Assembly: GCA_016794305.1 (NCBI GenBank) | Contig: JAEUKN010000003.1 | Location: 6,707 to 70,706, forward strand | Length of the DNA: 64,000 bases | Source: Alphaproteobacteria bacterium | GTDB taxonomy: Bacteria > Pseudomonadota > Alphaproteobacteria > Micavibrionales > Micavibrionaceae | Reading direction: 5' to 3' | Part shown: positions 1 to 64,000 of the stretch, in pieces | How the letters are laid out: each line of letters starts with the position of its first letter | Numbering within the stretch: position 1 is the first letter of the stretch | Program-made: the position numbers and the translations under genes | Notes under the pieces: generated by a model | Databases searched by the model: none | The model's input: the letters and a program-made list of their open reading frames with translations, nothing else | What the model was told of the DNA's origin: nothing

Positions 1-368
1 ATCTTGAGCGGTTTGGTTTCGCTCGCAATCATCGGTGTCGCGCACATCCAAGTGCGCAGGTGCGCCAGCCCGAAACCTGTTGCGATCAGCACGCACGCCA
101 GCGCGCAAAGCCGCGCCAGAAACATAAAATTCTGCCGATCAAAATGCTGGGTGAGGGTTGAGCGGTGATAAAGACTATGGAGTTTTAACCAGAGCAACAG
201 GCTTGATCCCAATAACATTCCTGTGATTGCAAAACTTGGTTCCCGGTCAAGCGCAAAATAAGCCGCCGAACCAATGCCTAAACACAGCGCAACCCAAATC
301 AGCACGCTGTCTTGCGCTTGGGCAAAATATTGTGTAAGTTTGGCGGTAATTTCTTTGGCCTCTATCAT
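1..368 (-). CDS. ComEC/Rec2-like membrane protein, N-terminal fragment (continues past window start)
   Basis: Open frame on the minus strand from ATG (368-366) to the window edge, checked codon by codon with no stops. It is absent from the ORF track because it is open-ended. Translation is MIEAKEITAKLTQYFAQAQDSVLIWVALCLGIGSAAYFALDREPSFAITGMLLGSSLLLWLKLH..., a hydrophobic N-terminus resembling alphaproteobacterial ComEC. A divergent comEC|gltX arrangement is common in that class. Confidence 0.45.
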   Translation of the reverse strand, partial: MIEAKEITAKLTQYFAQAQDSVLIWVALCLGIGSAAYFALDREPSFAITGMLLGSSLLLWLKLHSLYHRSTLTQHFDRQNFMFLARLCALACVLIATGFGLAHLRTWMCATPMIASETKPLK

Positions 369-390
369 TCTTACCTAATAGCAATTTCAA

Positions 391-1809
391 ATGACTGTGA
401 TAACCCGTTTTCCACCTTCGCCCACCGGATTCATGCATATTGGCACGGCCCGCACCGGGTTGTTCAATTGGCTCTATGCGCGCCGCTTTGGCGGTAAGAT
501 GTTGTTCCGCATTGAGGATACTGATCGTGCGCGACACTCCGAAGCCGCAGTCACGGCCATTATCAACGGTCTGCATTGGCTGGGGATTGATTGGGATGGC
601 GATGTGGTGTCGCAATTTTCCTGTACCGCGCGCCATGCCGAGATTGCACAGGCACTTTTGGCTCGCGGCGAAGCCTATTATTGCTACTGCACGCCCGAAG
701 AATTAGAGGCAATGCGCGAGAAGGCGAAAGAAGAGGGGCGCAGCAATTTTTATGACCGCAGATGGCGGGACTCTAAGGACACTCCCCCCGCAGGGGTGCA
801 ACCGGTGATCAGGATTAAGGCTCCGTTGACGGGTGAGAGAATCGTTGAAGACCGGGTGCAGGGAACAGTCAAAATCGCCGCCGAACAATTGGATGATTTT
901 ATTATTTTACGCGCGGACGGCACGCCGACCTATATGCTGGCCGTTGTGGTGGATGACCATGACATGGGCGTCACACATGTGATTCGCGGCGATGACCACC
1001 TGAATAACACTTTTCGCCAAAATGTGATTTATGAAGCCATGGGGTGGAATATCCCCACTTATGCGCATATTCCGTTGATCTTGGGGCCCGACGGGGCCAA
1101 ATTATCCAAACGTCACGGGGCGACATCGGTTGAGGAATATCGCGATATGGGCTACCTTCCCGAAGCGATGCGCAGTTATTTGCTGCGGCTCGGTTGGTCG
1201 CATGGTGATGATGATATCATCACGATGGATCAGGCCCTGGAATGGTTTGATCTGGACGGGATTGGTCGCAGCCCCTCGCGATTTGATTTTGACAAGCTGG
1301 ATCATATCAACGCATATTATCTTAAGCTTGCGGACCCTGCACGGCTCGTGGATTTATTGGCGGATATCTATTTGAAACGTGGTATCACGGTTGATGACCG
1401 CGGGCGGGCGCGGCTTTTGGCGCGCATGGATGAACTTAAAACCCGCAGCAAAAATTTGGGCACAATGGCCGATGATGCTGCATTTTTGGTGCTGCCCATT
1501 CCTTATGAATTTGATGAGAAGGCAAAATCTTTACTCAATGAGGATGGCCAATCAGTGGTCAATTTGGTGATAGATGCGCTGGAAAAACTCAATGAATTTA
1601 CGGCCCCCGTGATTGAACAAGCCTTCAAAGATTTGGCGGCCGCGCATGCGGGCGGTAAATTGGGCAAAATCATGATGCCGGTGCGCGCGGCATTGACGGG
1701 GCGTACGTCATCTCCCGCCCTTCCGGCTGCGATGGAGAGTATGGGGCGCGACGATGTTATCATACGCCTCAAATTCGCCGTTCAGGATAGTTTCTCGGCG
1801 GATATTTGA
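391..1809 (+). CDS. gltX: glutamyl-tRNA synthetase
   Basis: 472 aa. Class I signatures are present: PSPTGFMHIGTARTGLFNW (HIGH) and KLSKRHG (KMSKS). The protein is GltX-like over its full length. Confidence 0.95.
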   Translation: MTVITRFPPSPTGFMHIGTARTGLFNWLYARRFGGKMLFRIEDTDRARHSEAAVTAIINGLHWLGIDWDGDVVSQFSCTARHAEIAQALLARGEAYYCYCTPEELEAMREKAKEEGRSNFYDRRWRDSKDTPPAGVQPVIRIKAPLTGERIVEDRVQGTVKIAAEQLDDFIILRADGTPTYMLAVVVDDHDMGVTHVIRGDDHLNNTFRQNVIYEAMGWNIPTYAHIPLILGPDGAKLSKRHGATSVEEYRDMGYLPEAMRSYLLRLGWSHGDDDIITMDQALEWFDLDGIGRSPSRFDFDKLDHINAYYLKLADPARLVDLLADIYLKRGITVDDRGRARLLARMDELKTRSKNLGTMADDAAFLVLPIPYEFDEKAKSLLNEDGQSVVNLVIDALEKLNEFTAPVIEQAFKDLAAAHAGGKLGKIMMPVRAALTGRTSSPALPAAMESMGRDDVIIRLKFAVQDSFSADI

Positions 1810-1824
1810 ACCTGCGCAGTTTTC

Positions 1825-2928
1825 CTAAACCTTTGCCAGCTCTTTTATCACCGCATCGCCCATTTGGGATGTGGAAACCAATTCACATTCACGGTCCATG
1901 ATATCGGCGGTGCGGATTTTTTGATTGAGAACTTGGCGCACGGCACTCTCCAACGTATCGGCCAATTGCGGATAATCAAGTGAGAATCGCAATGCCATGG
2001 CAAAGCTCAAAATCGCCGCCAGAGGATTGGCTTTACCTGTTCCCGCAATATCGGGGGCGGAGCCGTGAACCGGCTCATAGAGCGCGTTTTGATGGCCCGA
2101 TGCGTCCCGCGCGCCCAAGGACGCAGAAGGTAACATACCCAGCGAACCGGTGAGCATTGCGGCTTCGTCCGAGAGAATATCACCAAATAGATTATCGGTG
2201 ACAATCACATCAAATTGCCGTGGATTGCGCAGCAATTGCATGGCGCAATTATCGGCATACATGTGGGAGAGGGCAATATCAGGATAATCCGCGCCCAATT
2301 TTTCGACCTCCTCCCGCCACAATTTGCCCGATTCCATCACATTGGATTTTTCACATGAACAAAGCCTTTTATTGCGTTTTTGCGCGAGTTCAAAGGCAAC
2401 CTTGGCCACACGCACAATTTCCGATGTGGTGTAAATCTGGGTGTTAAGCCCCTGACGCTCGCCATTCGGGAGGGGGGTAATCCCGCGCGGTTCGCCGAAA
2501 TAAACACCACCCGTCAACTCACGCACAATTAAAATATCAAGGCCGCGAATCACATCGGGCTTGATGGTCGATGACTCAATCAACGCATCAAACACGATGG
2601 CCGGGCGCAAATTGGCGAATAATTCCATGTCTTTGCGAATCTTCAACAGTCCCGCTTCGGGGCGCAACGCATAGTCAATATCCGCCCATTTTGCCCCCCC
2701 CACGGCCCCCAAAAGAACGCAATCGGCTTTTTTGCCAATCTCAATGGTTTCGGGGGTCACGGGGACGCCGTCACGGTCAATTCCGGCCCCGCCAATAGGG
2801 CGATCAATCAGGTCAATATTTGTGGCGTTTTTTTGATTGAGATGCGCGATAATTTTGCGGACCTCTTCCATCACTTCGGGGCCAATGCCGTCGCCCGGTG
2901 TCATAAGGATCGTGTGGTGTTGGGTCAT
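1825..2928 (-). CDS. leuB: 3-isopropylmalate dehydrogenase
   Basis: Motifs seen: [40 protein letters not shown] and the C-terminal [13 protein letters not shown]. Start trimmed to the ATG at 2928, which is preceded by GGGAGGA (complement of 2934-2940). The ORF-track start at 2952 has no RBS. Confidence 0.93.
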
Positions 2929-2955
2929 GATATCCTCCCGTAATGGCCGCAAAGT

Positions 2956-2982
2956 CTGTAATGCCTGTAATGCCTGTAATGA
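2956..2982. repeat. 9-bp tandem repeat (ctgtaatgc x2 plus ctgtaatga) in the leuB 5' leader
   Basis: Read directly: ctgtaatgc ctgtaatgc ctgtaatga, located 28-54 nt upstream of the leuB start on the opposite strand. Confidence 0.8.
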
Positions 2983-3148
2983 TTAGAATCTAGCATTTAT
3001 AGGAGTCTTTGGCTGAGTTCAATATTTTATTTGCATTTGATTTGGGGTAAAAATTTGCTATGGCTAGGGGATGGGCAAAAACTTGATGTTGCCCGGAGTT
3101 GTTTGACCTGTGTCATTTTCTAATCATTTTAACACCAAAGTATTCACC

Positions 3149-5263
3149 ATGGCGGCTTTAGATTCTCAGCTTTTAATCGAACTTTTTTCCGAGGAAATCC
3201 CCGCGCGGATGCAGCAAGCAGCGCAGGACGGCTTTGCGGCCCTGATCCGCGCCAATTTGGAAAAATCAAAAATTGAATTTGCGGATATTAAAGCCTATTC
3301 CACCCCGCGGCGTTTGTGCGTGCATGTGACCGGATTACCAAAGATGTTGGCGGCACAGGTTGAGGAGCTTAAAGGTCCCGCAACCACCGCCGCGCCGGCG
3401 GCTTTGGACGGTTTTATGAAGAAAAATAATATCCTTAACCGCGATGATTTGATCACCAAAAACATTAAGGGGAGCGATTATTATTTCTTTGAAAAAAAGA
3501 CCGCCGGCGGTCCCACCATTGAAATATTGGGAGCAGTGATCACCCAGGCGATTGAGGCCCTGAGTTGGCCAAAATCCATGCGTTGGGGGGGACATCATTT
3601 CCGCTGGGTGCGGCCGCTTCATAGTATTTTGGCGATCTTTGACGGGGAAATTGTTCCGGGCAGTCTGGATCTGGGTAACAATGCTGTTTTAAATTTCTGT
3701 GATCACACCATGGGTCATCGCTTTATGGGATCGGGCGCGCAATTTTGCGTGCGGGATTTCGCGGAATATCAGCGGAAATTAGCTGAAAATTACGTGATTT
3801 TGGATCGCGCAGAGCGTAGGGAAAAAGTCTGGCACGGTGTGAATAATGCGGTCAGGCAATTGGGACATGCTTTTACGATTCTTGAGGATGAAAAGCTGCT
3901 CGATGAAGTGGTCGGACTGGTCGAGTGGCCAGTGCCATTTGTGGGCAGTTTCGATGCACAATTTTTGGAAATCCCGCGGGAAGTCATCACAACATCCATG
4001 CGCGAAAATCAACGCTATTTTTCTGTGATCAATGCGGATGGGCAATTGGATCATCATTTTGTCTGTGTGGCCAATATGGTGCCAAAGGATGACGGGGCCA
4101 CGATTATTCACGGTAATGAAAAAGTGTTGCGGGCGCGATTATCCGATGCGCGGTTTTTCTGGAATCAGGACTTAAAACAACCTTTGAGAGAATATGTCAA
4201 AAAATTGGATCAGATTCGGTTCCACGAAAAATTGGGCTCGATGCAGGATAAAACGAAACGGCTGGGAGATATTGTTACAAAATTGCAGTTGGAAATTTCC
4301 TCTAATCCTCCTCCGGGTTTTAAATCTCATCATGATGTCTGTGAAAAAGCAGCGCAATTATGTAAGGCCGATTTGGTAACGGGGATGGTTAAGGAGTTTC
4401 CGGAACTCCAAGGCATTATGGGCGGATATTACGCCGCAAAATCCTCTGAAATCGAGGGGGTGGCTGATGCCATACGTACGCATTATTCCCCGCTTGGCCC
4501 GAATGATCCGTGTCCGCGTACGGGCGATGCCGCGATTTTGGCCTTGGCGGATAAGCTGGATAATTTGGTCGGATTCTTTGCAATTGGTGAAAAACCCACG
4601 GGCAGCAAAGACCCATTTGCCTTGCGGCGCTCGGCTTTGGGGGTTATAAGATTATTACTGGAAAATGAGATTGAGATCAATATTGATACGTGTTTACACT
4701 ATGCGGTGGACGCGTACAGAAGTGAAGGCAAAACAAAATTAGCCGGTATACCGGATGGGCTGGTTGACTTTGTTAAAGACCGCTATAAAGGATTATTGAA
4801 ATCGCAAAACTATGATCCAACCATTATAGACTCGGTTGTCGGTCCGGCGATCAATTTAAATGTTGTTGGCTTAACCCGGCGTGTCAAAACTTTAAGTGAA
4901 TTTATGAAAACTGATCAGGGCCAGGCTGTTCTTCAAACCCTCAAGCGCGTACATAATATTTTGGAAAGTGAAGGGAAAAAATCAACTCTGTCTAACACGA
5001 CACTTGATCAAAAGCTTTTGCAACTTCCGGCTGAGCATAATTTATACCAACAACTTCAGGATTTTATACCAAAATGGCATAAATTGGTGGCGGAGCAAAA
5101 TGACGCTGACTCGCTAACGCTTTTAAATCATTTACAGCCCTATATTCATGAGTTTTTTGACGGGGTGTTGGTCAACGACCCGGACCCGGCGATGAAAACC
5201 AACCGATTGGCTTTGTTGGCGCAAATTCGCGATGAAACCGCCCGATTACTGCCCGTTGGATGA
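3149..5263 (+). CDS. glyS: glycyl-tRNA synthetase beta subunit
   Basis: N-terminus LLIELFSEEIPARMQ and the full-length architecture are typical of GlyS. ATG at 3149 preferred over the GTG at 3110. Confidence 0.92.
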   Translation: MAALDSQLLIELFSEEIPARMQQAAQDGFAALIRANLEKSKIEFADIKAYSTPRRLCVHVTGLPKMLAAQVEELKGPATTAAPAALDGFMKKNNILNRDDLITKNIKGSDYYFFEKKTAGGPTIEILGAVITQAIEALSWPKSMRWGGHHFRWVRPLHSILAIFDGEIVPGSLDLGNNAVLNFCDHTMGHRFMGSGAQFCVRDFAEYQRKLAENYVILDRAERREKVWHGVNNAVRQLGHAFTILEDEKLLDEVVGLVEWPVPFVGSFDAQFLEIPREVITTSMRENQRYFSVINADGQLDHHFVCVANMVPKDDGATIIHGNEKVLRARLSDARFFWNQDLKQPLREYVKKLDQIRFHEKLGSMQDKTKRLGDIVTKLQLEISSNPPPGFKSHHDVCEKAAQLCKADLVTGMVKEFPELQGIMGGYYAAKSSEIEGVADAIRTHYSPLGPNDPCPRTGDAAILALADKLDNLVGFFAIGEKPTGSKDPFALRRSALGVIRLLLENEIEINIDTCLHYAVDAYRSEGKTKLAGIPDGLVDFVKDRYKGLLKSQNYDPTIIDSVVGPAINLNVVGLTRRVKTLSEFMKTDQGQAVLQTLKRVHNILESEGKKSTLSNTTLDQKLLQLPAEHNLYQQLQDFIPKWHKLVAEQNDADSLTLLNHLQPYIHEFFDGVLVNDPDPAMKTNRLALLAQIRDETARLLPVG

Positions 5264-5267
5264 CGCT

Positions 5268-5837
5268 ATGACTCCTGAGCCGATTTCAAATGTTGAGGTA
5301 GCAAAACAACAACTATCCTGTGCAGTTGAGCTTTTTTTTAACAAAGAACATATGGCCGTAGTAGCCACGCTTGTTTTTTCTGCATATGGCATTTTAGTTG
5401 ATTTAGTCAAGGATAAAGGATGTTTTCGTGACTTTATGCAAGATACAGCTAGTAAGGATGATATAGCTTCACGAGATTTGTGGAATGAATGGAACTCTGA
5501 GTGGGGTTTTTTAAAGCATGCTAGATCAGGCCTTGAAAGCAAAATTATTAATGAAGATTTTATTGCTCAAATACTTTTTACAGCAATTTACGATTTTCAA
5601 TTGTTAAGGGACAAATTGGAGAATAATAGTCTACCTGCCCCGTCAACCGCAATGGATCTGTATCAGTCGTGGTTTTATGCAACAGATTCTAAGTTAATGA
5701 CCTGTGAGAAAAGTCTGAAAATAAAGCGTGATGCCAATGAACTTTTCCCAAATATTAAACTTCTGAGCAAAAGTAGGCAGTTAGATCAGGGAAAGGCAGT
5801 TATAAAGTCATGGACTGAGGGCGGAAATGCTGTTTAA
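5268..5837 (+). CDS. hypothetical protein (orphan, visibly AT-rich)
   Basis: Open frame. ATG at 5268 lies just after the glyS stop (5261-5263). Predicted helical protein with no motif I recognise. Composition is more AT-rich than both neighbours. Confidence 0.5.
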   Translation: MTPEPISNVEVAKQQLSCAVELFFNKEHMAVVATLVFSAYGILVDLVKDKGCFRDFMQDTASKDDIASRDLWNEWNSEWGFLKHARSGLESKIINEDFIAQILFTAIYDFQLLRDKLENNSLPAPSTAMDLYQSWFYATDSKLMTCEKSLKIKRDANELFPNIKLLSKSRQLDQGKAVIKSWTEGGNAV

Positions 5838-5951
5838 AAATTATATCTTAATATATGATATATGCGATCTAATATATTTACAAAAATTTTAACCTTGTAC
5901 ACTTGAGATACTCTAATCTTTTTATTAACCAGTTTAAATGGCACGATATCA

Positions 5952-8138
5952 ATGACCTCTAATGCCGCCGAACTCATTGCACAAATCAAAACCTACGACC
6001 CGGATGTCGATGGGGCGATGGTGGAACGCGCGGTGGAATTCGCCAAGGTCAAGCATGAAGGCCAGACAAGATCATCGGGCGAACCCTATTACACTCATCC
6101 GCTTGAGGTTGCGGGAATTCTGGCCGATCTGCGCATGGACACAGTCACCATCATCACCGCGATTTTGCATGATACGTTAGAGGATACATCGGCAACATCA
6201 GAGGAAATAGAAAAGCAATTCTCGCCTGAGGTTGCGCAATTGGTCAATGGCGTGAGCAAGTTGACCAAAATCGAAAGCCAAACGGTGGAGGGCAAGCAAG
6301 CCGAAAATTTCCGCAAATTATTGCTGGCGATGTCCGAAGATATTCGGGTTTTGCTGGTGAAGCTTGCGGACCGGCTGCATAATATGCGGACGCTCCATCA
6401 TATTACCAAGACGGAAAAACGTTTTCGCATTGCACGCGAAACCATTGATATTTACGTCCCACTGGCTGAGCGTATCGGGTTGCATAAGGTCAAGGAAGAC
6501 CTTGAGGATCTCTCATTTTCCTACATCAACCCGGAGGCGAGGGATAGCATCACCAATCGGCTTTCTTTCCTGCGGCAGGAGGGGACGGATATCGTCAACA
6601 CGATCATTCGGGAATTGAATAAGATCGTGGCCGAGGCAGGGATACAGGCCCAAGTCACGGGGCGGGAGAAAACGCGCTATTCCATCTGGAAAAAAATGCA
6701 GCGTAAGAATGTGGCGTTTGAACAACTTTCAGACATTATGGCGTTTCGCATTGTCGTGAATAATTTGGCCGAATGTTACCATGTGTTGGGCGTGGTGCAT
6801 TCCAAATATTCGGTGGTGCCGGGGCGGTTTAAGGATTATATCTCAACCCCCAAACCCAACGGATATCGTTCGATTCACACCACCGTTATTGGTCCTGAAA
6901 ACCAACGCATTGAAATTCAAATCCGCACCCATGACATGCACGCCGAGGCGGATTTGGGTGTGGCCGCACATTGGGCGTATAAGCAAAATGACGTGAAGGC
7001 CGCGATCTCGGACGCTAAGAAATATCGTTGGCTGCGTGAATTGCTCGATATTCTGGAGCAAGATCAACGCCCCGAAGATTTCTGGGAAAACACCAAATTG
7101 GAATTGTTCCAGGAACAGGTCTTTGTCTTTACGCCCAAGGGTGATTTGTTCGAACTTCCCACCGGATCCACGCCGATTGATTTTGCCTATGCCATTCACT
7201 CGGATGTCGGGAATCGTTGTATCGGGGCCAAGGTGAACGGACGGATTGCACCGCTCAATGCTAAGCTTCAAAATGGCGATCAGGTGGAAATCGTCACCGC
7301 CAAAACCCAAAAACCTTCCCCGACTTGGGAACGGTTTGTGGTCACGGGTAAGGCCAGGTCGCATATTCGCCGCTTTATTCGCCAGCAGCAACGCGCGGAA
7401 TATATCACGCTCGGTAAGGCGATGCTGCAAAAAATCTTCAAAACCGAGGGCTATGAATTCACTGATAAGGCGGTGAGCGGCGTTGTCGATCAATATCAGG
7501 AATGCCAGGATATTGATGATATTTACGCCGGAATTGGTGCCGGAAATATTGTCGGGCGCGATGTGTTCCGTGCGATTTTCCCCGCGCATAAATCGGAACA
7601 GGAATTGGCCAAGCTCGCCCCGGTTGATGAGTTGGGCGCACTGAAACCGCAAAGCCAAAATCAACCGCGCAGCGGCAAATTGCAACCGATGCCGATTAAG
7701 GGGCTGATCCCCGGCATGGCGGTGCATTTTGCGCGTTGTTGCCACCCGCTTCCGGGGGATCGCATCGTGGGCATTGTCACCAGCGGACGAGGAGTCACGG
7801 TGCATACAATTGACTGCGAAACGTTGGAACAATTTGCCGATACCCCCGAACGCTGGATTGATGTATCATGGGGCGATGGGCGTGATAACCCGGAAAACCG
7901 TGTGGGGCGGTTGATGGTCACTATTGCCAACTCTCCGGGGGCTTTAGGAACGCTCTCTACTGTGATTGGCAAAAGTGCCAGCAACATCACCAATTTAAAA
8001 ATTATCAGCCGCAGTGTTGACTTTTGGGATATGTATCTCGATGTTGTGGTAACGGATACAAAGCATTTGAATCATATTTTGGCGGCCCTGCGTGCCACCC
8101 CGCAAGTGATCAGTGTCGAGCGCGTGCGGGGGCGGTAG
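5952..8138 (+). CDS. spoT: bifunctional (p)ppGpp synthetase/hydrolase (RSH family)
   Basis: 728 aa. HD hydrolase motifs (HPLEVAGIL, LHDTLEDT), a RelA/SpoT synthetase core (YRSIHTTV, EIQIRT), TGS (FTPKGDLFELPTGSTPIDFAYAIHSDVG) and a C-terminal ACT-like region. Confidence 0.95.
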   Translation: MTSNAAELIAQIKTYDPDVDGAMVERAVEFAKVKHEGQTRSSGEPYYTHPLEVAGILADLRMDTVTIITAILHDTLEDTSATSEEIEKQFSPEVAQLVNGVSKLTKIESQTVEGKQAENFRKLLLAMSEDIRVLLVKLADRLHNMRTLHHITKTEKRFRIARETIDIYVPLAERIGLHKVKEDLEDLSFSYINPEARDSITNRLSFLRQEGTDIVNTIIRELNKIVAEAGIQAQVTGREKTRYSIWKKMQRKNVAFEQLSDIMAFRIVVNNLAECYHVLGVVHSKYSVVPGRFKDYISTPKPNGYRSIHTTVIGPENQRIEIQIRTHDMHAEADLGVAAHWAYKQNDVKAAISDAKKYRWLRELLDILEQDQRPEDFWENTKLELFQEQVFVFTPKGDLFELPTGSTPIDFAYAIHSDVGNRCIGAKVNGRIAPLNAKLQNGDQVEIVTAKTQKPSPTWERFVVTGKARSHIRRFIRQQQRAEYITLGKAMLQKIFKTEGYEFTDKAVSGVVDQYQECQDIDDIYAGIGAGNIVGRDVFRAIFPAHKSEQELAKLAPVDELGALKPQSQNQPRSGKLQPMPIKGLIPGMAVHFARCCHPLPGDRIVGIVTSGRGVTVHTIDCETLEQFADTPERWIDVSWGDGRDNPENRVGRLMVTIANSPGALGTLSTVIGKSASNITNLKIISRSVDFWDMYLDVVVTDTKHLNHILAALRATPQVISVERVRGR

Positions 8139-8220
8139 TGGATAAAGCAGGTGTGCGGGGGCGATAAAACTATGAATCAAGTATGGGCAATCATTTAATC
8201 AGAAACGGCAAAGTGGTCAT

Positions 8221-8862
8221 ATGTTTGGACGACGAGAAAAGCCCGGTTACGGCGAAATGTTGCGGCAAGTTTTATGGCCGCGAATGGGGTGGAAACGGGC
8301 CGGACGTTACATCCAACATCGCTTGGTGCGCTTAAAGGACTCGAATGCCGCCGTGGCCAACGGTTTGGCGATTGGTGCCGGGATTTCTTTTGTGCCGTTG
8401 CCGGGGACGCATATTTTGGGCGCGGCGGCACTCTCTTGGGCCACACGCGGCAATCTTTTGGCCTCGGTCATTGGCACATTGGTGGGGAACCCTTGGACTT
8501 TGCCCTTGATGTGGTGGGCATCCTATAAGGTCGGAGATTGGATTTTCACCCTCCTTAATCTCCCTGTACGGGCCATGCCGATTCATTTCAGTTTTGAAAA
8601 TTTGATCGAAGAAGTCACCACCGATATCAAATCGCTCTTGCTGCCGTGGGTGTGTGGCGGCGCAGTTTTGGGGATTTTGAGCTGGCCGTTTTTCTACATT
8701 TTATTTTATTACCTGATTAAACAGGCGCGGGCGGGAAAGCATCGTTGGAAAGAAAACCGTCTTCATAAGGCCGGGCGCAAATTGACCCATCTTAAAAACC
8801 CTCACGATGGTCAATCTTTTGAGGACTCAAAGCGTAAAAACTCGAGGGATGATCAAGGATGA
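8221..8862 (+). CDS. DUF2062-family membrane protein
   Basis: 213 aa. Contains [55 protein letters not shown], typical of DUF2062. Occupies the spoT-acpS position seen in many Alphaproteobacteria. Confidence 0.7.
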
Positions 8863-9269
8863 TCTTGGGAATAGGGAGTGATTTGATTGACATACGCCGC
8901 ATTGAAAAAACTTTGGCGCGCTTTGGCGATCGTTTTATCACGCGATGTTTCGATCAAATTGAAATTGCAAAGGCTGAGCGGCGGCGCGCCGCAGGCACGC
9001 ATATTGCTACCTATGCCAAACGCTTTGCCGCTAAGGAAGCCTGTGCGAAGGCTTTGGGCACAGGATTTAATGCGGGTGTGTATATGCGCGATATTGTGGT
9101 GGTGAATGACCCGTTGGGGCGGCCAACGATTGAACTTAAAAACGGGGCTTTAAGGCAACTGCACCGCTTGACACCGCAGGGCAAAATCGCGCATATACAG
9201 CTAAGCTTGACAGATGAACCGCCGCTGGCGATGGCGCAGGTGATAATCGAAGCGCATAAGGACCTATAA
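8859..9269 (+). CDS. acpS: holo-[acyl-carrier-protein] synthase
   Basis: 136 aa. N-terminus [17 protein letters not shown] and [14 protein letters not shown] are AcpS signatures. ATGA overlap with the upstream gene. Confidence 0.92.
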
Positions 9270-9341
9270 AGAGGAACTATAAAGAGGAACTATAAAGAGG
9301 AACTATAAAGAGGAACTATAAAGAGGAACTATAAAGAGGAA
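9264..9341. repeat. perfect 13-bp tandem repeat, 6 copies (ctataaagaggaa), plus a degenerate 7th unit running into the lepB start
   Basis: Counted directly. The first unit contains the acpS stop (TAA at 9267-9269). Every unit contains an AAGAGGA Shine-Dalgarno-like core. The last unit serves as the lepB RBS (ATG at 9350). Confidence 0.95.
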
Positions 9342-9349
9342 CCATAAAT

Positions 9350-10171
9350 ATGATGAGCCCCAAACCAACTGACTCTCCGTCTCCTCTTGATGACCCGAAT
9401 AATCCTGCGGATTGTAAGGATATATCACGCCAGAATCCACCGCAAGAAAGCCTTGGCGAAACGGCTAAAACCATCCTCATCGCGATTATTCTGGCATTAT
9501 TGGTGCGCACATTTTTATTTGAACCGTTTAATATTCCGTCAACCTCGATGGTTCCAAATTTATTGGTTGGCGATTATTTGTTTATTTCGAAATATTCCTA
9601 TGGGTATAGCCAATATTCTCTGCCCTTTGGTGTGGCAAAGTTTGAGGGGCGTTTTATGGAGGAAAAGCCCAAACAAGGCGATATCGTGGTGTTTAAACTC
9701 CCCTCTAACACAAACATAGACTATGTTAAAAGGTTGGTCGGCATGCCCGGGGATAAAATCCAGATGATTAACGGGCGGCTCTATATTAATGACGAAATTG
9801 TGCCGCGCGAAGAACTGGGTATGGCGGATTATAAAAATGAAAATAATCAAACGGTCAAGGTTACAAAATATATGGAGACTTTGCCGAATGGGGTTAAACA
9901 TGTAATCTATGAAAAATCAGACACGGGGCCACTGGATAATACAGACCAATTCGTGGTGCCGGCCAATCATTATTTTATGATGGGCGATAATCGGGATAAT
10001 TCCCAAGATAGCCGCGTGACCAGTTTGGTGGGCTATGTCCCCTTCGATAATTTCGAAGGACGCGCCGAACTTATCTTCTTTTCCACCAACGGCAAAGCCA
10101 GATTGTGGGAATTTTGGAAATGGCCGTGGACCATACGATATGATCGATTGTTTGAGAGTTTAAAAGTTTGA
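9350..10171 (+). CDS. lepB: signal peptidase I
   Basis: 273 aa. Catalytic Ser box PSTSMVPNLLVGDY, Lys box YVKRLVGMPGD and GDNRDNSQDSR. Confidence 0.93.
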   Translation: MMSPKPTDSPSPLDDPNNPADCKDISRQNPPQESLGETAKTILIAIILALLVRTFLFEPFNIPSTSMVPNLLVGDYLFISKYSYGYSQYSLPFGVAKFEGRFMEEKPKQGDIVVFKLPSNTNIDYVKRLVGMPGDKIQMINGRLYINDEIVPREELGMADYKNENNQTVKVTKYMETLPNGVKHVIYEKSDTGPLDNTDQFVVPANHYFMMGDNRDNSQDSRVTSLVGYVPFDNFEGRAELIFFSTNGKARLWEFWKWPWTIRYDRLFESLKV

Positions 10172-10187
10172 GAGTTTGAAAGTCAGT

Positions 10188-10258
10188 TAGACCATTTTTT
10201 TTTGAGTCGACTTAAACCAAAAATGGTCTAGACCCCGCATCAGGGGCGGGGTTACGAC
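10188..10258. repeat. two adjacent dispersed hairpin modules (tagaccattttt...aaaaatggtcta, then accccgc...gcggggt)
   Basis: The first hairpin (10188-10230) recurs at 30536-30582 and 43598-43640. The GC hairpin (10231-10258) recurs at about 31216-31250 (inverted), 31766-31793 and partially at about 34640. It may also act as the lepB terminator. Confidence 0.8.
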
Positions 10259-10507
10259 ATAAACGAGGTGATAGGACGGCGCGATTTTTAACCCATAATC
10301 CGCCCCACAAGAAGTTTAACAAAAGATGACATAAATTTAGATGAAACTTTAAATATTGTTAAATCTACTTTCATAATCCGCTTGTTATTCTAGTGATATG
10401 GGTACTAATATGACAAAATGTCGCGGGGCTAAGTCATTATATTTTAAGTTGAAAATGTAATTTTTTGGTTCTTAAGGCATAAATCTATAAATAGGTGAGG
10501 TAAAAAA

Positions 10508-10699
10508 ATGAACACACAAGAACCTGCTTTTTCCCCTCCTCCTTCCAGACAAAATTTTGCCACGGCTCTCGAGTATGCGCTGATCGCGGCGGGTTTGGCA
10601 TTGGCGATTGCCAGCGCGGTTTACGCCTTTGGTCATCATGTATCTATTGGACTTGACCAATGGAGCATGGAGATTAACGCACAAATCTCTCATTCCTGA
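10508..10699 (+). CDS. Flp/Fap-family (type IVb, Tad-type) pilin-like protein
   Basis: 63 aa. Strong RBS (aggtgaggtaaaaaaATG). Contains ATALEYALIAAGLALAIASAV, matching the Flp ...TAIEYGLIAA... core followed by a hydrophobic helix. Confidence 0.6.
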   Translation: MNTQEPAFSPPPSRQNFATALEYALIAAGLALAIASAVYAFGHHVSIGLDQWSMEINAQISHS

Positions 10700-10722
10700 G
10701 CTTTGAACGTAGCGTTTATCTG

Positions 10723-11523
10723 TTATGGATTATAACGGGTCTGCGGTTGGGCACTGAGACCCCGCACCGGTTGAATGGATGCACCGGGCAATCGCATATA
10801 CTCATTTTTTTCATATGGCAATGCGGCTACGCTGCGTGCGGTGGTGATAATCGGCCCGTATGATGGCAGATTTGATGGCAGGTTTGCTTGTGGCTCCGCT
10901 CTTTGCCCCGTTTGCGGCTGAGCGGTGACGTCATACAAGGCTGCGGAGAGGAGATAAAGCCCCTGCAATTTCATATTTTTTTGATAGTGAAAGCCCGCAA
11001 ATTTTTGGGCTTCTGCGCGGGCGGTCGCATCCGTCATCGCCGCCACATTGATTTTTATTGTGAGTGTATGAGCATCCGCCAGCGGTGATAATTTATACCC
11101 CTTTTGAATCAGGGCCTGACGCAGATAATAATCCAATGCCTGATCATGATTGGTGACGGGTGGCTCCGCGGCGATGAAAATGGCGGGTGCGCCAAGCTTC
11201 GTGCGCTCACTCAATCCTCCATCCAATTGATCAACAATTTCATACACGGCCCCCTGCCACGCGGCATGATTGGCCGACATATGCTCTGTGTTTTTCAGCT
11301 CGGCTTCCTTCAACCACGGCGAGGACGGTGCGGGGGATGAGAGCGGCGTATCATCCTGATAGGTATACCCGCGCGGCATCCATTGATTCGGCCCCTGCGG
11401 TGCGCAGGCTGCAAGACCCAGAACGCCGATGACCGAACTGCCGATCATCACACAGGTTGCAAAACTGCGAAATGAATTCAGTTTTCCGCTTAATACGCCC
11501 GATTTGGCCCGAAACTTATTCAT
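10723..11523 (-). CDS. hypothetical lipoprotein
   Basis: Start moved to the ATG at 11523, preceded by GGAGAG. Signal peptide with lipobox VLGLAAC. No recognisable domain. Lies immediately downstream of ydbL on the same strand. Confidence 0.6.
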   Translation of the reverse strand: MNKFRAKSGVLSGKLNSFRSFATCVMIGSSVIGVLGLAACAPQGPNQWMPRGYTYQDDTPLSSPAPSSPWLKEAELKNTEHMSANHAAWQGAVYEIVDQLDGGLSERTKLGAPAIFIAAEPPVTNHDQALDYYLRQALIQKGYKLSPLADAHTLTIKINVAAMTDATARAEAQKFAGFHYQKNMKLQGLYLLSAALYDVTAQPQTGQRAEPQANLPSNLPSYGPIITTARSVAALPYEKNEYMRLPGASIQPVRGLSAQPQTRYNP

Positions 11524-11548
11524 GGTCACTCTCCCGCAGATCATCTAA

Positions 11549-11920
11549 TTATTTTTGTTTCCATTGACCGTTGACCTGCACATATTCGCCCGGTGCCGCA
11601 AGATTAAAGATTTTTTGCGCGGCGATTTTTTGTACATCTGTGACCGGAATGGATTGCTTTGCGGCCGTATCGCGGTAAACCCCCATGCGCCCGGCATTGG
11701 TAGTATTGACAAGATTGGTAATGTCAGGTGACGGGTTGGGCAAAACCGAGGCCACAAGCCCGTCTTCCCGTTCCCCCACCAATCCGCTTTGTTTGGCGGT
11801 CGCCAGATCCATCGCCGCAAAGGCATTCACAAAAGGAGTTGCGCAGAGCAGCGCAGACATTAAAAGCAGAGCACACAAGAATTTAAATTTTTGAAGGTTC
11901 AAATTGTTACACATTGTCAT
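11549..11920 (-). CDS. ydbL: YdbL-like periplasmic protein (DUF1318)
   Basis: 123 aa. Signal peptide, then LATAKQSGLVGEREDGLV ... NAGRMGVYRDTAAKQ ... VQKIAAQKIFNLAAPGEYVQ, the DUF1318 pattern. GGAGGA RBS. Third gene of a ydbH-ynbE-ydbL arrangement. Confidence 0.7.
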   Translation of the reverse strand: MTMCNNLNLQKFKFLCALLLMSALLCATPFVNAFAAMDLATAKQSGLVGEREDGLVASVLPNPSPDITNLVNTTNAGRMGVYRDTAAKQSIPVTDVQKIAAQKIFNLAAPGEYVQVNGQWKQK

Positions 11921-11969
11921 GGAATTCCTCCGTAAAATTAGGCGTTAGAAAATTGCGGTTGCGCTGAAT

Positions 11970-12191
11970 TTATTTCTTGGCCGGCACCCCGAAAAGATCA
12001 GGATTATTCATCATTTCATGATCCAAATCACGTTCGACCTTGACCCGCACCTCTTGTTCAATCTTGATGTTCATGTTGATTTCAATCGGTTTGTCGGGGG
12101 CCTCCACCTTCACCGTCGGGGTGCAGGCAATTGTTAAGCCCAAGATCGGCAAAATCATCAAGACCCGCGCAAATTTCAAAAATTTATTCAT
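11970..12191 (-). CDS. ynbE: YnbE-like lipoprotein
   Basis: 73 aa. Lipobox LTIACTPTVKVEAPDKPIEINMNIKIEQEVRVKV closely follows the YnbE signature (C-TPTV-V-AP--PI-IN-N-KI-HE-R-K). Confidence 0.75.
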   Translation of the reverse strand: MNKFLKFARVLMILPILGLTIACTPTVKVEAPDKPIEINMNIKIEQEVRVKVERDLDHEMMNNPDLFGVPAKK

Positions 12192-12235
12192 AGTGATGAT
12201 CCCCTATTCAAAAAGATTCGCCCGTTACTTTGACT

Positions 12236-14359
12236 TTACTTCGGCTTTTTCGCCTGTGCCGCCTTTGATCCTAAACGAAGTGTAGAGCTTAAATCCCCCG
12301 CTTGCAAGGCTTGCTGTAAAATTTTTCCCAAATCGCCTTCGAGCTTTAGATTAATCTCAATCGGGCGTTCGCCAAAAACCGGATTGGTGCCTTTGGCCTT
12401 GAGGCTAGAGGTCATATGCCCGTCCATCGGCCCATCCATTTCAAAATTTAACAATTCAAAATGAAAATCGCTGAGTGCCTTGCGCACGGTTTGCATGCGG
12501 GCATCATCGCCCTGAAGTGATGGGGGAATCGACTCCGGTTGATATTTAAAATATCCGTTGCCGCTATTGCTAATCTGCCCGCGTGAAAAGCTTAATTGCC
12601 CGTTTTTAAAACTCAGCGGCACAATACCGCTCACTTTGCCGTTGGCCTCTAGCGACGGTGAGCCCAAGAGTCCCGCGAGTTTTTCAATGTCGATATTGTT
12701 CAGAGAGAGTTTAGTGGCAATATTCCCGGGCGCAGTGAGGTCAACGGAGAATGGCGATATACCCAGCGTTCCCGCGGCAAAGTCAAAACTCCCCGGGGTA
12801 ATCTTGATCACATTGGCGGCCGGGGAAGCTAGCGCAACACTCCCCTTCGCCAAAACGCCCTGATCATTCATCAGCGAGAGCGAAAATTTATTGGCATTTT
12901 GCGGGGTTTTACTGAGTTGTAACCGCTCAGGGTGTGCCGCAATCATAAAGGGTGCCAAGCGTTCGAGGTAGAGCGGACCGCCAAGATCGGCAAAGAGGAA
13001 ATTATTCCAATTCCCCGCAACACGGTCAAACGTGACCGCAAGCGGCCCCTTAATCTCAACTGCATTGGCGGTGGGTTCAAACCTGATTTCACCATCCACA
13101 TTCATCGTGCCCTTGGAAAAAGCCAGATCATGGTTTTTAGCCAGCGGGGTTAACGTGTTAAGGCCCACCGCGGCGATTTTCAACGGATTGAGGTGAATAA
13201 CCGTATGCCCGTTATCGGGGTGGTAATCGAGCGTGCCATCCAATTTTTGCCGCTGTTTTCCCGCATAAATGGCCCAGGCAGCTTGTTTGATCGGTTCATC
13301 AAAAATGCTCGGGCGCAGAGCGAATTGAAGCGTGAGCGGCGAGAGCGGTGCCAGCCAGCTCTCCACTGCCGCGTTTTGCTGTTCATTGATGATTTTATAA
13401 AGATCAACAGCGTCCGCACTCTCTATGGTCAGTTCAAGCTGCTGCGGCGGGGTTAAATTCCATCGCCCCGTCAGGGAAACATTGGGATATCCGGCCGGTG
13501 AAGTCTTGAGCACCAGCGGCTCGGCCTTTGCGGTGTCAATCGCCATATCGACATTTTGAAATAAACCGTTGAGGGTTTTAATGCTCCCCGCCAGCAAATG
13601 GCCGTTGACCTGCGGCAACTTCACGCGACCTGTCTCCCCGTTAATCTCCCCCATAGAGTGGAAAGACCCGGAGAGGCGCGAGGCATGGAAATTCGGCAAA
13701 TCCACACGCGCCTCCAACAATTCCGCATCTATTTTTTCTTCAAAAACATCGCTGGATTTTTTTGTCAATGTCCGCGTGCCGTTCATATTGAAATCCAGCT
13801 GATTTTGCGTACTCCAGAGCGAGAAATTCATCACCTGATGCGGTAACGGGTTTTTGTCCTGAGCATCCGGAGCAAAGTTGCTCGTGACCTGCAATTTTCC
13901 CTCAAGCCGGATTCCGCCGGCTTCGCTATCCACATCCAAAATAATCGCGGGGAGGTTGAGTTTCCCTATGGGTAAGAACGCGCCGCCGTCGCCATTGCTT
14001 GGCATTTTGGCATCCCACCCCGCCAGTTTAAATTGACCGTGTTCACCAATTTCCGCCATCAGGGCTATTTTTTTGATGGTGAGCGCGGCAATATCGCGGT
14101 TCACAATCAAATCAAACCAATTTACGGTCACGAATAATTGTTCAATCGTGCTGAAATCATTGCCATCCAGGTTAATATGATCAATTAAAATCCCATTGGG
14201 CGCGAGGTAGAGATGATCAATCTTGGCATTGGGAAAACCGTTCAGACGAATTTTTTCCTGAATGACATAGCGCAAAATAAAGCCTGAAGACAAAATCCCC
14301 GCCGCGATTATAATCACAGCGATCAGCAAGCCTAAAAGTTTTTTATGTTTTTTGAGCAT
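12236..14359 (-). CDS. ydbH: YdbH-like AsmA-family intermembrane lipid-transport protein
   Basis: 707 aa. N-terminal membrane anchor (LLGLLIAVIIIAAGIL) and long beta-rich periplasmic body. C-terminus ...KAKGTNPVFGERPIEINLKLEGDLGKIL is typical of the DctA-YdbH domain. Operon context with ynbE and ydbL. Confidence 0.7.
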   Translation of the reverse strand: MLKKHKKLLGLLIAVIIIAAGILSSGFILRYVIQEKIRLNGFPNAKIDHLYLAPNGILIDHINLDGNDFSTIEQLFVTVNWFDLIVNRDIAALTIKKIALMAEIGEHGQFKLAGWDAKMPSNGDGGAFLPIGKLNLPAIILDVDSEAGGIRLEGKLQVTSNFAPDAQDKNPLPHQVMNFSLWSTQNQLDFNMNGTRTLTKKSSDVFEEKIDAELLEARVDLPNFHASRLSGSFHSMGEINGETGRVKLPQVNGHLLAGSIKTLNGLFQNVDMAIDTAKAEPLVLKTSPAGYPNVSLTGRWNLTPPQQLELTIESADAVDLYKIINEQQNAAVESWLAPLSPLTLQFALRPSIFDEPIKQAAWAIYAGKQRQKLDGTLDYHPDNGHTVIHLNPLKIAAVGLNTLTPLAKNHDLAFSKGTMNVDGEIRFEPTANAVEIKGPLAVTFDRVAGNWNNFLFADLGGPLYLERLAPFMIAAHPERLQLSKTPQNANKFSLSLMNDQGVLAKGSVALASPAANVIKITPGSFDFAAGTLGISPFSVDLTAPGNIATKLSLNNIDIEKLAGLLGSPSLEANGKVSGIVPLSFKNGQLSFSRGQISNSGNGYFKYQPESIPPSLQGDDARMQTVRKALSDFHFELLNFEMDGPMDGHMTSSLKAKGTNPVFGERPIEINLKLEGDLGKILQQALQAGDLSSTLRLGSKAAQAKKPK

Positions 14360-14369
14360 TATTCCCTAT

Positions 14370-16406
14370 TTAAATATCAATATTATCCACAAAACTGGCG
14401 TTTTGTTGGATAAAATCAAATCGTTCTTCGGCGTTTTTGCCCATTAATCGTTGGACCAGAGTCTCTAATTCCGGGTTTTTTTGGCCTTTGGCATCTGTGA
14501 GGGAATCTGTGGAGAGATTCAACTCATCATCAAAAATATTGACGCGCAGCAAGGTGCGGGTGTTGGGGTCCATGGTGGTTTCTTTGAGCTGCTTGGCGGG
14601 CATCTCTCCCAATCCCTTAAACCGCGATATTTCTACCTTGCTTTTGCCCTTAAAGACACTGCGCAGCAATTCATCCTTATGTTCGTCATTCATTGCATAA
14701 TGGCTTAAATTGCCCGCTGTTAAACGATAGAGCGGCGGCTGCGCCAGATACAAATGGCCGTTTTCAATCAATTTCGGCATTTGGGTGTAAAACATGGTCA
14801 TGAGGAGTGATGCAATATGCGCCCCGTCCACGTCCGCATCGGTCATGATGATCACACGTTCATAACGCAGATTATCAAGTGAAAAGGATGAGCCAATGCC
14901 GCATCCCAAGGCCTGAACCAAATCCTGAATTTCCTGATTATCGCGGATTTTATCGCGTGTGGCACTCACCACATTCAAAATTTTACCCCGCAGCGGCAAA
15001 ATCGCCTGGGTTTCACGGTTGCGCCCCTGTTTGGCCGACCCGCCCGCCGAGTCCCCTTCAACGATGAATAATTCCGTACCTTCGGCGGCACTGCGGGCGC
15101 AATCGGCCAGTTTTCCGGGTAACCGCAGCCGCCGTGTCGGGGTTTTGCGTGAAAGTTCCTTTTCATCCTTGCGCCGCTTGCGTTCCTCTGCCTTATCAAT
15201 AAAGGTCTCTAGCAAAATTGTGCTGCGGGCTGGGTCATTGGTCAACCAATGGTCGAAATGATCCTTAATCGCATTTTCAACCCAGCGTGTGACCTCCGGC
15301 GTTGAGAGTTTATCCTTGGTCTGGCCCTGAAATTGCGGTTCACGGATAAACACTGAGAGCACGATCGTAGCGCCCGCCAACACATCATCGGCCGTAATCT
15401 GGCCTGATTTTTTATTGCCCGTGAGTTCACCATAGTTTTTGAGGCCGCGCAGTAACATGGACCGCAGGCCCGCTTCGTGCGTGCCGCCCTGGGGCGTTGG
15501 CACGGTGTTACAGTAAGATTTGGTAAATCCGTCACCGTAAGACAGCCACGACAGCGCACATTCCACCCGTCCGAGGTTTTTTCCATCCTGATCGGGGAAA
15601 TCCGCCTGAATATAAAACGGTTCGGCAATCAATGTTTCCTGATTTTCCACTACGCCTGTGAGGTAATCGAGCAAGCCGTTGGGGAAGTGAAAACTGGCGC
15701 GGGCCGGGACTTTCCCTTCGCTCCCTGCGACCAATTCCTCATCACACGACCATGCAATTTCCACCCCGCGGAACAGATAGGCTTTGGAGCGCGCCAAATC
15801 ATGAATGCGTTTGGGCGAAAATGTCTGGCGGCCAAAAATTTCCGGATCGGGGTGAAACCGCACCGCCGTGCCGCGCCGACCCTTGGGGGCTTTGCCGATG
15901 ACCTCCAACGGTCCTGTGCTATGCCCCTTTGAAAAGCTTTGGCGGTAAATGGTTCCATCGCGAATCACATCGACATTGAGATCATCAGAGAGTGCATTGA
16001 CCACCGAAATCCCGACCCCGTGCAGCCCGCCTGAGGTTTGATAGGCTTTGTCAGAGAATTTCCCGCCGGAGTGCAGCACCGTCAAAATGACTTCCAACGC
16101 TGATTTTTTCGGGTATTTCGGGTGCGAATCAATCGGAATCCCGCGGCCATTATCGGTGATGGTGACGCTGCCGTCCTTTGCCAAATGGATTTCAATCAAA
16201 TTGGCATAGCCGGCGACGGCTTCATCCATTGAATTATCAAGGATTTCATTCACCAAATGGTGCATCGCATTTTCATCGGTCCCGCCGATATACATGCCGG
16301 GGCGGCGGCGCACCGGCTCCAGCCCCTCCAAAACCTCAATATCAGAGGCGGTATAGCTTTGCGATGCGTCGGATTTTTTCTTGGTCGATGAAAACAAGTC
16401 ACTCAT
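14370..16406 (-). CDS. parE: DNA topoisomerase IV subunit B
   Basis: 678 aa. GHKL ATPase (LEGLEPVRRRPGMYIGGT, EILDNSMDEA, DNGRGIP), Toprim (ELFIVEGDSAGGSAKQGR) and PLRGKILNV. The length fits ParE rather than the longer GyrB. Confidence 0.88.
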   Translation of the reverse strand: MSDLFSSTKKKSDASQSYTASDIEVLEGLEPVRRRPGMYIGGTDENAMHHLVNEILDNSMDEAVAGYANLIEIHLAKDGSVTITDNGRGIPIDSHPKYPKKSALEVILTVLHSGGKFSDKAYQTSGGLHGVGISVVNALSDDLNVDVIRDGTIYRQSFSKGHSTGPLEVIGKAPKGRRGTAVRFHPDPEIFGRQTFSPKRIHDLARSKAYLFRGVEIAWSCDEELVAGSEGKVPARASFHFPNGLLDYLTGVVENQETLIAEPFYIQADFPDQDGKNLGRVECALSWLSYGDGFTKSYCNTVPTPQGGTHEAGLRSMLLRGLKNYGELTGNKKSGQITADDVLAGATIVLSVFIREPQFQGQTKDKLSTPEVTRWVENAIKDHFDHWLTNDPARSTILLETFIDKAEERKRRKDEKELSRKTPTRRLRLPGKLADCARSAAEGTELFIVEGDSAGGSAKQGRNRETQAILPLRGKILNVVSATRDKIRDNQEIQDLVQALGCGIGSSFSLDNLRYERVIIMTDADVDGAHIASLLMTMFYTQMPKLIENGHLYLAQPPLYRLTAGNLSHYAMNDEHKDELLRSVFKGKSKVEISRFKGLGEMPAKQLKETTMDPNTRTLLRVNIFDDELNLSTDSLTDAKGQKNPELETLVQRLMGKNAEERFDFIQQNASFVDNIDI

Positions 16407-16561
16407 TTTTAATTTTTTCTGCTATAATCTCTATAAGGGTATGATAAAGGGACGATAAGGGTACGAGTCATATTTTGAAATAAAAAGGGCCGCTTATCCA
16501 ATCACAAATCGGCCCGAAAAACAATGTCGAAAACATGTGTGAAAGTTAAGTCGGAGGGATT

Positions 16562-18103
16562 TTGAGCAATAGGCAGACAAATAGCATTCATGATCAGATG
16601 ATCCGCGCCGCTCAGCTTGCGCCCCGGCCCGCCCACCGGTTAGCCTCTCGGCCCGCCCCTGGCCTCGCCCCCCGGCCCCCCCCTCTGATGATGGCGCGGT
16701 GGGGCGGGGGGGCTTGGCTTTTCTTCAGTATTTTGTTCATGGCGTGCGGCCTGATGCTCTCCGCGCCGGCTTATGCGTTTATGACGCTCAAGGATATTCC
16801 GCCGCTGACATATGATTTGACCCAAGATGAGGCGCAGCTCAAGTCTTTGATGGAGCCGATTGAGGAAACGCCGATGGATAATAAGGATTTGGCGATGAGC
16901 TTTAGCTTGCCCAAAAACTGGGTGCGCTATGATATGGAGGCCAATAAGGAGGTTTTAAGCGGCGTATCCTCTGAAATGCAGGGAAATGAAGGCAAAAAAA
17001 TCGGATTTGCCAGTAATATTCGCGGCTTTAAAGACTATTCCATCGCGGGCAATCAGGATGGTGATATTTTTAGCATGCTGGTGAAATATACCACGCCGGC
17101 GCGGCTTGAACGGCCCAGTGAGTTTCGGGTGAGGAGCATTGAACTTGATAGTTTGGTCTCGCTCGAAAACTGGTTTATCGAATTTCTATTGCAAATGGGA
17201 TTTACCCCCGAAGGGGTCGAAAAAAAATCCGAAAATCGGCTTGAAGCCCAATATACGATTTTTGAAAATGGCGAGCCTTATTCGGTGCGCGGCGTTTTAA
17301 TGCGCACCGGGTCGCGGATTATTTTGGCGGAATATTTGGTCCATCAGGAAAATATCGAAAAAGACCGTGATTTTCAAATTTTGGCTATGCGTGATTTCAA
17401 ACTCAACCAGATCAACGAAGCCACGCCCGTACAACTGAACAATTATAATTTTGTGGATATTGCCAAGTTTTCCTATCCTAAAAATTGGATTCTCTATTCC
17501 TCTGGAATCAGGACGATTGACCGCATGGAAGCATCCATCATTAACCTGAAAGGTGTTGTAAATCCTGATCAAAAAGCCATCACGGCCATGCAGCTCAATG
17601 GGCGCATTGATATTACAATTGTGTCAAAATATGTCGGAACCACTCCGGAACAAGAGGTCACGGCAATTGGCAATGAATTGAAAAAGCGCGGGCTTATCCT
17701 CAAAGACGCAATGAAGGATGATGATTTTCCCCAACTCAATCCGCAAATTATTTCAAAAAACTTGCTGGTTTATCACATATTACCGCCCAAAGATGATGCC
17801 ATGAAAATCAATCAGTTTTCAGGGGTGCAGAAAAATCGTTTGGGCCTTGTGGACTATGAATATTGGCTGGCGGTGCTGCAAACTGAAGGGCGGCAATATT
17901 ATATTCGGCTTTTGACCATCGGGCGCGGAGAGGATTTCCGGGCATGGTCAGAAAATCTTGAAACTTATAGAACGCTGCTCTCATCCATATCCCCCATTAA
18001 CGATAATGCGCATGAAAACCGGGACTTGCTGACTCAGCCTGCAAAACCCGCAACCTCACCAACTGACTCTAAAACTGATGGGGCCACTCAGGGAGGGGAA
18101 TAG
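16562..18103 (+). CDS. hypothetical secreted or membrane-anchored protein with two tandem ~190-aa domains
   Basis: TTG start at 16562 preceded by GGAGGG (16553-16558); alternative ATG at 16688. Pro/Arg-rich N-terminus, then a hydrophobic segment ending AYA. Internal duplication marked by FSLPKNWVRYD and FSYPKNWILYS. Confidence 0.6.
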   Translation: MSNRQTNSIHDQMIRAAQLAPRPAHRLASRPAPGLAPRPPPLMMARWGGGAWLFFSILFMACGLMLSAPAYAFMTLKDIPPLTYDLTQDEAQLKSLMEPIEETPMDNKDLAMSFSLPKNWVRYDMEANKEVLSGVSSEMQGNEGKKIGFASNIRGFKDYSIAGNQDGDIFSMLVKYTTPARLERPSEFRVRSIELDSLVSLENWFIEFLLQMGFTPEGVEKKSENRLEAQYTIFENGEPYSVRGVLMRTGSRIILAEYLVHQENIEKDRDFQILAMRDFKLNQINEATPVQLNNYNFVDIAKFSYPKNWILYSSGIRTIDRMEASIINLKGVVNPDQKAITAMQLNGRIDITIVSKYVGTTPEQEVTAIGNELKKRGLILKDAMKDDDFPQLNPQIISKNLLVYHILPPKDDAMKINQFSGVQKNRLGLVDYEYWLAVLQTEGRQYYIRLLTIGRGEDFRAWSENLETYRTLLSSISPINDNAHENRDLLTQPAKPATSPTDSKTDGATQGGE

Positions 18104-18106
18104 ACA

Positions 18107-18538
18107 TTGATAAAAATTTCCAGCCTTTATCATCTCATCATTTTACTGACGGCGGGGGCTTTGTTTGTCCTGATGGGGTGTGGCTTAACGGGATATGGAC
18201 TATGCTGCACCGCTTACGCCGGCGAAGTCACACCGTTTGAAGAATGCGCAACCCTGCGCAATATGTCCGATCAAACGATCATGGGCGTGATCCGTACGGC
18301 CCCGTTTAAAGTGAAGGGTGGGGCCACGCAGCGTCATGAGGGGCCTTTTCGATTGGAAGAAGGGGAAACTGTTCAAATTTGCTCCACCGGCCCGTTTTAT
18401 GACGGGTATAAGGTTGAACTGGTTCTGCGCACCATCATCCCGCTTTTTACCTGCAAAACCCGCTTAAGCGGGGATATTATGCTGCGCAAAACCGAAACGG
18501 CGGAGGGGTATACCAAGCTTTATGCCGACTGCAAGTAA
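18107..18538 (+). CDS. hypothetical small secreted protein or lipoprotein
   Basis: 143 aa. TTG start 4 nt after the upstream stop, with GGGAGGGG upstream. Signal peptide with a possible lipobox (VLMGC). Cys-containing, no recognised domain. Confidence 0.5.
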   Translation: MIKISSLYHLIILLTAGALFVLMGCGLTGYGLCCTAYAGEVTPFEECATLRNMSDQTIMGVIRTAPFKVKGGATQRHEGPFRLEEGETVQICSTGPFYDGYKVELVLRTIIPLFTCKTRLSGDIMLRKTETAEGYTKLYADCK

Positions 18539-18690
18539 AAGCCCCTAAGTACAATTTACAAAATTTCCCTTGCTTTTATGGGGAAAACCCCGTAAACCCG
18601 TGATGTTTTATCGGCTATGAAAGCTTGGGATTTCCTGACCTTATCCGCTGGCCTTTGAAACATATTTTATTTCCAAAGGAAAAACTAACT

Positions 18691-20433
18691 ATGGCACATG
18701 CAGCCTCTAACATCCAAGACCGTGAAGACTCAAGCGATTTTGCCGCTCTTCTCTCGGAAACACTGACTCCCCAAGCAAAATTTTCTGGCCAGGTCCTTAA
18801 TGGCCGGATCGTTGACATTACCGATGAAATGGTCATCGTTGATGTCGGCTTAAAATCTGAAGGACGCATCTCAAAACGTGAATTCGCTATGCCGGGGCAG
18901 GAACCGGAAATTCGCATCGGCGACATGGTCGAAGTCTTCGTTGAACGTATGGAAGACCGTGACGGTTATACCGTTCTCTCCCGCGAAAAAGCGCGCCGTG
19001 AAGAAGTCTGGACCGTTCTGGAACGCAATTGTGAAGCCAAAGAACGCGTGACGGGTATTATCTTCTCGCGCGTGAAGGGCGGATTTACTGTTGATCTCGG
19101 CGGTGCTGTCGCATTCTTGCCGGGCTCTCAAGTGGATATTCGTCCTGTACGGGATATCTCTCCGCTCATGGGGACCCCACAACCCTTTATCATCCTGAAA
19201 ATGGACCGTCCGCGTGGCAATATCGTGGTTTCGCGTCGTGCGATTCTCGAAGAAAGCCGCGAAGAGGCCAGATCAGAATTGATGGGTCAATTGCGCGAAG
19301 GTTCAATTGTTCAGGGTGTGGTCAAAAACATCACTGATTACGGTGCCTTCATTGATTTGGGCGGTGTGGACGGGTTACTCCACGTGACCGACATTTCATG
19401 GAAACGCGTCAACCACCCATCCGAAGCTTTGAGTGTGGGTCAATCCATCGAAGTTCAAATTATTCGTTACAACGAAGAAAATCAGCGGATTTCGTTGGGT
19501 ATGAAGCAACTCGAATCCGATCCGTGGCTTGAAGTTGCCGGTAAATTCAAACCCGGCATGCGCACTTCGGGTAAAATCACCAACATCACTGATTACGGTG
19601 CGTTTGTTGAGTTGGAACCGGGTGTGGAAGGACTCGTTCACGTGTCGGAAATGTCATGGACCAAGAAAAACGTGCATCCGAACAAAATCGTCAATGCCGA
19701 TCAACAGGTCGAAGTCGAAGTGCTCGATATCGACATGGATAAACGCCGGATTTCATTGGGAATTAAACAAACCCAGCAAAATCCATGGTCTGCCTTTGCC
19801 CAAAACCATAAAGTCGGTGAAGATATTGACGGCGAGATTCGCAACGTGACCGAATTTGGTCTGTTTGTGGGGATGCCCGGCGATATTGACGGTATGGTGC
19901 ATTTGTCCGATGTGGCATGGGACGGCAATGAAGAGGCTCTGAAATCCTACAAAAAAGGCGATCAAATCAAGGTCAAAATTCTTGATATTGACGCGGAAAA
20001 AGAGCGGATTGCTCTGGGTGTCAAACAACTGACCGAAGACAAAAACGCCGGTGCATTGGCGGGATTGATCAAGGGGCAAGTTGTGACCTGTACGGTGCTC
20101 GAAGTCAATGACAAAGGCATTGAAGTTTCCGTTAACGAAAATGTGAAGGGCTCAATCAAACGTGCCGATCTGTCGCGTGAACGGTCCGAACAACGCCCTG
20201 ACCGTTTTGCGGTTGGCGAAAAAGTTGATGCCAAAATCACCGCGATTGACTCCAAAAAAGGTCAAATCACACTCTCCATCAAGCAACGTGAAATTGATGA
20301 GGACAAAGCCGCAATGGCCGAGTTCGGATCAACGGAATCCGGTGCGTCACTCGGTGATATTTTGGGTGCGGCCCTGAAGGACAGCAAACCTTCTGCCGGC
20401 GATGACGCAGCCAAAAAGAAAGCGGCGAAGTAA
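18691..20433 (+). CDS. rpsA: 30S ribosomal protein S1
   Basis: Six S1 motifs (for example GVVKNITDYGAFIDLGGVDGLLHVTDISW and GKITNITDYGAFVELEPGVEGLVHVSEMSW). Start set at the ATG at 18691 (MAHAAS...) after AAGGAAAAA rather than the ORF-track start at 18625. Confidence 0.93.
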   Translation: MAHAASNIQDREDSSDFAALLSETLTPQAKFSGQVLNGRIVDITDEMVIVDVGLKSEGRISKREFAMPGQEPEIRIGDMVEVFVERMEDRDGYTVLSREKARREEVWTVLERNCEAKERVTGIIFSRVKGGFTVDLGGAVAFLPGSQVDIRPVRDISPLMGTPQPFIILKMDRPRGNIVVSRRAILEESREEARSELMGQLREGSIVQGVVKNITDYGAFIDLGGVDGLLHVTDISWKRVNHPSEALSVGQSIEVQIIRYNEENQRISLGMKQLESDPWLEVAGKFKPGMRTSGKITNITDYGAFVELEPGVEGLVHVSEMSWTKKNVHPNKIVNADQQVEVEVLDIDMDKRRISLGIKQTQQNPWSAFAQNHKVGEDIDGEIRNVTEFGLFVGMPGDIDGMVHLSDVAWDGNEEALKSYKKGDQIKVKILDIDAEKERIALGVKQLTEDKNAGALAGLIKGQVVTCTVLEVNDKGIEVSVNENVKGSIKRADLSRERSEQRPDRFAVGEKVDAKITAIDSKKGQITLSIKQREIDEDKAAMAEFGSTESGASLGDILGAALKDSKPSAGDDAAKKKAAK

Positions 20434-20458
20434 TTTAACGTCCCCTCTAAGCAATTCC

Positions 20459-20486
20459 AAAATGGCCCCGCGGGGCCATTTTTTAT
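20459..20486 (+). terminator. rho-independent terminator after rpsA
   Basis: aaaatggccccg / cggggccatttt is a perfect 12-bp stem, followed by a T-run. Confidence 0.85.
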
Positions 20487-20541
20487 GCTGATATTTTGAA
20501 AAATAAAGCGGTTTGTGGTGATTTGGGATAAACCACACAAT

Positions 20542-20585
20542 TTGTCAATAATTTTATTGACAATAAGGCTATCTTGCTTTATGTT
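20542..20585 (+). promoter_or_regulatory. predicted sigma-70 promoter (TTGACA-17-TATGTT) overlapped by a perfect 10+10 bp palindrome
   Basis: TTGTCAATAA-tt-TTATTGACAA at 20542-20563. The right arm supplies the TTGACA (20557-20562). TATGTT at 20580-20585 follows a 17-nt spacer. Upstream of ORF 20622. Confidence 0.5.
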
Positions 20586-20621
20586 AAAATAATATTGTCT
20601 GCTTTTATATAGGCGTAAATA

Positions 20622-21134
20622 ATGGGTTTAGAATTAGCATTTAGCAATGTTCATTTGTGTCCTCAAATGCCCTCACTAGTTAGGGTATTGTTTATTCTTA
20701 TGGATAGAAGAGTTTTTTACCAAAGTTCAATCCAAGTCCCTTTGTCTGGAATATTTCATACAACCTCTCCAGAGCTACGTTTTATGCCTTATATCTCACA
20801 GTCCACTACATGTCCGATTGGACAAGAAGTTGGTCTTCAAAGTACAATTGGGAAGTATAACGTAAATTGCAACGTTGTTGCGGTTGTAACGCCATCTGGT
20901 ACTTTTGTGGGCCCATATAGCCCAACAGTGATCCAAGAGTTAGAAGCTGCAGGTTTTATACGCAATGAGGGAATAGGTGTCCCGCACATATATAACCGAG
21001 ACATGTGGCCCCGTAATGAAGCAGGAGATAAAGATTATTATTTAGTTAGATTGCTGTTCGAAGCTTGTAAAAAATTTGAACTTGAGTGCAAAAGGAGAAA
21101 AGATGGAGAAGGGTTACCTACTGCATCCTTATAA
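20622..21134 (+). CDS. hypothetical protein (orphan, AT-rich; start uncertain)
   Basis: Open frame of 170 codons. No convincing RBS at 20622; internal ATGs lie near 20700 and 20784. No recognisable motif. Has its own predicted promoter and terminator. Confidence 0.4.
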   Translation: MGLELAFSNVHLCPQMPSLVRVLFILMDRRVFYQSSIQVPLSGIFHTTSPELRFMPYISQSTTCPIGQEVGLQSTIGKYNVNCNVVAVVTPSGTFVGPYSPTVIQELEAAGFIRNEGIGVPHIYNRDMWPRNEAGDKDYYLVRLLFEACKKFELECKRRKDGEGLPTASL

Positions 21135-21168
21135 AATGAAATATCTGAAATGCGTTTCCTTACTTTTT

Positions 21169-21198
21169 AACCGCCCCGCCATGGGCGGTTTTATTTTT
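21169..21198 (+). terminator. rho-independent terminator
   Basis: aaccgccc-cgccat-gggcggtt followed by ttatttttc. Confidence 0.75.
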
Positions 21199-21269
21199 CT
21201 TTCCTTACACTTGCTTTTTTGCGGTGAAATGGATATGAGTAGAGGCATTGATAGTCAAGGATAAAAGAG

Positions 21270-22022
21270 ATGACCGCCGTATCTGCCATGAAACCCAAAC
21301 CGCACCCCAAATATAAACGTGTCTTGCTGAAAATGTCGGGGGAGGCCCTGATGGGTCCGCGCGAATTCGGGCTTGATCCCGCGACTGTGGCCCGCATTGC
21401 CGCAGATGTCAAGGATGTGGTGGATATGGGCGTTGAGGTGTGCATCGTCGTGGGCGCGGGCAATATTTTCCGCGGCGTGTCGGGCGCATCGAACGGGATG
21501 GACCGCACCACGGCTGATCATATGGGGATGCTGGGGATTGTGATTAATGCGTTGTGCATGCAAAATGCGCTCGAAAATATCGGGGTGAAAACCCGTGTGC
21601 AATCGGCTATTCAGATGGATCAGGTCTGTGAGCCGTATATTCGCCGCAAAGCCATGCGCCACATGGAAAAAGGCCGCGTGGTGATTTTTGCGGCCGGCAC
21701 CGGCAACCCTTATTTTACCTCGGATACTGGCGCGTCGCTTCGCGCGTCTGAGATGAATTGCGACCTGATCGCCAAGGGCACCAAGGTGGACGGGATTTAT
21801 ACCGCCGACCCGTTTAAGGACCCGCAGGCCAAGAAATACGACCATGTGACCTATATGGATATCCTGACCAAAGATTTGAAGGTGATGGATGCCACCGCTG
21901 TTTCCCTTGCGCGGGAAAATAAAATTCCGGTGATGGTGTTTTCTATCCGTGAGGAAGGCAATTTCGCCCGCGTGATTCAGGGCGAAGGCAGCTTTACCAT
22001 TGTCAGCGACAAAGCTCCGTAA
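21270..22022 (+). CDS. pyrH: UMP kinase
   Basis: 250 aa. [27 protein letters not shown] and [14 protein letters not shown]. Confidence 0.95.
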
Positions 22023-22086
22023 CCGGGCCTTTGATCGGTTCCGTAACCGACACAAAATTGATCAACATATAGGATAGGAGTGGGAA

Positions 22087-22641
22087 ATGGCCATTGATTT
22101 GAACGATCTGAAATCGCGTATGAAGGGGGCCGTGGATGTGCTGGAAAAGGAACTCTCGGGCTTGCGCACCGGGCGGGCTTCGGTCAATATGCTCGAGCCG
22201 GTCACGGTTGAGGTGTACGGGGCGCGTATGCCGCTCAACCAAGTGGCCAACGTGAGCGTGCCGGAGCCGCGCATGCTCAATGTTCAGGTGTGGGACATGA
22301 GCAACACCAAGGCCGTGGAAAAAGCCATTCGTGATTCGGGGTTGGGACTCAACCCTCAGGCCGAAGGGTCATTGATCCGTGTGCCGGTGCCCGAACTCTC
22401 CACCGAACGCCGTCAGGAATTGCAAAAAGTTGCGGGAAAATATGCCGAACAAACCCGAATCGCCATTCGTAATATCCGCCGCGACGGCATGGACACGTTG
22501 AAAAAATCGGAAAAAGACAATGAAATTTCCGAAGACGAATTGAAAAAACTTTCCGATGACGTGCAAAAATTAACCGATCAATTTATTAAAAATGTCGATG
22601 ATCATTTGGCGAAGAAAGAGGCTGATCTATTAAAAGTTTAA
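22087..22641 (+). CDS. frr: ribosome recycling factor
   Basis: 184 aa. Contains [39 protein letters not shown] and [23 protein letters not shown]. Confidence 0.95.
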
Positions 22642-22765
22642 AATATACCAATCCGGTATATGCGTTTTTGGTATATTTTGATAAATATGCCGAATTGGTA
22701 TATACCAAAAGCGTATAAAATTTATTATTTATAATAATGACCATAACCAAAAAGCCGTTTTTGTC

Positions 22766-23578
22766 GTGACAAAAAAATCGAACCAAAATTCACCTGACGC
22801 AGCCCTCACCATCCCCCGGCATATTGCAATTATTATGGATGGGAATGGCCGTTGGGCTAAGGCACGCGGATTGCCGCGCACGGTGGGGCATCAACGCGGA
22901 TCGGAGTCGGTGCGCAATGTGGTTAAATCTGCGCAGGAATTGGGCGTTAAGTATTTGACTTTGTTCGGTTTTTCATGTGAAAACTGGGCAAGGCCGGAAA
23001 CGGAAGTGAATGAATTGCTGCGGCTTTTGCGGCATTATTTGCGCTCCGAAACCTTGGAAATGCATAAAAACGGCATTAAATTGCGGGTGATTGGCAATCG
23101 TCATGCGTTTGATGCCGAGATTGTTGAGCTGATTAACCATGCCGAGCGTCTCACCGCTGAAAACCAGAAAATCACCCTTATTATCGCGCTCAATTACAGC
23201 GGTCGGCAGGATATTTTACATGCGGCGCAAGTCTTGAGTGATCATGTCGCCCGCGAAAAACGGCCATTTTCGCAAGAGGAAATTGACGCGCTGTTCCCGC
23301 AGCTGCTGATGACCGCCGGCATTCCCGACCCGGATTTGATGATTCGTACGAGCGGCGAGCAAAGATTATCGAATTTCCTCCTCTGGCCCTGCGCCTATAC
23401 GGAATTTGTGTTTACGCCGAAATTATGGCCCGATTTTGACCGTGAGTGTCTGATGCACGCCATTCGCGAATTTTCCAACCGCGACCGCCGTTTTGGTGCG
23501 CTGAATGCCCATGATATGGCCGAATCTCACGGGGTTGACGCGCCCCATCACCCGATAACGTGTCGCCAAAGCGCGTGA
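22766..23578 (+). CDS. uppS: di-trans,poly-cis-undecaprenyl-diphosphate synthase
   Basis: PRHIAIIMDGNGRWAK, FGFSCENW and IRTSGEQRLSNFLLW. GTG start is the only in-frame start upstream of the motifs. Confidence 0.9.
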   Translation: MTKKSNQNSPDAALTIPRHIAIIMDGNGRWAKARGLPRTVGHQRGSESVRNVVKSAQELGVKYLTLFGFSCENWARPETEVNELLRLLRHYLRSETLEMHKNGIKLRVIGNRHAFDAEIVELINHAERLTAENQKITLIIALNYSGRQDILHAAQVLSDHVAREKRPFSQEEIDALFPQLLMTAGIPDPDLMIRTSGEQRLSNFLLWPCAYTEFVFTPKLWPDFDRECLMHAIREFSNRDRRFGALNAHDMAESHGVDAPHHPITCRQSA

Positions 23579-23594
23579 GGATATGTGAGGATAT

Positions 23595-24308
23595 ATGGCC
23601 GCCTTACCATCTTACATTGTACGCATTTTATCATCACTGGTCCTTATTCCCTTGGTCGCCGGAGTGATTTTATGGGGTGGATGGGCGTTGGTGATGTTAT
23701 TGGCGACGTGTTTTTTGCTCTCGCTTTATGAATGGAACGGTTTGGCCTTTAAGATCACGCACAAGATTTGGGCGCGGGGGCTGTTGGTTCTGGCAGGTAT
23801 TCTCTATCTGGTTGTGCCGTTTCGCGATCTGGCGATGCTGGGGTTTAACGGGTTGAAATTGGGCGAAGACGGACGTATCGCCATTTTATATTTATTTGTG
23901 CTGATTTGGTCGAGTGATACGCTCGCCTATGTTATGGGTAAGAATATCGGCGGCCCCAAAATGACCCCGCATATTTCGCCCAATAAAACCTGGAGCGGCT
24001 ACGCCGGTGCGCTGCTGGGACCCGCCTTGGTGATGCCGCTGTTGTTTCGGGTCTTTCCGCTTGAGGGGTTGAATTCCCAAGCCCTCGGGCTGCCGCTATT
24101 ATGTCTGATGGGCGCCGTGATCGGGATGGTGGGGCAATCGGGTGATTTGCTCATTTCCTTCCTCAAACGCCGCGCGGGGGTGAAGGATACCGGGGCACTA
24201 ATCCCCGGTCATGGCGGTTTGCTGGACCGGATTGATGCACTCCTCCTCGCTGTCCCGGTGTTTTATGCCTATGTGTTGATGATGAGTGAGGTGATGGGCG
24301 AGGCGTGA
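23595..24308 (+). CDS. cdsA: phosphatidate cytidylyltransferase
   Basis: 237 aa multi-TM protein. SDTLAYVMGKNIGGPKM...ISPNKTWSGY and the C-terminal KRRAGVKDTGALIPGHGGLLDRIDA signature. Confidence 0.9.
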   Translation: MAALPSYIVRILSSLVLIPLVAGVILWGGWALVMLLATCFLLSLYEWNGLAFKITHKIWARGLLVLAGILYLVVPFRDLAMLGFNGLKLGEDGRIAILYLFVLIWSSDTLAYVMGKNIGGPKMTPHISPNKTWSGYAGALLGPALVMPLLFRVFPLEGLNSQALGLPLLCLMGAVIGMVGQSGDLLISFLKRRAGVKDTGALIPGHGGLLDRIDALLLAVPVFYAYVLMMSEVMGEA

Positions 24309-24514
24309 TATCATATGATTTTTACCCTTGTAACACGCTTGGGTTTTTTCACCACGAAGTCACGAAGCCACGAAGATAACACGAAGTTTTATTCGCAAAA
24401 TGTTGAGGAAGAAAACGTTTTTTACATGGAGAACAGAGGCGCAAAGAATTTTAAGATTTTTCAGGTTTGAGTGAGTACCAATAGTCATGAATTTTAAAAG
24501 AGAATAAGGTGACA

Positions 24515-25219
24515 ATGATGAGTTTATCGACTGTGATAATTACTGGCGCAAATAGAGGCATAGGTTTTGAGCTCACTAAACGATTTTTATTGTCCAATGA
24601 ATGGAAAATTCTAGCCTGTTGCCGGAATCCTGATGGTGCGGATGCCTTAAAAGACCTTGCGGAAAATTCAAGCAACAGAGTTGAAATATGCAGATTAGAT
24701 CTAACCAATGAAAATTCTATCAAAGCTTTTTCAGAAAAAATCAGTGGTAGGGCAATCGATGTTCTTTTAAATAATGCAGGGATTATGGGTGGGAATCACC
24801 AATCAGCCTTTGATATGGATTTTGACGCTTGGTTTGAGACTTTTAAAGTCAACACTATGGCACCCCTTAGAATGGTGCAAGCGAGCATAGAAAATTTACG
24901 GCAATCGTCAAATCCTAGAATCATAACTATTTCCAGCCAAATGGGATCGCTAAATCGTATGGGCAAAGGCTCTTACGCCTATAGGTCATCTAAAGCTGCT
25001 CTTAACAAAGTTATGCAAGTCTTGGCTGCTGAGTTAGAACAAGAAGGCATTATCGTCACCGTAATGCATCCGGGGTGGGTCCAAACAGATATGGGGGGAA
25101 AAGATGCCGATATTTCGCCTCAAGCAAGTGCCGAAGGTTTATTTAGGGTCATTACATCGCTCAAAAAATCTGACAATGGTCGATTCTTACAATGGACTGG
25201 CGAAGATCACCCATGGTGA
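24515..25219 (+). CDS. short-chain dehydrogenase/reductase (classical SDR, CsgA/C-factor-like)
   Basis: VIITGANRGIGFEL (TGxxxGxG), NNAG, and YRSSKAALN (YxxxK). ATG at 24515 after AAGG. Visibly AT-richer than cdsA. Confidence 0.85.
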   Translation: MMSLSTVIITGANRGIGFELTKRFLLSNEWKILACCRNPDGADALKDLAENSSNRVEICRLDLTNENSIKAFSEKISGRAIDVLLNNAGIMGGNHQSAFDMDFDAWFETFKVNTMAPLRMVQASIENLRQSSNPRIITISSQMGSLNRMGKGSYAYRSSKAALNKVMQVLAAELEQEGIIVTVMHPGWVQTDMGGKDADISPQASAEGLFRVITSLKKSDNGRFLQWTGEDHPW

Positions 25220-25249
25220 CTTTACAACAACCGCGCGATGCCATAAATC

Positions 25250-27259
25250 TTAGTTAAGCCCTTTCAGGTATGTTTCCACCTTGTTAAATTCGGCATAGAT
25301 ACCTGAGAGAATTAGGTCTTTTTGGTCGCGGTCGCATTCGCCCTGATGCTCGGCTTCGGAGCAAAGTCGATGGAGCAACATGGCCCCCAGATTTCCTGAC
25401 GCGCCCTTGAAACTATGCGCGGCCTTACTCCATTCTTGGGCGTTATCCTCCATTTGCGCGGTTTTAAGCATATCAAAGGAGATATAGGCGGTCTCCAAAA
25501 ACAGGTTAATGACCATTTGTTCCGTGTCTTTATCGCCTTCGGTAAACTCCTGAAGGCGGGAGAGGTCCACGGGCACGCTGTCATCGAGCATCTGTTGCGC
25601 GGTGGGGCCGGGGGATGTCGTGTTCCCGTCATGGCCCGTCAGGCTTGAGGAATTACCTTCCTCCGTTGCGTGAGTATGCGAGTTGTTGGCCGCGCCGATC
25701 CATTGCGCGATACAGGATTTAAATTGCGTGTAGTTGAGCGGTTTGCTCAAATAATCATCCATTCCCGCCGCCAAACATTTTTCACGTTCACCCAGCATGG
25801 CGTTGGCAGTCATGGCAATGATGGGGGTGCGGCTGTTGAGTTGTTTTTCCATGTCGCGGATCAGGCTGGTGGTTTCATATCCGTCCAGTTCCGGCATTTG
25901 GCAATCCATCAGGATAAAATCATAGGTATTTTTGCGCAGCAAAGAGATAGACTCAAAACCGTTGAGCGCACTGTCAATATGTTTCAGGCCCAGTTTTTTC
26001 AGCCATTTGACCACCAACATCTGGTTAATCGGGTGATCTTCGACCACCAGTGCCTTGATGATTTTAAGGTCAACGCCCTCCAGCGCATCTTCGTTATTGG
26101 CCTTGATTTCAGTTTGCAAGATATCTTGCTGCGGGGCTTCAATGATCGGAATAGAGAGGTAAAAGGTCGTGCCGAAATTAACCTTACTGGTAAAGCCGAT
26201 TTGCCCGCCCATCATTTCCACCAGATTTTTCGTGATGGCAAGACCCAAGCCCGTACCGCCAAATTTGCGAGAGATGGAGGTGTCGGCCTGAGAAAATTTG
26301 TTGAAGAGGTTTTTGTGGAATTCATCGGGGATGCCGATGCCCGTATCCTGAACCTGAATCATCAGGACCGAACCGCTTGGCACTGCGCGGTAATCTACGC
26401 TCAGAGTCACGCTCCCGGTTTCGGTGAATTTGATGGCATTGCCCACCAGATTGAAAATAATTTGTTGAATGCGCTTGCCGTCGCCGCACAACCATTCCGG
26501 CACATTGAAATTCATATGCATGTCCAGTAACAGGCTTTTTTTCTGGGCAATCGGCATCGTCAACCCATGAATATTTTTCAAGATATCACGGGTTTTAAAG
26601 GCGTAATGCTCGATCTCCAGCTCTTGCGCTTCGATTTTCGAAAGGTCAAGAATATCGTTGAGAATGGTCAGTAAGGACATGCCCGAACTATGAATGGCAT
26701 CGACACATTCGCGCACATCCTGGGTGATCTCCGTGCCCTGTAAAATTTCCGCCAATCCCAAGATTCCGTTCATCGGGGTGCGCAGTTCGTGGCTCATATT
26801 CGCTAAAAATTCGCTCTTGGCTTTGGTGGCGGCTTCGGCATTTTTGATCGCGCGAAGAAGTTGGGATTCTGCGGTTTTGCGTTCAGTGATATCGCGCTCG
26901 GTCACGAGGAAATAAACACAATCGCCACTCTCAGGGTCCAAAATCGGATTGAGGTTAATCTCCACCCAATATTCATACCCTTCTTTGCTATAGTTTAAAA
27001 TTTCGGCGCAAATTGTGCTCTGATTTTCGATCGCATGGGCAATCCGCGCGAGGGTTTTTTTATCGGTTTTGGGCCCTTGAAGAAATCGCGGAGTTTTGCC
27101 GATCACCTCATCCGCTTCATATCCCGTCAGGTTGGTAAATCCCCTATTCACATAGACAATTTCAGGGCCGATAGTGCGGTTTTCCTGAGTTGATTTGGTG
27201 ATGATAATGGCGTCCGTGGTGTAATCCGCCATTTGGGATAGGATGGTTTTAAGTGCCAT
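25250..27259 (-). CDS. hybrid sensor histidine kinase (PAS-HisKA-HATPase-REC-HPt)
   Basis: PAS (YVNRGFTNLTGYEADEVIGKTPRFLQG), H-box MSHELRTPMNGILG, N-box NLVGNAIKFT, G-boxes DTGIGI and GGTGLGLAI, receiver (LMDCQMPELDGYE, SKPL), and HPt (HSFKGASGNLGA). Start placed at the ATG at 27259 (MALKT...), overlapping the upstream gene by 11 nt. Confidence 0.88.
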   Translation of the reverse strand: MALKTILSQMADYTTDAIIITKSTQENRTIGPEIVYVNRGFTNLTGYEADEVIGKTPRFLQGPKTDKKTLARIAHAIENQSTICAEILNYSKEGYEYWVEINLNPILDPESGDCVYFLVTERDITERKTAESQLLRAIKNAEAATKAKSEFLANMSHELRTPMNGILGLAEILQGTEITQDVRECVDAIHSSGMSLLTILNDILDLSKIEAQELEIEHYAFKTRDILKNIHGLTMPIAQKKSLLLDMHMNFNVPEWLCGDGKRIQQIIFNLVGNAIKFTETGSVTLSVDYRAVPSGSVLMIQVQDTGIGIPDEFHKNLFNKFSQADTSISRKFGGTGLGLAITKNLVEMMGGQIGFTSKVNFGTTFYLSIPIIEAPQQDILQTEIKANNEDALEGVDLKIIKALVVEDHPINQMLVVKWLKKLGLKHIDSALNGFESISLLRKNTYDFILMDCQMPELDGYETTSLIRDMEKQLNSRTPIIAMTANAMLGEREKCLAAGMDDYLSKPLNYTQFKSCIAQWIGAANNSHTHATEEGNSSSLTGHDGNTTSPGPTAQQMLDDSVPVDLSRLQEFTEGDKDTEQMVINLFLETAYISFDMLKTAQMEDNAQEWSKAAHSFKGASGNLGAMLLHRLCSEAEHQGECDRDQKDLILSGIYAEFNKVETYLKGLN

Positions 27260-28250
27260 GAGTTGCTCCGCTTTTGCCTGATTTACCGCTTGCCGAAGAT
27301 GATCCGGGACGCTGTTGTAAGAACTTGCCCATCGCATCGGTGATTCGTTGCCGCGTGAACGGCTTGCCGATAAAGCCTTTGGCTCCGCCGCTTTGACATT
27401 CGATGATTTTTTCCTTTTGGGTGTGAGAGCTCAACATCACCACATAGCCATGCGGGTCTGTGCGCGAGATTTGCTGCAAAATCTCGATGCCGTTCCCGTC
27501 TGGCAGTTGAATATCCAATAACACGATATCGGGCAGGTGGCGTTGATAGTAAATGATGGCCTGGCGCGCGGTTTCCGCCGTGACCACTTCAAAATCATCT
27601 TTAATCGCGAGTTTGATGAGCTGGAGCGTAAAGGCATCATCCTCCACCAATAAAATGACGGGGCGCACCCGCGCCCCGACCTGACTCCGCAACTGCTTGA
27701 TTTTTGCGGCGTTGAGTTCAATTTTAAACACATCATCGCCGTGATTTTTACTCTCCGACACGGGCGGATCTTGGCTATGATGGGTTTTGGTTTGCGGGCT
27801 TTGCCGCACCGCTTGCTCAGGCGAAACTGGCGAGGAGAGCGGGGTTTCCCGCCCGCGCCCCTCAGTCGTTGAAAATTTTAAATTTGAAATATGCGCCACA
27901 TGTTTTAAAAACATTTCCCAGTGAATTGAGAGGTCAAAAATATCAAAAAACTTGCCAAACCCTTGGAATTCTAGGGCTTTAAAGAAATTTTCCACGCATT
28001 TTTCAATCGGTAATGCGCGCCCCTGAAAACAGATTAAAATATGTTCTTCCCTGATCCAAAAAATTCGCGCCTCGGTCTGTTCAAAACAATGCTGGAGCTG
28101 CGTGAGGCAGAGATTTTGAAAAAATCCGGTATGCAGAGTCTCATGGTCCTGGAATTCAATGCTGATCACCCGCCAAGAATCAGGTTTTGAATGAATTGAG
28201 CTCAAAAACTGCGTTAAAAATTTAAGCGTATTTTCGTGATGTAGCTGCAT
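27249..28250 (-). CDS. response regulator with a C-terminal receiver domain and an unrecognised ~170-aa N-terminal domain
   Basis: Receiver: VILLVEDDAFTLQL...IVLLDIQLPDGNG...GFIGKPF. The N-terminal 170 aa have no motif I recognise. A Ser/Pro-rich linker joins the two. Confidence 0.75.
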   Translation of the reverse strand: MQLHHENTLKFLTQFLSSIHSKPDSWRVISIEFQDHETLHTGFFQNLCLTQLQHCFEQTEARIFWIREEHILICFQGRALPIEKCVENFFKALEFQGFGKFFDIFDLSIHWEMFLKHVAHISNLKFSTTEGRGRETPLSSPVSPEQAVRQSPQTKTHHSQDPPVSESKNHGDDVFKIELNAAKIKQLRSQVGARVRPVILLVEDDAFTLQLIKLAIKDDFEVVTAETARQAIIYYQRHLPDIVLLDIQLPDGNGIEILQQISRTDPHGYVVMLSSHTQKEKIIECQSGGAKGFIGKPFTRQRITDAMGKFLQQRPGSSSASGKSGKSGATHGT

Positions 28251-28542
28251 TTTCCCCTCAAAAATATTGGCTTTTCCCTATAGTTCAATTTTATCAAACC
28301 GGGGATTAATCACCGCTTAATTTTTGCGGCGTTGCGCAACAGAAACCATTGATTTTGTTAGTGTTTTTCGAGTTCTTTGGGATATAGTCAAAGGATAGGG
28401 TGGGGCCGTACAAATTACATTTTCACCATAGCTGATTTACAGCTAATTTGCCCTGCGCCTATTCTTTTGGGTAGGAAATTGGGAGGTGATCGGGGTTTAA
28501 ATCAATCTAGATTTCTCGGCGGTTTTTGAGTAATCTGTACCC

Positions 28543-30525
28543 ATGAAAATTCGTCATTTGCCCGATCATTTGATCAACCAGATTGCCGCCGGAGAAGTTG
28601 TGGAACGCCCTGCGGCTGCGGTGAAGGAATTGGTTGAAAATTCACTGGATGCGCAGGCCAGCCATATCGAAGTTGAAATTGAAAATGGCGGGCGCGATTT
28701 GATTATTGTGCGCGATAACGGTGTGGGGATGTCGGTGGATGATATGGTGGCGGCGCTCGACCGCCATGCGACCTCTAAGCTTCCCGATGATGATTTGCTC
28801 GCGATTAATTTTTTGGGATTTCGGGGGGAGGCCTTGCCCTCTATTGCCTCGGTGTCCAGCCTCAAACTCACCAGTTCCGATCAGGGCGGCAGCGCGTTTG
28901 AAATCGAGGTGGTCAACGGTGTTAAAAGTGAACCGCGCCCCTCTTCGCTTCCGCGCGGAACTGTAGTGGAGGTACGAAAATTATTCTCCTTGACTCCTGC
29001 GCGACTCAAATTTTTGAAAACTCCTGCTACGGAATATGCGGCGGTCAAGGATATGATGCAACGGTTGGCGATGGTCAATCCCGGCGTTGGTATGCGTTTA
29101 ATCCATAATGGCAGCAATAGTTTTTATTATGCTGCAGTGAGTGATCAGTCAAGCCGATCAGATCAGGCAAGCCACGCGGGTCAAGAGAATCAGGCGGATC
29201 AACATCTTTTATCCTCTCGGCTCGCATCAATTTTGGGGGCGGAGTTCACGGATAATGCAATCCCGATTGACGCCACGCGGGAGGGGATCAGCCTGCGCGG
29301 TTATATTTCAAAACCCGCCGCCAATGTGGGTAATGCCCAAAAACAATTTCTATTCGTCAATGGGCGATGTGTGCGGGATAAACAATTGCTGGGTGCTGTT
29401 CGTGCCGGATATATGGATGTTTTGGCGAAGGACCGTTACCCCGTGGTTGCGTTGTTTTTACAAATCCCGCCGGATAAAATTGATGTGAATGTGCACCCCG
29501 CGAAAGCCGAAGTGAGGTTTCAAGACGGAGCCATCGTGCGCGGGTTGATTGTGAGTGCGATCCGCCACGCCCTGCATGCCCAGGATATGAAGGGAATTAC
29601 CTCTTTGGGGGATCATATGCTGCACAAATTATCGCAGCAAAATGAGGGTGTGCGGGGCCATATTTTTGCGCCGTCTTCCTCACGCCCCGTTGCGTTTGCT
29701 GCCGGTTACAGGCCGCAACATTCCACAGATTATTCTCCCACTTATTCTATGCCCGCGCATTCTTCTTACCGCGCGGCAAATGCACAATACGCGCAGCAAA
29801 ATATGCAGCAAAATATGGAGATGCAAGAGTCTACACCCCAAGAATTTCCTGCACCCTCGCCGCAATTGCAATGGCCGCAATTCGTTGATGTTGCCCCCCA
29901 CGCACGGTTTGAACATCCCGAAGATATCCAGGAATCCGGCCATTTCCCATTGGGCTCTGCGCGGGCGCAGCTTCATGAAAATTATATTGTGGCACAGACA
30001 CGTGACGGGATAGTGATTGTGGATCAACATGCCGCGCATGAGCGTTTGGTGTATGAACGGTTTAAGGCCGCGCTTTATGGTCAGGGTCCCATCAGTCAAT
30101 TATTGCTTACTCCGGAAATCGTGAGTTTGGAGGATTCGGATTGCGCGCGGCTCTTGGACTCACGCGATATCTTTGCGCGGTCAGGGTTGGAGATTGAAGC
30201 GTTTGGAGTAGGGGCTATAGCGGTGCGCGCTATTCCGGAACTGCTCGCGGGGCGGGTGGATGTTGCACAATTGCTGCGTGATCTTGCGGATCAATTGATC
30301 GAAGATATCGGGGCGGACGGCGTTGAAGCCAAGTTAAACGGGATTTTGTCCACGATGGCGTGTCACGGTTCTGTGCGCTCCGGGCGGCGACTCACGCAAA
30401 AGGAAATGGATGCTTTGCTGCGGGAAATGGAACGTACGCCGCTTTCGGCACAATGTAACCACGGTCGGCCTACCTTTGTTGCACTTTCATTGAAAGATAT
30501 CGAAAAACTTTTTAAGCGAACTTAA
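28543..30525 (+). CDS. mutL: DNA mismatch repair protein MutL
   Basis: 660 aa. N-terminus LINQIAAGEVVERPAAAVKELVENSLDA, DNGVGM, GFRGEALPSIASVS and the C-terminal endonuclease region (DQHAAHERLVYE). Confidence 0.95.
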   Translation: MKIRHLPDHLINQIAAGEVVERPAAAVKELVENSLDAQASHIEVEIENGGRDLIIVRDNGVGMSVDDMVAALDRHATSKLPDDDLLAINFLGFRGEALPSIASVSSLKLTSSDQGGSAFEIEVVNGVKSEPRPSSLPRGTVVEVRKLFSLTPARLKFLKTPATEYAAVKDMMQRLAMVNPGVGMRLIHNGSNSFYYAAVSDQSSRSDQASHAGQENQADQHLLSSRLASILGAEFTDNAIPIDATREGISLRGYISKPAANVGNAQKQFLFVNGRCVRDKQLLGAVRAGYMDVLAKDRYPVVALFLQIPPDKIDVNVHPAKAEVRFQDGAIVRGLIVSAIRHALHAQDMKGITSLGDHMLHKLSQQNEGVRGHIFAPSSSRPVAFAAGYRPQHSTDYSPTYSMPAHSSYRAANAQYAQQNMQQNMEMQESTPQEFPAPSPQLQWPQFVDVAPHARFEHPEDIQESGHFPLGSARAQLHENYIVAQTRDGIVIVDQHAAHERLVYERFKAALYGQGPISQLLLTPEIVSLEDSDCARLLDSRDIFARSGLEIEAFGVGAIAVRAIPELLAGRVDVAQLLRDLADQLIEDIGADGVEAKLNGILSTMACHGSVRSGRRLTQKEMDALLREMERTPLSAQCNHGRPTFVALSLKDIEKLFKRT

Positions 30526-30535
30526 ACCATTTTTG

Positions 30536-30639
30536 TAGACCATTTTTGGTTTGGGTAGAATTAAAAAATGGTCTAAGTATTTGTTTTGTCGCATTTTGTT
30601 ACGATTAACCGGCTTCCGCTTAATCGCAAAATGCTCTAG
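30536..30639 (+). repeat. 104-bp dispersed repeat (hairpin module plus a ~58-bp module), copy 1
   Basis: tagaccattttt...aaaaaatggtctaagtatttgttttgtcgcattttgttacgattaaccggcttccgcttaatcgcaaaatgctctag. The reverse complement of 43536-43640 matches, with one mismatch in the ~75-bp right-hand part by manual alignment. Confidence 0.9.
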
Positions 30640-30663
30640 TTGGAAATTGGGGGAAATCAATTT

Positions 30664-31167
30664 ATGTCCGAACGTCATAGAATTTTGGTCATGTATTTGT
30701 TGTTGTTGAGCTCAATTGTTTTGATCTCCATTCTCACACCGCTGTGCCAGTTGATCGCGGCGATTGGGATTTACGGGACTTTATTTGCCTCCTATATCCT
30801 GCGCAAAATGCATCATATTGATGATATTGTCACCAATCACGCAATTTATATTTCGCGCACCATCTGGATTTGGACGCTGTTTTTATTTCTAGGAGTTTTA
30901 GGTGCCGTCATAACGATTTTGTTCAATATGGACACGACGGAAATTCACAGTCTGATGGACCAGATAAATGCAGGCCAGGGGGGGATGGACGAAGCCGCAT
31001 TAGATTCCTCAATGCAGAAATTTTCCCAAGCCAATGAAAAACTTGTGATGACCGCACTTATCCTTTGGTTGCTCCCAATTCAGGCCTATGCGCTCTGGCG
31101 GGTTCATAAGGGCATCAGCCGCGCGATGGGCGGATATAGAATTCAAAACCCTACAAAATGGTTTTAA
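30664..31167 (+). CDS. hypothetical integral membrane protein
   Basis: ATG at 30664 after GGGGGA. About four predicted hydrophobic helices (VMYLLLLSSIVLISIL, IAAIGIYGTLFASYIL, IWIWTLFLFLGVLGAVITILF, MTALILWLLPIQAYALW). No recognised family. Confidence 0.55.
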   Translation: MSERHRILVMYLLLLSSIVLISILTPLCQLIAAIGIYGTLFASYILRKMHHIDDIVTNHAIYISRTIWIWTLFLFLGVLGAVITILFNMDTTEIHSLMDQINAGQGGMDEAALDSSMQKFSQANEKLVMTALILWLLPIQAYALWRVHKGISRAMGGYRIQNPTKWF

Positions 31168-31254
31168 AAACTGTTTATGATCTTTTTCACAACCCAGCAA
31201 ATTTCGTAACCCGACCCCACTCGCAACCCCGTGCCTGACACGGGGTCTCACGTT

Positions 31255-31403
31255 TAAGAACCTGTTCATGATCTCTACTCCGGCGTTGGCTTTTCACGGT
31301 ATTTCTGCGCTTCCGCTTCTCACGTACATCTATGTACGATCCGATGCGGTTCTCGAAAAACCGCAAAAATCCTTAGCCGCAGCGAGATCATGAATAGGTT
31401 CTA
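31255..31403 (+). mobile_element. MITE copy A (~149 bp, palindromic, TA-flanked)
   Basis: Terminal inverted repeats TAAGAACCTGTTCATGATCTC ... GAGATCATGAATAGGTTCTA. Central palindrome cgtacat-ct-atgtacg. No ORF. Four more full copies in the window. Confidence 0.85.
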
Positions 31404-31834
31404 AAAAACCGCAAAGCCGCAAAGGTTTTTACGGGTTTTTTTAGCCACGAATAGCCACGAATGATCACGAATTTTGAAATATAATAAGTATAGGAACGGT
31501 GTTTTAAAATCTCATATCAAAATAGATACAGGGGGACTCGAAAATTTACAAAAATAGAACGCGCAGCGTTCAGAAAAAACAATCTTGCAATAGGATAAGT
31601 TATTTATTTATAAACTAAAATTATCTCTTTCTCTGTGCCCTCTGCGCCCTCTCTGCGTTTAAAAATTAAAAAGCGAGAGGAGCCAACAAAACTCCGTAAC
31701 CCCGTAAAAGAAAAAGTCGAATGAATGAGATTTTTTCGCATATACGGGGTCAGGAGAGTAGATTCAGACCCCGCATCAAGTGCGGGGTTACGCGTGGGGG
31801 CGGGGTTGCGGAAGGTGAGGGGCAAAGGAGCTGT

Positions 31835-32659
31835 TTAAGATTTTGCAATTTGATCGAGCGATTTTAATTTGCTTAAAACGCGATCTAAATCCTCTAATTT
31901 AAGCATATTTGGCCCGTCTGAGGGGGCGGTATCGGGGTTTTGGTGCACCTCCATAAATACCCCGGCCACACCCACCGCGATGGCGGCGCGGGCCAAAACC
32001 GGCACCATGGTGCGGTCGCCGCCGCTTGATGTTCCTTGTCCGCCCGGTTGCTGCACGGAATGTGTGGCATCAAACACAACCGGATAGCCGGTTTGCGCCA
32101 TGATCGGCAGCGCGCGCATGTCAGAGACCAGCGTATTATACCCAAAACTCGCGCCGCGTTCACAGAGCAAAATATTCTCATTCCCCGTTGACGCGATTTT
32201 GGCCGCGACATTTTTCATGTCCCATGGTGCCAGAAATTGGCCCTTTTTGACGTTGATCACCTTGCCCGTGCGCCCTGCTGCCAGCAGCAAATCTGTCTGG
32301 CGGCACAAAAACGCAGGGATTTGCAATATATCCACATGGGGGGCAACGATGGCGCATTGTTCTTCGCTATGCACATCGGTGAGCATAGGAAGCTTGAAAT
32401 CCCGTTTTAAATCATCAAAAATCTGCATGGCTTCGTCGAAACTGACGCCGCTGCGCACCCCTTGGGCACTTGTGCGGTTGGCTTTGTCGAACGAAGTTTT
32501 ATAGATAAAAGGAATCGAGAGTTTCTCTGTAATCTCCTTAATCGCGCCGCACATGTCATAGGCATGTTCGCGGCTTTCCAACACGCAGGGACCGGCGATC
32601 AGGAAAAACGGAGAGTCGTTAGAAACCTGAAAATCGCCAATTGAAACTTTTTTCATCAT
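31835..32659 (-). CDS. kdsA: 2-dehydro-3-deoxyphosphooctonate aldolase (KDO-8-P synthase)
   Basis: 274 aa. FFLIAGPCVLESREHA, IPFIYKTSFDKANRTS, LQIPAFLCRQTDLL, NVKKGQFLAPWD and VFDATHSVQQPGG. Confidence 0.95.
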   Translation of the reverse strand: MMKKVSIGDFQVSNDSPFFLIAGPCVLESREHAYDMCGAIKEITEKLSIPFIYKTSFDKANRTSAQGVRSGVSFDEAMQIFDDLKRDFKLPMLTDVHSEEQCAIVAPHVDILQIPAFLCRQTDLLLAAGRTGKVINVKKGQFLAPWDMKNVAAKIASTGNENILLCERGASFGYNTLVSDMRALPIMAQTGYPVVFDATHSVQQPGGQGTSSGGDRTMVPVLARAAIAVGVAGVFMEVHQNPDTAPSDGPNMLKLEDLDRVLSKLKSLDQIAKS

Positions 32660-32838
32660 TTGAATTTAACCTTTTTGGTGATAGACTGCCCAGTTGTATT
32701 TACAGCATATTTAATTGGTTTTATAGCTTTTTCAATGTATTTTCTGAGAGCCTGTTCACTATCTCGCTAGCTCAAAGAGTTTTACGAATTTTTCATTCCA
32801 ATTTATTAAGGAGTTGGTTTAAGCTGAATTAGTTTTTT

Positions 32839-33045
32839 TAACCGCAGAGACGCAGAGGACACAGAGAGCTTTTTATACATGATGATTTTTTTTCTGCTGC
32901 TCAAAGCAAAAAGAAGTAAAAAAATGAACGCGCAGCGTTCGAAGCGCATACATGATAAAACGTTCTAACTAATTGAATTTAAACAATATTTGTTCCTTAT
33001 GTTTTTCTCTGTTTACTCTGCGTCTCTGTGGTTTTAAAAATTAAG
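32839..33045. repeat. ~207-bp inverted-repeat-bounded element (CTCTGCG-rich arms around a gaacgc-gca-gcgttc hairpin)
   Basis: Left arm ttaaccgcagagacgcagaggacacagagagc is the inverted form of right arm ctctgtttactctgcgtctctgtggttttaaaaattaag. The central hairpin is at 32926-32940. A half copy (hairpin 31557-31571 plus arm 31625-31672) lies on the other side of kdsA. Confidence 0.75.
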
Positions 33046-33170
33046 TCCGCCTTATCTCAAAATATATTCGTAAGGACTCAAAGCAAAAAAGATGATGAAC
33101 AGGTTCTTAGGGGGTTGCCTCAACTTCTATTTTTTTATTTCAGAGTTAAAGATTTCAGGAACATAATTTC

Positions 33171-34598
33171 ATGCGATTAATGATTGTCGGACATTTGGAG
33201 GGGCATATCTCTGCCGCGGGTAAAATTGCCCTGCAAAAAGGTGCAAAAGTCCTGCATTGTGAGGATGTAGACCAGGCCATCGGGGCGCTGCGCAATGGCA
33301 AAGGGGCAGATCTGGTCATGGTGGATTTGAAACAAAATATTGCCCAATTTATTCAGGATTTGAAAAAGGAACGTATTTTCCTGCCCGTGGTGGCGTGCGG
33401 TATTGGCACCGATGCGCGGGCTGCCGTCAAGGCGATTGAGCAGGGCGCGAAGGAATATGTGCCGCTTCCGCCCGATGCTGATTTAATTGCTGCGATTCTA
33501 GAGGCGGTGACGCAGGAAAGCAACGCCATGATCGCCAATGATGTTGCGATGCAGCAAATCGTGACATTGGCTAATCGCATTGCGCCGTCTGATGCAACCA
33601 TCCTCATCACCGGGGAATCGGGGACGGGGAAAGAGGTCATGGCGCGCTATGTTCATCGTAAATCGCGCCGCGCGAATGGTCCGTTTATTGCAGTTAATTG
33701 TGCAGCAATTCCTGAAGCGTTATTGGAATCGGAATTGTTCGGCCATGAAAAGGGGGCCTTTACCGGCGCGGTGGCGCGGCGATTGGGCAAGTTTGAAGAA
33801 GCCAATGGCGGCACGCTCTTACTGGATGAAATCTCGGAAATGCATCCGCTTTTACAGGCCAAATTGCTGCGCGCGTTGCAAGAACGTGAGATCACGCGCA
33901 TCGGCAGCAATGACCCGGTTAAGGTCGATGTGCGGATCTTGGCGACCTCTAACCGCAATATGGAGGAGTCGATCAAAAAGGGCGAATTTCGCGAAGATTT
34001 ATATTTCCGATTGAATGTTGTGAATATCAAACTGCCCGCATTGCGTGAACGAAAAGGCGACCTGGCGGCACTCTCGCAACTTTTTGTCGATAAATTTTCG
34101 CAGCAAAATAATCTGGAGCCGAAAAAACTCTCTGCCGCAGCGATTGAGAAAATCCGCGCCCATCACTGGAAGGGCAATATTCGGGAACTCGAAAACACCC
34201 TCCATCGCGCCGTATTAATGTCGATGGAAGATGAGTTGGAAGCGGAGGCGATTTATATCCCTGAGCTTGAGCATTTAAGGGCCGCGGCCCCCTCTTCCCC
34301 TGCGGCTAGTGAGCCTAAGCCTCGCTCTGCGTTGGGTGATTCGCAGCTCAAACAAGAGGAGGGCGGGGCGCTTCAGAATGGTCAATCAACTGAACTCGGA
34401 AACGCAGCCGAGTCAGCAGCCGAGTCATTGGTGGGGCGCAAACTCGCGGATGTTGAACGGGATTTGATTCTGGGTACGCTCGATCATTGTCTGGGCAACC
34501 GTACCCATGCCGCCAATATTTTGGGCATATCTATTCGCACCTTGCGTAACAAACTCTCACAATATCGCGGGGAGGGGATTGACGTGGTGGAGTCATGA
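33171..34598 (+). CDS. sigma-54-dependent transcriptional activator (NtrC family, FlbD-like atypical receiver)
   Basis: 475 aa. N-terminal receiver-like domain (ADLVMVDL), AAA+ core (ITGESGTGKEV, GAFTGA, ESELFGHEKGAFTG) and a C-terminal Fis-type HTH (NRTHAANILGISIRTLRNKL). The N-terminal region resembles my recollection of the flagellar regulator FlbD. Confidence 0.8.
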   Translation: MRLMIVGHLEGHISAAGKIALQKGAKVLHCEDVDQAIGALRNGKGADLVMVDLKQNIAQFIQDLKKERIFLPVVACGIGTDARAAVKAIEQGAKEYVPLPPDADLIAAILEAVTQESNAMIANDVAMQQIVTLANRIAPSDATILITGESGTGKEVMARYVHRKSRRANGPFIAVNCAAIPEALLESELFGHEKGAFTGAVARRLGKFEEANGGTLLLDEISEMHPLLQAKLLRALQEREITRIGSNDPVKVDVRILATSNRNMEESIKKGEFREDLYFRLNVVNIKLPALRERKGDLAALSQLFVDKFSQQNNLEPKKLSAAAIEKIRAHHWKGNIRELENTLHRAVLMSMEDELEAEAIYIPELEHLRAAAPSSPAASEPKPRSALGDSQLKQEEGGALQNGQSTELGNAAESAAESLVGRKLADVERDLILGTLDHCLGNRTHAANILGISIRTLRNKLSQYRGEGIDVVES

Positions 34599-34905
34599 TC
34601 TCATTTAACCACTCAAGTTCAGAAATATATTTTAGTGTTGAATGCGGGGTTACGAAATTTCGGGGAGACAAGCTATTCGTGGGCATTCATTCTTATTCGT
34701 GAAAATTCGTGACTTAAAAATATCATCAGCAGGTTTTCAAAAACAATGAGCCAAACAATAGGCCGAAACAATAGGCCGAGTGCGGGCCAGATTGTCACAG
34801 AGTCGATGATTTGTATGAAATCCTAACCTTCCGTTTAGAATTAAGCTTTAAACTGAAAAAAAGGACTTTTAATCCATTTTATGACATTTTAAAAAGACGC
34901 GCCCT

Positions 34906-35832
34906 ATGCCGAACACAAAATTTTGCCATGGAATCTCCGATATTTCGGACAGTTATACCGGTTTTATCATTGATACATGGGGCGTATTACATGATACGGA
35001 ACGCGTTTTTGACGGCGCGGTGGAGTGTTTGAAGGAACTCAAAGCGCGTAAAAAATTCGTGCTGTTAATGTCCAATTCCGAACTGGACGCGGCGCATATG
35101 CGGATCTCGCTCAAGGAACTCGGGTTGGCGGAAAATTTATACAGCGACATTTTAACCTCCGGCGAGCTGTTATCCTATGGCATCAAAACCCAAAAAGACG
35201 GGGTTTTTGAAGGAATGGGCAAAAATTGTTACCTGATCGGCGGGGATCGTGCGCGCAAATTTTTAGAAGATAACCAGGTCAAAATTGTAAAATATCTGGA
35301 GGATGCGAGCTTTATGCTCATCTCCGGTTGGGATTATTTAGAGGGCGATATCGCAAGTTACGAAACTTTGCTGCGCGAAGCCATTCGCAAAAAAATCAAA
35401 ATTTTATGCATCAATCCGGACTCGCGCGCGCTGTTGGGGAATAATTATAAAACCGCTACAGTGAATATCAGCCGCAGGATTCAAGAGCTGGGCGGTGTGG
35501 TGCACATGATCGGCAAACCCTATAAGCCGATTTTTTATCACGCCATTCACATTTTACACCGCAACGGTATCTATCCCGGGCAAACCGTGATGGTGGGGGA
35601 TACGATGGCGCATGATATTGTGGGGGCCTCACTGGTCAATATGGATACGTGCCTGGTGCGCAGTGGGATGCACGCCCCGATTTTTAAAAATTCGGCAACC
35701 CCGGCGGATGTTAATAAGGCGCTCAATATTCTGGTTAATCAATATAACAACGTGCGGCCGACCTATCTGGTTGACCGATTGAAATGGGGCAAGGCTCTCC
35801 CTGATCGTAAACACAAAAAACGCGCGGGTTGA
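34906..35832 (+). CDS. HAD-superfamily hydrolase, subfamily IIA
   Basis: 308 aa. Motif I FIIDTWGVLHD, MSNS, GKPYKPIF and motif IV MVGDTMAHDIVGA. Confidence 0.8.
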   Translation: MPNTKFCHGISDISDSYTGFIIDTWGVLHDTERVFDGAVECLKELKARKKFVLLMSNSELDAAHMRISLKELGLAENLYSDILTSGELLSYGIKTQKDGVFEGMGKNCYLIGGDRARKFLEDNQVKIVKYLEDASFMLISGWDYLEGDIASYETLLREAIRKKIKILCINPDSRALLGNNYKTATVNISRRIQELGGVVHMIGKPYKPIFYHAIHILHRNGIYPGQTVMVGDTMAHDIVGASLVNMDTCLVRSGMHAPIFKNSATPADVNKALNILVNQYNNVRPTYLVDRLKWGKALPDRKHKKRAG

Positions 35833-35927
35833 AAGCCTGTTCATCATCCCGTTGGCTTTGGGGGATTCTTCCCCTTGCCTCATCCGTTCCGCGACCGCGC
35901 CAATATCCGTCGCACTTCTGCCTGGAG

Positions 35928-36986
35928 TTAAGCTTTTGCTTGTAGGTCCATTCCTAGCCCCCCGGCCCAAGCAGCTTTGCTGGGAGTCTCTCCGTGAACA
36001 GGGATCTGTATAGGTTGTCGTCCATAGTAGCCGGTATCTCTAGCTATAGATTCACTCATAAAAACGCATGCTATTGCGCGGTTTGCATTTACTTCCTCAC
36101 AAAATCTAGGGTTCGTGGATTCTTTATAAACACGTACAGTTTCAACCACGCCCCCTTTACTGTCTGCGCTTTGATAAAAGCCCGTATCAGGTACAATTAC
36201 CGGGATGCCATTAACTTTTTCGAATTCTTTAGTGACATCCAGCTCCCTAACCAATGGCTCAGGGCCACAAGTATCCAAGTTTTCAGGATCTACAAAACGA
36301 TGAACAACGACAACAGGACCACCGCCAGCTAGTAATTCATTAATTTTGTCAATGGGACTTACAGGAAAATATAATGCCTGCGCTTGGTCAGGATGGCCTG
36401 ATCTCATGGTAGTACTGTCTAATGACGTTATTGGTACGGGGCCGCAACGAACAGTGGCTACCTCTAAAAATGTAGTAGCTAGGGGGAGTTTATAAGGCTT
36501 GCCATCAACCTTAATTTGCGGCTCGTTGTTATCATTTACGCCAAGCTCTCCCCCCTTAATGATGGTCCGTTTCAACACAGTATCAAAACCATCACCACTA
36601 TCTGGTTTAGGCAGAACATCAAAAACGTCGATACCGAATGCCAAAAGAATATCCATAAGATCACGGGATTGAAAAACTCCTTGGGCAAACATACTGACGG
36701 CACAAGGCTTTACGATTTCAGAACGCAAAGCATCCAATAGTTCATTTACGTTGTTTTTAGCATCTGGATCTGGACACCAAAGGTCTAAATTCTTTAGATC
36801 AATACCCAATTGCTTTGCTGCATTGTTTGCTTTGGCCAGGCAATAAGTAACCCTATCCATCCAGCCCTGCTTTGTACAGCGTATCAAAGATTCTATCAAA
36901 GCTCTGCTTTTCCCTAAATCTTGCAATTCTTGTCTTAATTTATTGTTATGATCGTCTAGTTCTCCGCTCATAAGATTTAACTCCAT
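35928..36986 (-). CDS. hypothetical protein (orphan, AT-rich)
   Basis: Clean 352-codon frame. N-terminal coiled-coil-like segment. No catalytic or structural motif recognised. Flanked by MITE-related remnants. Confidence 0.55.
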   Translation of the reverse strand: MELNLMSGELDDHNNKLRQELQDLGKSRALIESLIRCTKQGWMDRVTYCLAKANNAAKQLGIDLKNLDLWCPDPDAKNNVNELLDALRSEIVKPCAVSMFAQGVFQSRDLMDILLAFGIDVFDVLPKPDSGDGFDTVLKRTIIKGGELGVNDNNEPQIKVDGKPYKLPLATTFLEVATVRCGPVPITSLDSTTMRSGHPDQAQALYFPVSPIDKINELLAGGGPVVVVHRFVDPENLDTCGPEPLVRELDVTKEFEKVNGIPVIVPDTGFYQSADSKGGVVETVRVYKESTNPRFCEEVNANRAIACVFMSESIARDTGYYGRQPIQIPVHGETPSKAAWAGGLGMDLQAKA

Positions 36987-37102
36987 TTCTAAATACTATA
37001 TTAAAATACAACGCTTTTTAACATAGCGCAACAAGATTATCAATAATAAATTTCCATATAGTTGAATCCATAAATATTTTGACGTGTAGTCTTTTTTGTG
37101 AG

Positions 37103-37156
37103 AGCCTGTTTGTGATCTTCTTAGACGGGTTGCGGAATGGAGATCACAAGCAGGCT
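37103..37156. repeat. mini inverted-repeat hairpin related to the MITE termini
   Basis: agcctgtttgtgatct ... agatcacaagcaggct, 16-bp arms with one mismatch around a 22-nt loop. The arms resemble the MITE TIR (aacctgttcatgatct). Confidence 0.7.
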
Positions 37157-37207
37157 TTAAAGCAAAAATAGGGCGAAAATAAATCCTAAAGCAGGTTAAA
37201 TGATAGC

Positions 37208-38152
37208 ATGATCATCGTTTTTGGCTCCATCAATATGGATTTTTCGATTGTGCTCGACCAATTGCCGGGCCCGGGGGAGACTGTGTTGTCGCAGGATTAT
37301 ACCCTCACGCCGGGTGGCAAGGGCGGGAATCAGGCATTGGCCGCGGCGCGTTACGGTGCAAAGGTCGCGATGATCGGGCGTGTGGGTAATGATCATTACG
37401 GCAAAACCGTGCGTGAGTCTTTGAAATCAAACGGGGTTATGGTGTCGGGCGTTGCGATATCGGATACGCATCCCACCGGATGTGCGATGGTGGCGAGCGC
37501 CCGCGGCGGCGAAAATCAAATTATTGTGATGTCGGGCGCGAATATGGAGGTCATTCACGATCAGGTCCCCGACGAAATTCTGATGCCGAAAAATATCCTG
37601 CTCATGCAAATGGAATTGCCGATGGTTCAGGTATGTACGTTATTGGTGCGTGCCAAAGAGCGCGGGGTAAAGACCATCCTTAATCTTGCGCCTGCGCTCA
37701 CACTTCCGCAAAAAGCTCTGGGGCTGCTGGATTATTTGATTGTCAACAGCATTGAGGCACGGATGCTTGCGGAAAAGCTGCACCTCACGCAAAATAATAA
37801 TGCGGTGAAAATGGCTCAGGCTCTGGCGATTGCGGGGCAGCTCACCTGTATTGTGACCTTGGGTGCGCAAGGCGCGGTGGCGGTTACCAAGGACGGGGAG
37901 GCATGGGGCGTGCCGATTATGCCGCTAGACCAATCGCAAATTGTTGATACAACGGGCGCGGGCGATGCGTATTGCGGCACGTTTGCGGCGGCACTCCATG
38001 ACGGGAAAACACTGCCGCAGGCGTTGCGTTTGGCGTCCATTGCTGGGAGCCTGACTTGCCTTAAACGCGGAGCCCAAGCAGCGATGCCGTTTTCGGATGA
38101 TATCTTAAAACACTTGCCCAACATGCCCGAAGCAGCGCACATTAAAGTTTAG
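37208..38152 (+). CDS. rbsK: ribokinase (PfkB family)
   Basis: 314 aa. MIIVFGSINMDF, PGGKGGNQALAAAR and DTTGAGDAYCGTFAAAL. Confidence 0.75.
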   Translation: MIIVFGSINMDFSIVLDQLPGPGETVLSQDYTLTPGGKGGNQALAAARYGAKVAMIGRVGNDHYGKTVRESLKSNGVMVSGVAISDTHPTGCAMVASARGGENQIIVMSGANMEVIHDQVPDEILMPKNILLMQMELPMVQVCTLLVRAKERGVKTILNLAPALTLPQKALGLLDYLIVNSIEARMLAEKLHLTQNNNAVKMAQALAIAGQLTCIVTLGAQGAVAVTKDGEAWGVPIMPLDQSQIVDTTGAGDAYCGTFAAALHDGKTLPQALRLASIAGSLTCLKRGAQAAMPFSDDILKHLPNMPEAAHIKV

Positions 38153-38184
38153 GCCGTGTGGTCGTGACCGTGCAATTTAAAACT

Positions 38185-39375
38185 CTACCTTAAAATATAG
38201 CCGGTTACGGCATTCAGGCACCGCGCGCCGCGCCGGGTTGTGCGCAGAAAATTCGGGTCGGAGTCGATCATTCCTTCGGTCCGCAAATGGTTAATCGCCG
38301 CCATGTTTAAATATTTTTGCGGTTCCCCTTGGGTTTTCTGATTGAGCTCATCGGCACTGATCCCCTCACGCAACCGTAAGCCCATCATCAAAAATTCATC
38401 AAATTGGGTTTGCGGGTCTATTGCTGTAAACTCTTGTAACCCGACTTCAGAGTCATCAATTTTTTTCAGCCAGATTTCCGGTGCGCGATGATCCCGTGTG
38501 GCGTATTTTTGGGGGGGTTGTAGTGGATCGCTTGGTCGCAGCGTAATACGGCCATGCGCCCCCGGTCCTATGCCGAGATAATCTTGATATCGCCAATAGG
38601 TCAGATTGTGCCGTGATTCTTGGCCCCCGGCCGCATGATTGGAAATCTCATAGGCCGGCAGTCCGCGCGCATTCATAATGTCTTGGGTGAGGTCATATAG
38701 ATCGGCGGCCAAATCCTGTTCAGGGATTTGAAATTCCGCCCGTTGGTGGCGGGTATAAAATGGTGTGCCCTGTTCGATGGTGAGTTGATAGAGCGAGAAA
38801 TGCTGCGCAGCATTTTTATGCGCCGGGGCGTTGCAAATTTCTAATGCTTCCTCCAACTCCTCCTGCCATTCATTCAAACTCTGGTTCGGGCGGGCATAAA
38901 TCAGATCAAAAGAAATCCGATCAAAAATTGTGGCGGCGGAGCGTATGGCCGCTATGGCTTGGGGGACAGAATGCTCCCGCCCCAAAAACTCTAAATCCCG
39001 CGTGCGAAGTGATTGTACCCCGAGTGAGAGGCGATTGACTCCACCGCGGCGAAAATCTTCGAATTTTTGCTGTTCAAATGATGTCGGGTTGGCTTCTAAT
39101 GTGATTTCACACTCGGGCGTGAGTCCCCAATGATCACGAATAAATTGGATGATCGCGGCGGTGGTGGAAGGCGCCATGAGGGAAGGGGTCCCGCCGCCGA
39201 AAAATACCGAATGTATGTGGCGGTCGCGCGTTTTTTCATGCCAATATTTTAAGGAAGTCAGGTAAGCTTTGGCCCATCTTTCATGGTCAATTTGCTGCGC
39301 AACATGGGAATTAAAATCGCAATAGGGGCATTTAGATTTGCAAAACGGCCAGTGAATGTAAATGGCGAGCGACAT
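38185..39375 (-). CDS. hemW: radical SAM heme chaperone HemW (HemN-like, oxygen-independent coproporphyrinogen oxidase family)
   Basis: 396 aa. YIHWPFCKSKCPYCDFNS (CxxxCxxC), GGGTPS and NRLSLGVQS. Conserved rph-rdgB-hemW context. Confidence 0.88.
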   Translation of the reverse strand: MSLAIYIHWPFCKSKCPYCDFNSHVAQQIDHERWAKAYLTSLKYWHEKTRDRHIHSVFFGGGTPSLMAPSTTAAIIQFIRDHWGLTPECEITLEANPTSFEQQKFEDFRRGGVNRLSLGVQSLRTRDLEFLGREHSVPQAIAAIRSAATIFDRISFDLIYARPNQSLNEWQEELEEALEICNAPAHKNAAQHFSLYQLTIEQGTPFYTRHQRAEFQIPEQDLAADLYDLTQDIMNARGLPAYEISNHAAGGQESRHNLTYWRYQDYLGIGPGAHGRITLRPSDPLQPPQKYATRDHRAPEIWLKKIDDSEVGLQEFTAIDPQTQFDEFLMMGLRLREGISADELNQKTQGEPQKYLNMAAINHLRTEGMIDSDPNFLRTTRRGARCLNAVTGYILR

Positions 39376-39394
39376 TGGGAAGTCTCGACGTGCC

Positions 39395-40003
39395 CTAAAG
39401 GGTCTTCAGATAGGATGCGAACGCGGCAAAGGCACGGCCGCGGGCGGAATAAGTCTCCTTTTCCTCCATGCTCATTTCACCAAAACTGCGTAGCTCGCCA
39501 TGCGGCACAAAAATTGGATCATAGCCAAAGCCGTTTTGCCCGCGCGGGGGAAAGTGCAATGCTCCGTCACTCGTGCCTTTAAAAATATGGGTGTTGCCGG
39601 CTTCGTCAATATAGGCCAAAACACAGACAAAATGCGCGGTTGCACCGTCTGTTTCTACATTATTTTTCTCTAACCGTTCCTTGATCATGTGAAAGGCCTG
39701 ATCAAAATCCTTGGCGGGACCGGCCCAATCGGCCGAATACACACCCGGATCACCGTTCAGCGCATCAACACATAATCCGCTGTCATCCGCCAAGGCCGCG
39801 CGGCCCGTTTGCTCCGCCACAAATCGCGCCTTGATCAATGCGTTGCCTTCAAAACTATCCGCAGTTTCCTCCGGCGCCGATAAGTTATAATCCGCAGCAT
39901 TTTTGAGGGTGATATGACCAAGGCCCGCGGCACACATCATGCTTTGCAGTTCCACCAATTTACCCTGGTTGTGGGTTGCGAGGATGATGTGATCAGGTTG
40001 CAT
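39395..40003 (-). CDS. rdgB: non-canonical purine NTP pyrophosphatase (ITPase)
   Basis: 202 aa. [48 protein letters not shown] and GFGYDPIF. Confidence 0.92.
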
Positions 40004-40775
40004 CGCTTTGGAGTCCTAATGCTTTTTGTTGCAGCATTTTAAGGTCCGTGCAGCCCTTTTTAGCGAGTTGCAAGAGATCATCAAATTCGGCTTCGGTAAA
40101 GGGGGTTTTCTCCGCAGTGGCTTGAATTTCTACCAATCCGCCGCTCCCCGTGATCACGAAATTGGCATCGGTTTCGGCCGTAGAATCTTCGCTGTAATCC
40201 AAATCCAGATAGGGTTGCCCGTTGCAAATACCCACGGAAATGGCGGCCACACTATCGCGCAGGGGAATGTCCTTTAAAAGTCCAATGCTGCACAAATACT
40301 CAAAAGCCTGATACAGCGCAACATAGGATCCGGTAATGGCCGCAGTGCGTGTGCCGCCATCGGCCTGCAGCACATCGCAATCAATGCGCACCTGACGTTC
40401 CCCCATTTTTTCAAGATTGACCACGGCCCGCAGTGCGCGCGCGATCAAGCGTTGAATTTCCTGGGTGCGGCCGGTTTGCTTGCCTTTCGCGGCTTCACGG
40501 TCGGTGCGTTTTTCTGTGGCACGCGGCAGCATCCCATATTCCGCCGTGATCCACCCCTTGCCCGAATTTTTCATCCAACCGGGCACGTTTTCCTCAATCG
40601 TTGCCGTACAGAGCACATGGGTGTCACCGAATTTAATCAGGCAGGACCCTTCGGCATGTTTTGATATGTTGGTTACAATTTCCACCTGGCGCAGTTCATT
40701 CGCGCCGCGCTGATTTTGACGCAGAAGGGACGATGGGGCGGTTGAGCGGGCAATTTTTGCTGCGGGCGCGGTCAT
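39993..40775 (-). CDS. rph: ribonuclease PH
   Basis: [51 protein letters not shown] and [18 protein letters not shown]. The 260-aa frame carries a ~20-aa N-terminal extension, so the true start may be internal. Confidence 0.9.
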
Positions 40776-40853
40776 GTGCGATGTATCCTTATGTGATCGT
40801 GTATGATGAAAGGTGATTGGGCGTGAGTGGGTAGGAAATGAATGAGAAAAAAC

Positions 40854-42311
40854 TCAACATGCTTTATCCAGTGTAATTTGTTCTTGTTGGGCTTTCAGGC
40901 AATCAGTCAGCTCAACCGGGTAATCCCCCGTAAAACACGCATCGCAATATTGCGGTTGGGCGGTGTTTCGCGCGGCTTCACCCATTGCGCGATAGAGCCC
41001 GTCAGTGGAGATAAAGGCCAGCGAGTCCACCGCAATAAAATCTGCAATGTCCTGAATGCTATGGCTGGACGCCAATAAGTCTTTACGCGATGGCGTGTCG
41101 ATGCCGTAAAAACAGCCGTGAGTGATGGGGGGGGAGGAAATGCGCATGTGAACTTCGCGTGCGCCGGCCTGACGCATCATTTCCACGATTTTTTTGGATG
41201 TCGTGCCACGCACAATGGAGTCGTCAACCAAGACGATGCGCTTGCCTTCAATTGCACCGCGATTGCCGTTATGTTTGCGCTTCACGCCCAAATGGCGGAT
41301 TTTTTGCGTGGGTTCAATAAAGGTCCGCCCGACATAGTGATTGCGGATAATGCCGAGTTCAAACGGTATCCCTGTTTCCTGGGCATATCCCAGGGCCGCG
41401 GGCACGCCGCTGTCGGGCACAGGCACCACCAGATCAACATCGCAGGGGGCTTCTTGGGCCAAAACTTGCCCAATTTTTTTGCGCATCTCGTAAACTGATT
41501 TATTGTCAATCACACTGTCCGGCCGCGCGAAATAAATATATTCAAAAATGCAGAATTTTGAGGCCGCACGGGCAAAGGGACGATGGGATTGCACCCCTTC
41601 GGGCGTGATCACTACCATTTCACCCGGTTCAATGTTGCGCACAAATTCGGCACCGATAATATCGAGTGCGCATGTCTCAGATGCCAGAATATGCGCCCCG
41701 TTCAATCGCCCCAACACCAGCGGGCGAAATCCGTTCGGGTCGCGCACGCCGATCATGCGGCCTTCGGCAAAACAGATAAGGGAATAGGCCCCTTTGAGCG
41801 ATTGAAGTGATTCAACCAATCGTTCCAAAACTGTTGGCTTTTTGGAAAGTGCCACCAGATGGATGATGACCTCTGTATCCGATGTGCATTGAAAAATCGC
41901 CCCGCGATGGATAAGTTCATCACGGATTGTCATGGCATTTGTCAAATTGCCGTTATGTGCCACGGTGAATCCGCCAAAGGACAGTTCAGCATAGAGCGGT
42001 TGCACATTGCGCAGCAAGGTTTCACCCGTTGTCGCGTAACGGTTGTGGCCGATCGCATAAGGCCCCTGAAGTTTTGAAATAATGGCCGTGTCGTTAAAAA
42101 TATCATCGACCAACCCCAGGCCGCGATGGACAAAAAATTTCTGCCCGTCATAGCTGACAATGCCCGAGGATTCTTGCCCGCGATGCTGAAGCGCGTGAAG
42201 CCCAAGGGCCGTGAGTGTGGACGCATCCTCATGGCCGAATACGCCGAATACGCCGCATTCTTCGTGCATTTTATCCGTTTGCATGGTGCTTGTCTCGCTT
42301 ATCTCACTCAT
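40854..42311 (-). CDS. purF: amidophosphoribosyltransferase
   Basis: 485 aa. Propeptide followed by CGVFGVFGH (Ntn Cys). PRT motif IVLVDDSIVRGTT. C-terminal Cys ligands (CFYGIDTP, CDACFTG). Confidence 0.93.
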   Translation of the reverse strand: MSEISETSTMQTDKMHEECGVFGVFGHEDASTLTALGLHALQHRGQESSGIVSYDGQKFFVHRGLGLVDDIFNDTAIISKLQGPYAIGHNRYATTGETLLRNVQPLYAELSFGGFTVAHNGNLTNAMTIRDELIHRGAIFQCTSDTEVIIHLVALSKKPTVLERLVESLQSLKGAYSLICFAEGRMIGVRDPNGFRPLVLGRLNGAHILASETCALDIIGAEFVRNIEPGEMVVITPEGVQSHRPFARAASKFCIFEYIYFARPDSVIDNKSVYEMRKKIGQVLAQEAPCDVDLVVPVPDSGVPAALGYAQETGIPFELGIIRNHYVGRTFIEPTQKIRHLGVKRKHNGNRGAIEGKRIVLVDDSIVRGTTSKKIVEMMRQAGAREVHMRISSPPITHGCFYGIDTPSRKDLLASSHSIQDIADFIAVDSLAFISTDGLYRAMGEAARNTAQPQYCDACFTGDYPVELTDCLKAQQEQITLDKAC

Positions 42312-42367
42312 CAGGTTATCGGGGGTTATCGCTTATTGTTATCTTTTGGTCCGTTTATAGTTATAGG

Positions 42368-43348
42368 CTAATTATTATAGGGTTTTGGGTTGTTGCTATA
42401 TGGTTCTAATGGCGGTTCCAATGGCTCTTCCAAATTTTGTTTTTGATCCTGATACGGGTTTTTCGGCGCAGAATTTATGCCCTCCTGCCCGTCTGCTTCC
42501 TCGCCTGCTTGCGGCTCCACCGATATATCCTTCATATCCTTAATCAGTCTATCCAAACCCTTGCGTTCATTGTTCTGATACCCGTCCGCTGCTTCGGGTG
42601 ATTTAGCGCCCTTTTCAGGGGATGACGCAGGTGACCCTTGATCTTCTTTGCCCTGCTGATCAGGGCTTGAGTCTTTGTGATCAGAGCCGTTTTCTTCGCC
42701 TATTTTTTCACCGGTTTTTTCACTCATTTTTTCGGATGGCTTAATGCGTTTATCGCCGAGCAAGTCTAGCTCTAACAATTTCTGCCGCGCATCTTTTTGC
42801 CGCTCTTTATCCTCTTCGGGGTGGTCGGTGGGCAGGTACGACAACATCCACAGAGTTACTTTTTCAATATAGGGAATGGTTTTGGAATGCTCAAACCAAT
42901 CTTTTTTATTGTCATCACTTAAAATCAGATGAAACGGCAGGTAAATCAACCCCAACAAAAACACACCGCGCACGATGCCGAATAAAACCCCCAAAGTGCG
43001 GTCAATCGGCCCAAGCCCAATAGCATGAGCGGAGGAGGAGAGGAAATAGCTTGCGAGTTGCAACGCCAAAAACACCGCGACAAACACGATAAAATAAGCG
43101 GTGGCATCGGCGGCAATATTGGCGGGGATCAGATCGAAAAGTTTTTCCGGCTCTTTCCCCTCAATCACCCCAAACCATTGGTGCGTATAGGGGCGCAGCA
43201 GCGGCCCAAACATAATGGCGGCCAAAACGCCGCCCAAAACACCAAAAATGGTCAAAACTTCGCGAATAAGCCCGCGGTAAAAAGAAACAGCTATTGAAAT
43301 CAACAGGATTACAACAATCCCAATATCAACAAAGGTAGAAATTTCCAT
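42368..43348 (-). CDS. cvpA: CvpA-family membrane protein with a long low-complexity C-terminal extension
   Basis: The N-terminal ~165 aa form a 4-TM CvpA core (DIGIVVILLISIAVSFYRGLIREV...). The conserved cvpA-purF pairing is present. The C-terminal ~160 aa are rich in E/K/D/P/S. Confidence 0.8.
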   Translation of the reverse strand: MEISTFVDIGIVVILLISIAVSFYRGLIREVLTIFGVLGGVLAAIMFGPLLRPYTHQWFGVIEGKEPEKLFDLIPANIAADATAYFIVFVAVFLALQLASYFLSSSAHAIGLGPIDRTLGVLFGIVRGVFLLGLIYLPFHLILSDDNKKDWFEHSKTIPYIEKVTLWMLSYLPTDHPEEDKERQKDARQKLLELDLLGDKRIKPSEKMSEKTGEKIGEENGSDHKDSSPDQQGKEDQGSPASSPEKGAKSPEAADGYQNNERKGLDRLIKDMKDISVEPQAGEEADGQEGINSAPKNPYQDQKQNLEEPLEPPLEPYSNNPKPYNN

Positions 43349-43535
43349 GGATAAACCCCAAAAAGGCCGATATAGGATTAAAAACCTATCCCCAAGCCTG
43401 TTTCCGAATGCTCATTATCTTATTTAAAATTATATGTTTCAAAAAAACTTTGGTAGATCGTTTTGGTCTTGTTACTTGGTATTGTCACGTTGTTAATACT
43501 TTAAAATGCAACAAAAATCAAGGATTGAGCGAAGT

Positions 43536-43640
43536 CTAGAGCATTTTGCGATTAAGTGGAAGCCGGTTAATCGTAACAAAATGCGACAAAACAAATACTT
43601 AGACCATTTTTTCGAGTCTACATAACCGAAAAATGGTCTA
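43536..43640 (-). repeat. 104/105-bp dispersed repeat, copy 2 (inverted relative to 30536-30639)
   Basis: ctagagcattttgcgattaagtggaagccggttaatcgtaacaaaatgcgacaaaacaaatacttagaccatttttt...aaaaatggtcta. Confidence 0.9.
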
Positions 43641-43835
43641 ATAATTTACGCTATTTTGGCGTCACCGAAAAGTGCGAGGGGTTCAAGCCAAAAATTACAT
43701 AAATTACCATATATCGTTAATTAGTCACTAAAGCCGGAGTGGTAAACTGGATAGTGGACATCGTGTATGTGCGATGGGGCCAGTATGGCTGCGAGTATCA
43801 TAAACCTATGAAAACTGTAACGAGAGCGGTATTGA

Positions 43836-46800
43836 GTGTATAGGATGGGGCGAAAGTCTAGGGTTAATTACCTTCGTACAACGGCGTTGAGTGCCCTGAT
43901 CTGTTTAGGCGTAGGGTTAAACTCGGGCGTTGGACCCGCTGTGGCTGCGCCGCAAGACGGGGTGGTGGTGGGCGGAAGTGCCACCATAACCTACACCGGA
44001 CCAAAAACCGATATTCATCAAAGCACACAGCGCGGAATTATTGATTGGCGCGGATTTGATGTGGGAACAAGTGAAACGGTAGAGTTTCATCAACCCAACA
44101 GCACGGCGACAACTCTTAACCGTGTCAACGCTGCCAATCCATCGCAAATTAACGGTCAAATTAAGGCCAATGGGAATGTCATTCTTGTTAACCCCAATGG
44201 CGTGTTTTTTGGGGGAAGCAGCCGCGTGGATGTGAATTCGTTGGTGGTCACCAGCGCGGATATCGCCAATACCGATTTTATGAGCGGCTTAGATCAATTC
44301 TCAATCCCCGGTTCCCCTGATGCCAAAATTATTAATGAAGGCGTGATTACAGCCAAAGAAGGTGGGTTGGTCGGGTTGGTTGCTCCGCAAATTGAAAATT
44401 CCGGATTGATTGAGGCAAAATTGGGTAAGGTGCAGGCCGTGTCGGGCGATACGTTCACACTTGATCTCTATGGCGACGGATTAATCAGTGTGGCCGCGGT
44501 GGGGGATTTGAATACCCAATTGGTAAAAAACAACGCATCGGGCGTAATTCGGGCCGATGGGGGCGTGATTGTGCTTTCGGCTGCGGCGGCGCGTAATAAT
44601 ATTAACAATCTGGTGAATAATGAGGGATTGATTGAGGCCCGCACCATCTCCACTCGCAAGGGTAAGATTATTCTGGGTGGGGCGGAGACTCGGATGGTGC
44701 AAAACACCGGCAAAATTTACGCAACCGGTTCTGCTGTGGAGGATGGCGGGGATATTGAAATTGCGGCAAAATTTGTGGGGTTGGGCGGCGAAGTTCGTGC
44801 GGATGGTCAAAATGGCGGCACAATTCAGATCAAAGCCACCACACTATCTCTGGCGGATCAGATTTCCGCCAAGGGGTTAAACGGCCATGGCGGGACCATT
44901 ACTCTGGATTACAATGATATGTGGGAGACTTCGACGTCCTATCTGAATGTCGATGGCGCAACCAATGGCGGTAAAATCCTCTCTATCGGGTTGGATAATA
45001 TGGTGTCCTCCGGCCATTATTCGGCCCTAGGGCTGGGCGGTAAGGGTGGGCAGATTGATATCACGTCGCCGGGAATCAGGATGCTCTCAACTGAGGTCAG
45101 TGCCTCGGGTAAAACGGCGGGCGGATTAATTCGAATTGGTGGGGAATATCAGGGCGGCAAAGGCTTGCCCGAAGACCAATTACCCAATGCGCAGATTGTA
45201 ACCCTTGATCGCGGCACGCGCATTAAAGCGGACGGGGAAGATGATATCGCCGAGGGCGGTACGGTGATTATTTGGTCGGATATGGATACAATGATGCTCG
45301 GCACAATTTCGGCCATCCCCGGTAAGATTGCGGGGACGGGGGGATTTGTTGAGGTGTCTTCGGGGGATGTCCTAACCTATGGCGGGGATATTCAAACCGG
45401 CAATGGCACAGGCAGCAACACCCGCCCGGGGACAATCCTCTTTGACCCTAAAAATATCGTGATTGCCAGCAGCACCTTTAACCCCACCGCCATTATTATG
45501 GGGCGTGGACACTCCAGCCCCAATGTGGATTTACCGAATTTGAATAATGGTGGCGCCGCCTTTGGTACGACAGTTTCCTTAGATGGTAACCGTATTGCGG
45601 TCGGTATTATTGAAGATAATGGGGCCGATGATAGTACTGGTCGCGCGGGGGCCGTTTACTTATACTCATTCACGAATTCCACATTTTCAGGCGGCGTGTT
45701 AGAGGGAATTATTGGTTATGGGTACGTTGGGCCCAAAAGTATTAATGCTTCGCAGTTGGGGGCTAATGATCAATTCGGGCGATCCGTTTCCTTGAATGGC
45801 AACAGGCTGGCTGTAGGAGCAAATGGAGATGATGGAAATAATAACAGCGTGACCGATTCGGGTGGCGTTTATTTATACAGCTTTAGTGATAGTAGTTTTA
45901 ATGGAGGTGCCCTTCAGGGTCGCATTGGCACCGGTTACTCAGGAACAAGAGATTATAACATGACGGGTGTTCTGGGAAATTCAGACGCATTTGGTTATGC
46001 TGTTTCCCTTGATGGAACCCAGTTGGCAGTGGGGTCTTGGGGTGGTGACGGATATAATAACGCGGTCACGAATTCAGGAGATGTGTATTTATTCAGCTTT
46101 TCAGATATGAATTTTTCGAGTGGGGTATTGCAAGCACGTATTGGACATAATTATACTGGTCCGAAAGACATCAATGTTCAATTAGATACATCTGATTCAT
46201 TCGGCACTGCACTCTCTTTAGACGCCAATCGCCTTGTGGTGGCCGCTAGAAGCGGGGACGGGTTTAATAATACTACAACGAATTCTGGCGAAGTTTATTT
46301 ATTTAGTTTCTCTGATTCCACATTTTCAGGCGGCGTATTGCAGGGGCGGATGGGAAAAGGCTATACCGGTACCAAAGATGTTAATCTTTCTTTGGATGCT
46401 ACAGATGCGTTCGGCTATGGTGTATCTCTAGATGGTAATAGATTGGCCATAGGGTCTTATCAAGATGACGGTAATGCAAATTCTGTTGGGAATAGTGGTG
46501 CTGTGTATCTCTATACATTTACCGATTCTGTGTTTTCGGGTGCTATATTGCAAGGGATTATAGGTAATAATTATGGGATTTTAGGTGGTAAAAATCTTTC
46601 TAGGCCCAATGAGTCTGCCGGCTCGGATCAATTAGGTACAGCCGTCTCACTAGACGGTAACAGGCTTATCGTAGGTGCTGCAGGTGACGATGGGCCTAAT
46701 AATGAAAACACCAATCAGGGGGCTATTCATTTTTATACATTTACCGATTCTAGCTTTGGTGGTGGAGCTTATGCCGGATCCTTAGGAAATTATTACACCA

Positions 46801-49800
46801 ATGCAAATAGTGTGACACTCGCAAAAAACACAGCATCAGATTCCTCGGCTGATAGTTTTATGGTCTCGGTGAATGGTCATCGTATTGCGTTAGGTGTGCC
46901 GTATGATGATGGTTACGGTGATATTTTGGGTGATTCCGGGGCAGTATATCTCTATAGCTTTGCCAGCGATGCCTATGATGGGGCTATTTTGGAAGGGATT
47001 ATTGGTGCTGGTTATGTAGGGCCAAAAAATATCAATATGAGTGCGTATTTAGATAAGTCAGACTTATTTGGATCCTCTGTCTCCCTTGAGGGGAATAGGT
47101 TGGCAGTAGGAGCAAAACAGGACGATGCTTCTGGGAATACAGCATCAAATTCTGGAGCAGTCTATCTTTTCAGTTTTACCGATTCGGTTTTTAGCGGCGG
47201 AGTATTGGAATCACGGCTAGGAAGGAATTACGCCACGGGTAAGAATCTCTCTATCTCTAACATAGGAGGTGGAGATTTCTTTGGGTCTACTGTCTCACTG
47301 GATGGCAATCGCTTAGCCGTTGGTGCCAGTCGTGATGCGGGAAATGCAAATGCTGTTAATGCATCAGGAGCTGTATATTTATTTACCTTCAGTGACTCTG
47401 CATTCTCTACGCCCACCCTAAAAGGTATAATTGGTTATGGCTATTCAAATGCCACTCTCACCGGGAGCTATAATCTATCACAGTTAGGAGCAACTGATCT
47501 TTTTGGCGAATATGGGCTATCATTAGATGGAAACCGTTTGGTTGTGGGGGCGGTCCAGGGGGATGGGTATCTTGATGCGGCTGTTAATAGTGGAGATGTT
47601 TATCTCTTCACATTTTCTGATTCGATCTTCTCTTCGACAACACTGAAAGGTACAATGGGTTATGGATATAGCGGTGCAAACGATATTAATATGAGTGGCT
47701 ATTTAGAGGCTAATGACCGCTTGGCAGGTGTTGCATTAGAGGGTTCGGTTCTGGCACTGGGATCCAGCCGCGATGACGGGTATAACGCTAACTCCGCCAC
47801 AATTACGACTGATAATGGTGCTGTGTTCGTTTACAATTTCGACGATCTTGCCTTCAATAATGGACGATTAGATTTCACAATCGGGAAGGGATTTACGGGC
47901 GGTAAAAACATTGATACGAGTTCTATCGCCAATGATAGCGATTATTACGGATCGAGTATTTCACTAGACCAAGGCACTTTGGTGGCCGGGATATCCAGTT
48001 ACAATGGCTATGGCTCGCGATATGCTAATTCCGGTGGGGCCTTTATTTATCGTGGAAATGCCTATGATCCCGCATCGGGGATGACATTCTCGAATATTAA
48101 TTCTACGACAGTTGGGATCACGCCCAGTGCTTTGGCTGCATTACTCTCTACTCCGCAAAACGTTGTGCTTCAGGCCAATAATGATATTCGGATTGATGAT
48201 GTGTTGACCGTTAATAATGCTTCTGGAAATGGTGGAAACTTAACCTTACAGGCTGGGCGCAGTATTTTGATTAATGCGAATGTGACAACTGATAATGGTG
48301 ATCTGACCCTCTATGCGAACGAAGACTTGGCCACCGGGGTTGTCAATGCGCAGCGTGATGCCGGGTCTGCCGTGATTACGATGGCGAATGGCACAACCAT
48401 TAACGCCGGCACTGGAAATGTGGTGATTAGATTAGAGGATGGCACGGGTAAAACGAATAAGGATAGCGGCTTTGTTACCCTGAACAATATTACCGCTGGA
48501 ACTATTTTCTCGGAAAATATTGATCAAACATCCAGCCTGGTTTTGAATGGTGTGCTAACGGCCAGTGGGGCGGGAACACCTTTGACGCTTGTGGCGGGCA
48601 AGGATTTTATTAACAACTATGGGGCCGGCGCACTGGTTACGCCTGCCGGTCGTTGGCTCATTTACTCCGATCACCCAACTCTGGACACGCTGAATGGATT
48701 AATTGCTGATTTTGAACTCAGAAGTTGTACTTATGGCTCTGGATGCGTACTTGGAACCGGCAATGGGCATTTATATGAATATGGGATGAAAATTATTCGC
48801 GTGAGCGTTAATCTTGAGCGTTATTACGGTGACCCCAACGTGGATAATGCAACTCTGCAATCATTGTTGGTCTATACCGGATTTGAAACAGGGGATAGCG
48901 TAAGTGATTTGGAGGTTCTGCCCACCGCCACAATCTCGGCCACGGCTACTGCCACGGCGGCGGCAGGGACAACCCATCTGATTAATATAGTAGGTGGGCA
49001 TGATACAAAATATGAGCAATATTTGGTGGATCCAAGCTATTTGACCATTCTTAAAAAACCGGTGACCGCGACATGGGTGGCTCCGCTCAGCAAGACTTAT
49101 GGGTCGGCGAATCCTGTGAGCACCTACTCGAATTTTACATTCTCCGGTTTTGCCAATAGTCAAACAGCAGCCGGTGTTAACCCCACGATCGTCATGGATT
49201 ATGGAACTGTGGGAACAAATACAGGGGTCGGCACCTATGCTGCGAATGTGACCTTTACCAGTGCCAATTATGATATTACCGCTTCGCCAACCACCCTCAC
49301 CATTACCCCGAAAAATATCACTGCCAGTTGGGTTGCCCCGCTATCTCGCATCTACGGAGATTCTAATCCAGGGGTCACCACATCTAACTTCACCTATAGC
49401 GGGCTTATTTCGGGCGATACAGGCGCAGCCGTTTCAGCCGCTGCAGATTTCGGCAGCATTACCTCCTCTACAAATGTTGGATCTTACAATGTTGGAGCAA
49501 GTTTTACTTCTGCCAATTATACTGTAACCAATGCCCCAACCACGACACTGACGATCAATAAACGCAATATTACAGCTAGCGTCGATAACGCCTCACGCGC
49601 CTACGGAGATACCAATCCTAGCTTCACGTGGGCGGATGTGACGTGGAGCAATTTAGCAAACGGCGAAGACGGCTCCGTTATTGATTCCCTTACATTCTCC
49701 AGCCCCACCGCAACCGCCACCAGCAATGCGGGAACAACGCACGCATTGAGTATCAGCGGACTGAGTGATAATAACTATAACCTCACAAGCTCAACAGCAG

Positions 49801-51617
49801 GCACCTTAACCATCGGTAAGCGTGATATTACAGCGAGCGTTAATAATGCTTCACGCGCCTACGGAGATGCCAACCCCGTCTTTACATGGGCGGATGTGAC
49901 GTGGAGCAATCTGGCCAATAGTGAGAGCGGATCAGTGTTGGATGCTCTCACTCTTTCTGCTCCAACGGCAACTGCCACTAGCAATGCGGGTACGACTCAT
50001 GCGATTAGCCTCAGCGGATTTAGTGATAATAACTATAACCTTACAGGCTCAACGGCTGGCACCTTGACGATTGGCAAACGCGATATTACGGCCACGGTGA
50101 ATAATGCGTCACGGGCTTACGGAGATACCAACCCTAATCCCACATGGTCGGATGTCACTTGGAATAATCTGGCCAATAGTGAGAATGGATCCGTTATTGA
50201 TATATTTACGCTGTTGGCCCCAACCGCGACCGCCACTAGCAATGCGGGGACAACGCATGCGATTAGCTTAAGCGGCTTTAGCGATAATAACTATAACCTT
50301 ACCGGTTCAACGGACGGAACATTGACCATTGACAAACGCAATATTACGGCCACGGTGAACAATACCTCACGCGCCTACGGAGATGCCAATCCTAGCCTTA
50401 CTTGGGCGAATGTGACGTGGAGCAATCTAGCCAATAGTGAGAGCGGATCGGTGTTGGATGCACTCACACTCTCCAGCCCTACAGCCACGGCGACCAGCAA
50501 TGCGGGCACGACGCACGCGATTAGCCTCAGCGGCTTTAGTGATAATAACTATAACCTCACAAGCTCAACCGCGGGAACATTGACGATCAACAAACGCGAT
50601 ATTACGGCCACGGTGAATAATGCCTCACGAGTCTATGGAGATTCCAACCCTGTCTTTACGTGGGCGGATGTGACGTGGAGCAATTTGGCCAATAGTGAGA
50701 GCGGATCAGTGTTGGATGCTCTCACTCTTTCTGCTTCAACGGCAACTGCCACTAGCAATGCGGGTACTACTCATGCGATTAGCTTAAGCGGATTTAGTGA
50801 TAATAACTATAACCTTACCGGTTCAACGGACGGAACATTGACCATTGACAAACGCGATATTACGGCCACGGTGAATAATGCCTCACGCGCCTACGGAGAT
50901 GCCAACCCGAGCTTGACATGGGCGAATGTGACATGGAGCAATTTGGCCAATGGACAAAATGGATCGGTAATTGACTCACTTACCTTTGCTGCTCCAACGG
51001 CAACTGCCACCAGCAATGCGGGCACCACCCACGCGATCAGTTTAAGCGGCTTTAGTGATAATAATTATAACCTCACCGGGTCAACGGACGGAACATTGAC
51101 GATTAACCAAGCTGCTCTCACCATTCGCGCAAATGATTATACGCTATATGTGAATGACCCATACCCTAGTTTTGGTTATCAAATTTTGGGCAATTTCAAA
51201 AATGGCGAAAATCAAACAATTTTCCTCACTCCGGTTCAGGTCAACGCGCCATCCGCAACGGTTTCAGGAAGTTATGCCATTACGCCGTCCGGAGCCACGG
51301 CATTAAATTATGACCTTAATTTTGTGAATGGGACGCTCACTTTGCTTGATCCTACCAGCGTACCTCCTACGCCACCGCCCACTTCATTTGATTTTTCAAA
51401 TCTTGATGGTTTAACCCGTACGATTGCAGACCCTGAACTTCCGGCTGGTTTTTCAGTAGAATGGCAGGGACTTATAGATCGTCAAGGGCTGGAAATTCCT
51501 TCTGACCTCATCAATATTTTCTATTCTTTCCCTGAAGATGACGAAAATTCGTCCTCAACCATTCTTGTCATTCCTCCTAAGGCAAAATCCGCGGCGCAAC
51601 ATAATTTGGCACTGTAA
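43836..51617 (+). CDS. giant two-partner-secretion (TpsA/filamentous-haemagglutinin-type) exoprotein: TPS domain, FG-GAP-like repeats, beta-helix, MBG repeats
   Basis: 2593 aa (GTG at 43836; alternative ATG at 43845). Signal peptide ...GPAVAAP. TPS domain motifs are GIIDWRGFDVG, TLNRV and ILVNPNGVFFGG. These are followed by ~12 blades of the form FGxSVSLDGNRLAVG...NSGAVYLFSF, a beta-helix-like segment (NLTLQAGRSILINANVTTDNGDLTLYA) and 10 MBG-type domains (...YGDxNP...NYN...GTLTI). Confidence 0.9.
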   Translation: MYRMGRKSRVNYLRTTALSALICLGVGLNSGVGPAVAAPQDGVVVGGSATITYTGPKTDIHQSTQRGIIDWRGFDVGTSETVEFHQPNSTATTLNRVNAANPSQINGQIKANGNVILVNPNGVFFGGSSRVDVNSLVVTSADIANTDFMSGLDQFSIPGSPDAKIINEGVITAKEGGLVGLVAPQIENSGLIEAKLGKVQAVSGDTFTLDLYGDGLISVAAVGDLNTQLVKNNASGVIRADGGVIVLSAAAARNNINNLVNNEGLIEARTISTRKGKIILGGAETRMVQNTGKIYATGSAVEDGGDIEIAAKFVGLGGEVRADGQNGGTIQIKATTLSLADQISAKGLNGHGGTITLDYNDMWETSTSYLNVDGATNGGKILSIGLDNMVSSGHYSALGLGGKGGQIDITSPGIRMLSTEVSASGKTAGGLIRIGGEYQGGKGLPEDQLPNAQIVTLDRGTRIKADGEDDIAEGGTVIIWSDMDTMMLGTISAIPGKIAGTGGFVEVSSGDVLTYGGDIQTGNGTGSNTRPGTILFDPKNIVIASSTFNPTAIIMGRGHSSPNVDLPNLNNGGAAFGTTVSLDGNRIAVGIIEDNGADDSTGRAGAVYLYSFTNSTFSGGVLEGIIGYGYVGPKSINASQLGANDQFGRSVSLNGNRLAVGANGDDGNNNSVTDSGGVYLYSFSDSSFNGGALQGRIGTGYSGTRDYNMTGVLGNSDAFGYAVSLDGTQLAVGSWGGDGYNNAVTNSGDVYLFSFSDMNFSSGVLQARIGHNYTGPKDINVQLDTSDSFGTALSLDANRLVVAARSGDGFNNTTTNSGEVYLFSFSDSTFSGGVLQGRMGKGYTGTKDVNLSLDATDAFGYGVSLDGNRLAIGSYQDDGNANSVGNSGAVYLYTFTDSVFSGAILQGIIGNNYGILGGKNLSRPNESAGSDQLGTAVSLDGNRLIVGAAGDDGPNNENTNQGAIHFYTFTDSSFGGGAYAGSLGNYYTNANSVTLAKNTASDSSADSFMVSVNGHRIALGVPYDDGYGDILGDSGAVYLYSFASDAYDGAILEGIIGAGYVGPKNINMSAYLDKSDLFGSSVSLEGNRLAVGAKQDDASGNTASNSGAVYLFSFTDSVFSGGVLESRLGRNYATGKNLSISNIGGGDFFGSTVSLDGNRLAVGASRDAGNANAVNASGAVYLFTFSDSAFSTPTLKGIIGYGYSNATLTGSYNLSQLGATDLFGEYGLSLDGNRLVVGAVQGDGYLDAAVNSGDVYLFTFSDSIFSSTTLKGTMGYGYSGANDINMSGYLEANDRLAGVALEGSVLALGSSRDDGYNANSATITTDNGAVFVYNFDDLAFNNGRLDFTIGKGFTGGKNIDTSSIANDSDYYGSSISLDQGTLVAGISSYNGYGSRYANSGGAFIYRGNAYDPASGMTFSNINSTTVGITPSALAALLSTPQNVVLQANNDIRIDDVLTVNNASGNGGNLTLQAGRSILINANVTTDNGDLTLYANEDLATGVVNAQRDAGSAVITMANGTTINAGTGNVVIRLEDGTGKTNKDSGFVTLNNITAGTIFSENIDQTSSLVLNGVLTASGAGTPLTLVAGKDFINNYGAGALVTPAGRWLIYSDHPTLDTLNGLIADFELRSCTYGSGCVLGTGNGHLYEYGMKIIRVSVNLERYYGDPNVDNATLQSLLVYTGFETGDSVSDLEVLPTATISATATATAAAGTTHLINIVGGHDTKYEQYLVDPSYLTILKKPVTATWVAPLSKTYGSANPVSTYSNFTFSGFANSQTAAGVNPTIVMDYGTVGTNTGVGTYAANVTFTSANYDITASPTTLTITPKNITASWVAPLSRIYGDSNPGVTTSNFTYSGLISGDTGAAVSAAADFGSITSSTNVGSYNVGASFTSANYTVTNAPTTTLTINKRNITASVDNASRAYGDTNPSFTWADVTWSNLANGEDGSVIDSLTFSSPTATATSNAGTTHALSISGLSDNNYNLTSSTAGTLTIGKRDITASVNNASRAYGDANPVFTWADVTWSNLANSESGSVLDALTLSAPTATATSNAGTTHAISLSGFSDNNYNLTGSTAGTLTIGKRDITATVNNASRAYGDTNPNPTWSDVTWNNLANSENGSVIDIFTLLAPTATATSNAGTTHAISLSGFSDNNYNLTGSTDGTLTIDKRNITATVNNTSRAYGDANPSLTWANVTWSNLANSESGSVLDALTLSSPTATATSNAGTTHAISLSGFSDNNYNLTSSTAGTLTINKRDITATVNNASRVYGDSNPVFTWADVTWSNLANSESGSVLDALTLSASTATATSNAGTTHAISLSGFSDNNYNLTGSTDGTLTIDKRDITATVNNASRAYGDANPSLTWANVTWSNLANGQNGSVIDSLTFAAPTATATSNAGTTHAISLSGFSDNNYNLTGSTDGTLTINQAALTIRANDYTLYVNDPYPSFGYQILGNFKNGENQTIFLTPVQVNAPSATVSGSYAITPSGATALNYDLNFVNGTLTLLDPTSVPPTPPPTSFDFSNLDGLTRTIADPELPAGFSVEWQGLIDRQGLEIPSDLINIFYSFPEDDENSSSTILVIPPKAKSAAQHNLAL
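45550..48055 (+). repeat. intragenic array of ~12 divergent FG-GAP-like repeats (~62-68 aa each); boundaries approximate
   Basis: Counted by the core motifs VSLDGNRIAVG, VSLNGNRLAVG, VSLDGTQLAVG, LSLDANRLVVA, VSLDGNRLAIG, VSLDGNRLIVG, VSVNGHRIALG, VSLEGNRLAVG, VSLDGNRLAVG, LSLDGNRLVVG, VALEGSVLALG and ISLDQGTLVAG. Each is followed by a GAVYL(F/Y)-type strand. Confidence 0.75.
49563..51110 (+). repeat. six tandem 258-bp (86-aa) near-identical MBG-domain repeats
   Basis: The anchor cg(c/t)(a/g)atattac recurs at 49563, 49821, 50079, 50337, 50595 and 50853, an exact 258-bp period. Units read KR(D/N)ITA(S/T)V(D/N)N(A/T)SR(A/V)YGD(A/T/S)NP...TATATSNAGTTHA(I/L)S(L/I)SG(F/L)SDNNYNLT(G/S)ST(A/D)GTLTI. 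Confidence 0.95.
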
Positions 51618-51725
51618 ATATTTTTTGGCTGAAATTAAAATATTTTTAACGAAACCGACGGTAGTATCACCCTATCTGAGTTGCTTGCTGACTCAGATAG
51701 TGGGCTAGTTTATGGTCCTTGCCGC

Positions 51726-51874
51726 TAAGAACCTGTTCATAATCTCTACTCTGGCGTTGGCTTTTCACGGTATTTCTGCGCTTCCGCTTCTCACGTACAT
51801 CTATGTACGATCCGATGCGGTTTTTGAGCAACCGCAAAAATCCTGTGCCATAGCGAGATTATGATCAGGCTCTA
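51726..51874 (+). mobile_element. MITE copy B
   Basis: TAAGAACCTGTTCATAATCTC ... GAGATTATGATCAGGCTCTA. Same internal sequence as copy A. Confidence 0.85.
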
Positions 51875-51967
51875 AGGCCGGAGTATCATTTCGAATTTTA
51901 GTAGTAGTTATATCTTTCTTAAAATCAATCAGTTATCGTAAATTATAACATATCAAAAGGATGTCAT

Positions 51968-52519
51968 TTGCCTATTCAGAAGATCGACTTCAGAGCCTTT
52001 AAAAAATATTTCGCCCCGCATGCGGCGGCGGATTTTAATCTGTTTTTGGAAAAATTGCCGGTGAATGTTGGTAAGCCGGCATTGATTGCGGCGGGCATGA
52101 GTTGGTTTATGGTTGTCTGTCTCGGCTTATTCTGTGTTATGCAGATGAAAAGCCTGACGGATCTACGTTTAGAGGCAAGTAAACAAGACGCCATTAAGCC
52201 CATGATTCCGGTGGTTAAATTAGAGGCCGTTGACCAGAAGTCGGTAAAATCCTTGGTTGATGATATGAAGACAGTCTATCCCGACCTTACATTTTCCCTA
52301 GCCAGCGGCAATTTACTCATCCAATCCAAATCAACCGCAAATTATAGTGAGTTTCGTGAGGCTCTGGGGCATATTGTGAATGCCGGGGCGGGATGGAAAA
52401 TCAGCGTTGATAGTTTATGCGTGGGGCGTGAGTGCAAACAAAACGCATTGGATGCAAAATTAAAAATTCAGAAACTCAAGATTGACAAATTCAACTCATC
52501 GGCTACGATGACAAAATGA
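51968..52519 (+). CDS. hypothetical bitopic membrane protein (possible PilO/GspM-like topology)
   Basis: TTG start 6 nt after AAGGA. About 37 cytoplasmic residues, one TM (ALIAAGMSWFMVVCLGLFCVMQM), then a ~120-aa periplasmic domain. The stop overlaps the next frame (ATGA at 52516-52519). Confidence 0.55.
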   Translation: MPIQKIDFRAFKKYFAPHAAADFNLFLEKLPVNVGKPALIAAGMSWFMVVCLGLFCVMQMKSLTDLRLEASKQDAIKPMIPVVKLEAVDQKSVKSLVDDMKTVYPDLTFSLASGNLLIQSKSTANYSEFREALGHIVNAGAGWKISVDSLCVGRECKQNALDAKLKIQKLKIDKFNSSATMTK

Positions 52520-52539
52520 TTCAAAGTGGGAGAAAAAAC

Positions 52540-53283
52540 ATGACAATCACAACAACTCATCATCAATCGCAACAGGGCAGAACCGGCGAGACCGGAAACG
52601 TGCTGTTCCTCATCCTCATAGCTGTGGCGTTATTTGCGGCGCTTTCTTATGCCGTGACCCAATCTACACGATCGGGGGGAGGGGACGCCAATAACGAAAC
52701 CAACCTTGTGAACTCGGCGCAGATCACGCAATACCCTGCCGGGATTAAAACCTCCATTACCCGCATGATCGTTAGTAATGGTGTGACGGCGGAGGAATTG
52801 GAGTTTAATGCTCCGGCGGCGTTTTCTAGCTTGACAAGTAACAATGTTGGTGTCTTCCACCCTAGTGGCGGCGGTGCGACATACGCCTTTGCCCCTGACA
52901 GCGTAGTTGATACGACGATCAACGCGACGAAAGCTTGGGTGTTTAACACTGAAAATGAAGTTCAAAATATTGGCCAGACGGATGCGACCGCGCCAACCCA
53001 TGACACGGCCGATACAATTGCATTTCTGCCGGGTGTTAAGTTGGCGATTTGTCAAAAAATCCATGCGCAACTTGGCTTGGCAACGACTTTTTCCACCGAT
53101 GAGACCGGGATTAACTACACCACGCAGCAGACGGATGCTGTGGGGACAGCCACTGACCACATCTTAACCAACGCGACGAACGGGACGATTGGGGCTTTGG
53201 CGACTGAACTGGTGGGCCAACCTCAGGGATGCTTCAAGGATGGCACAACCTATGTTTATTACCATGTTTTGATTGAAAGATAA
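52540..53283 (+). CDS. hypothetical protein with a prepilin-like N-terminus (short polar leader ending in Gly plus a 20-residue hydrophobic helix)
   Basis: ATG at 52540 preceded by GGGAG at a 7-nt spacing (alternative ATG at 52516). MTITTTHHQSQQGRTGETG/NVLFLILIAVALFAALSYAVTQS, then a Thr/Ala/Gly-rich ~215-aa domain. No Glu at +5. Confidence 0.55.
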   Translation: MTITTTHHQSQQGRTGETGNVLFLILIAVALFAALSYAVTQSTRSGGGDANNETNLVNSAQITQYPAGIKTSITRMIVSNGVTAEELEFNAPAAFSSLTSNNVGVFHPSGGGATYAFAPDSVVDTTINATKAWVFNTENEVQNIGQTDATAPTHDTADTIAFLPGVKLAICQKIHAQLGLATTFSTDETGINYTTQQTDAVGTATDHILTNATNGTIGALATELVGQPQGCFKDGTTYVYYHVLIER

Positions 53284-53398
53284 TTCTGTATGACTTTGTC
53301 AGCTCATGATTTGTCAGGTCATGAATAGGGTCTCGAAAGCCGGTGAGGGTTCGAATATATTTGGAATGCTGAACCCCTAGACGTTGTCACTTCGCTCC

Positions 53399-53547
53399 TT
53401 AGAACCTGTTCATGATCTCTACTCTGGCGTTGGCTTTTTACGGTATTTCTGCGCTTCCTTGTCCAAGTACATCTATGTACGATCCGATGCGGTTTTTGAG
53501 CAACCGCAAAAATCCTGTGCCATAGCGAGATTATGAACAGGTTCTTA
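53399..53547 (+). mobile_element. MITE copy C
   Basis: TTAGAACCTGTTCATGATCTC ... GAGATTATGAACAGGTTCTTA. Confidence 0.85.
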
Positions 53548-53653
53548 CGTAGTCTCCCTACGCTGCGTCGCTTGGGCCGTCACCAGCGATTCAGTCTTCC
53601 AAGTATAAAACCAATCCCTCAACAAAATAATCACTTCATGAAGAGTGAATCAA

Positions 53654-54133
53654 TCAGTTGCAGGACCCTCCGGAATTATCGACATAGTCGTTCCAGAATC
53701 GTTTGATCACATTGGCGGTTTCAGTGAATTCGTCGGCAGAGATTGGTTTTTGTAGATATTTCTCTGCCCCAATCGAAAAACAATAACGTATATCATTGTC
53801 ATTATTGGAGGTGGACAGGATGATTACCGGGATTTCACGCAAACCGGGTGATGATTTGATAATGGATAAGACCTCGCGCCCGTCTGTGCCGGGCAGGTTA
53901 AGGTCAAGTAGAATCAAGCCGGGCTTTTGAATTTTTTTCTCAATGTCCAGAGTTGCGTTTAAATGCGCAACGGCGGCATCACCATCTGTGCAATGATGGA
54001 TTTTTGGCATAAATTTCACGCGGCGGAACGCGCGGGAGAGAATTTCAAAATCGACTTCACTATCCTCTACCACCAGCACATAATCTTGCGATGATTGCGC
54101 GGCATCCGATTGATCGTTGGAATTATCCGGCAT
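53654..54133 (-). CDS. single-domain CheY-like response regulator (Rcp1-like)
   Basis: Start set at the ATG at 54133 (MPDNSNDQ...), overlapping the kinase stop by 11 nt. VLVVEDSEVDFEIL, LILLDLNLPGTDG, ILSTS and YLQKP. Confidence 0.85.
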   Translation of the reverse strand: MPDNSNDQSDAAQSSQDYVLVVEDSEVDFEILSRAFRRVKFMPKIHHCTDGDAAVAHLNATLDIEKKIQKPGLILLDLNLPGTDGREVLSIIKSSPGLREIPVIILSTSNNDNDIRYCFSIGAEKYLQKPISADEFTETANVIKRFWNDYVDNSGGSCN

Positions 54134-55259
54134 CAGAGCAGAGGGTGAAATAGAACGTTGCGCCTTCCCCGACTTTTGAGTCGATCCATATACGCCCCCC
54201 ATGTTGTACAACAATTTGTTTGACAATTGCCAAACCCGCGCCGGTCCCGCCGCCATAGGCATCGCGCCCATGCAAGCGTTTGAACATTTTAAAGACCGAG
54301 TCATAATGTTTGTCCGGGATTCCGATGCCGTTGTCTTTGACATAAAAAGTGATGTTTTGCGGTGCAGCTTCATGTGAACAAACTCCTATGTGAATTTCTT
54401 TTTCCGGCTTGTTATTGTATTTAATGCCATTAACAATTAAATTGCGAAAGATTTCACCTACCCTCACTTGGTCACAAGTAACGGTTGGCAAATCGGACTC
54501 AATGACAATTTTGGCGCGATTATCCTTGAGATAAGTTTCCAACATTTCCATCACCCCATTGACGGTGGCGGCGATGTCCGTCTCTCCATATGATAACTCA
54601 GTTTTATTAATACGCGAGAAATATAATAAACTATCGATTAAGTCATTCATGCGGCGTGACATTTTCATCAGGCTTTCAAGCTTGTCTAAGCCCTCGCCAT
54701 CCAGAATATCCTGATAATCTTCACGCATAAACTGAGAATAACTATAAATCCCGCGAACAGGTTCCTTTAAATCGTGGGAAATTAGATAAACGAAGTCATC
54801 CAACTCGCGATTGCTTTTTTCTAGAGCCCGTACATATTTTTGCTGCTGCTCCTCTAAATTTTTTTGTACCGTAATATCACGGACGATACCAACGAAATAC
54901 CGTTTTCCTTCCTCAGTCACCTCCCCAATGCTCAACCACATCGGAAATATAGTGCCATCCTTGCGCTGGCCGGAAACTTCACGACCTATGCCGATGATCT
55001 TCGGTTCATTGCTATGGAGGTAATTGGAAATGTAGCCATCATGGTTGACCTTATAGTTGTGCGGCATCAACATTTTTACATTCTGACCCAAGGCATCCTG
55101 AGCAGAATAGCCAAAAAGCTTTTCACAAGCGCGGTTATAAGAGAGCATAATCCCGCCGCTATCAATCACAATCATCCCGTCAACCGTATTGTCCAATATC
55201 GATCGCAGCTGTTTCTCGGTGAATGTTTTTGAGTCTTCTAGCGCATTAGATTTTGTCAT
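54123..55259 (-). CDS. PAS-domain sensor histidine kinase (cytoplasmic)
   Basis: 378 aa. PAS (ILDNTVDGMIVIDSGGIMLSYNRACEKLFGY), H-box ISHDLKEPVRGI, N-box NLIVNGIKYN, G-boxes DNGIGI and GGTGAGLAI. No TM segment. Confidence 0.88.
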   Translation of the reverse strand: MTKSNALEDSKTFTEKQLRSILDNTVDGMIVIDSGGIMLSYNRACEKLFGYSAQDALGQNVKMLMPHNYKVNHDGYISNYLHSNEPKIIGIGREVSGQRKDGTIFPMWLSIGEVTEEGKRYFVGIVRDITVQKNLEEQQQKYVRALEKSNRELDDFVYLISHDLKEPVRGIYSYSQFMREDYQDILDGEGLDKLESLMKMSRRMNDLIDSLLYFSRINKTELSYGETDIAATVNGVMEMLETYLKDNRAKIVIESDLPTVTCDQVRVGEIFRNLIVNGIKYNNKPEKEIHIGVCSHEAAPQNITFYVKDNGIGIPDKHYDSVFKMFKRLHGRDAYGGGTGAGLAIVKQIVVQHGGRIWIDSKVGEGATFYFTLCSDAG

Positions 55260-55389
55260 TTCATGATCTCATTTCCAAAATACTTTTTCAATTCTGTATT
55301 CAGTTTTGATGGCCAAAAAACAGAAATAAAAAAAGATCCTTCCCCAAAGATAATATAAAGAAACATTACGCAGACTTTGCCGGGCGGTC

Positions 55390-55539
55390 TTAGAACCTGT
55401 TCATAATCTCTACTCTGGCGTTGGCTTTTCACGGTATTTCTGCGCTTCCGCTTCTCACGTACATCTATGTACGATCCGATGCGGTTCTCGAAAAACCGTA
55501 AAAATCCTGTGCCATAGCGAGATTATGAACAGGTTCTTA
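55390..55539 (+). mobile_element. MITE copy D
   Basis: TTAGAACCTGTTCATAATCTC ... GAGATTATGAACAGGTTCTTA. Confidence 0.85.
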
Positions 55540-55774
55540 CCGTCCGCAGAGCCATCATAAATAGCCTCTAATAAATAGCCTCTAAGAGTACCAAGTGCGA
55601 TTTACCTGCCACCTACTATATAAGTATATAGTAAAACTTCAAGCTTAAAAAGCAATAAATGCAATCTATGGGTGTATTTATTGATTGTTTTTGAGCCCAT
55701 ACTGTGAAGGAAAAGAATATTTGGTGAATCATTGCACTTGAAAGAGTGCCTTATATGTTGAATAATGTGGAGTC

Positions 55775-55924
55775 TAAGAACCTGTTCATGAACTCGCGGC
55801 GGCTAAGGATTTTTGAGGTTTTTCGAGAACCGCACCGGAACGTACATATGAGTACTTGAGGAGTGGAAGCGCAGAAATGCCGCAAAAAGCCAACACCGGA
55901 GCAGAGATCATGAATAGGTTCTTA
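55775..55924 (-). mobile_element. MITE copy E (opposite orientation, more divergent interior)
   Basis: TAAGAACCTGTTCATGAACTC ... GAGATCATGAATAGGTTCTTA. The interior is the reverse complement of copies A-D (ggaagcgcagaaatgccgcaaaaagccaacaccgga). Confidence 0.8.
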
Positions 55925-56089
55925 TAAGAGTTTGTTTGCATCCTCTAACTCTGAGGGCGCATCTGTTTGCAACTCTTTGTAAAATTTGATGGGCTGAAGG
56001 AGATTGAATAGCTGTTATATAGTGCTATTTAATGATATAGATTTGTTTTTTAATTGGCTTTTGTTTTTTAACGGACTACGGAACAAGAT

Positions 56090-58000
56090 ATGAATCGTAA
56101 TTTATTGTTTTGGTTGGCAATTGGCTTAACCTTGGCGTTTTTGTTTAATATTTTCCAAAACTCTAAGTCAATGCATGGCAAAACTGCGGATACATTGGCC
56201 TATAGCGATTTTATGGCAGAAGCCAAAAAGGGCAGCATTGCCGATGTGGTGATTGAGGGGCAAAATCTCTCCGGTCATTATACCGGCGGTGGGAAAGAGT
56301 TTTACAGCTTTATTCCCATGGGTGAAAATGTCGTGGAGCGGCTAAACGGCACACGCGTTCGGATTAAGGCCGAACCGGAAAATGGTGAAAAAATCTCGAT
56401 TTTCAGTGTTTTGCTTTCCTGGTTTCCTATGCTGTTGCTGATCGGCGTATGGATTTTCTTTATGCGCCAGATGCAGGGCAAGGGTGGTGGAGCCTTAGGA
56501 TTCGGCAAATCTCGCGCCCGTATGCTCACTGAAAAGCAAGGGCGAGTGACGTTTGAAGATGTTGCGGGGATTGATGAAGCCAAGGAAGAGCTCTCCGAAG
56601 TGGTGGAATTCCTTAAGGATCCGCAGAAATTTCAACGATTGGGCGGAAAAATCCCTAAGGGAGCCTTATTGGTCGGGCCCCCCGGAACCGGTAAAACCCT
56701 GATCGCGCGTGCCGTAGCAGGCGAAGCCAATGTGCCGTTTTTCACCATCTCCGGTTCTGATTTCGTTGAAATGTTCGTGGGCGTGGGTGCGAGCCGTGTG
56801 CGGGATATGTTTGAGCAGGCCAAGAAAAACGCACCCTGCATTATCTTCATTGATGAAATTGATGCGGTGGGCCGTCATCGCGGTGCGGGGCTTGGCGGCG
56901 GGAATGACGAACGCGAGCAAACACTCAATCAATTATTGGTGGAAATGGACGGGTTCGAAGCCAATGAGGGTGTCATTATTATTGCGGCGACCAACCGCCC
57001 CGATGTGCTGGACCCTGCGCTGTTGCGCCCCGGACGCTTTGACCGTCAGGTGGTTATCCCCAATCCGGATGTGAAGGGCCGTGAGAAAATTTTGAAGGTT
57101 CACATGAAAAAAGTACCGCTCGCCAGTACCGTGGATGCGATGGTGATTGCCCGCGGAACGCCCGGATTTTCGGGGGCTGATCTCGCGAATTTGGTCAATG
57201 AAGCCGCCCTGTTGGCCGCGCGGAAAAACAAGCGCGTGGTGGGCATGGATGATTTCGAATCGGCCAAGGATAAGGTGATGATGGGGGCCGAGCGTCGTTC
57301 CATGGCGATGACCGATGCTGAGAAAAAATTGACAGCCTATCACGAAGCAGGACACGCGATTATTGCGCTCAATGAGCCAGAATCGGACCCGATCCATAAG
57401 GCTACGATTGTCCCGCGCGGGCGTGCCCTTGGGATGGTGATGCGCCTGCCCGAAGGCGACAGGGTGTCTATGTCCAAGGCGAAGTTAGAGGCTGATTTGA
57501 CCGTGGCTATGGGCGGACGCATTGCCGAAGAATTGATTTTCGGGGCGGAAAAAGTGACCACCGGGGCCTCCAGCGATATTTCGATGGCCACCGAAATTGC
57601 CCGCCGTATGGTGACCGAATGGGGCATGAGCGATAAATTGGGCCCATTGAGATATGCGAGCAACCAAGAAGAAGTTTTCCTCGGCCATTCCGTATCCCAA
57701 ACCAAAAACATGTCTGATGCGACGGCATCAATTGTGGATAGCGAGATTCGCAGAATTGTCGAAGAAGCCTATAGCCGCGCCACCCAAATTTTAAATGATA
57801 AAATCAATGATCTGCACGTGCTGGCTAAGGCTTTGCTGGAATATGAATTGTTGACAGGTGATGAAATTCGGGCGTTATTGCGCGGGGAGGCCATTTTGCG
57901 CGATAGCGATGATGACACATCCTCTGATCCGCCTCGATCCTCCGTTCCCAAGGGCAGCGGCCTTCAGGGGCAAACGGCGGGCACAATACAAAATGCCTGA
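56090..58000 (+). CDS. ftsH: ATP-dependent zinc metalloprotease FtsH
   Basis: 636 aa. Two N-terminal TMs, Walker A GPPGTGKT, Walker [32 protein letters not shown], and the zinc motif HEAGHA. Confidence 0.96.
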
Positions 58001-58949
58001 TATGCTGCGCAGCAAATCATCTGATTTTAACATCATGGATGCCGCCGGATATGGGCACTTCCGCGTGTGGAAGGACCGTGCCTATTTGATGAAATTGGCA
58101 CTCGTTCCCTTTCTGATTAAGCTGGCATCCATTGTGGCGGTAATGGCGATGGAGTATCAGGAGGATTATTTAAAGCAAGGGCTCGTGATGTTACCATCAC
58201 TATGCGCTATGGGGTGGATGTTGGCGCAATATACCAGAACCTTGTTGCTTAATGAACGCTGGCCCACCACAATGACTCACATGACATTTATGATGCGCCA
58301 GGGCAGCATAGATAAGAAAAAAGCCATGGGCTTTATAATGTGGCGTGCGCGTGGGATTTTGGCATCCATCCTAGTGTATGTTTTTTTTGGGCTTGTTTCC
58401 TCTGTCCTTGTCTATTTGATGAGCACGATGTTAGTGGTTCCCGTGGTGGGTGACGGACAACAAGCTGAAATCTCCCAGGCCGCTGCTGATGCTTCATTAT
58501 CCCCCCTCTTATCCCTCTTGACTCTTGTGGCCGGGGTGGGGCTGATGATTGGGGCCTTTTGGTCGTTCCGGCTGGTGTGGCTATATATCCCGTTTGCGGT
58601 GCTTTACCCGCTCCGTGATTATTTGTATCAGGTGCGCGGATTTATGAGCTCGTTGCGCTATATCGTGCTGTTTTTCTGTTGTATGGCACCGGCTTCGTTC
58701 GTGATGATGATGGTGGTGCGGTTGATCTTTACGATTCTTGGCGGTGGGGACACCGCGACCATTGATGGAAATGATGTCACCCCGATGAATATTCAAATCG
58801 CACGATTTTTAACGATTGGGTTGCAGTCCTTTACCGAGATTCTGATTGCCCTGATCTGGACAGCGGGATTTGCCTGGGCGATGCGTGGATTTTTACCGCG
58901 CGCAAAAGACACATTTAACGACTTCCCATCAATGAGTATAAAAAAATAA
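57993..58949 (+). CDS. hypothetical polytopic membrane protein
   Basis: ATG at 57993 overlaps the ftsH stop (alternative ATG at 58002). The ORF-track start at 57858 lies inside ftsH. Several hydrophobic helices. No recognised family. Confidence 0.5.
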
Positions 58950-58991
58950 ATGTGCAATGGTAAAGTGGCACAAAAATTAAAGGCATAGAAA

Positions 58992-59315
58992 ATGAAATTA
59001 TTTGTGACTGATTTTTCAGGTATCGAGCATGAATTGGAAGCCATTGAAGGATGGCGGGTGATGGAAATTATCCGTGATTACGGACTGCCGATTAAGGCGG
59101 AATGCGGCGGGTGCTGCCTGTGCGGGACGTGCCATGTGTATGTGGCCGATGAATGGCTGGATCGGCTTTATCCCAAAAGCGATGACGAAGAAGACCGTTT
59201 GATGGAGGATGCGGTGGGGGTTGGGTCCAATTCGCGCCTGTCCTGTCAAATTTTAATGTCCGAAGCGCTGGACGGGTTGCGTGTCACGCTGGCTCCCGGT
59301 TCGGAAAAAGAATAG
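58992..59315 (+). CDS. [2Fe-2S] ferredoxin, adrenodoxin/putidaredoxin type
   Basis: 107 aa. C-x5-C-x2-C (ECGGCCLCGTCHVYV) plus the distal SRLSCQI cysteine. Confidence 0.85.
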   Translation: MKLFVTDFSGIEHELEAIEGWRVMEIIRDYGLPIKAECGGCCLCGTCHVYVADEWLDRLYPKSDDEEDRLMEDAVGVGSNSRLSCQILMSEALDGLRVTLAPGSEKE

Positions 59316-59372
59316 AAAAAATCAGCCGCAAAACTATAAATGATCTGAAATTATAAATGATATGAGTTCAAA

Positions 59373-60938
59373 ATGAATCCGGTTGACCAACGCCGTACCT
59401 TTGCGATTATTGCCCACCCCGATGCGGGGAAAACGACTCTCACGGAAAAACTCCTGTTATTCGGGGGTGCCATTCAGTTGGCCGGTATGGTCAAGGCCAG
59501 GGGCGACCGCCGCCGCGCGCGGTCAGATTGGATGAAGGTGGAGCAAGAGCGCGGAATTTCCGTGGCGTCATCGGTCATGACGTTTGACTATCAAAACCTC
59601 ACCTATAATTTGCTGGATACTCCCGGCCACGAAGATTTTTCTGAGGACACGTATCGCACGCTCACGGCTGTTGATAGTGCCGTTATGGTGCTCGATGCCG
59701 CCAAGGGGATTGAGACGCAGACATTAAAGCTCTTTGAGGTCTGCCGGCTGCGCAATATTCCAATCATCACCTTTATCAACAAAATGGACCGTGAGGCACT
59801 CGACCCTTTCGCATTAATGGATGAAATCGAGGATCGGTTGCAGATGGAGGTCACCCCCGCGAGCTGGCCGATCGGTATGGGGCGCGAGTTTCGCGGTTGT
59901 TATGACTTGCTCAAAGATCAATTGGTGCTGTTTGACCGCAGCAAGGGAGAATCAGTGGGCGAGAGCATTACCTGCAGCGGGTTGGACGATGCGCAAATTG
60001 ACCAAAAACTTGCCCCTGATCAGGCCGCAAAATTGCGCGAAGATGTTGAGATGATTCGCGGCGTTTGCCCCCCTTTTGATGTCGAATCTTATTTGGGCGG
60101 CCATATGACTCCGGTGTTTTTTGGATCGGCTGTCAATAATTTCGGCGTGCGCGAATTGTTGGAAGGGATCGGGAGCTTTGCCCCCGCCCCGCGTGCGCAG
60201 AAAACAGCCGAGCGTGTGGTGACCCCGACGGAGGACAAAGTCACGGGATTCGTCTTTAAAATTCAGGCCAATATGGACCCCAAACACCGCGACCGCATTG
60301 CCTTTACGCGGCTATGTTCGGGGACGTTTAAACGCGGTATGAAATTATTTCATACACGGTCCGGCAAACAAATGGTGATTCATTCGCCATTGATGTTTTT
60401 TGCGCAAGAACGTGAGATGGTAGACGAAGCAGTGGGCGGCGATATTATCGGCATCCCCAACCATGGCAATTTGCGCATTGGTGATGTTTTGACCGAAGGG
60501 GAGATGCTCAAATTCACCGGCATTCCCTCCTTCGCGCCCGAATATTTGCAACGTGTCTCGGCCGAAGACCCCTTGAAAGCCAAGCATTTGGGCAATGCCC
60601 TGCAACAATTGGCGGAGGAAGGCGTGGCGCGGGTTTTCCGCCAACGCATTGATAATAATTGGATTGTCGGCGTGGTGGGGATGCTGCAATTTGACGTGCT
60701 GGCCGACCGTATCCGCACCGAATATAATTTGCCCGTGAAGTTTGAACCGGTGAGCCTGTATACGGCGCGCTGGGTGATGTGCGATGATGCAGCAAAACTG
60801 AAAAATTTCCTTGATGCGAACCGCAGCGCGATTGCCGATGATCATGACTCTGATCCGGTGTTTATGGCGCGCAATGCGTGGCATTTGAATGATACGATGG
60901 ATAAATTTAAGGACATTAAATTTACCGCGACTAAATAA
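59373..60938 (+). CDS. prfC: peptide chain release factor 3
   Basis: 521 aa. RRTFAIIAHPDAGKTTLTEKLLLFGGAI, DTPGHEDF and NKMDRE. Confidence 0.95.
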   Translation: MNPVDQRRTFAIIAHPDAGKTTLTEKLLLFGGAIQLAGMVKARGDRRRARSDWMKVEQERGISVASSVMTFDYQNLTYNLLDTPGHEDFSEDTYRTLTAVDSAVMVLDAAKGIETQTLKLFEVCRLRNIPIITFINKMDREALDPFALMDEIEDRLQMEVTPASWPIGMGREFRGCYDLLKDQLVLFDRSKGESVGESITCSGLDDAQIDQKLAPDQAAKLREDVEMIRGVCPPFDVESYLGGHMTPVFFGSAVNNFGVRELLEGIGSFAPAPRAQKTAERVVTPTEDKVTGFVFKIQANMDPKHRDRIAFTRLCSGTFKRGMKLFHTRSGKQMVIHSPLMFFAQEREMVDEAVGGDIIGIPNHGNLRIGDVLTEGEMLKFTGIPSFAPEYLQRVSAEDPLKAKHLGNALQQLAEEGVARVFRQRIDNNWIVGVVGMLQFDVLADRIRTEYNLPVKFEPVSLYTARWVMCDDAAKLKNFLDANRSAIADDHDSDPVFMARNAWHLNDTMDKFKDIKFTATK

Positions 60939-60954
60939 TATAACGTAAATTTAT

Positions 60955-62157
60955 ATGAATGATCAGGTTGAATTATTTCCGGTGATTTTATCGGGCGGCG
61001 TGGGGGCGCGGCTGTGGCCGCTCTCGCAAAAGGACCATCCGAAGCCGTTTTTGCCGCTCCCCGACGGTCAAACTTGTTTGCAAAAAACTTACCACCGCGC
61101 GCGCAACTTGGCGCATGTACGGCGGATTTTGACCCTTACGCATCGTGATCTCTATGCCCTGAGTTTAGAGGAATATCGCGCGGCCCAAGAAGCAGATCAA
61201 GACGCGGATCGGGAGGTAGGTTATACCCTTAAACCCAACTCAACGCCGATTGATCATTGTTTTATTCTGGAACCGGTGGGGCGCAATACGGCGGCGGCCC
61301 TTTTGCTCGCGGCTTTTTATTATCTTGATCATGTGGGGGTGGGGGCTGTTCTGCTTGCTCTGCCGGCGGATCATGTGATTGAAGATAAGGGGGAATTTGC
61401 ACAGGCAGTATCAAAGGCGCAAACCCTGGCGCAGACGGGCCGTGTGGCGATTCTGGGCGTTCACCCGCATCATGCGGATACGGGGTTTGGCTATATTGAA
61501 TATGAAGGGGAACAGGTCAAACGATTCGTTGAAAAACCATCCCAAGAGGTGGCAAATGATTATGTGGCATGTGGCCGATATGTATGGAATGCGGGGATTA
61601 TTTGCGCGCGCGCCGATGTGATTATTGCCGAATTTGAAAGCCATGCACCATATTTGGTTGGCCCCGTTCGGGCGGCATATTTGCGGGCGCAAAAGCATCA
61701 GGAAGCACAACAGGAACTGCAGAAAAAAGCACTGCAAAATGACCCTGATATCATTAAAATTGCTGCGGTGGATTTTGCACAAATCCCCAGCATTTCAATT
61801 GATTATGCCATACTTGAAAAATCGCAAAAACTTTCGGTGGTCGTGGCGCATATGGGGTGGCGCGATATCGGGTCATGGAACGCGATGGCGGAACTTACCC
61901 CGGCGGACGATTGCGGCAACCGCGTGGTGGGTGATGTGATGGTGCATCATACATCGAATTGTTACATTCACGGACAGGAAAAAATGGTGGCGGTTCTGGG
62001 GTTAAAGGATATGATTATTGTGGATACGCCTGATGCCCTTTTGATCGCGCACAAAGATTTTGCGCAGCATTTGCGTCATGTCGTGGACCATGCTGCGGGT
62101 TCTGTTGCTGCTGTTCGGGATGCGGACGATCATCAAGATTTAATGGATGGGTCATAG
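60955..62157 (+). CDS. manC: mannose-1-phosphate guanylyltransferase (nucleotidyltransferase part; no obvious C-terminal cupin)
   Basis: FPVILSGGVGARLWPLS, EPVGRNTAAA, FGYIEY and ISIDYAILEKS. At 400 aa it is shorter than my recollection of bifunctional ManC/CpsB proteins. Confidence 0.7.
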   Translation: MNDQVELFPVILSGGVGARLWPLSQKDHPKPFLPLPDGQTCLQKTYHRARNLAHVRRILTLTHRDLYALSLEEYRAAQEADQDADREVGYTLKPNSTPIDHCFILEPVGRNTAAALLLAAFYYLDHVGVGAVLLALPADHVIEDKGEFAQAVSKAQTLAQTGRVAILGVHPHHADTGFGYIEYEGEQVKRFVEKPSQEVANDYVACGRYVWNAGIICARADVIIAEFESHAPYLVGPVRAAYLRAQKHQEAQQELQKKALQNDPDIIKIAAVDFAQIPSISIDYAILEKSQKLSVVVAHMGWRDIGSWNAMAELTPADDCGNRVVGDVMVHHTSNCYIHGQEKMVAVLGLKDMIIVDTPDALLIAHKDFAQHLRHVVDHAAGSVAAVRDADDHQDLMDGS

Positions 62158-63198
62158 ATGAAAACGGCGCTCATCACCGGGATTACGGGCCAGGACGGAG
62201 CCTATTTGGCTGCGTTTTTGCTGCAGCAAAATTATAAAGTTTACGGCACCTATCGCCGCACGTCATCGCCCAATTTTTGGCGGATTGAGTATTTGGGAAT
62301 TCATGATCATCCGCATTTGCATCTGGTGCCCTATGACCTCACCGATGCCGGTGCGGCCTTTCGCTTGATTGAAAAAACTGAAGCTGAGGAGGTTTATAAT
62401 CTCGCGGCGCAAAGCTATGTCGGCGTGTCATTCGATCAACCCTCCACCACCGCGCAAATCACGGCATTGGGGCCGCTCAACCTTCTTGAAGCCATTCGCA
62501 CTATCAACCCCAAAATCAAATTTTATCAGGCCTCCAGCTCTGAAATGTTTGGCATGGTGCAATCCGTTCCGCAAACCGAATCAACTGCATTTTATCCGCG
62601 CAGCCCATACGGTATCGCCAAATTATATGCGCATTGGATGTGTGTGCATTACCGCGAAGCCTATGGGATTTTTGCCGCTAGCGGGATTTTATTCAATCAT
62701 GAATCCCCCCTGCGTGGACATGATTTTGTCACCCGTAAAATTACTGACGGGCTCGCCAGGGTGAAATGCGGCACGTTGGATTGCCTGCGGCTTGGTAACC
62801 TTGATGCGCGGCGCGATTGGGGCTTTGCGGGGGATTATGTGGCCGGCATGTGGCAAATGTTGCAACATAGCCATGCCGATACATTTGTCCTGGCCACGGG
62901 GCGCAGCGAAACAGTGCGGCATTTTGCAACAGTTGCGGCGACGGCGGCAGGATTTGACCCGGAATGGTTAGGTGCGGGGCGTGATGAGATTGCCCGCGAC
63001 CGATTGAGCGGCCAGACCATTATCAGCAGTAACCAAGATTATTTCCGCCCGACTGAGGTTGACCTCCTCATTGGCGACGCGCACAAGGCCGCTGAGACTC
63101 TCAATTGGCATCCCACACACACGTTGGAGCAACTTTGTGAGATGATGATGCGTGCGGATTTGAAACGGCATCAAAATATTCGCGTGACAAGGCCCTAA
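62158..63198 (+). CDS. gmd: GDP-mannose 4,6-dehydratase
   Basis: 346 aa. [42 protein letters not shown] and [10 protein letters not shown]. The start abuts the manC stop. Confidence 0.93.
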
Positions 63199-63252
63199 AA
63201 ATCGGCGATAAACGGTGAAACTTCATGAGTAATTGATGATGGTACAAAGATT

Positions 63253-64000
63253 ATGACCCAAAAATTATCCGTATCTGATTTACTTGATATTGCCCCGCTC
63301 ACCATTGATGACATTCACAAAATTTTGGACCGGGCAAAGTTTTTTAAAGGCGCATTGGCCGACAGAAATGTCCCGCAGACTTTAAAACAAAAAATCATTA
63401 TGACTGTGTTCGTTGAAAATTCAACACGGACAAGGACATCGTTTGAAACCGCTGTTCTGCGTCTGGGCGGGCGCTTGATTAACTGGGATGAAAAAATTTC
63501 GTCAGCCCAAAAAGGTGAAAGTTTCAGTGACACGCTCAACTACCTCAATGGCTATGCGCCCGATGCGCTGATCGTGCGGCATTTTGAATATAACGCGCCG
63601 CATTTTGTGGCGGGCATTATGGATTGCCCCGTCATCAATGCCGGTGATTCGTGGCGTGAACACCCCTCTCAAGCTTTGCTTGATGCCTTTACCATTCAGG
63701 AATTTAAGGGCGGGATCGCGGGGATGCGCGTGGCAATTGTGGGTGATCTGGCACATAGTCGCGTGGCCAATTCCAATGTGGCTTTGCTGACAAAATTGGG
63801 CGCGCAGGTTCACCTGATCGCGCCGCAAAATTTGCAACCGCGCAGCGTGTCGGACAATGTGCGCGTGTTTGATCGTTTGGAAGACGGGTTGACGGATTGT
63901 GACGTGGTGATGCCGTTGCGAATTCAAAAGGAACGCATGGATAGTGCCGTCATTCCCAATGACACTGCGTATTTCCATGCCTTTGGTCTAACGCGGGAAC
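63253..64000 (+). CDS. pyrB: aspartate carbamoyltransferase catalytic subunit, N-terminal part (runs off window)
   Basis: Open-ended frame not in the ORF track. MTQKLSVSDLLDIAPLTIDDIHKILDRA..., VENSTRTRTSFE (STRTR), ESFSDT, and REHPSQALLDAFT (HPSQ). Confidence 0.85.
   Translation, partial: MTQKLSVSDLLDIAPLTIDDIHKILDRAKFFKGALADRNVPQTLKQKIIMTVFVENSTRTRTSFETAVLRLGGRLINWDEKISSAQKGESFSDTLNYLNGYAPDALIVRHFEYNAPHFVAGIMDCPVINAGDSWREHPSQALLDAFTIQEFKGGIAGMRVAIVGDLAHSRVANSNVALLTKLGAQVHLIAPQNLQPRSVSDNVRVFDRLEDGLTDCDVVMPLRIQKERMDSAVIPNDTAYFHAFGLTRE

Follow-up and report, generated by a model that had tools for sequence, protein, structure and literature searches.

A giant two-partner-secretion protein with FG-GAP and MBG repeats lacks a neighbouring tpsB gene in a putatively Micavibrio-like alphaproteobacterium

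The window, by which we mean the whole 64-kb stretch of DNA that was analysed, contains a frame of 7.8 kb on the plus strand (43836..51617) that is present and intact. The likely start of this gene, tpsA, is the ATG at 43845, which gives a protein of 2590 residues and is also the start in the NCBI model; translation could alternatively begin at the GTG at 43836. The product, which is giant and intact, is a probable surface adhesin of the two-partner-secretion (TPS) type. Judged by its sequence, it is the already-deposited NCBI entry MBL8639002.1 and a plain member of a known family. Upstream, on the minus strand, lies cvpA, followed by purF, rph, rdgB and hemW. Two small ORFs lie downstream, the start of the second overlapping the stop of the first by 4 bp, and neither has a significant family match in Pfam or NCBIfam. 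Beyond them the minus strand encodes a response regulator and a PAS histidine kinase, after which comes ftsH; the remainder of the window consists of housekeeping genes (gltX, glyS, spoT, parE, rpsA, mutL, pyrH-frr-uppS-cdsA and others). The neighbours named in the original prediction, cvpA on the minus strand upstream and two small non-barrel ORFs downstream, are therefore as described. No tRNA was found in the window by Aragorn and no RNA family by Rfam, and promoter and terminator scans around tpsA gave nothing above shuffled expectation. The features of the locus are collected in Table 1.

Table 1. Features of the tpsA locus, with positions counted along the 64-kb window.
Feature	Position	Strand	Remarks
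cvpA (Colicin_V production protein)	42368..43348	-	upstream neighbour
cvpA-tpsA divergent intergenic region	43349..43844	.	no tpsB remnant; patchy conservation with the sister
tpsA CDS	43845..51617	+	2590 aa plus stop; sequence identical to MBL8639002.1 (P0001), locus tag JNK24_01475
Sec-type signal peptide	43845..43955	+	read from the translation: basic n-region MGRKSR, hydrophobic core, AVA/AP
TPS secretion domain	43944..44717	+	aa 34-291; motifs LNRV..NPSQINGQ and LVNPNGVFFG
EtpA-like beta-helix extension	44718..45524	+	aa 292-560; GGxIxI rungs, motifs GGEYQGGKG / GGFVEVSS
FG-GAP units 1-6	45561..46823	+	aa 573-993; model: a single closed beta-propeller of six blades, resembling that of integrin alpha
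FG-GAP units 7-12	46857..48083	+	aa 1005-1413; putative second six-bladed propeller
Second beta-helix-like spacer	48084..48791	+	aa 1414-1649; predicted; homologue consensus NVxLQASNDI..., GRWLxYS
Ten MBG_2 (YGX-type) domains	48792..51344	+	aa 1650-2500; units 4-9 near-identical
6 x 258-bp tandem DNA repeat	49560..51104	+	encodes MBG units 4-9
Pro-rich linker and ~75-aa C-terminal tail	51345..51614	+	no family match; common only to the sister
183-aa single-pass membrane protein MBL8639003.1	51968..52519	+	at least 90% identity in the sister; locus tag JNK24_01480
255-aa protein	52516..53283	+	N-terminal hydrophobic anchor; conserved in the sister only

The N-terminus has the features expected of a TpsA protein. 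The translation opens with what reads as a Sec signal peptide, MGRKSRVNYLRTTALSALICLGVGLNSGVGPAVA/AP, and a TPS domain with the conserved NPNL-like and NPNGI-like motifs follows directly after it. Profile searches, the proposed check on this region, identify a TPS domain: Pfam TPS (PF05860) aligns with aa 34-291 at E 4e-35 (122 bits against a cut-off of 33.5, profile positions 3-250 of 252) and NCBIfam TIGR01901 matches at E 4e-22 (77.9 bits against a cut-off of 29.1). Solved TPS domains were matched by sequence as well, namely those of EtpA (8cpk, E 2.5e-49), HxuA (4i84, E 1.7e-29) and HMW1 (2odl, E 2.5e-25), and the TPS consensus residues are all kept. A second matched stretch, residues 390-512, aligns with EtpA residues 257-375. 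The giant ORF with a signal peptide and a TPS domain that had been called from the letters of the DNA is thus confirmed on both points, by the translation and by the matches to Pfam, NCBIfam and the solved TPS domains.

The passenger is dominated by two kinds of repeat, matched in Pfam by FG-GAP_2 (PF14312, E 5e-58) and MBG_2 (PF18676, E 5e-95). HMMs built from the protein's own repeats delimit exactly 12 FG-GAP units of about 71 residues each, within residues 573-1413, and 10 MBG units within residues 1650-2500; the counts first put forward, about 12 FG-GAP-like blades and 10 MBG domains, are exact by this measure. AlphaFold modelling had been suggested as the means of telling one propeller from two. 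A model of residues 560-1425, built with AlphaFold2 and 22 homologues, has a mean pLDDT of 86.8 and a pTM of 0.60, with a dip in confidence at residues 994-1001, which fall exactly between units 6 and 7. Units 1-6 modelled alone reach a pLDDT of 92.5 and a pTM of 0.93. Integrin alpha propellers head the Foldseek results for each of the two models (probability 1.0, E ~1e-13); the half model resembles them with a TM-score of about 0.5 and a sequence identity of 13-16%, and the full 12-unit model additionally matches the tandem-propeller protein Elp2. Among the best 120 of 887 homologue matches, the number of FG-GAP units per protein is 6, 12 or 24, with counts of 11 or 23 probably arising where one unit was missed. 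Because of the AlphaFold2 scores, the confidence dip and these unit counts taken together, the models indicate that the FG-GAP region comprises two six-bladed integrin-like propellers rather than one large ring, the closure of the rings being judged from the scores.

C-terminal to the propellers, the protein would continue through a second beta-helix-like spacer into the MBG domains. A sister MAG, GCA_044228805.1, encodes a homologue (P0002) that is 79% identical to the window protein and has three fewer MBG units of 86 residues, these being the sole large differences between the two; variation in repeat number of this kind is typical for adhesin stalks. The C-terminal tail is less constrained (dN/dS 0.22 and 66% identity between window and sister), and neither the tail nor the last 100 residues gave a significant family match in Pfam or NCBIfam. 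A stop codon in both window and sister removes the C-terminal motif of the family, ..ALIAITExLKxLFG, so that some ancestral function has changed. A variable tail followed by small ORFs might also suggest a CdiA-like contact-dependent toxin, in which the C-terminal 75 residues would be the effector and the downstream genes would confer immunity. We regard this as very unlikely: no VENN/pretoxin or toxin family was found by Pfam or NCBIfam in the protein or in its last 100 residues, the tail is short, and the homologues end in a common motif that is not a toxin. Moreover, conservation is higher in the downstream proteins, which are membrane-anchored, than in the tail; toxin-immunity co-variation would give the opposite.

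An operon-linked cognate TpsB, which is usual but not obligatory for a TpsA, is lacking at this locus. Pfam detected no POTRA, ShlB or Omp85 domain in any sizeable ORF of the window, and each ORF of at least 450 residues either could be placed in a different family or plainly does not encode an Omp85 protein; a 513-residue ORF at 16562-18103 has no significant match in Pfam or NCBIfam. An HMM was also built from the TpsB transporters of 17 relatives and run, with filters off, against all six-frame segments of the window, of the sister locus and of a Logan contig reaching ~4 kb beyond the right end. The best E value in this search was 1.4 and the DNA covered therefore holds neither a tpsB nor a tpsB remnant, in agreement with the original prediction that no TpsB is encoded within the 64 kb.

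In relatives with this architecture the two genes are generally found together. Among nine loci with tpsB beside tpsA, a POTRA_2+ShlB gene lies directly upstream of tpsA in seven (those of P0003 (L002), P0009 (L003/L004), P0013 (L005/L014) and P0005 (L081), together with L009, L018 and L027), is one small gene away in one (P0004, L080) and is divergent from tpsA in one (L015). There is no tpsB near tpsA in the window, in the sister (P0002, L001) or at the P0014 locus (L079). Gene order at the sister locus matches that of the window throughout (cvpA / tpsA / 183 aa / 247 aa / ... ftsH) and no TpsB was found in its 27 kb; because it is common to both MAGs in full synteny, the orphan arrangement is not an assembly artefact. 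P0014 is an independent family member: its tpsA, carried by a contig of 1.37 Mb, adjoins uvrB and has no TpsB signal within 6 kb. Since most relatives pair tpsB with tpsA and these three do not, the comparison of loci marks local orphan status as derived and recurrent, the minority condition of a family in which tpsB-tpsA is the norm.

Searches for a TpsB elsewhere in the genome were made at the level of both protein and DNA. Protein searches with a relative's TpsB and with a 17-sequence profile returned 18 and 17 matches, respectively, the profile adding nothing to the single-sequence search; none is attributable to the window MAG, but recall was poor (the TpsBs of L003 and L005 were missed though they are in the alignment) and this is not evidence of absence. 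A genome collection, which may not include the window or sister MAGs, was scanned with two narrow TpsB peptide patterns taken from an eight-sequence alignment, and none of the 65 loci obtained is recognisably from either MAG. The TpsB relatives found in genomes in this way are labelled largely as Micavibrio sp. or isolate UWPOB_MICAV1, and from these labels the window organism is tentatively placed among Micavibrio-like alphaproteobacteria. Two NCBI proteins, P0133 and P0134, were each considered as the TpsB of the window and rejected, both being in other MAGs and each having its own adjacent tpsA. The contig of L026 (JAEUKO01, 'new MAG-97'), which belongs to the same submission batch as the window, ends inside a tpsB, probably because assembly breaks at the repeat-rich tpsA. 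It was rejected as a second contig of the window MAG, its RecA being identical to that of the P0009 organism. Its protein accessions (MBL8637962-4) also precede the start of the JNK24 assembly by ~750, as reckoned from JNK24_01480 = MBL8639003, and it is therefore assigned to a different MAG, one of the P0009 species.

Selection on tpsA was gauged from a codon alignment of window and sister, in which dN/dS is 0.062 overall with dS at about 1-2 and saturated. By region, the ratio is 0.079 in the TPS domain, 0.061 in the first beta-helix, 0.034 in the middle helix, 0.067 in the MBG region and 0.22 in the C-terminal tail. With a 7.8-kb frame held open under constraint in two species, tpsA is, by this comparison, a functional gene under strong purifying selection. 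The low values in the TPS domain and the adjoining beta-helix argue that competence for export is still selected. Constraint on the TPS domain speaks for continued recognition of this TpsA by a TpsB, which is our main basis for predicting a TpsB in trans. These data also bear on whether the protein is a stranded relic that has lost its TpsB, is not exported across the outer membrane and is either decaying or retained in the periplasm. Such a history would be consistent with the truncated family motif at the C-terminus and with the absence of a TpsB from the 64 kb, from the sister's 27-kb locus and from what the low-recall searches recovered for these MAGs. It is nevertheless improbable, given that the frame is intact in two species at a dS of about 1-2, that dN/dS is 0.06 overall and 0.08 in a TPS domain with every consensus residue kept, and that a gene this large would not stay open without selection.

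Export might instead have become non-canonical, with TpsB replaced by a non-cognate Omp85 protein of the BamA or TamA type or by the two small membrane proteins encoded downstream. Both ORFs (183 and 255 aa) have conserved counterparts in the sister, are translationally coupled and lie on the same strand just downstream, and no TpsB was seen. However, each of the small proteins has a single N-terminal hydrophobic segment with no barrel-like features or family matches, both are absent from every other family locus, that of the orphan P0014 included, and their genes have their own highly conserved upstream sequence. Furthermore, the review of TPS systems does not describe TpsB-independent export of a TpsA (PMC5422565), and we consider a replacement of this kind very unlikely. 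We give equally little credence to the broader proposition that the window and sister genomes lack any ShlB/FhaC-type TpsB and that the TpsA is exported via a non-cognate Omp85 or some other route. If true, genomes without a TpsB but with a TpsA under purifying selection would amount to a case of TpsB-independent TpsA.

The reading we prefer, with a probability of roughly three in four, is a working type Vb TpsA adhesin that is exported by a TpsB encoded elsewhere. The protein would cross the inner membrane by Sec via its signal peptide. In the periplasm, the POTRA domains of an Omp85-type TpsB would recognise its N-terminal TPS domain. The unfolded chain would then be threaded through the TpsB barrel and fold on the cell surface as an elongated fibre, formed from the EtpA-like beta-helix, two propellers, the second beta-helix and the ten-MBG stalk. 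The FG-GAP propellers are probable ligand-binding heads in this scheme, while the MBG stalk may act as a length-variable spacer in which the number of units changes through the 258-bp tandem repeat. As tpsB is no longer beside tpsA in this lineage, the transporter is predicted to lie elsewhere in the genome, where it may belong to, and also serve, a second tpsBA locus. We infer the trans-encoded TpsB, the surface display and the adhesive function from sequence features; for adhesion the guides are the domain types and EtpA, the closest solved relative.

The composite architecture, described as unusual in the original prediction, turns out not to be rare. A protein search gave 887 matches at E <= 1e-10, the best 120 of which (90%-identity clusters) were mapped with TPS, FG-GAP and MBG profiles derived from the window protein. 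The order TPS > FG-GAP > MBG is present in 20 of these 120 clusters and TPS > FG-GAP in a further 18, several of them with YDG domains replacing MBG, while 38 have TPS > MBG. The window protein itself is mapped as T1 F12 M10 and belongs to the TPS > FG-GAP > MBG subfamily, and the claim of novelty fails because this domain order is common in databases. Some of the homologues (P0003, P0004, P0008, P0009, P0011 and P0013-P0015) are 53-59% identical over 86-96% of the query and are therefore collinear with it. Source names of the matches include Alphaproteobacteria MAGs, Rhodospirillaceae, Candidatus Berkiella, Sphingomonadaceae, Rhodocyclaceae and Puniceispirillaceae. We found no description in the literature of FG-GAP propellers in a TPS passenger, and nothing relevant in the literature on the MBG domain or on Micavibrio with hemagglutinin; the Micavibrio genome paper deals with RTX proteins and not with TPS. 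The subfamily is populous and uncharacterised, and is undescribed rather than rare.

For secretion biology little changes, since this is one more TpsA with its transporter gene elsewhere, in an abundant and unstudied family. The characterised TpsA passengers are, to our knowledge, beta-helical fibres. In the TPS > FG-GAP > MBG family, paired six-bladed integrin-like propellers appear to be inserted in the fibre and mounted on an MBG stalk. The family occurs mainly in Micavibrio-like MAGs and in other alphaproteobacterial MAGs with small genomes. It is thus a plausible candidate for a device by which epibiotic predators attach to prey or host; for the putatively Micavibrio-like bacterium studied here, a role in attachment to prey or host is possible. 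The two independent, locally orphan members also provide a convenient case for studying the specificity of TpsB-TpsA recognition.

The most similar proteins are uncharacterised TpsAs annotated as 'filamentous hemagglutinin family / MBG domain-containing' in Micavibrio-like and other alphaproteobacterial MAGs (P0002-P0016, e.g. in GCA_017302165.1, isolate UWPOB_MICAV1). These have the same order of domains as the window protein, TPS > 12 (or 6 or 24) FG-GAP > beta-helix > MBG, and are 53-79% identical to it over 78-96% of its length. Most of them have a tpsB directly upstream and end in ..ITExLKxLFG, whereas the window and sister have neither. Among proteins of solved structure, the best relative is EtpA (8cpk, 8vba), a TpsA adhesin of enterotoxigenic E. 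coli that is, as predicted also for the window protein, a large secreted TpsA of the adhesin type. The TPS domain and the beta-helix rungs that follow it align between the two (aa 34-310 at E 4.8e-44, plus the second matched stretch noted above), and GGxWQGK and GGxVETSS-type motifs are common to both. The gene for EtpA lies in an etpBAC operon with those for its TpsB and a glycosyltransferase, and the EtpA passenger is a beta-helix along its whole length. The window tpsA, in contrast, has no adjacent tpsB or glycosyltransferase gene, and its passenger appears to carry two FG-GAP propellers as well as ten MBG domains.

In respect of its transporter, the window tpsA resembles TpsAs that share one or are encoded apart from it. 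Bordetella FhaS, which uses FhaC, and the meningococcal TpsA2/3 are examples of such TpsAs. Other gene arrangements are also known and some TpsBs secrete more than one TpsA (PMC5422565). In such systems tpsA lies outside a tpsB operon and export proceeds via a TpsB that is encoded elsewhere or shared; the transporter was identified experimentally in those cases, whereas that of the window tpsA is predicted. Finally, the propellers are likened to the FG-GAP propeller of integrin alpha by the top Foldseek matches and by the FG-GAP_2 repeats of the window protein. The integrin alpha propeller has seven blades, whereas modelling and unit counts point to six per domain in the window protein, and the setting here is a bacterial secreted fibre.

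Most members of the TPS > FG-GAP > MBG family share a conserved C-terminal end (..ALIAITExLKxLFG), and in both the window and the syntenic sister genome (GCA_044228805.1) a stop codon closes the tpsA frame just 5' of this motif (window 51590–51720; sister locus L001 16950–17060). The stop falls at the same codon position in the two genomes, as TAA in the window and TGA in the sister, and a remnant of the motif is recognisable in frame beyond it ('IFFG' and 'RHCLVKIFG', respectively). The ~60 bp 3' of the stop are nearly identical between the two genomes despite saturated coding dS.

Downstream of tpsA lie two small ORFs which overlap by 4 bp, each with a single N-terminal hydrophobic segment; of the loci fetched, those of the window and the sister alone contain the pair. 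The ~90 bp preceding the 183-aa ORF (51874–51967) are conserved at close to 100% with the sister, which suggests that this ORF may have a promoter or regulatory element of its own. The pair is directly bracketed by two copies (95–96% identity) of a ~146-bp MITE-like element bounded by 19-bp terminal inverted repeats (AGAACCTGTTCATAATCTC), of which the window holds six copies, all of them intergenic. The terminal repeats gave 12 matches in the window against 0.01 expected. The copy that follows tpsA is missing from the sister genome.

Features of the window: MITE-like elements and ORFs without a family match
Feature	Coordinates	Strand	Remarks
513-aa ORF	16562–18103	+	signal-like hydrophobic segment at N-terminus
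MITE-like copy	31257–31402		
MITE-like element site	32747–33107		
352-aa ORF	35928–36986	-	between HAD hydrolase and pfkB genes
MITE-like copy	51728–51873		
183-aa ORF	51968–52519		no match in family searches
Second small ORF	52516–53283		no match in family searches
MITE-like copy	53401–53545		
MITE-like copy	55392–55537		
MITE-like copy	55777–55922		

Two further ORFs in the window remained without a match, the 352-aa ORF in a Pfam search and the 513-aa ORF in both Pfam and NCBIfam searches. Since pfkB directly neighbours the HAD hydrolase gene in the sister, the 352-aa ORF is, judged by gene order, a lineage-specific insertion. The 513-aa ORF was not TpsB-like in a profile test.

An independent family member (P0014, 53% identical) is encoded directly 3' of uvrB on a 1.37 Mb contig (L079; ERZ25038450 NODE_1), with no TpsB within 6 kb of its gene. 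A contig (L026; JAEUKO010000034.1) of a different MAG, deposited in the same batch as the window, terminates within its tpsB, and in L003, whose organism shares its RecA sequence with that of L026, a repeat-rich tpsA lies directly 3' of tpsB. Together, these two loci suggest that tpsBA loci break short-read assemblies and that tpsB can therefore easily be absent from or truncated in MAGs.

The number of FG-GAP units per protein is quantised at 6, 12 or 24 across the homologues (P0001–P0062), implying a structural module of six blades that would have been duplicated block by block; counts of 11 or 23 are likely undercounts. MBG units vary freely from 1 to 17 where FG-GAP units are present as well, and reach 24 in TPS > MBG proteins.
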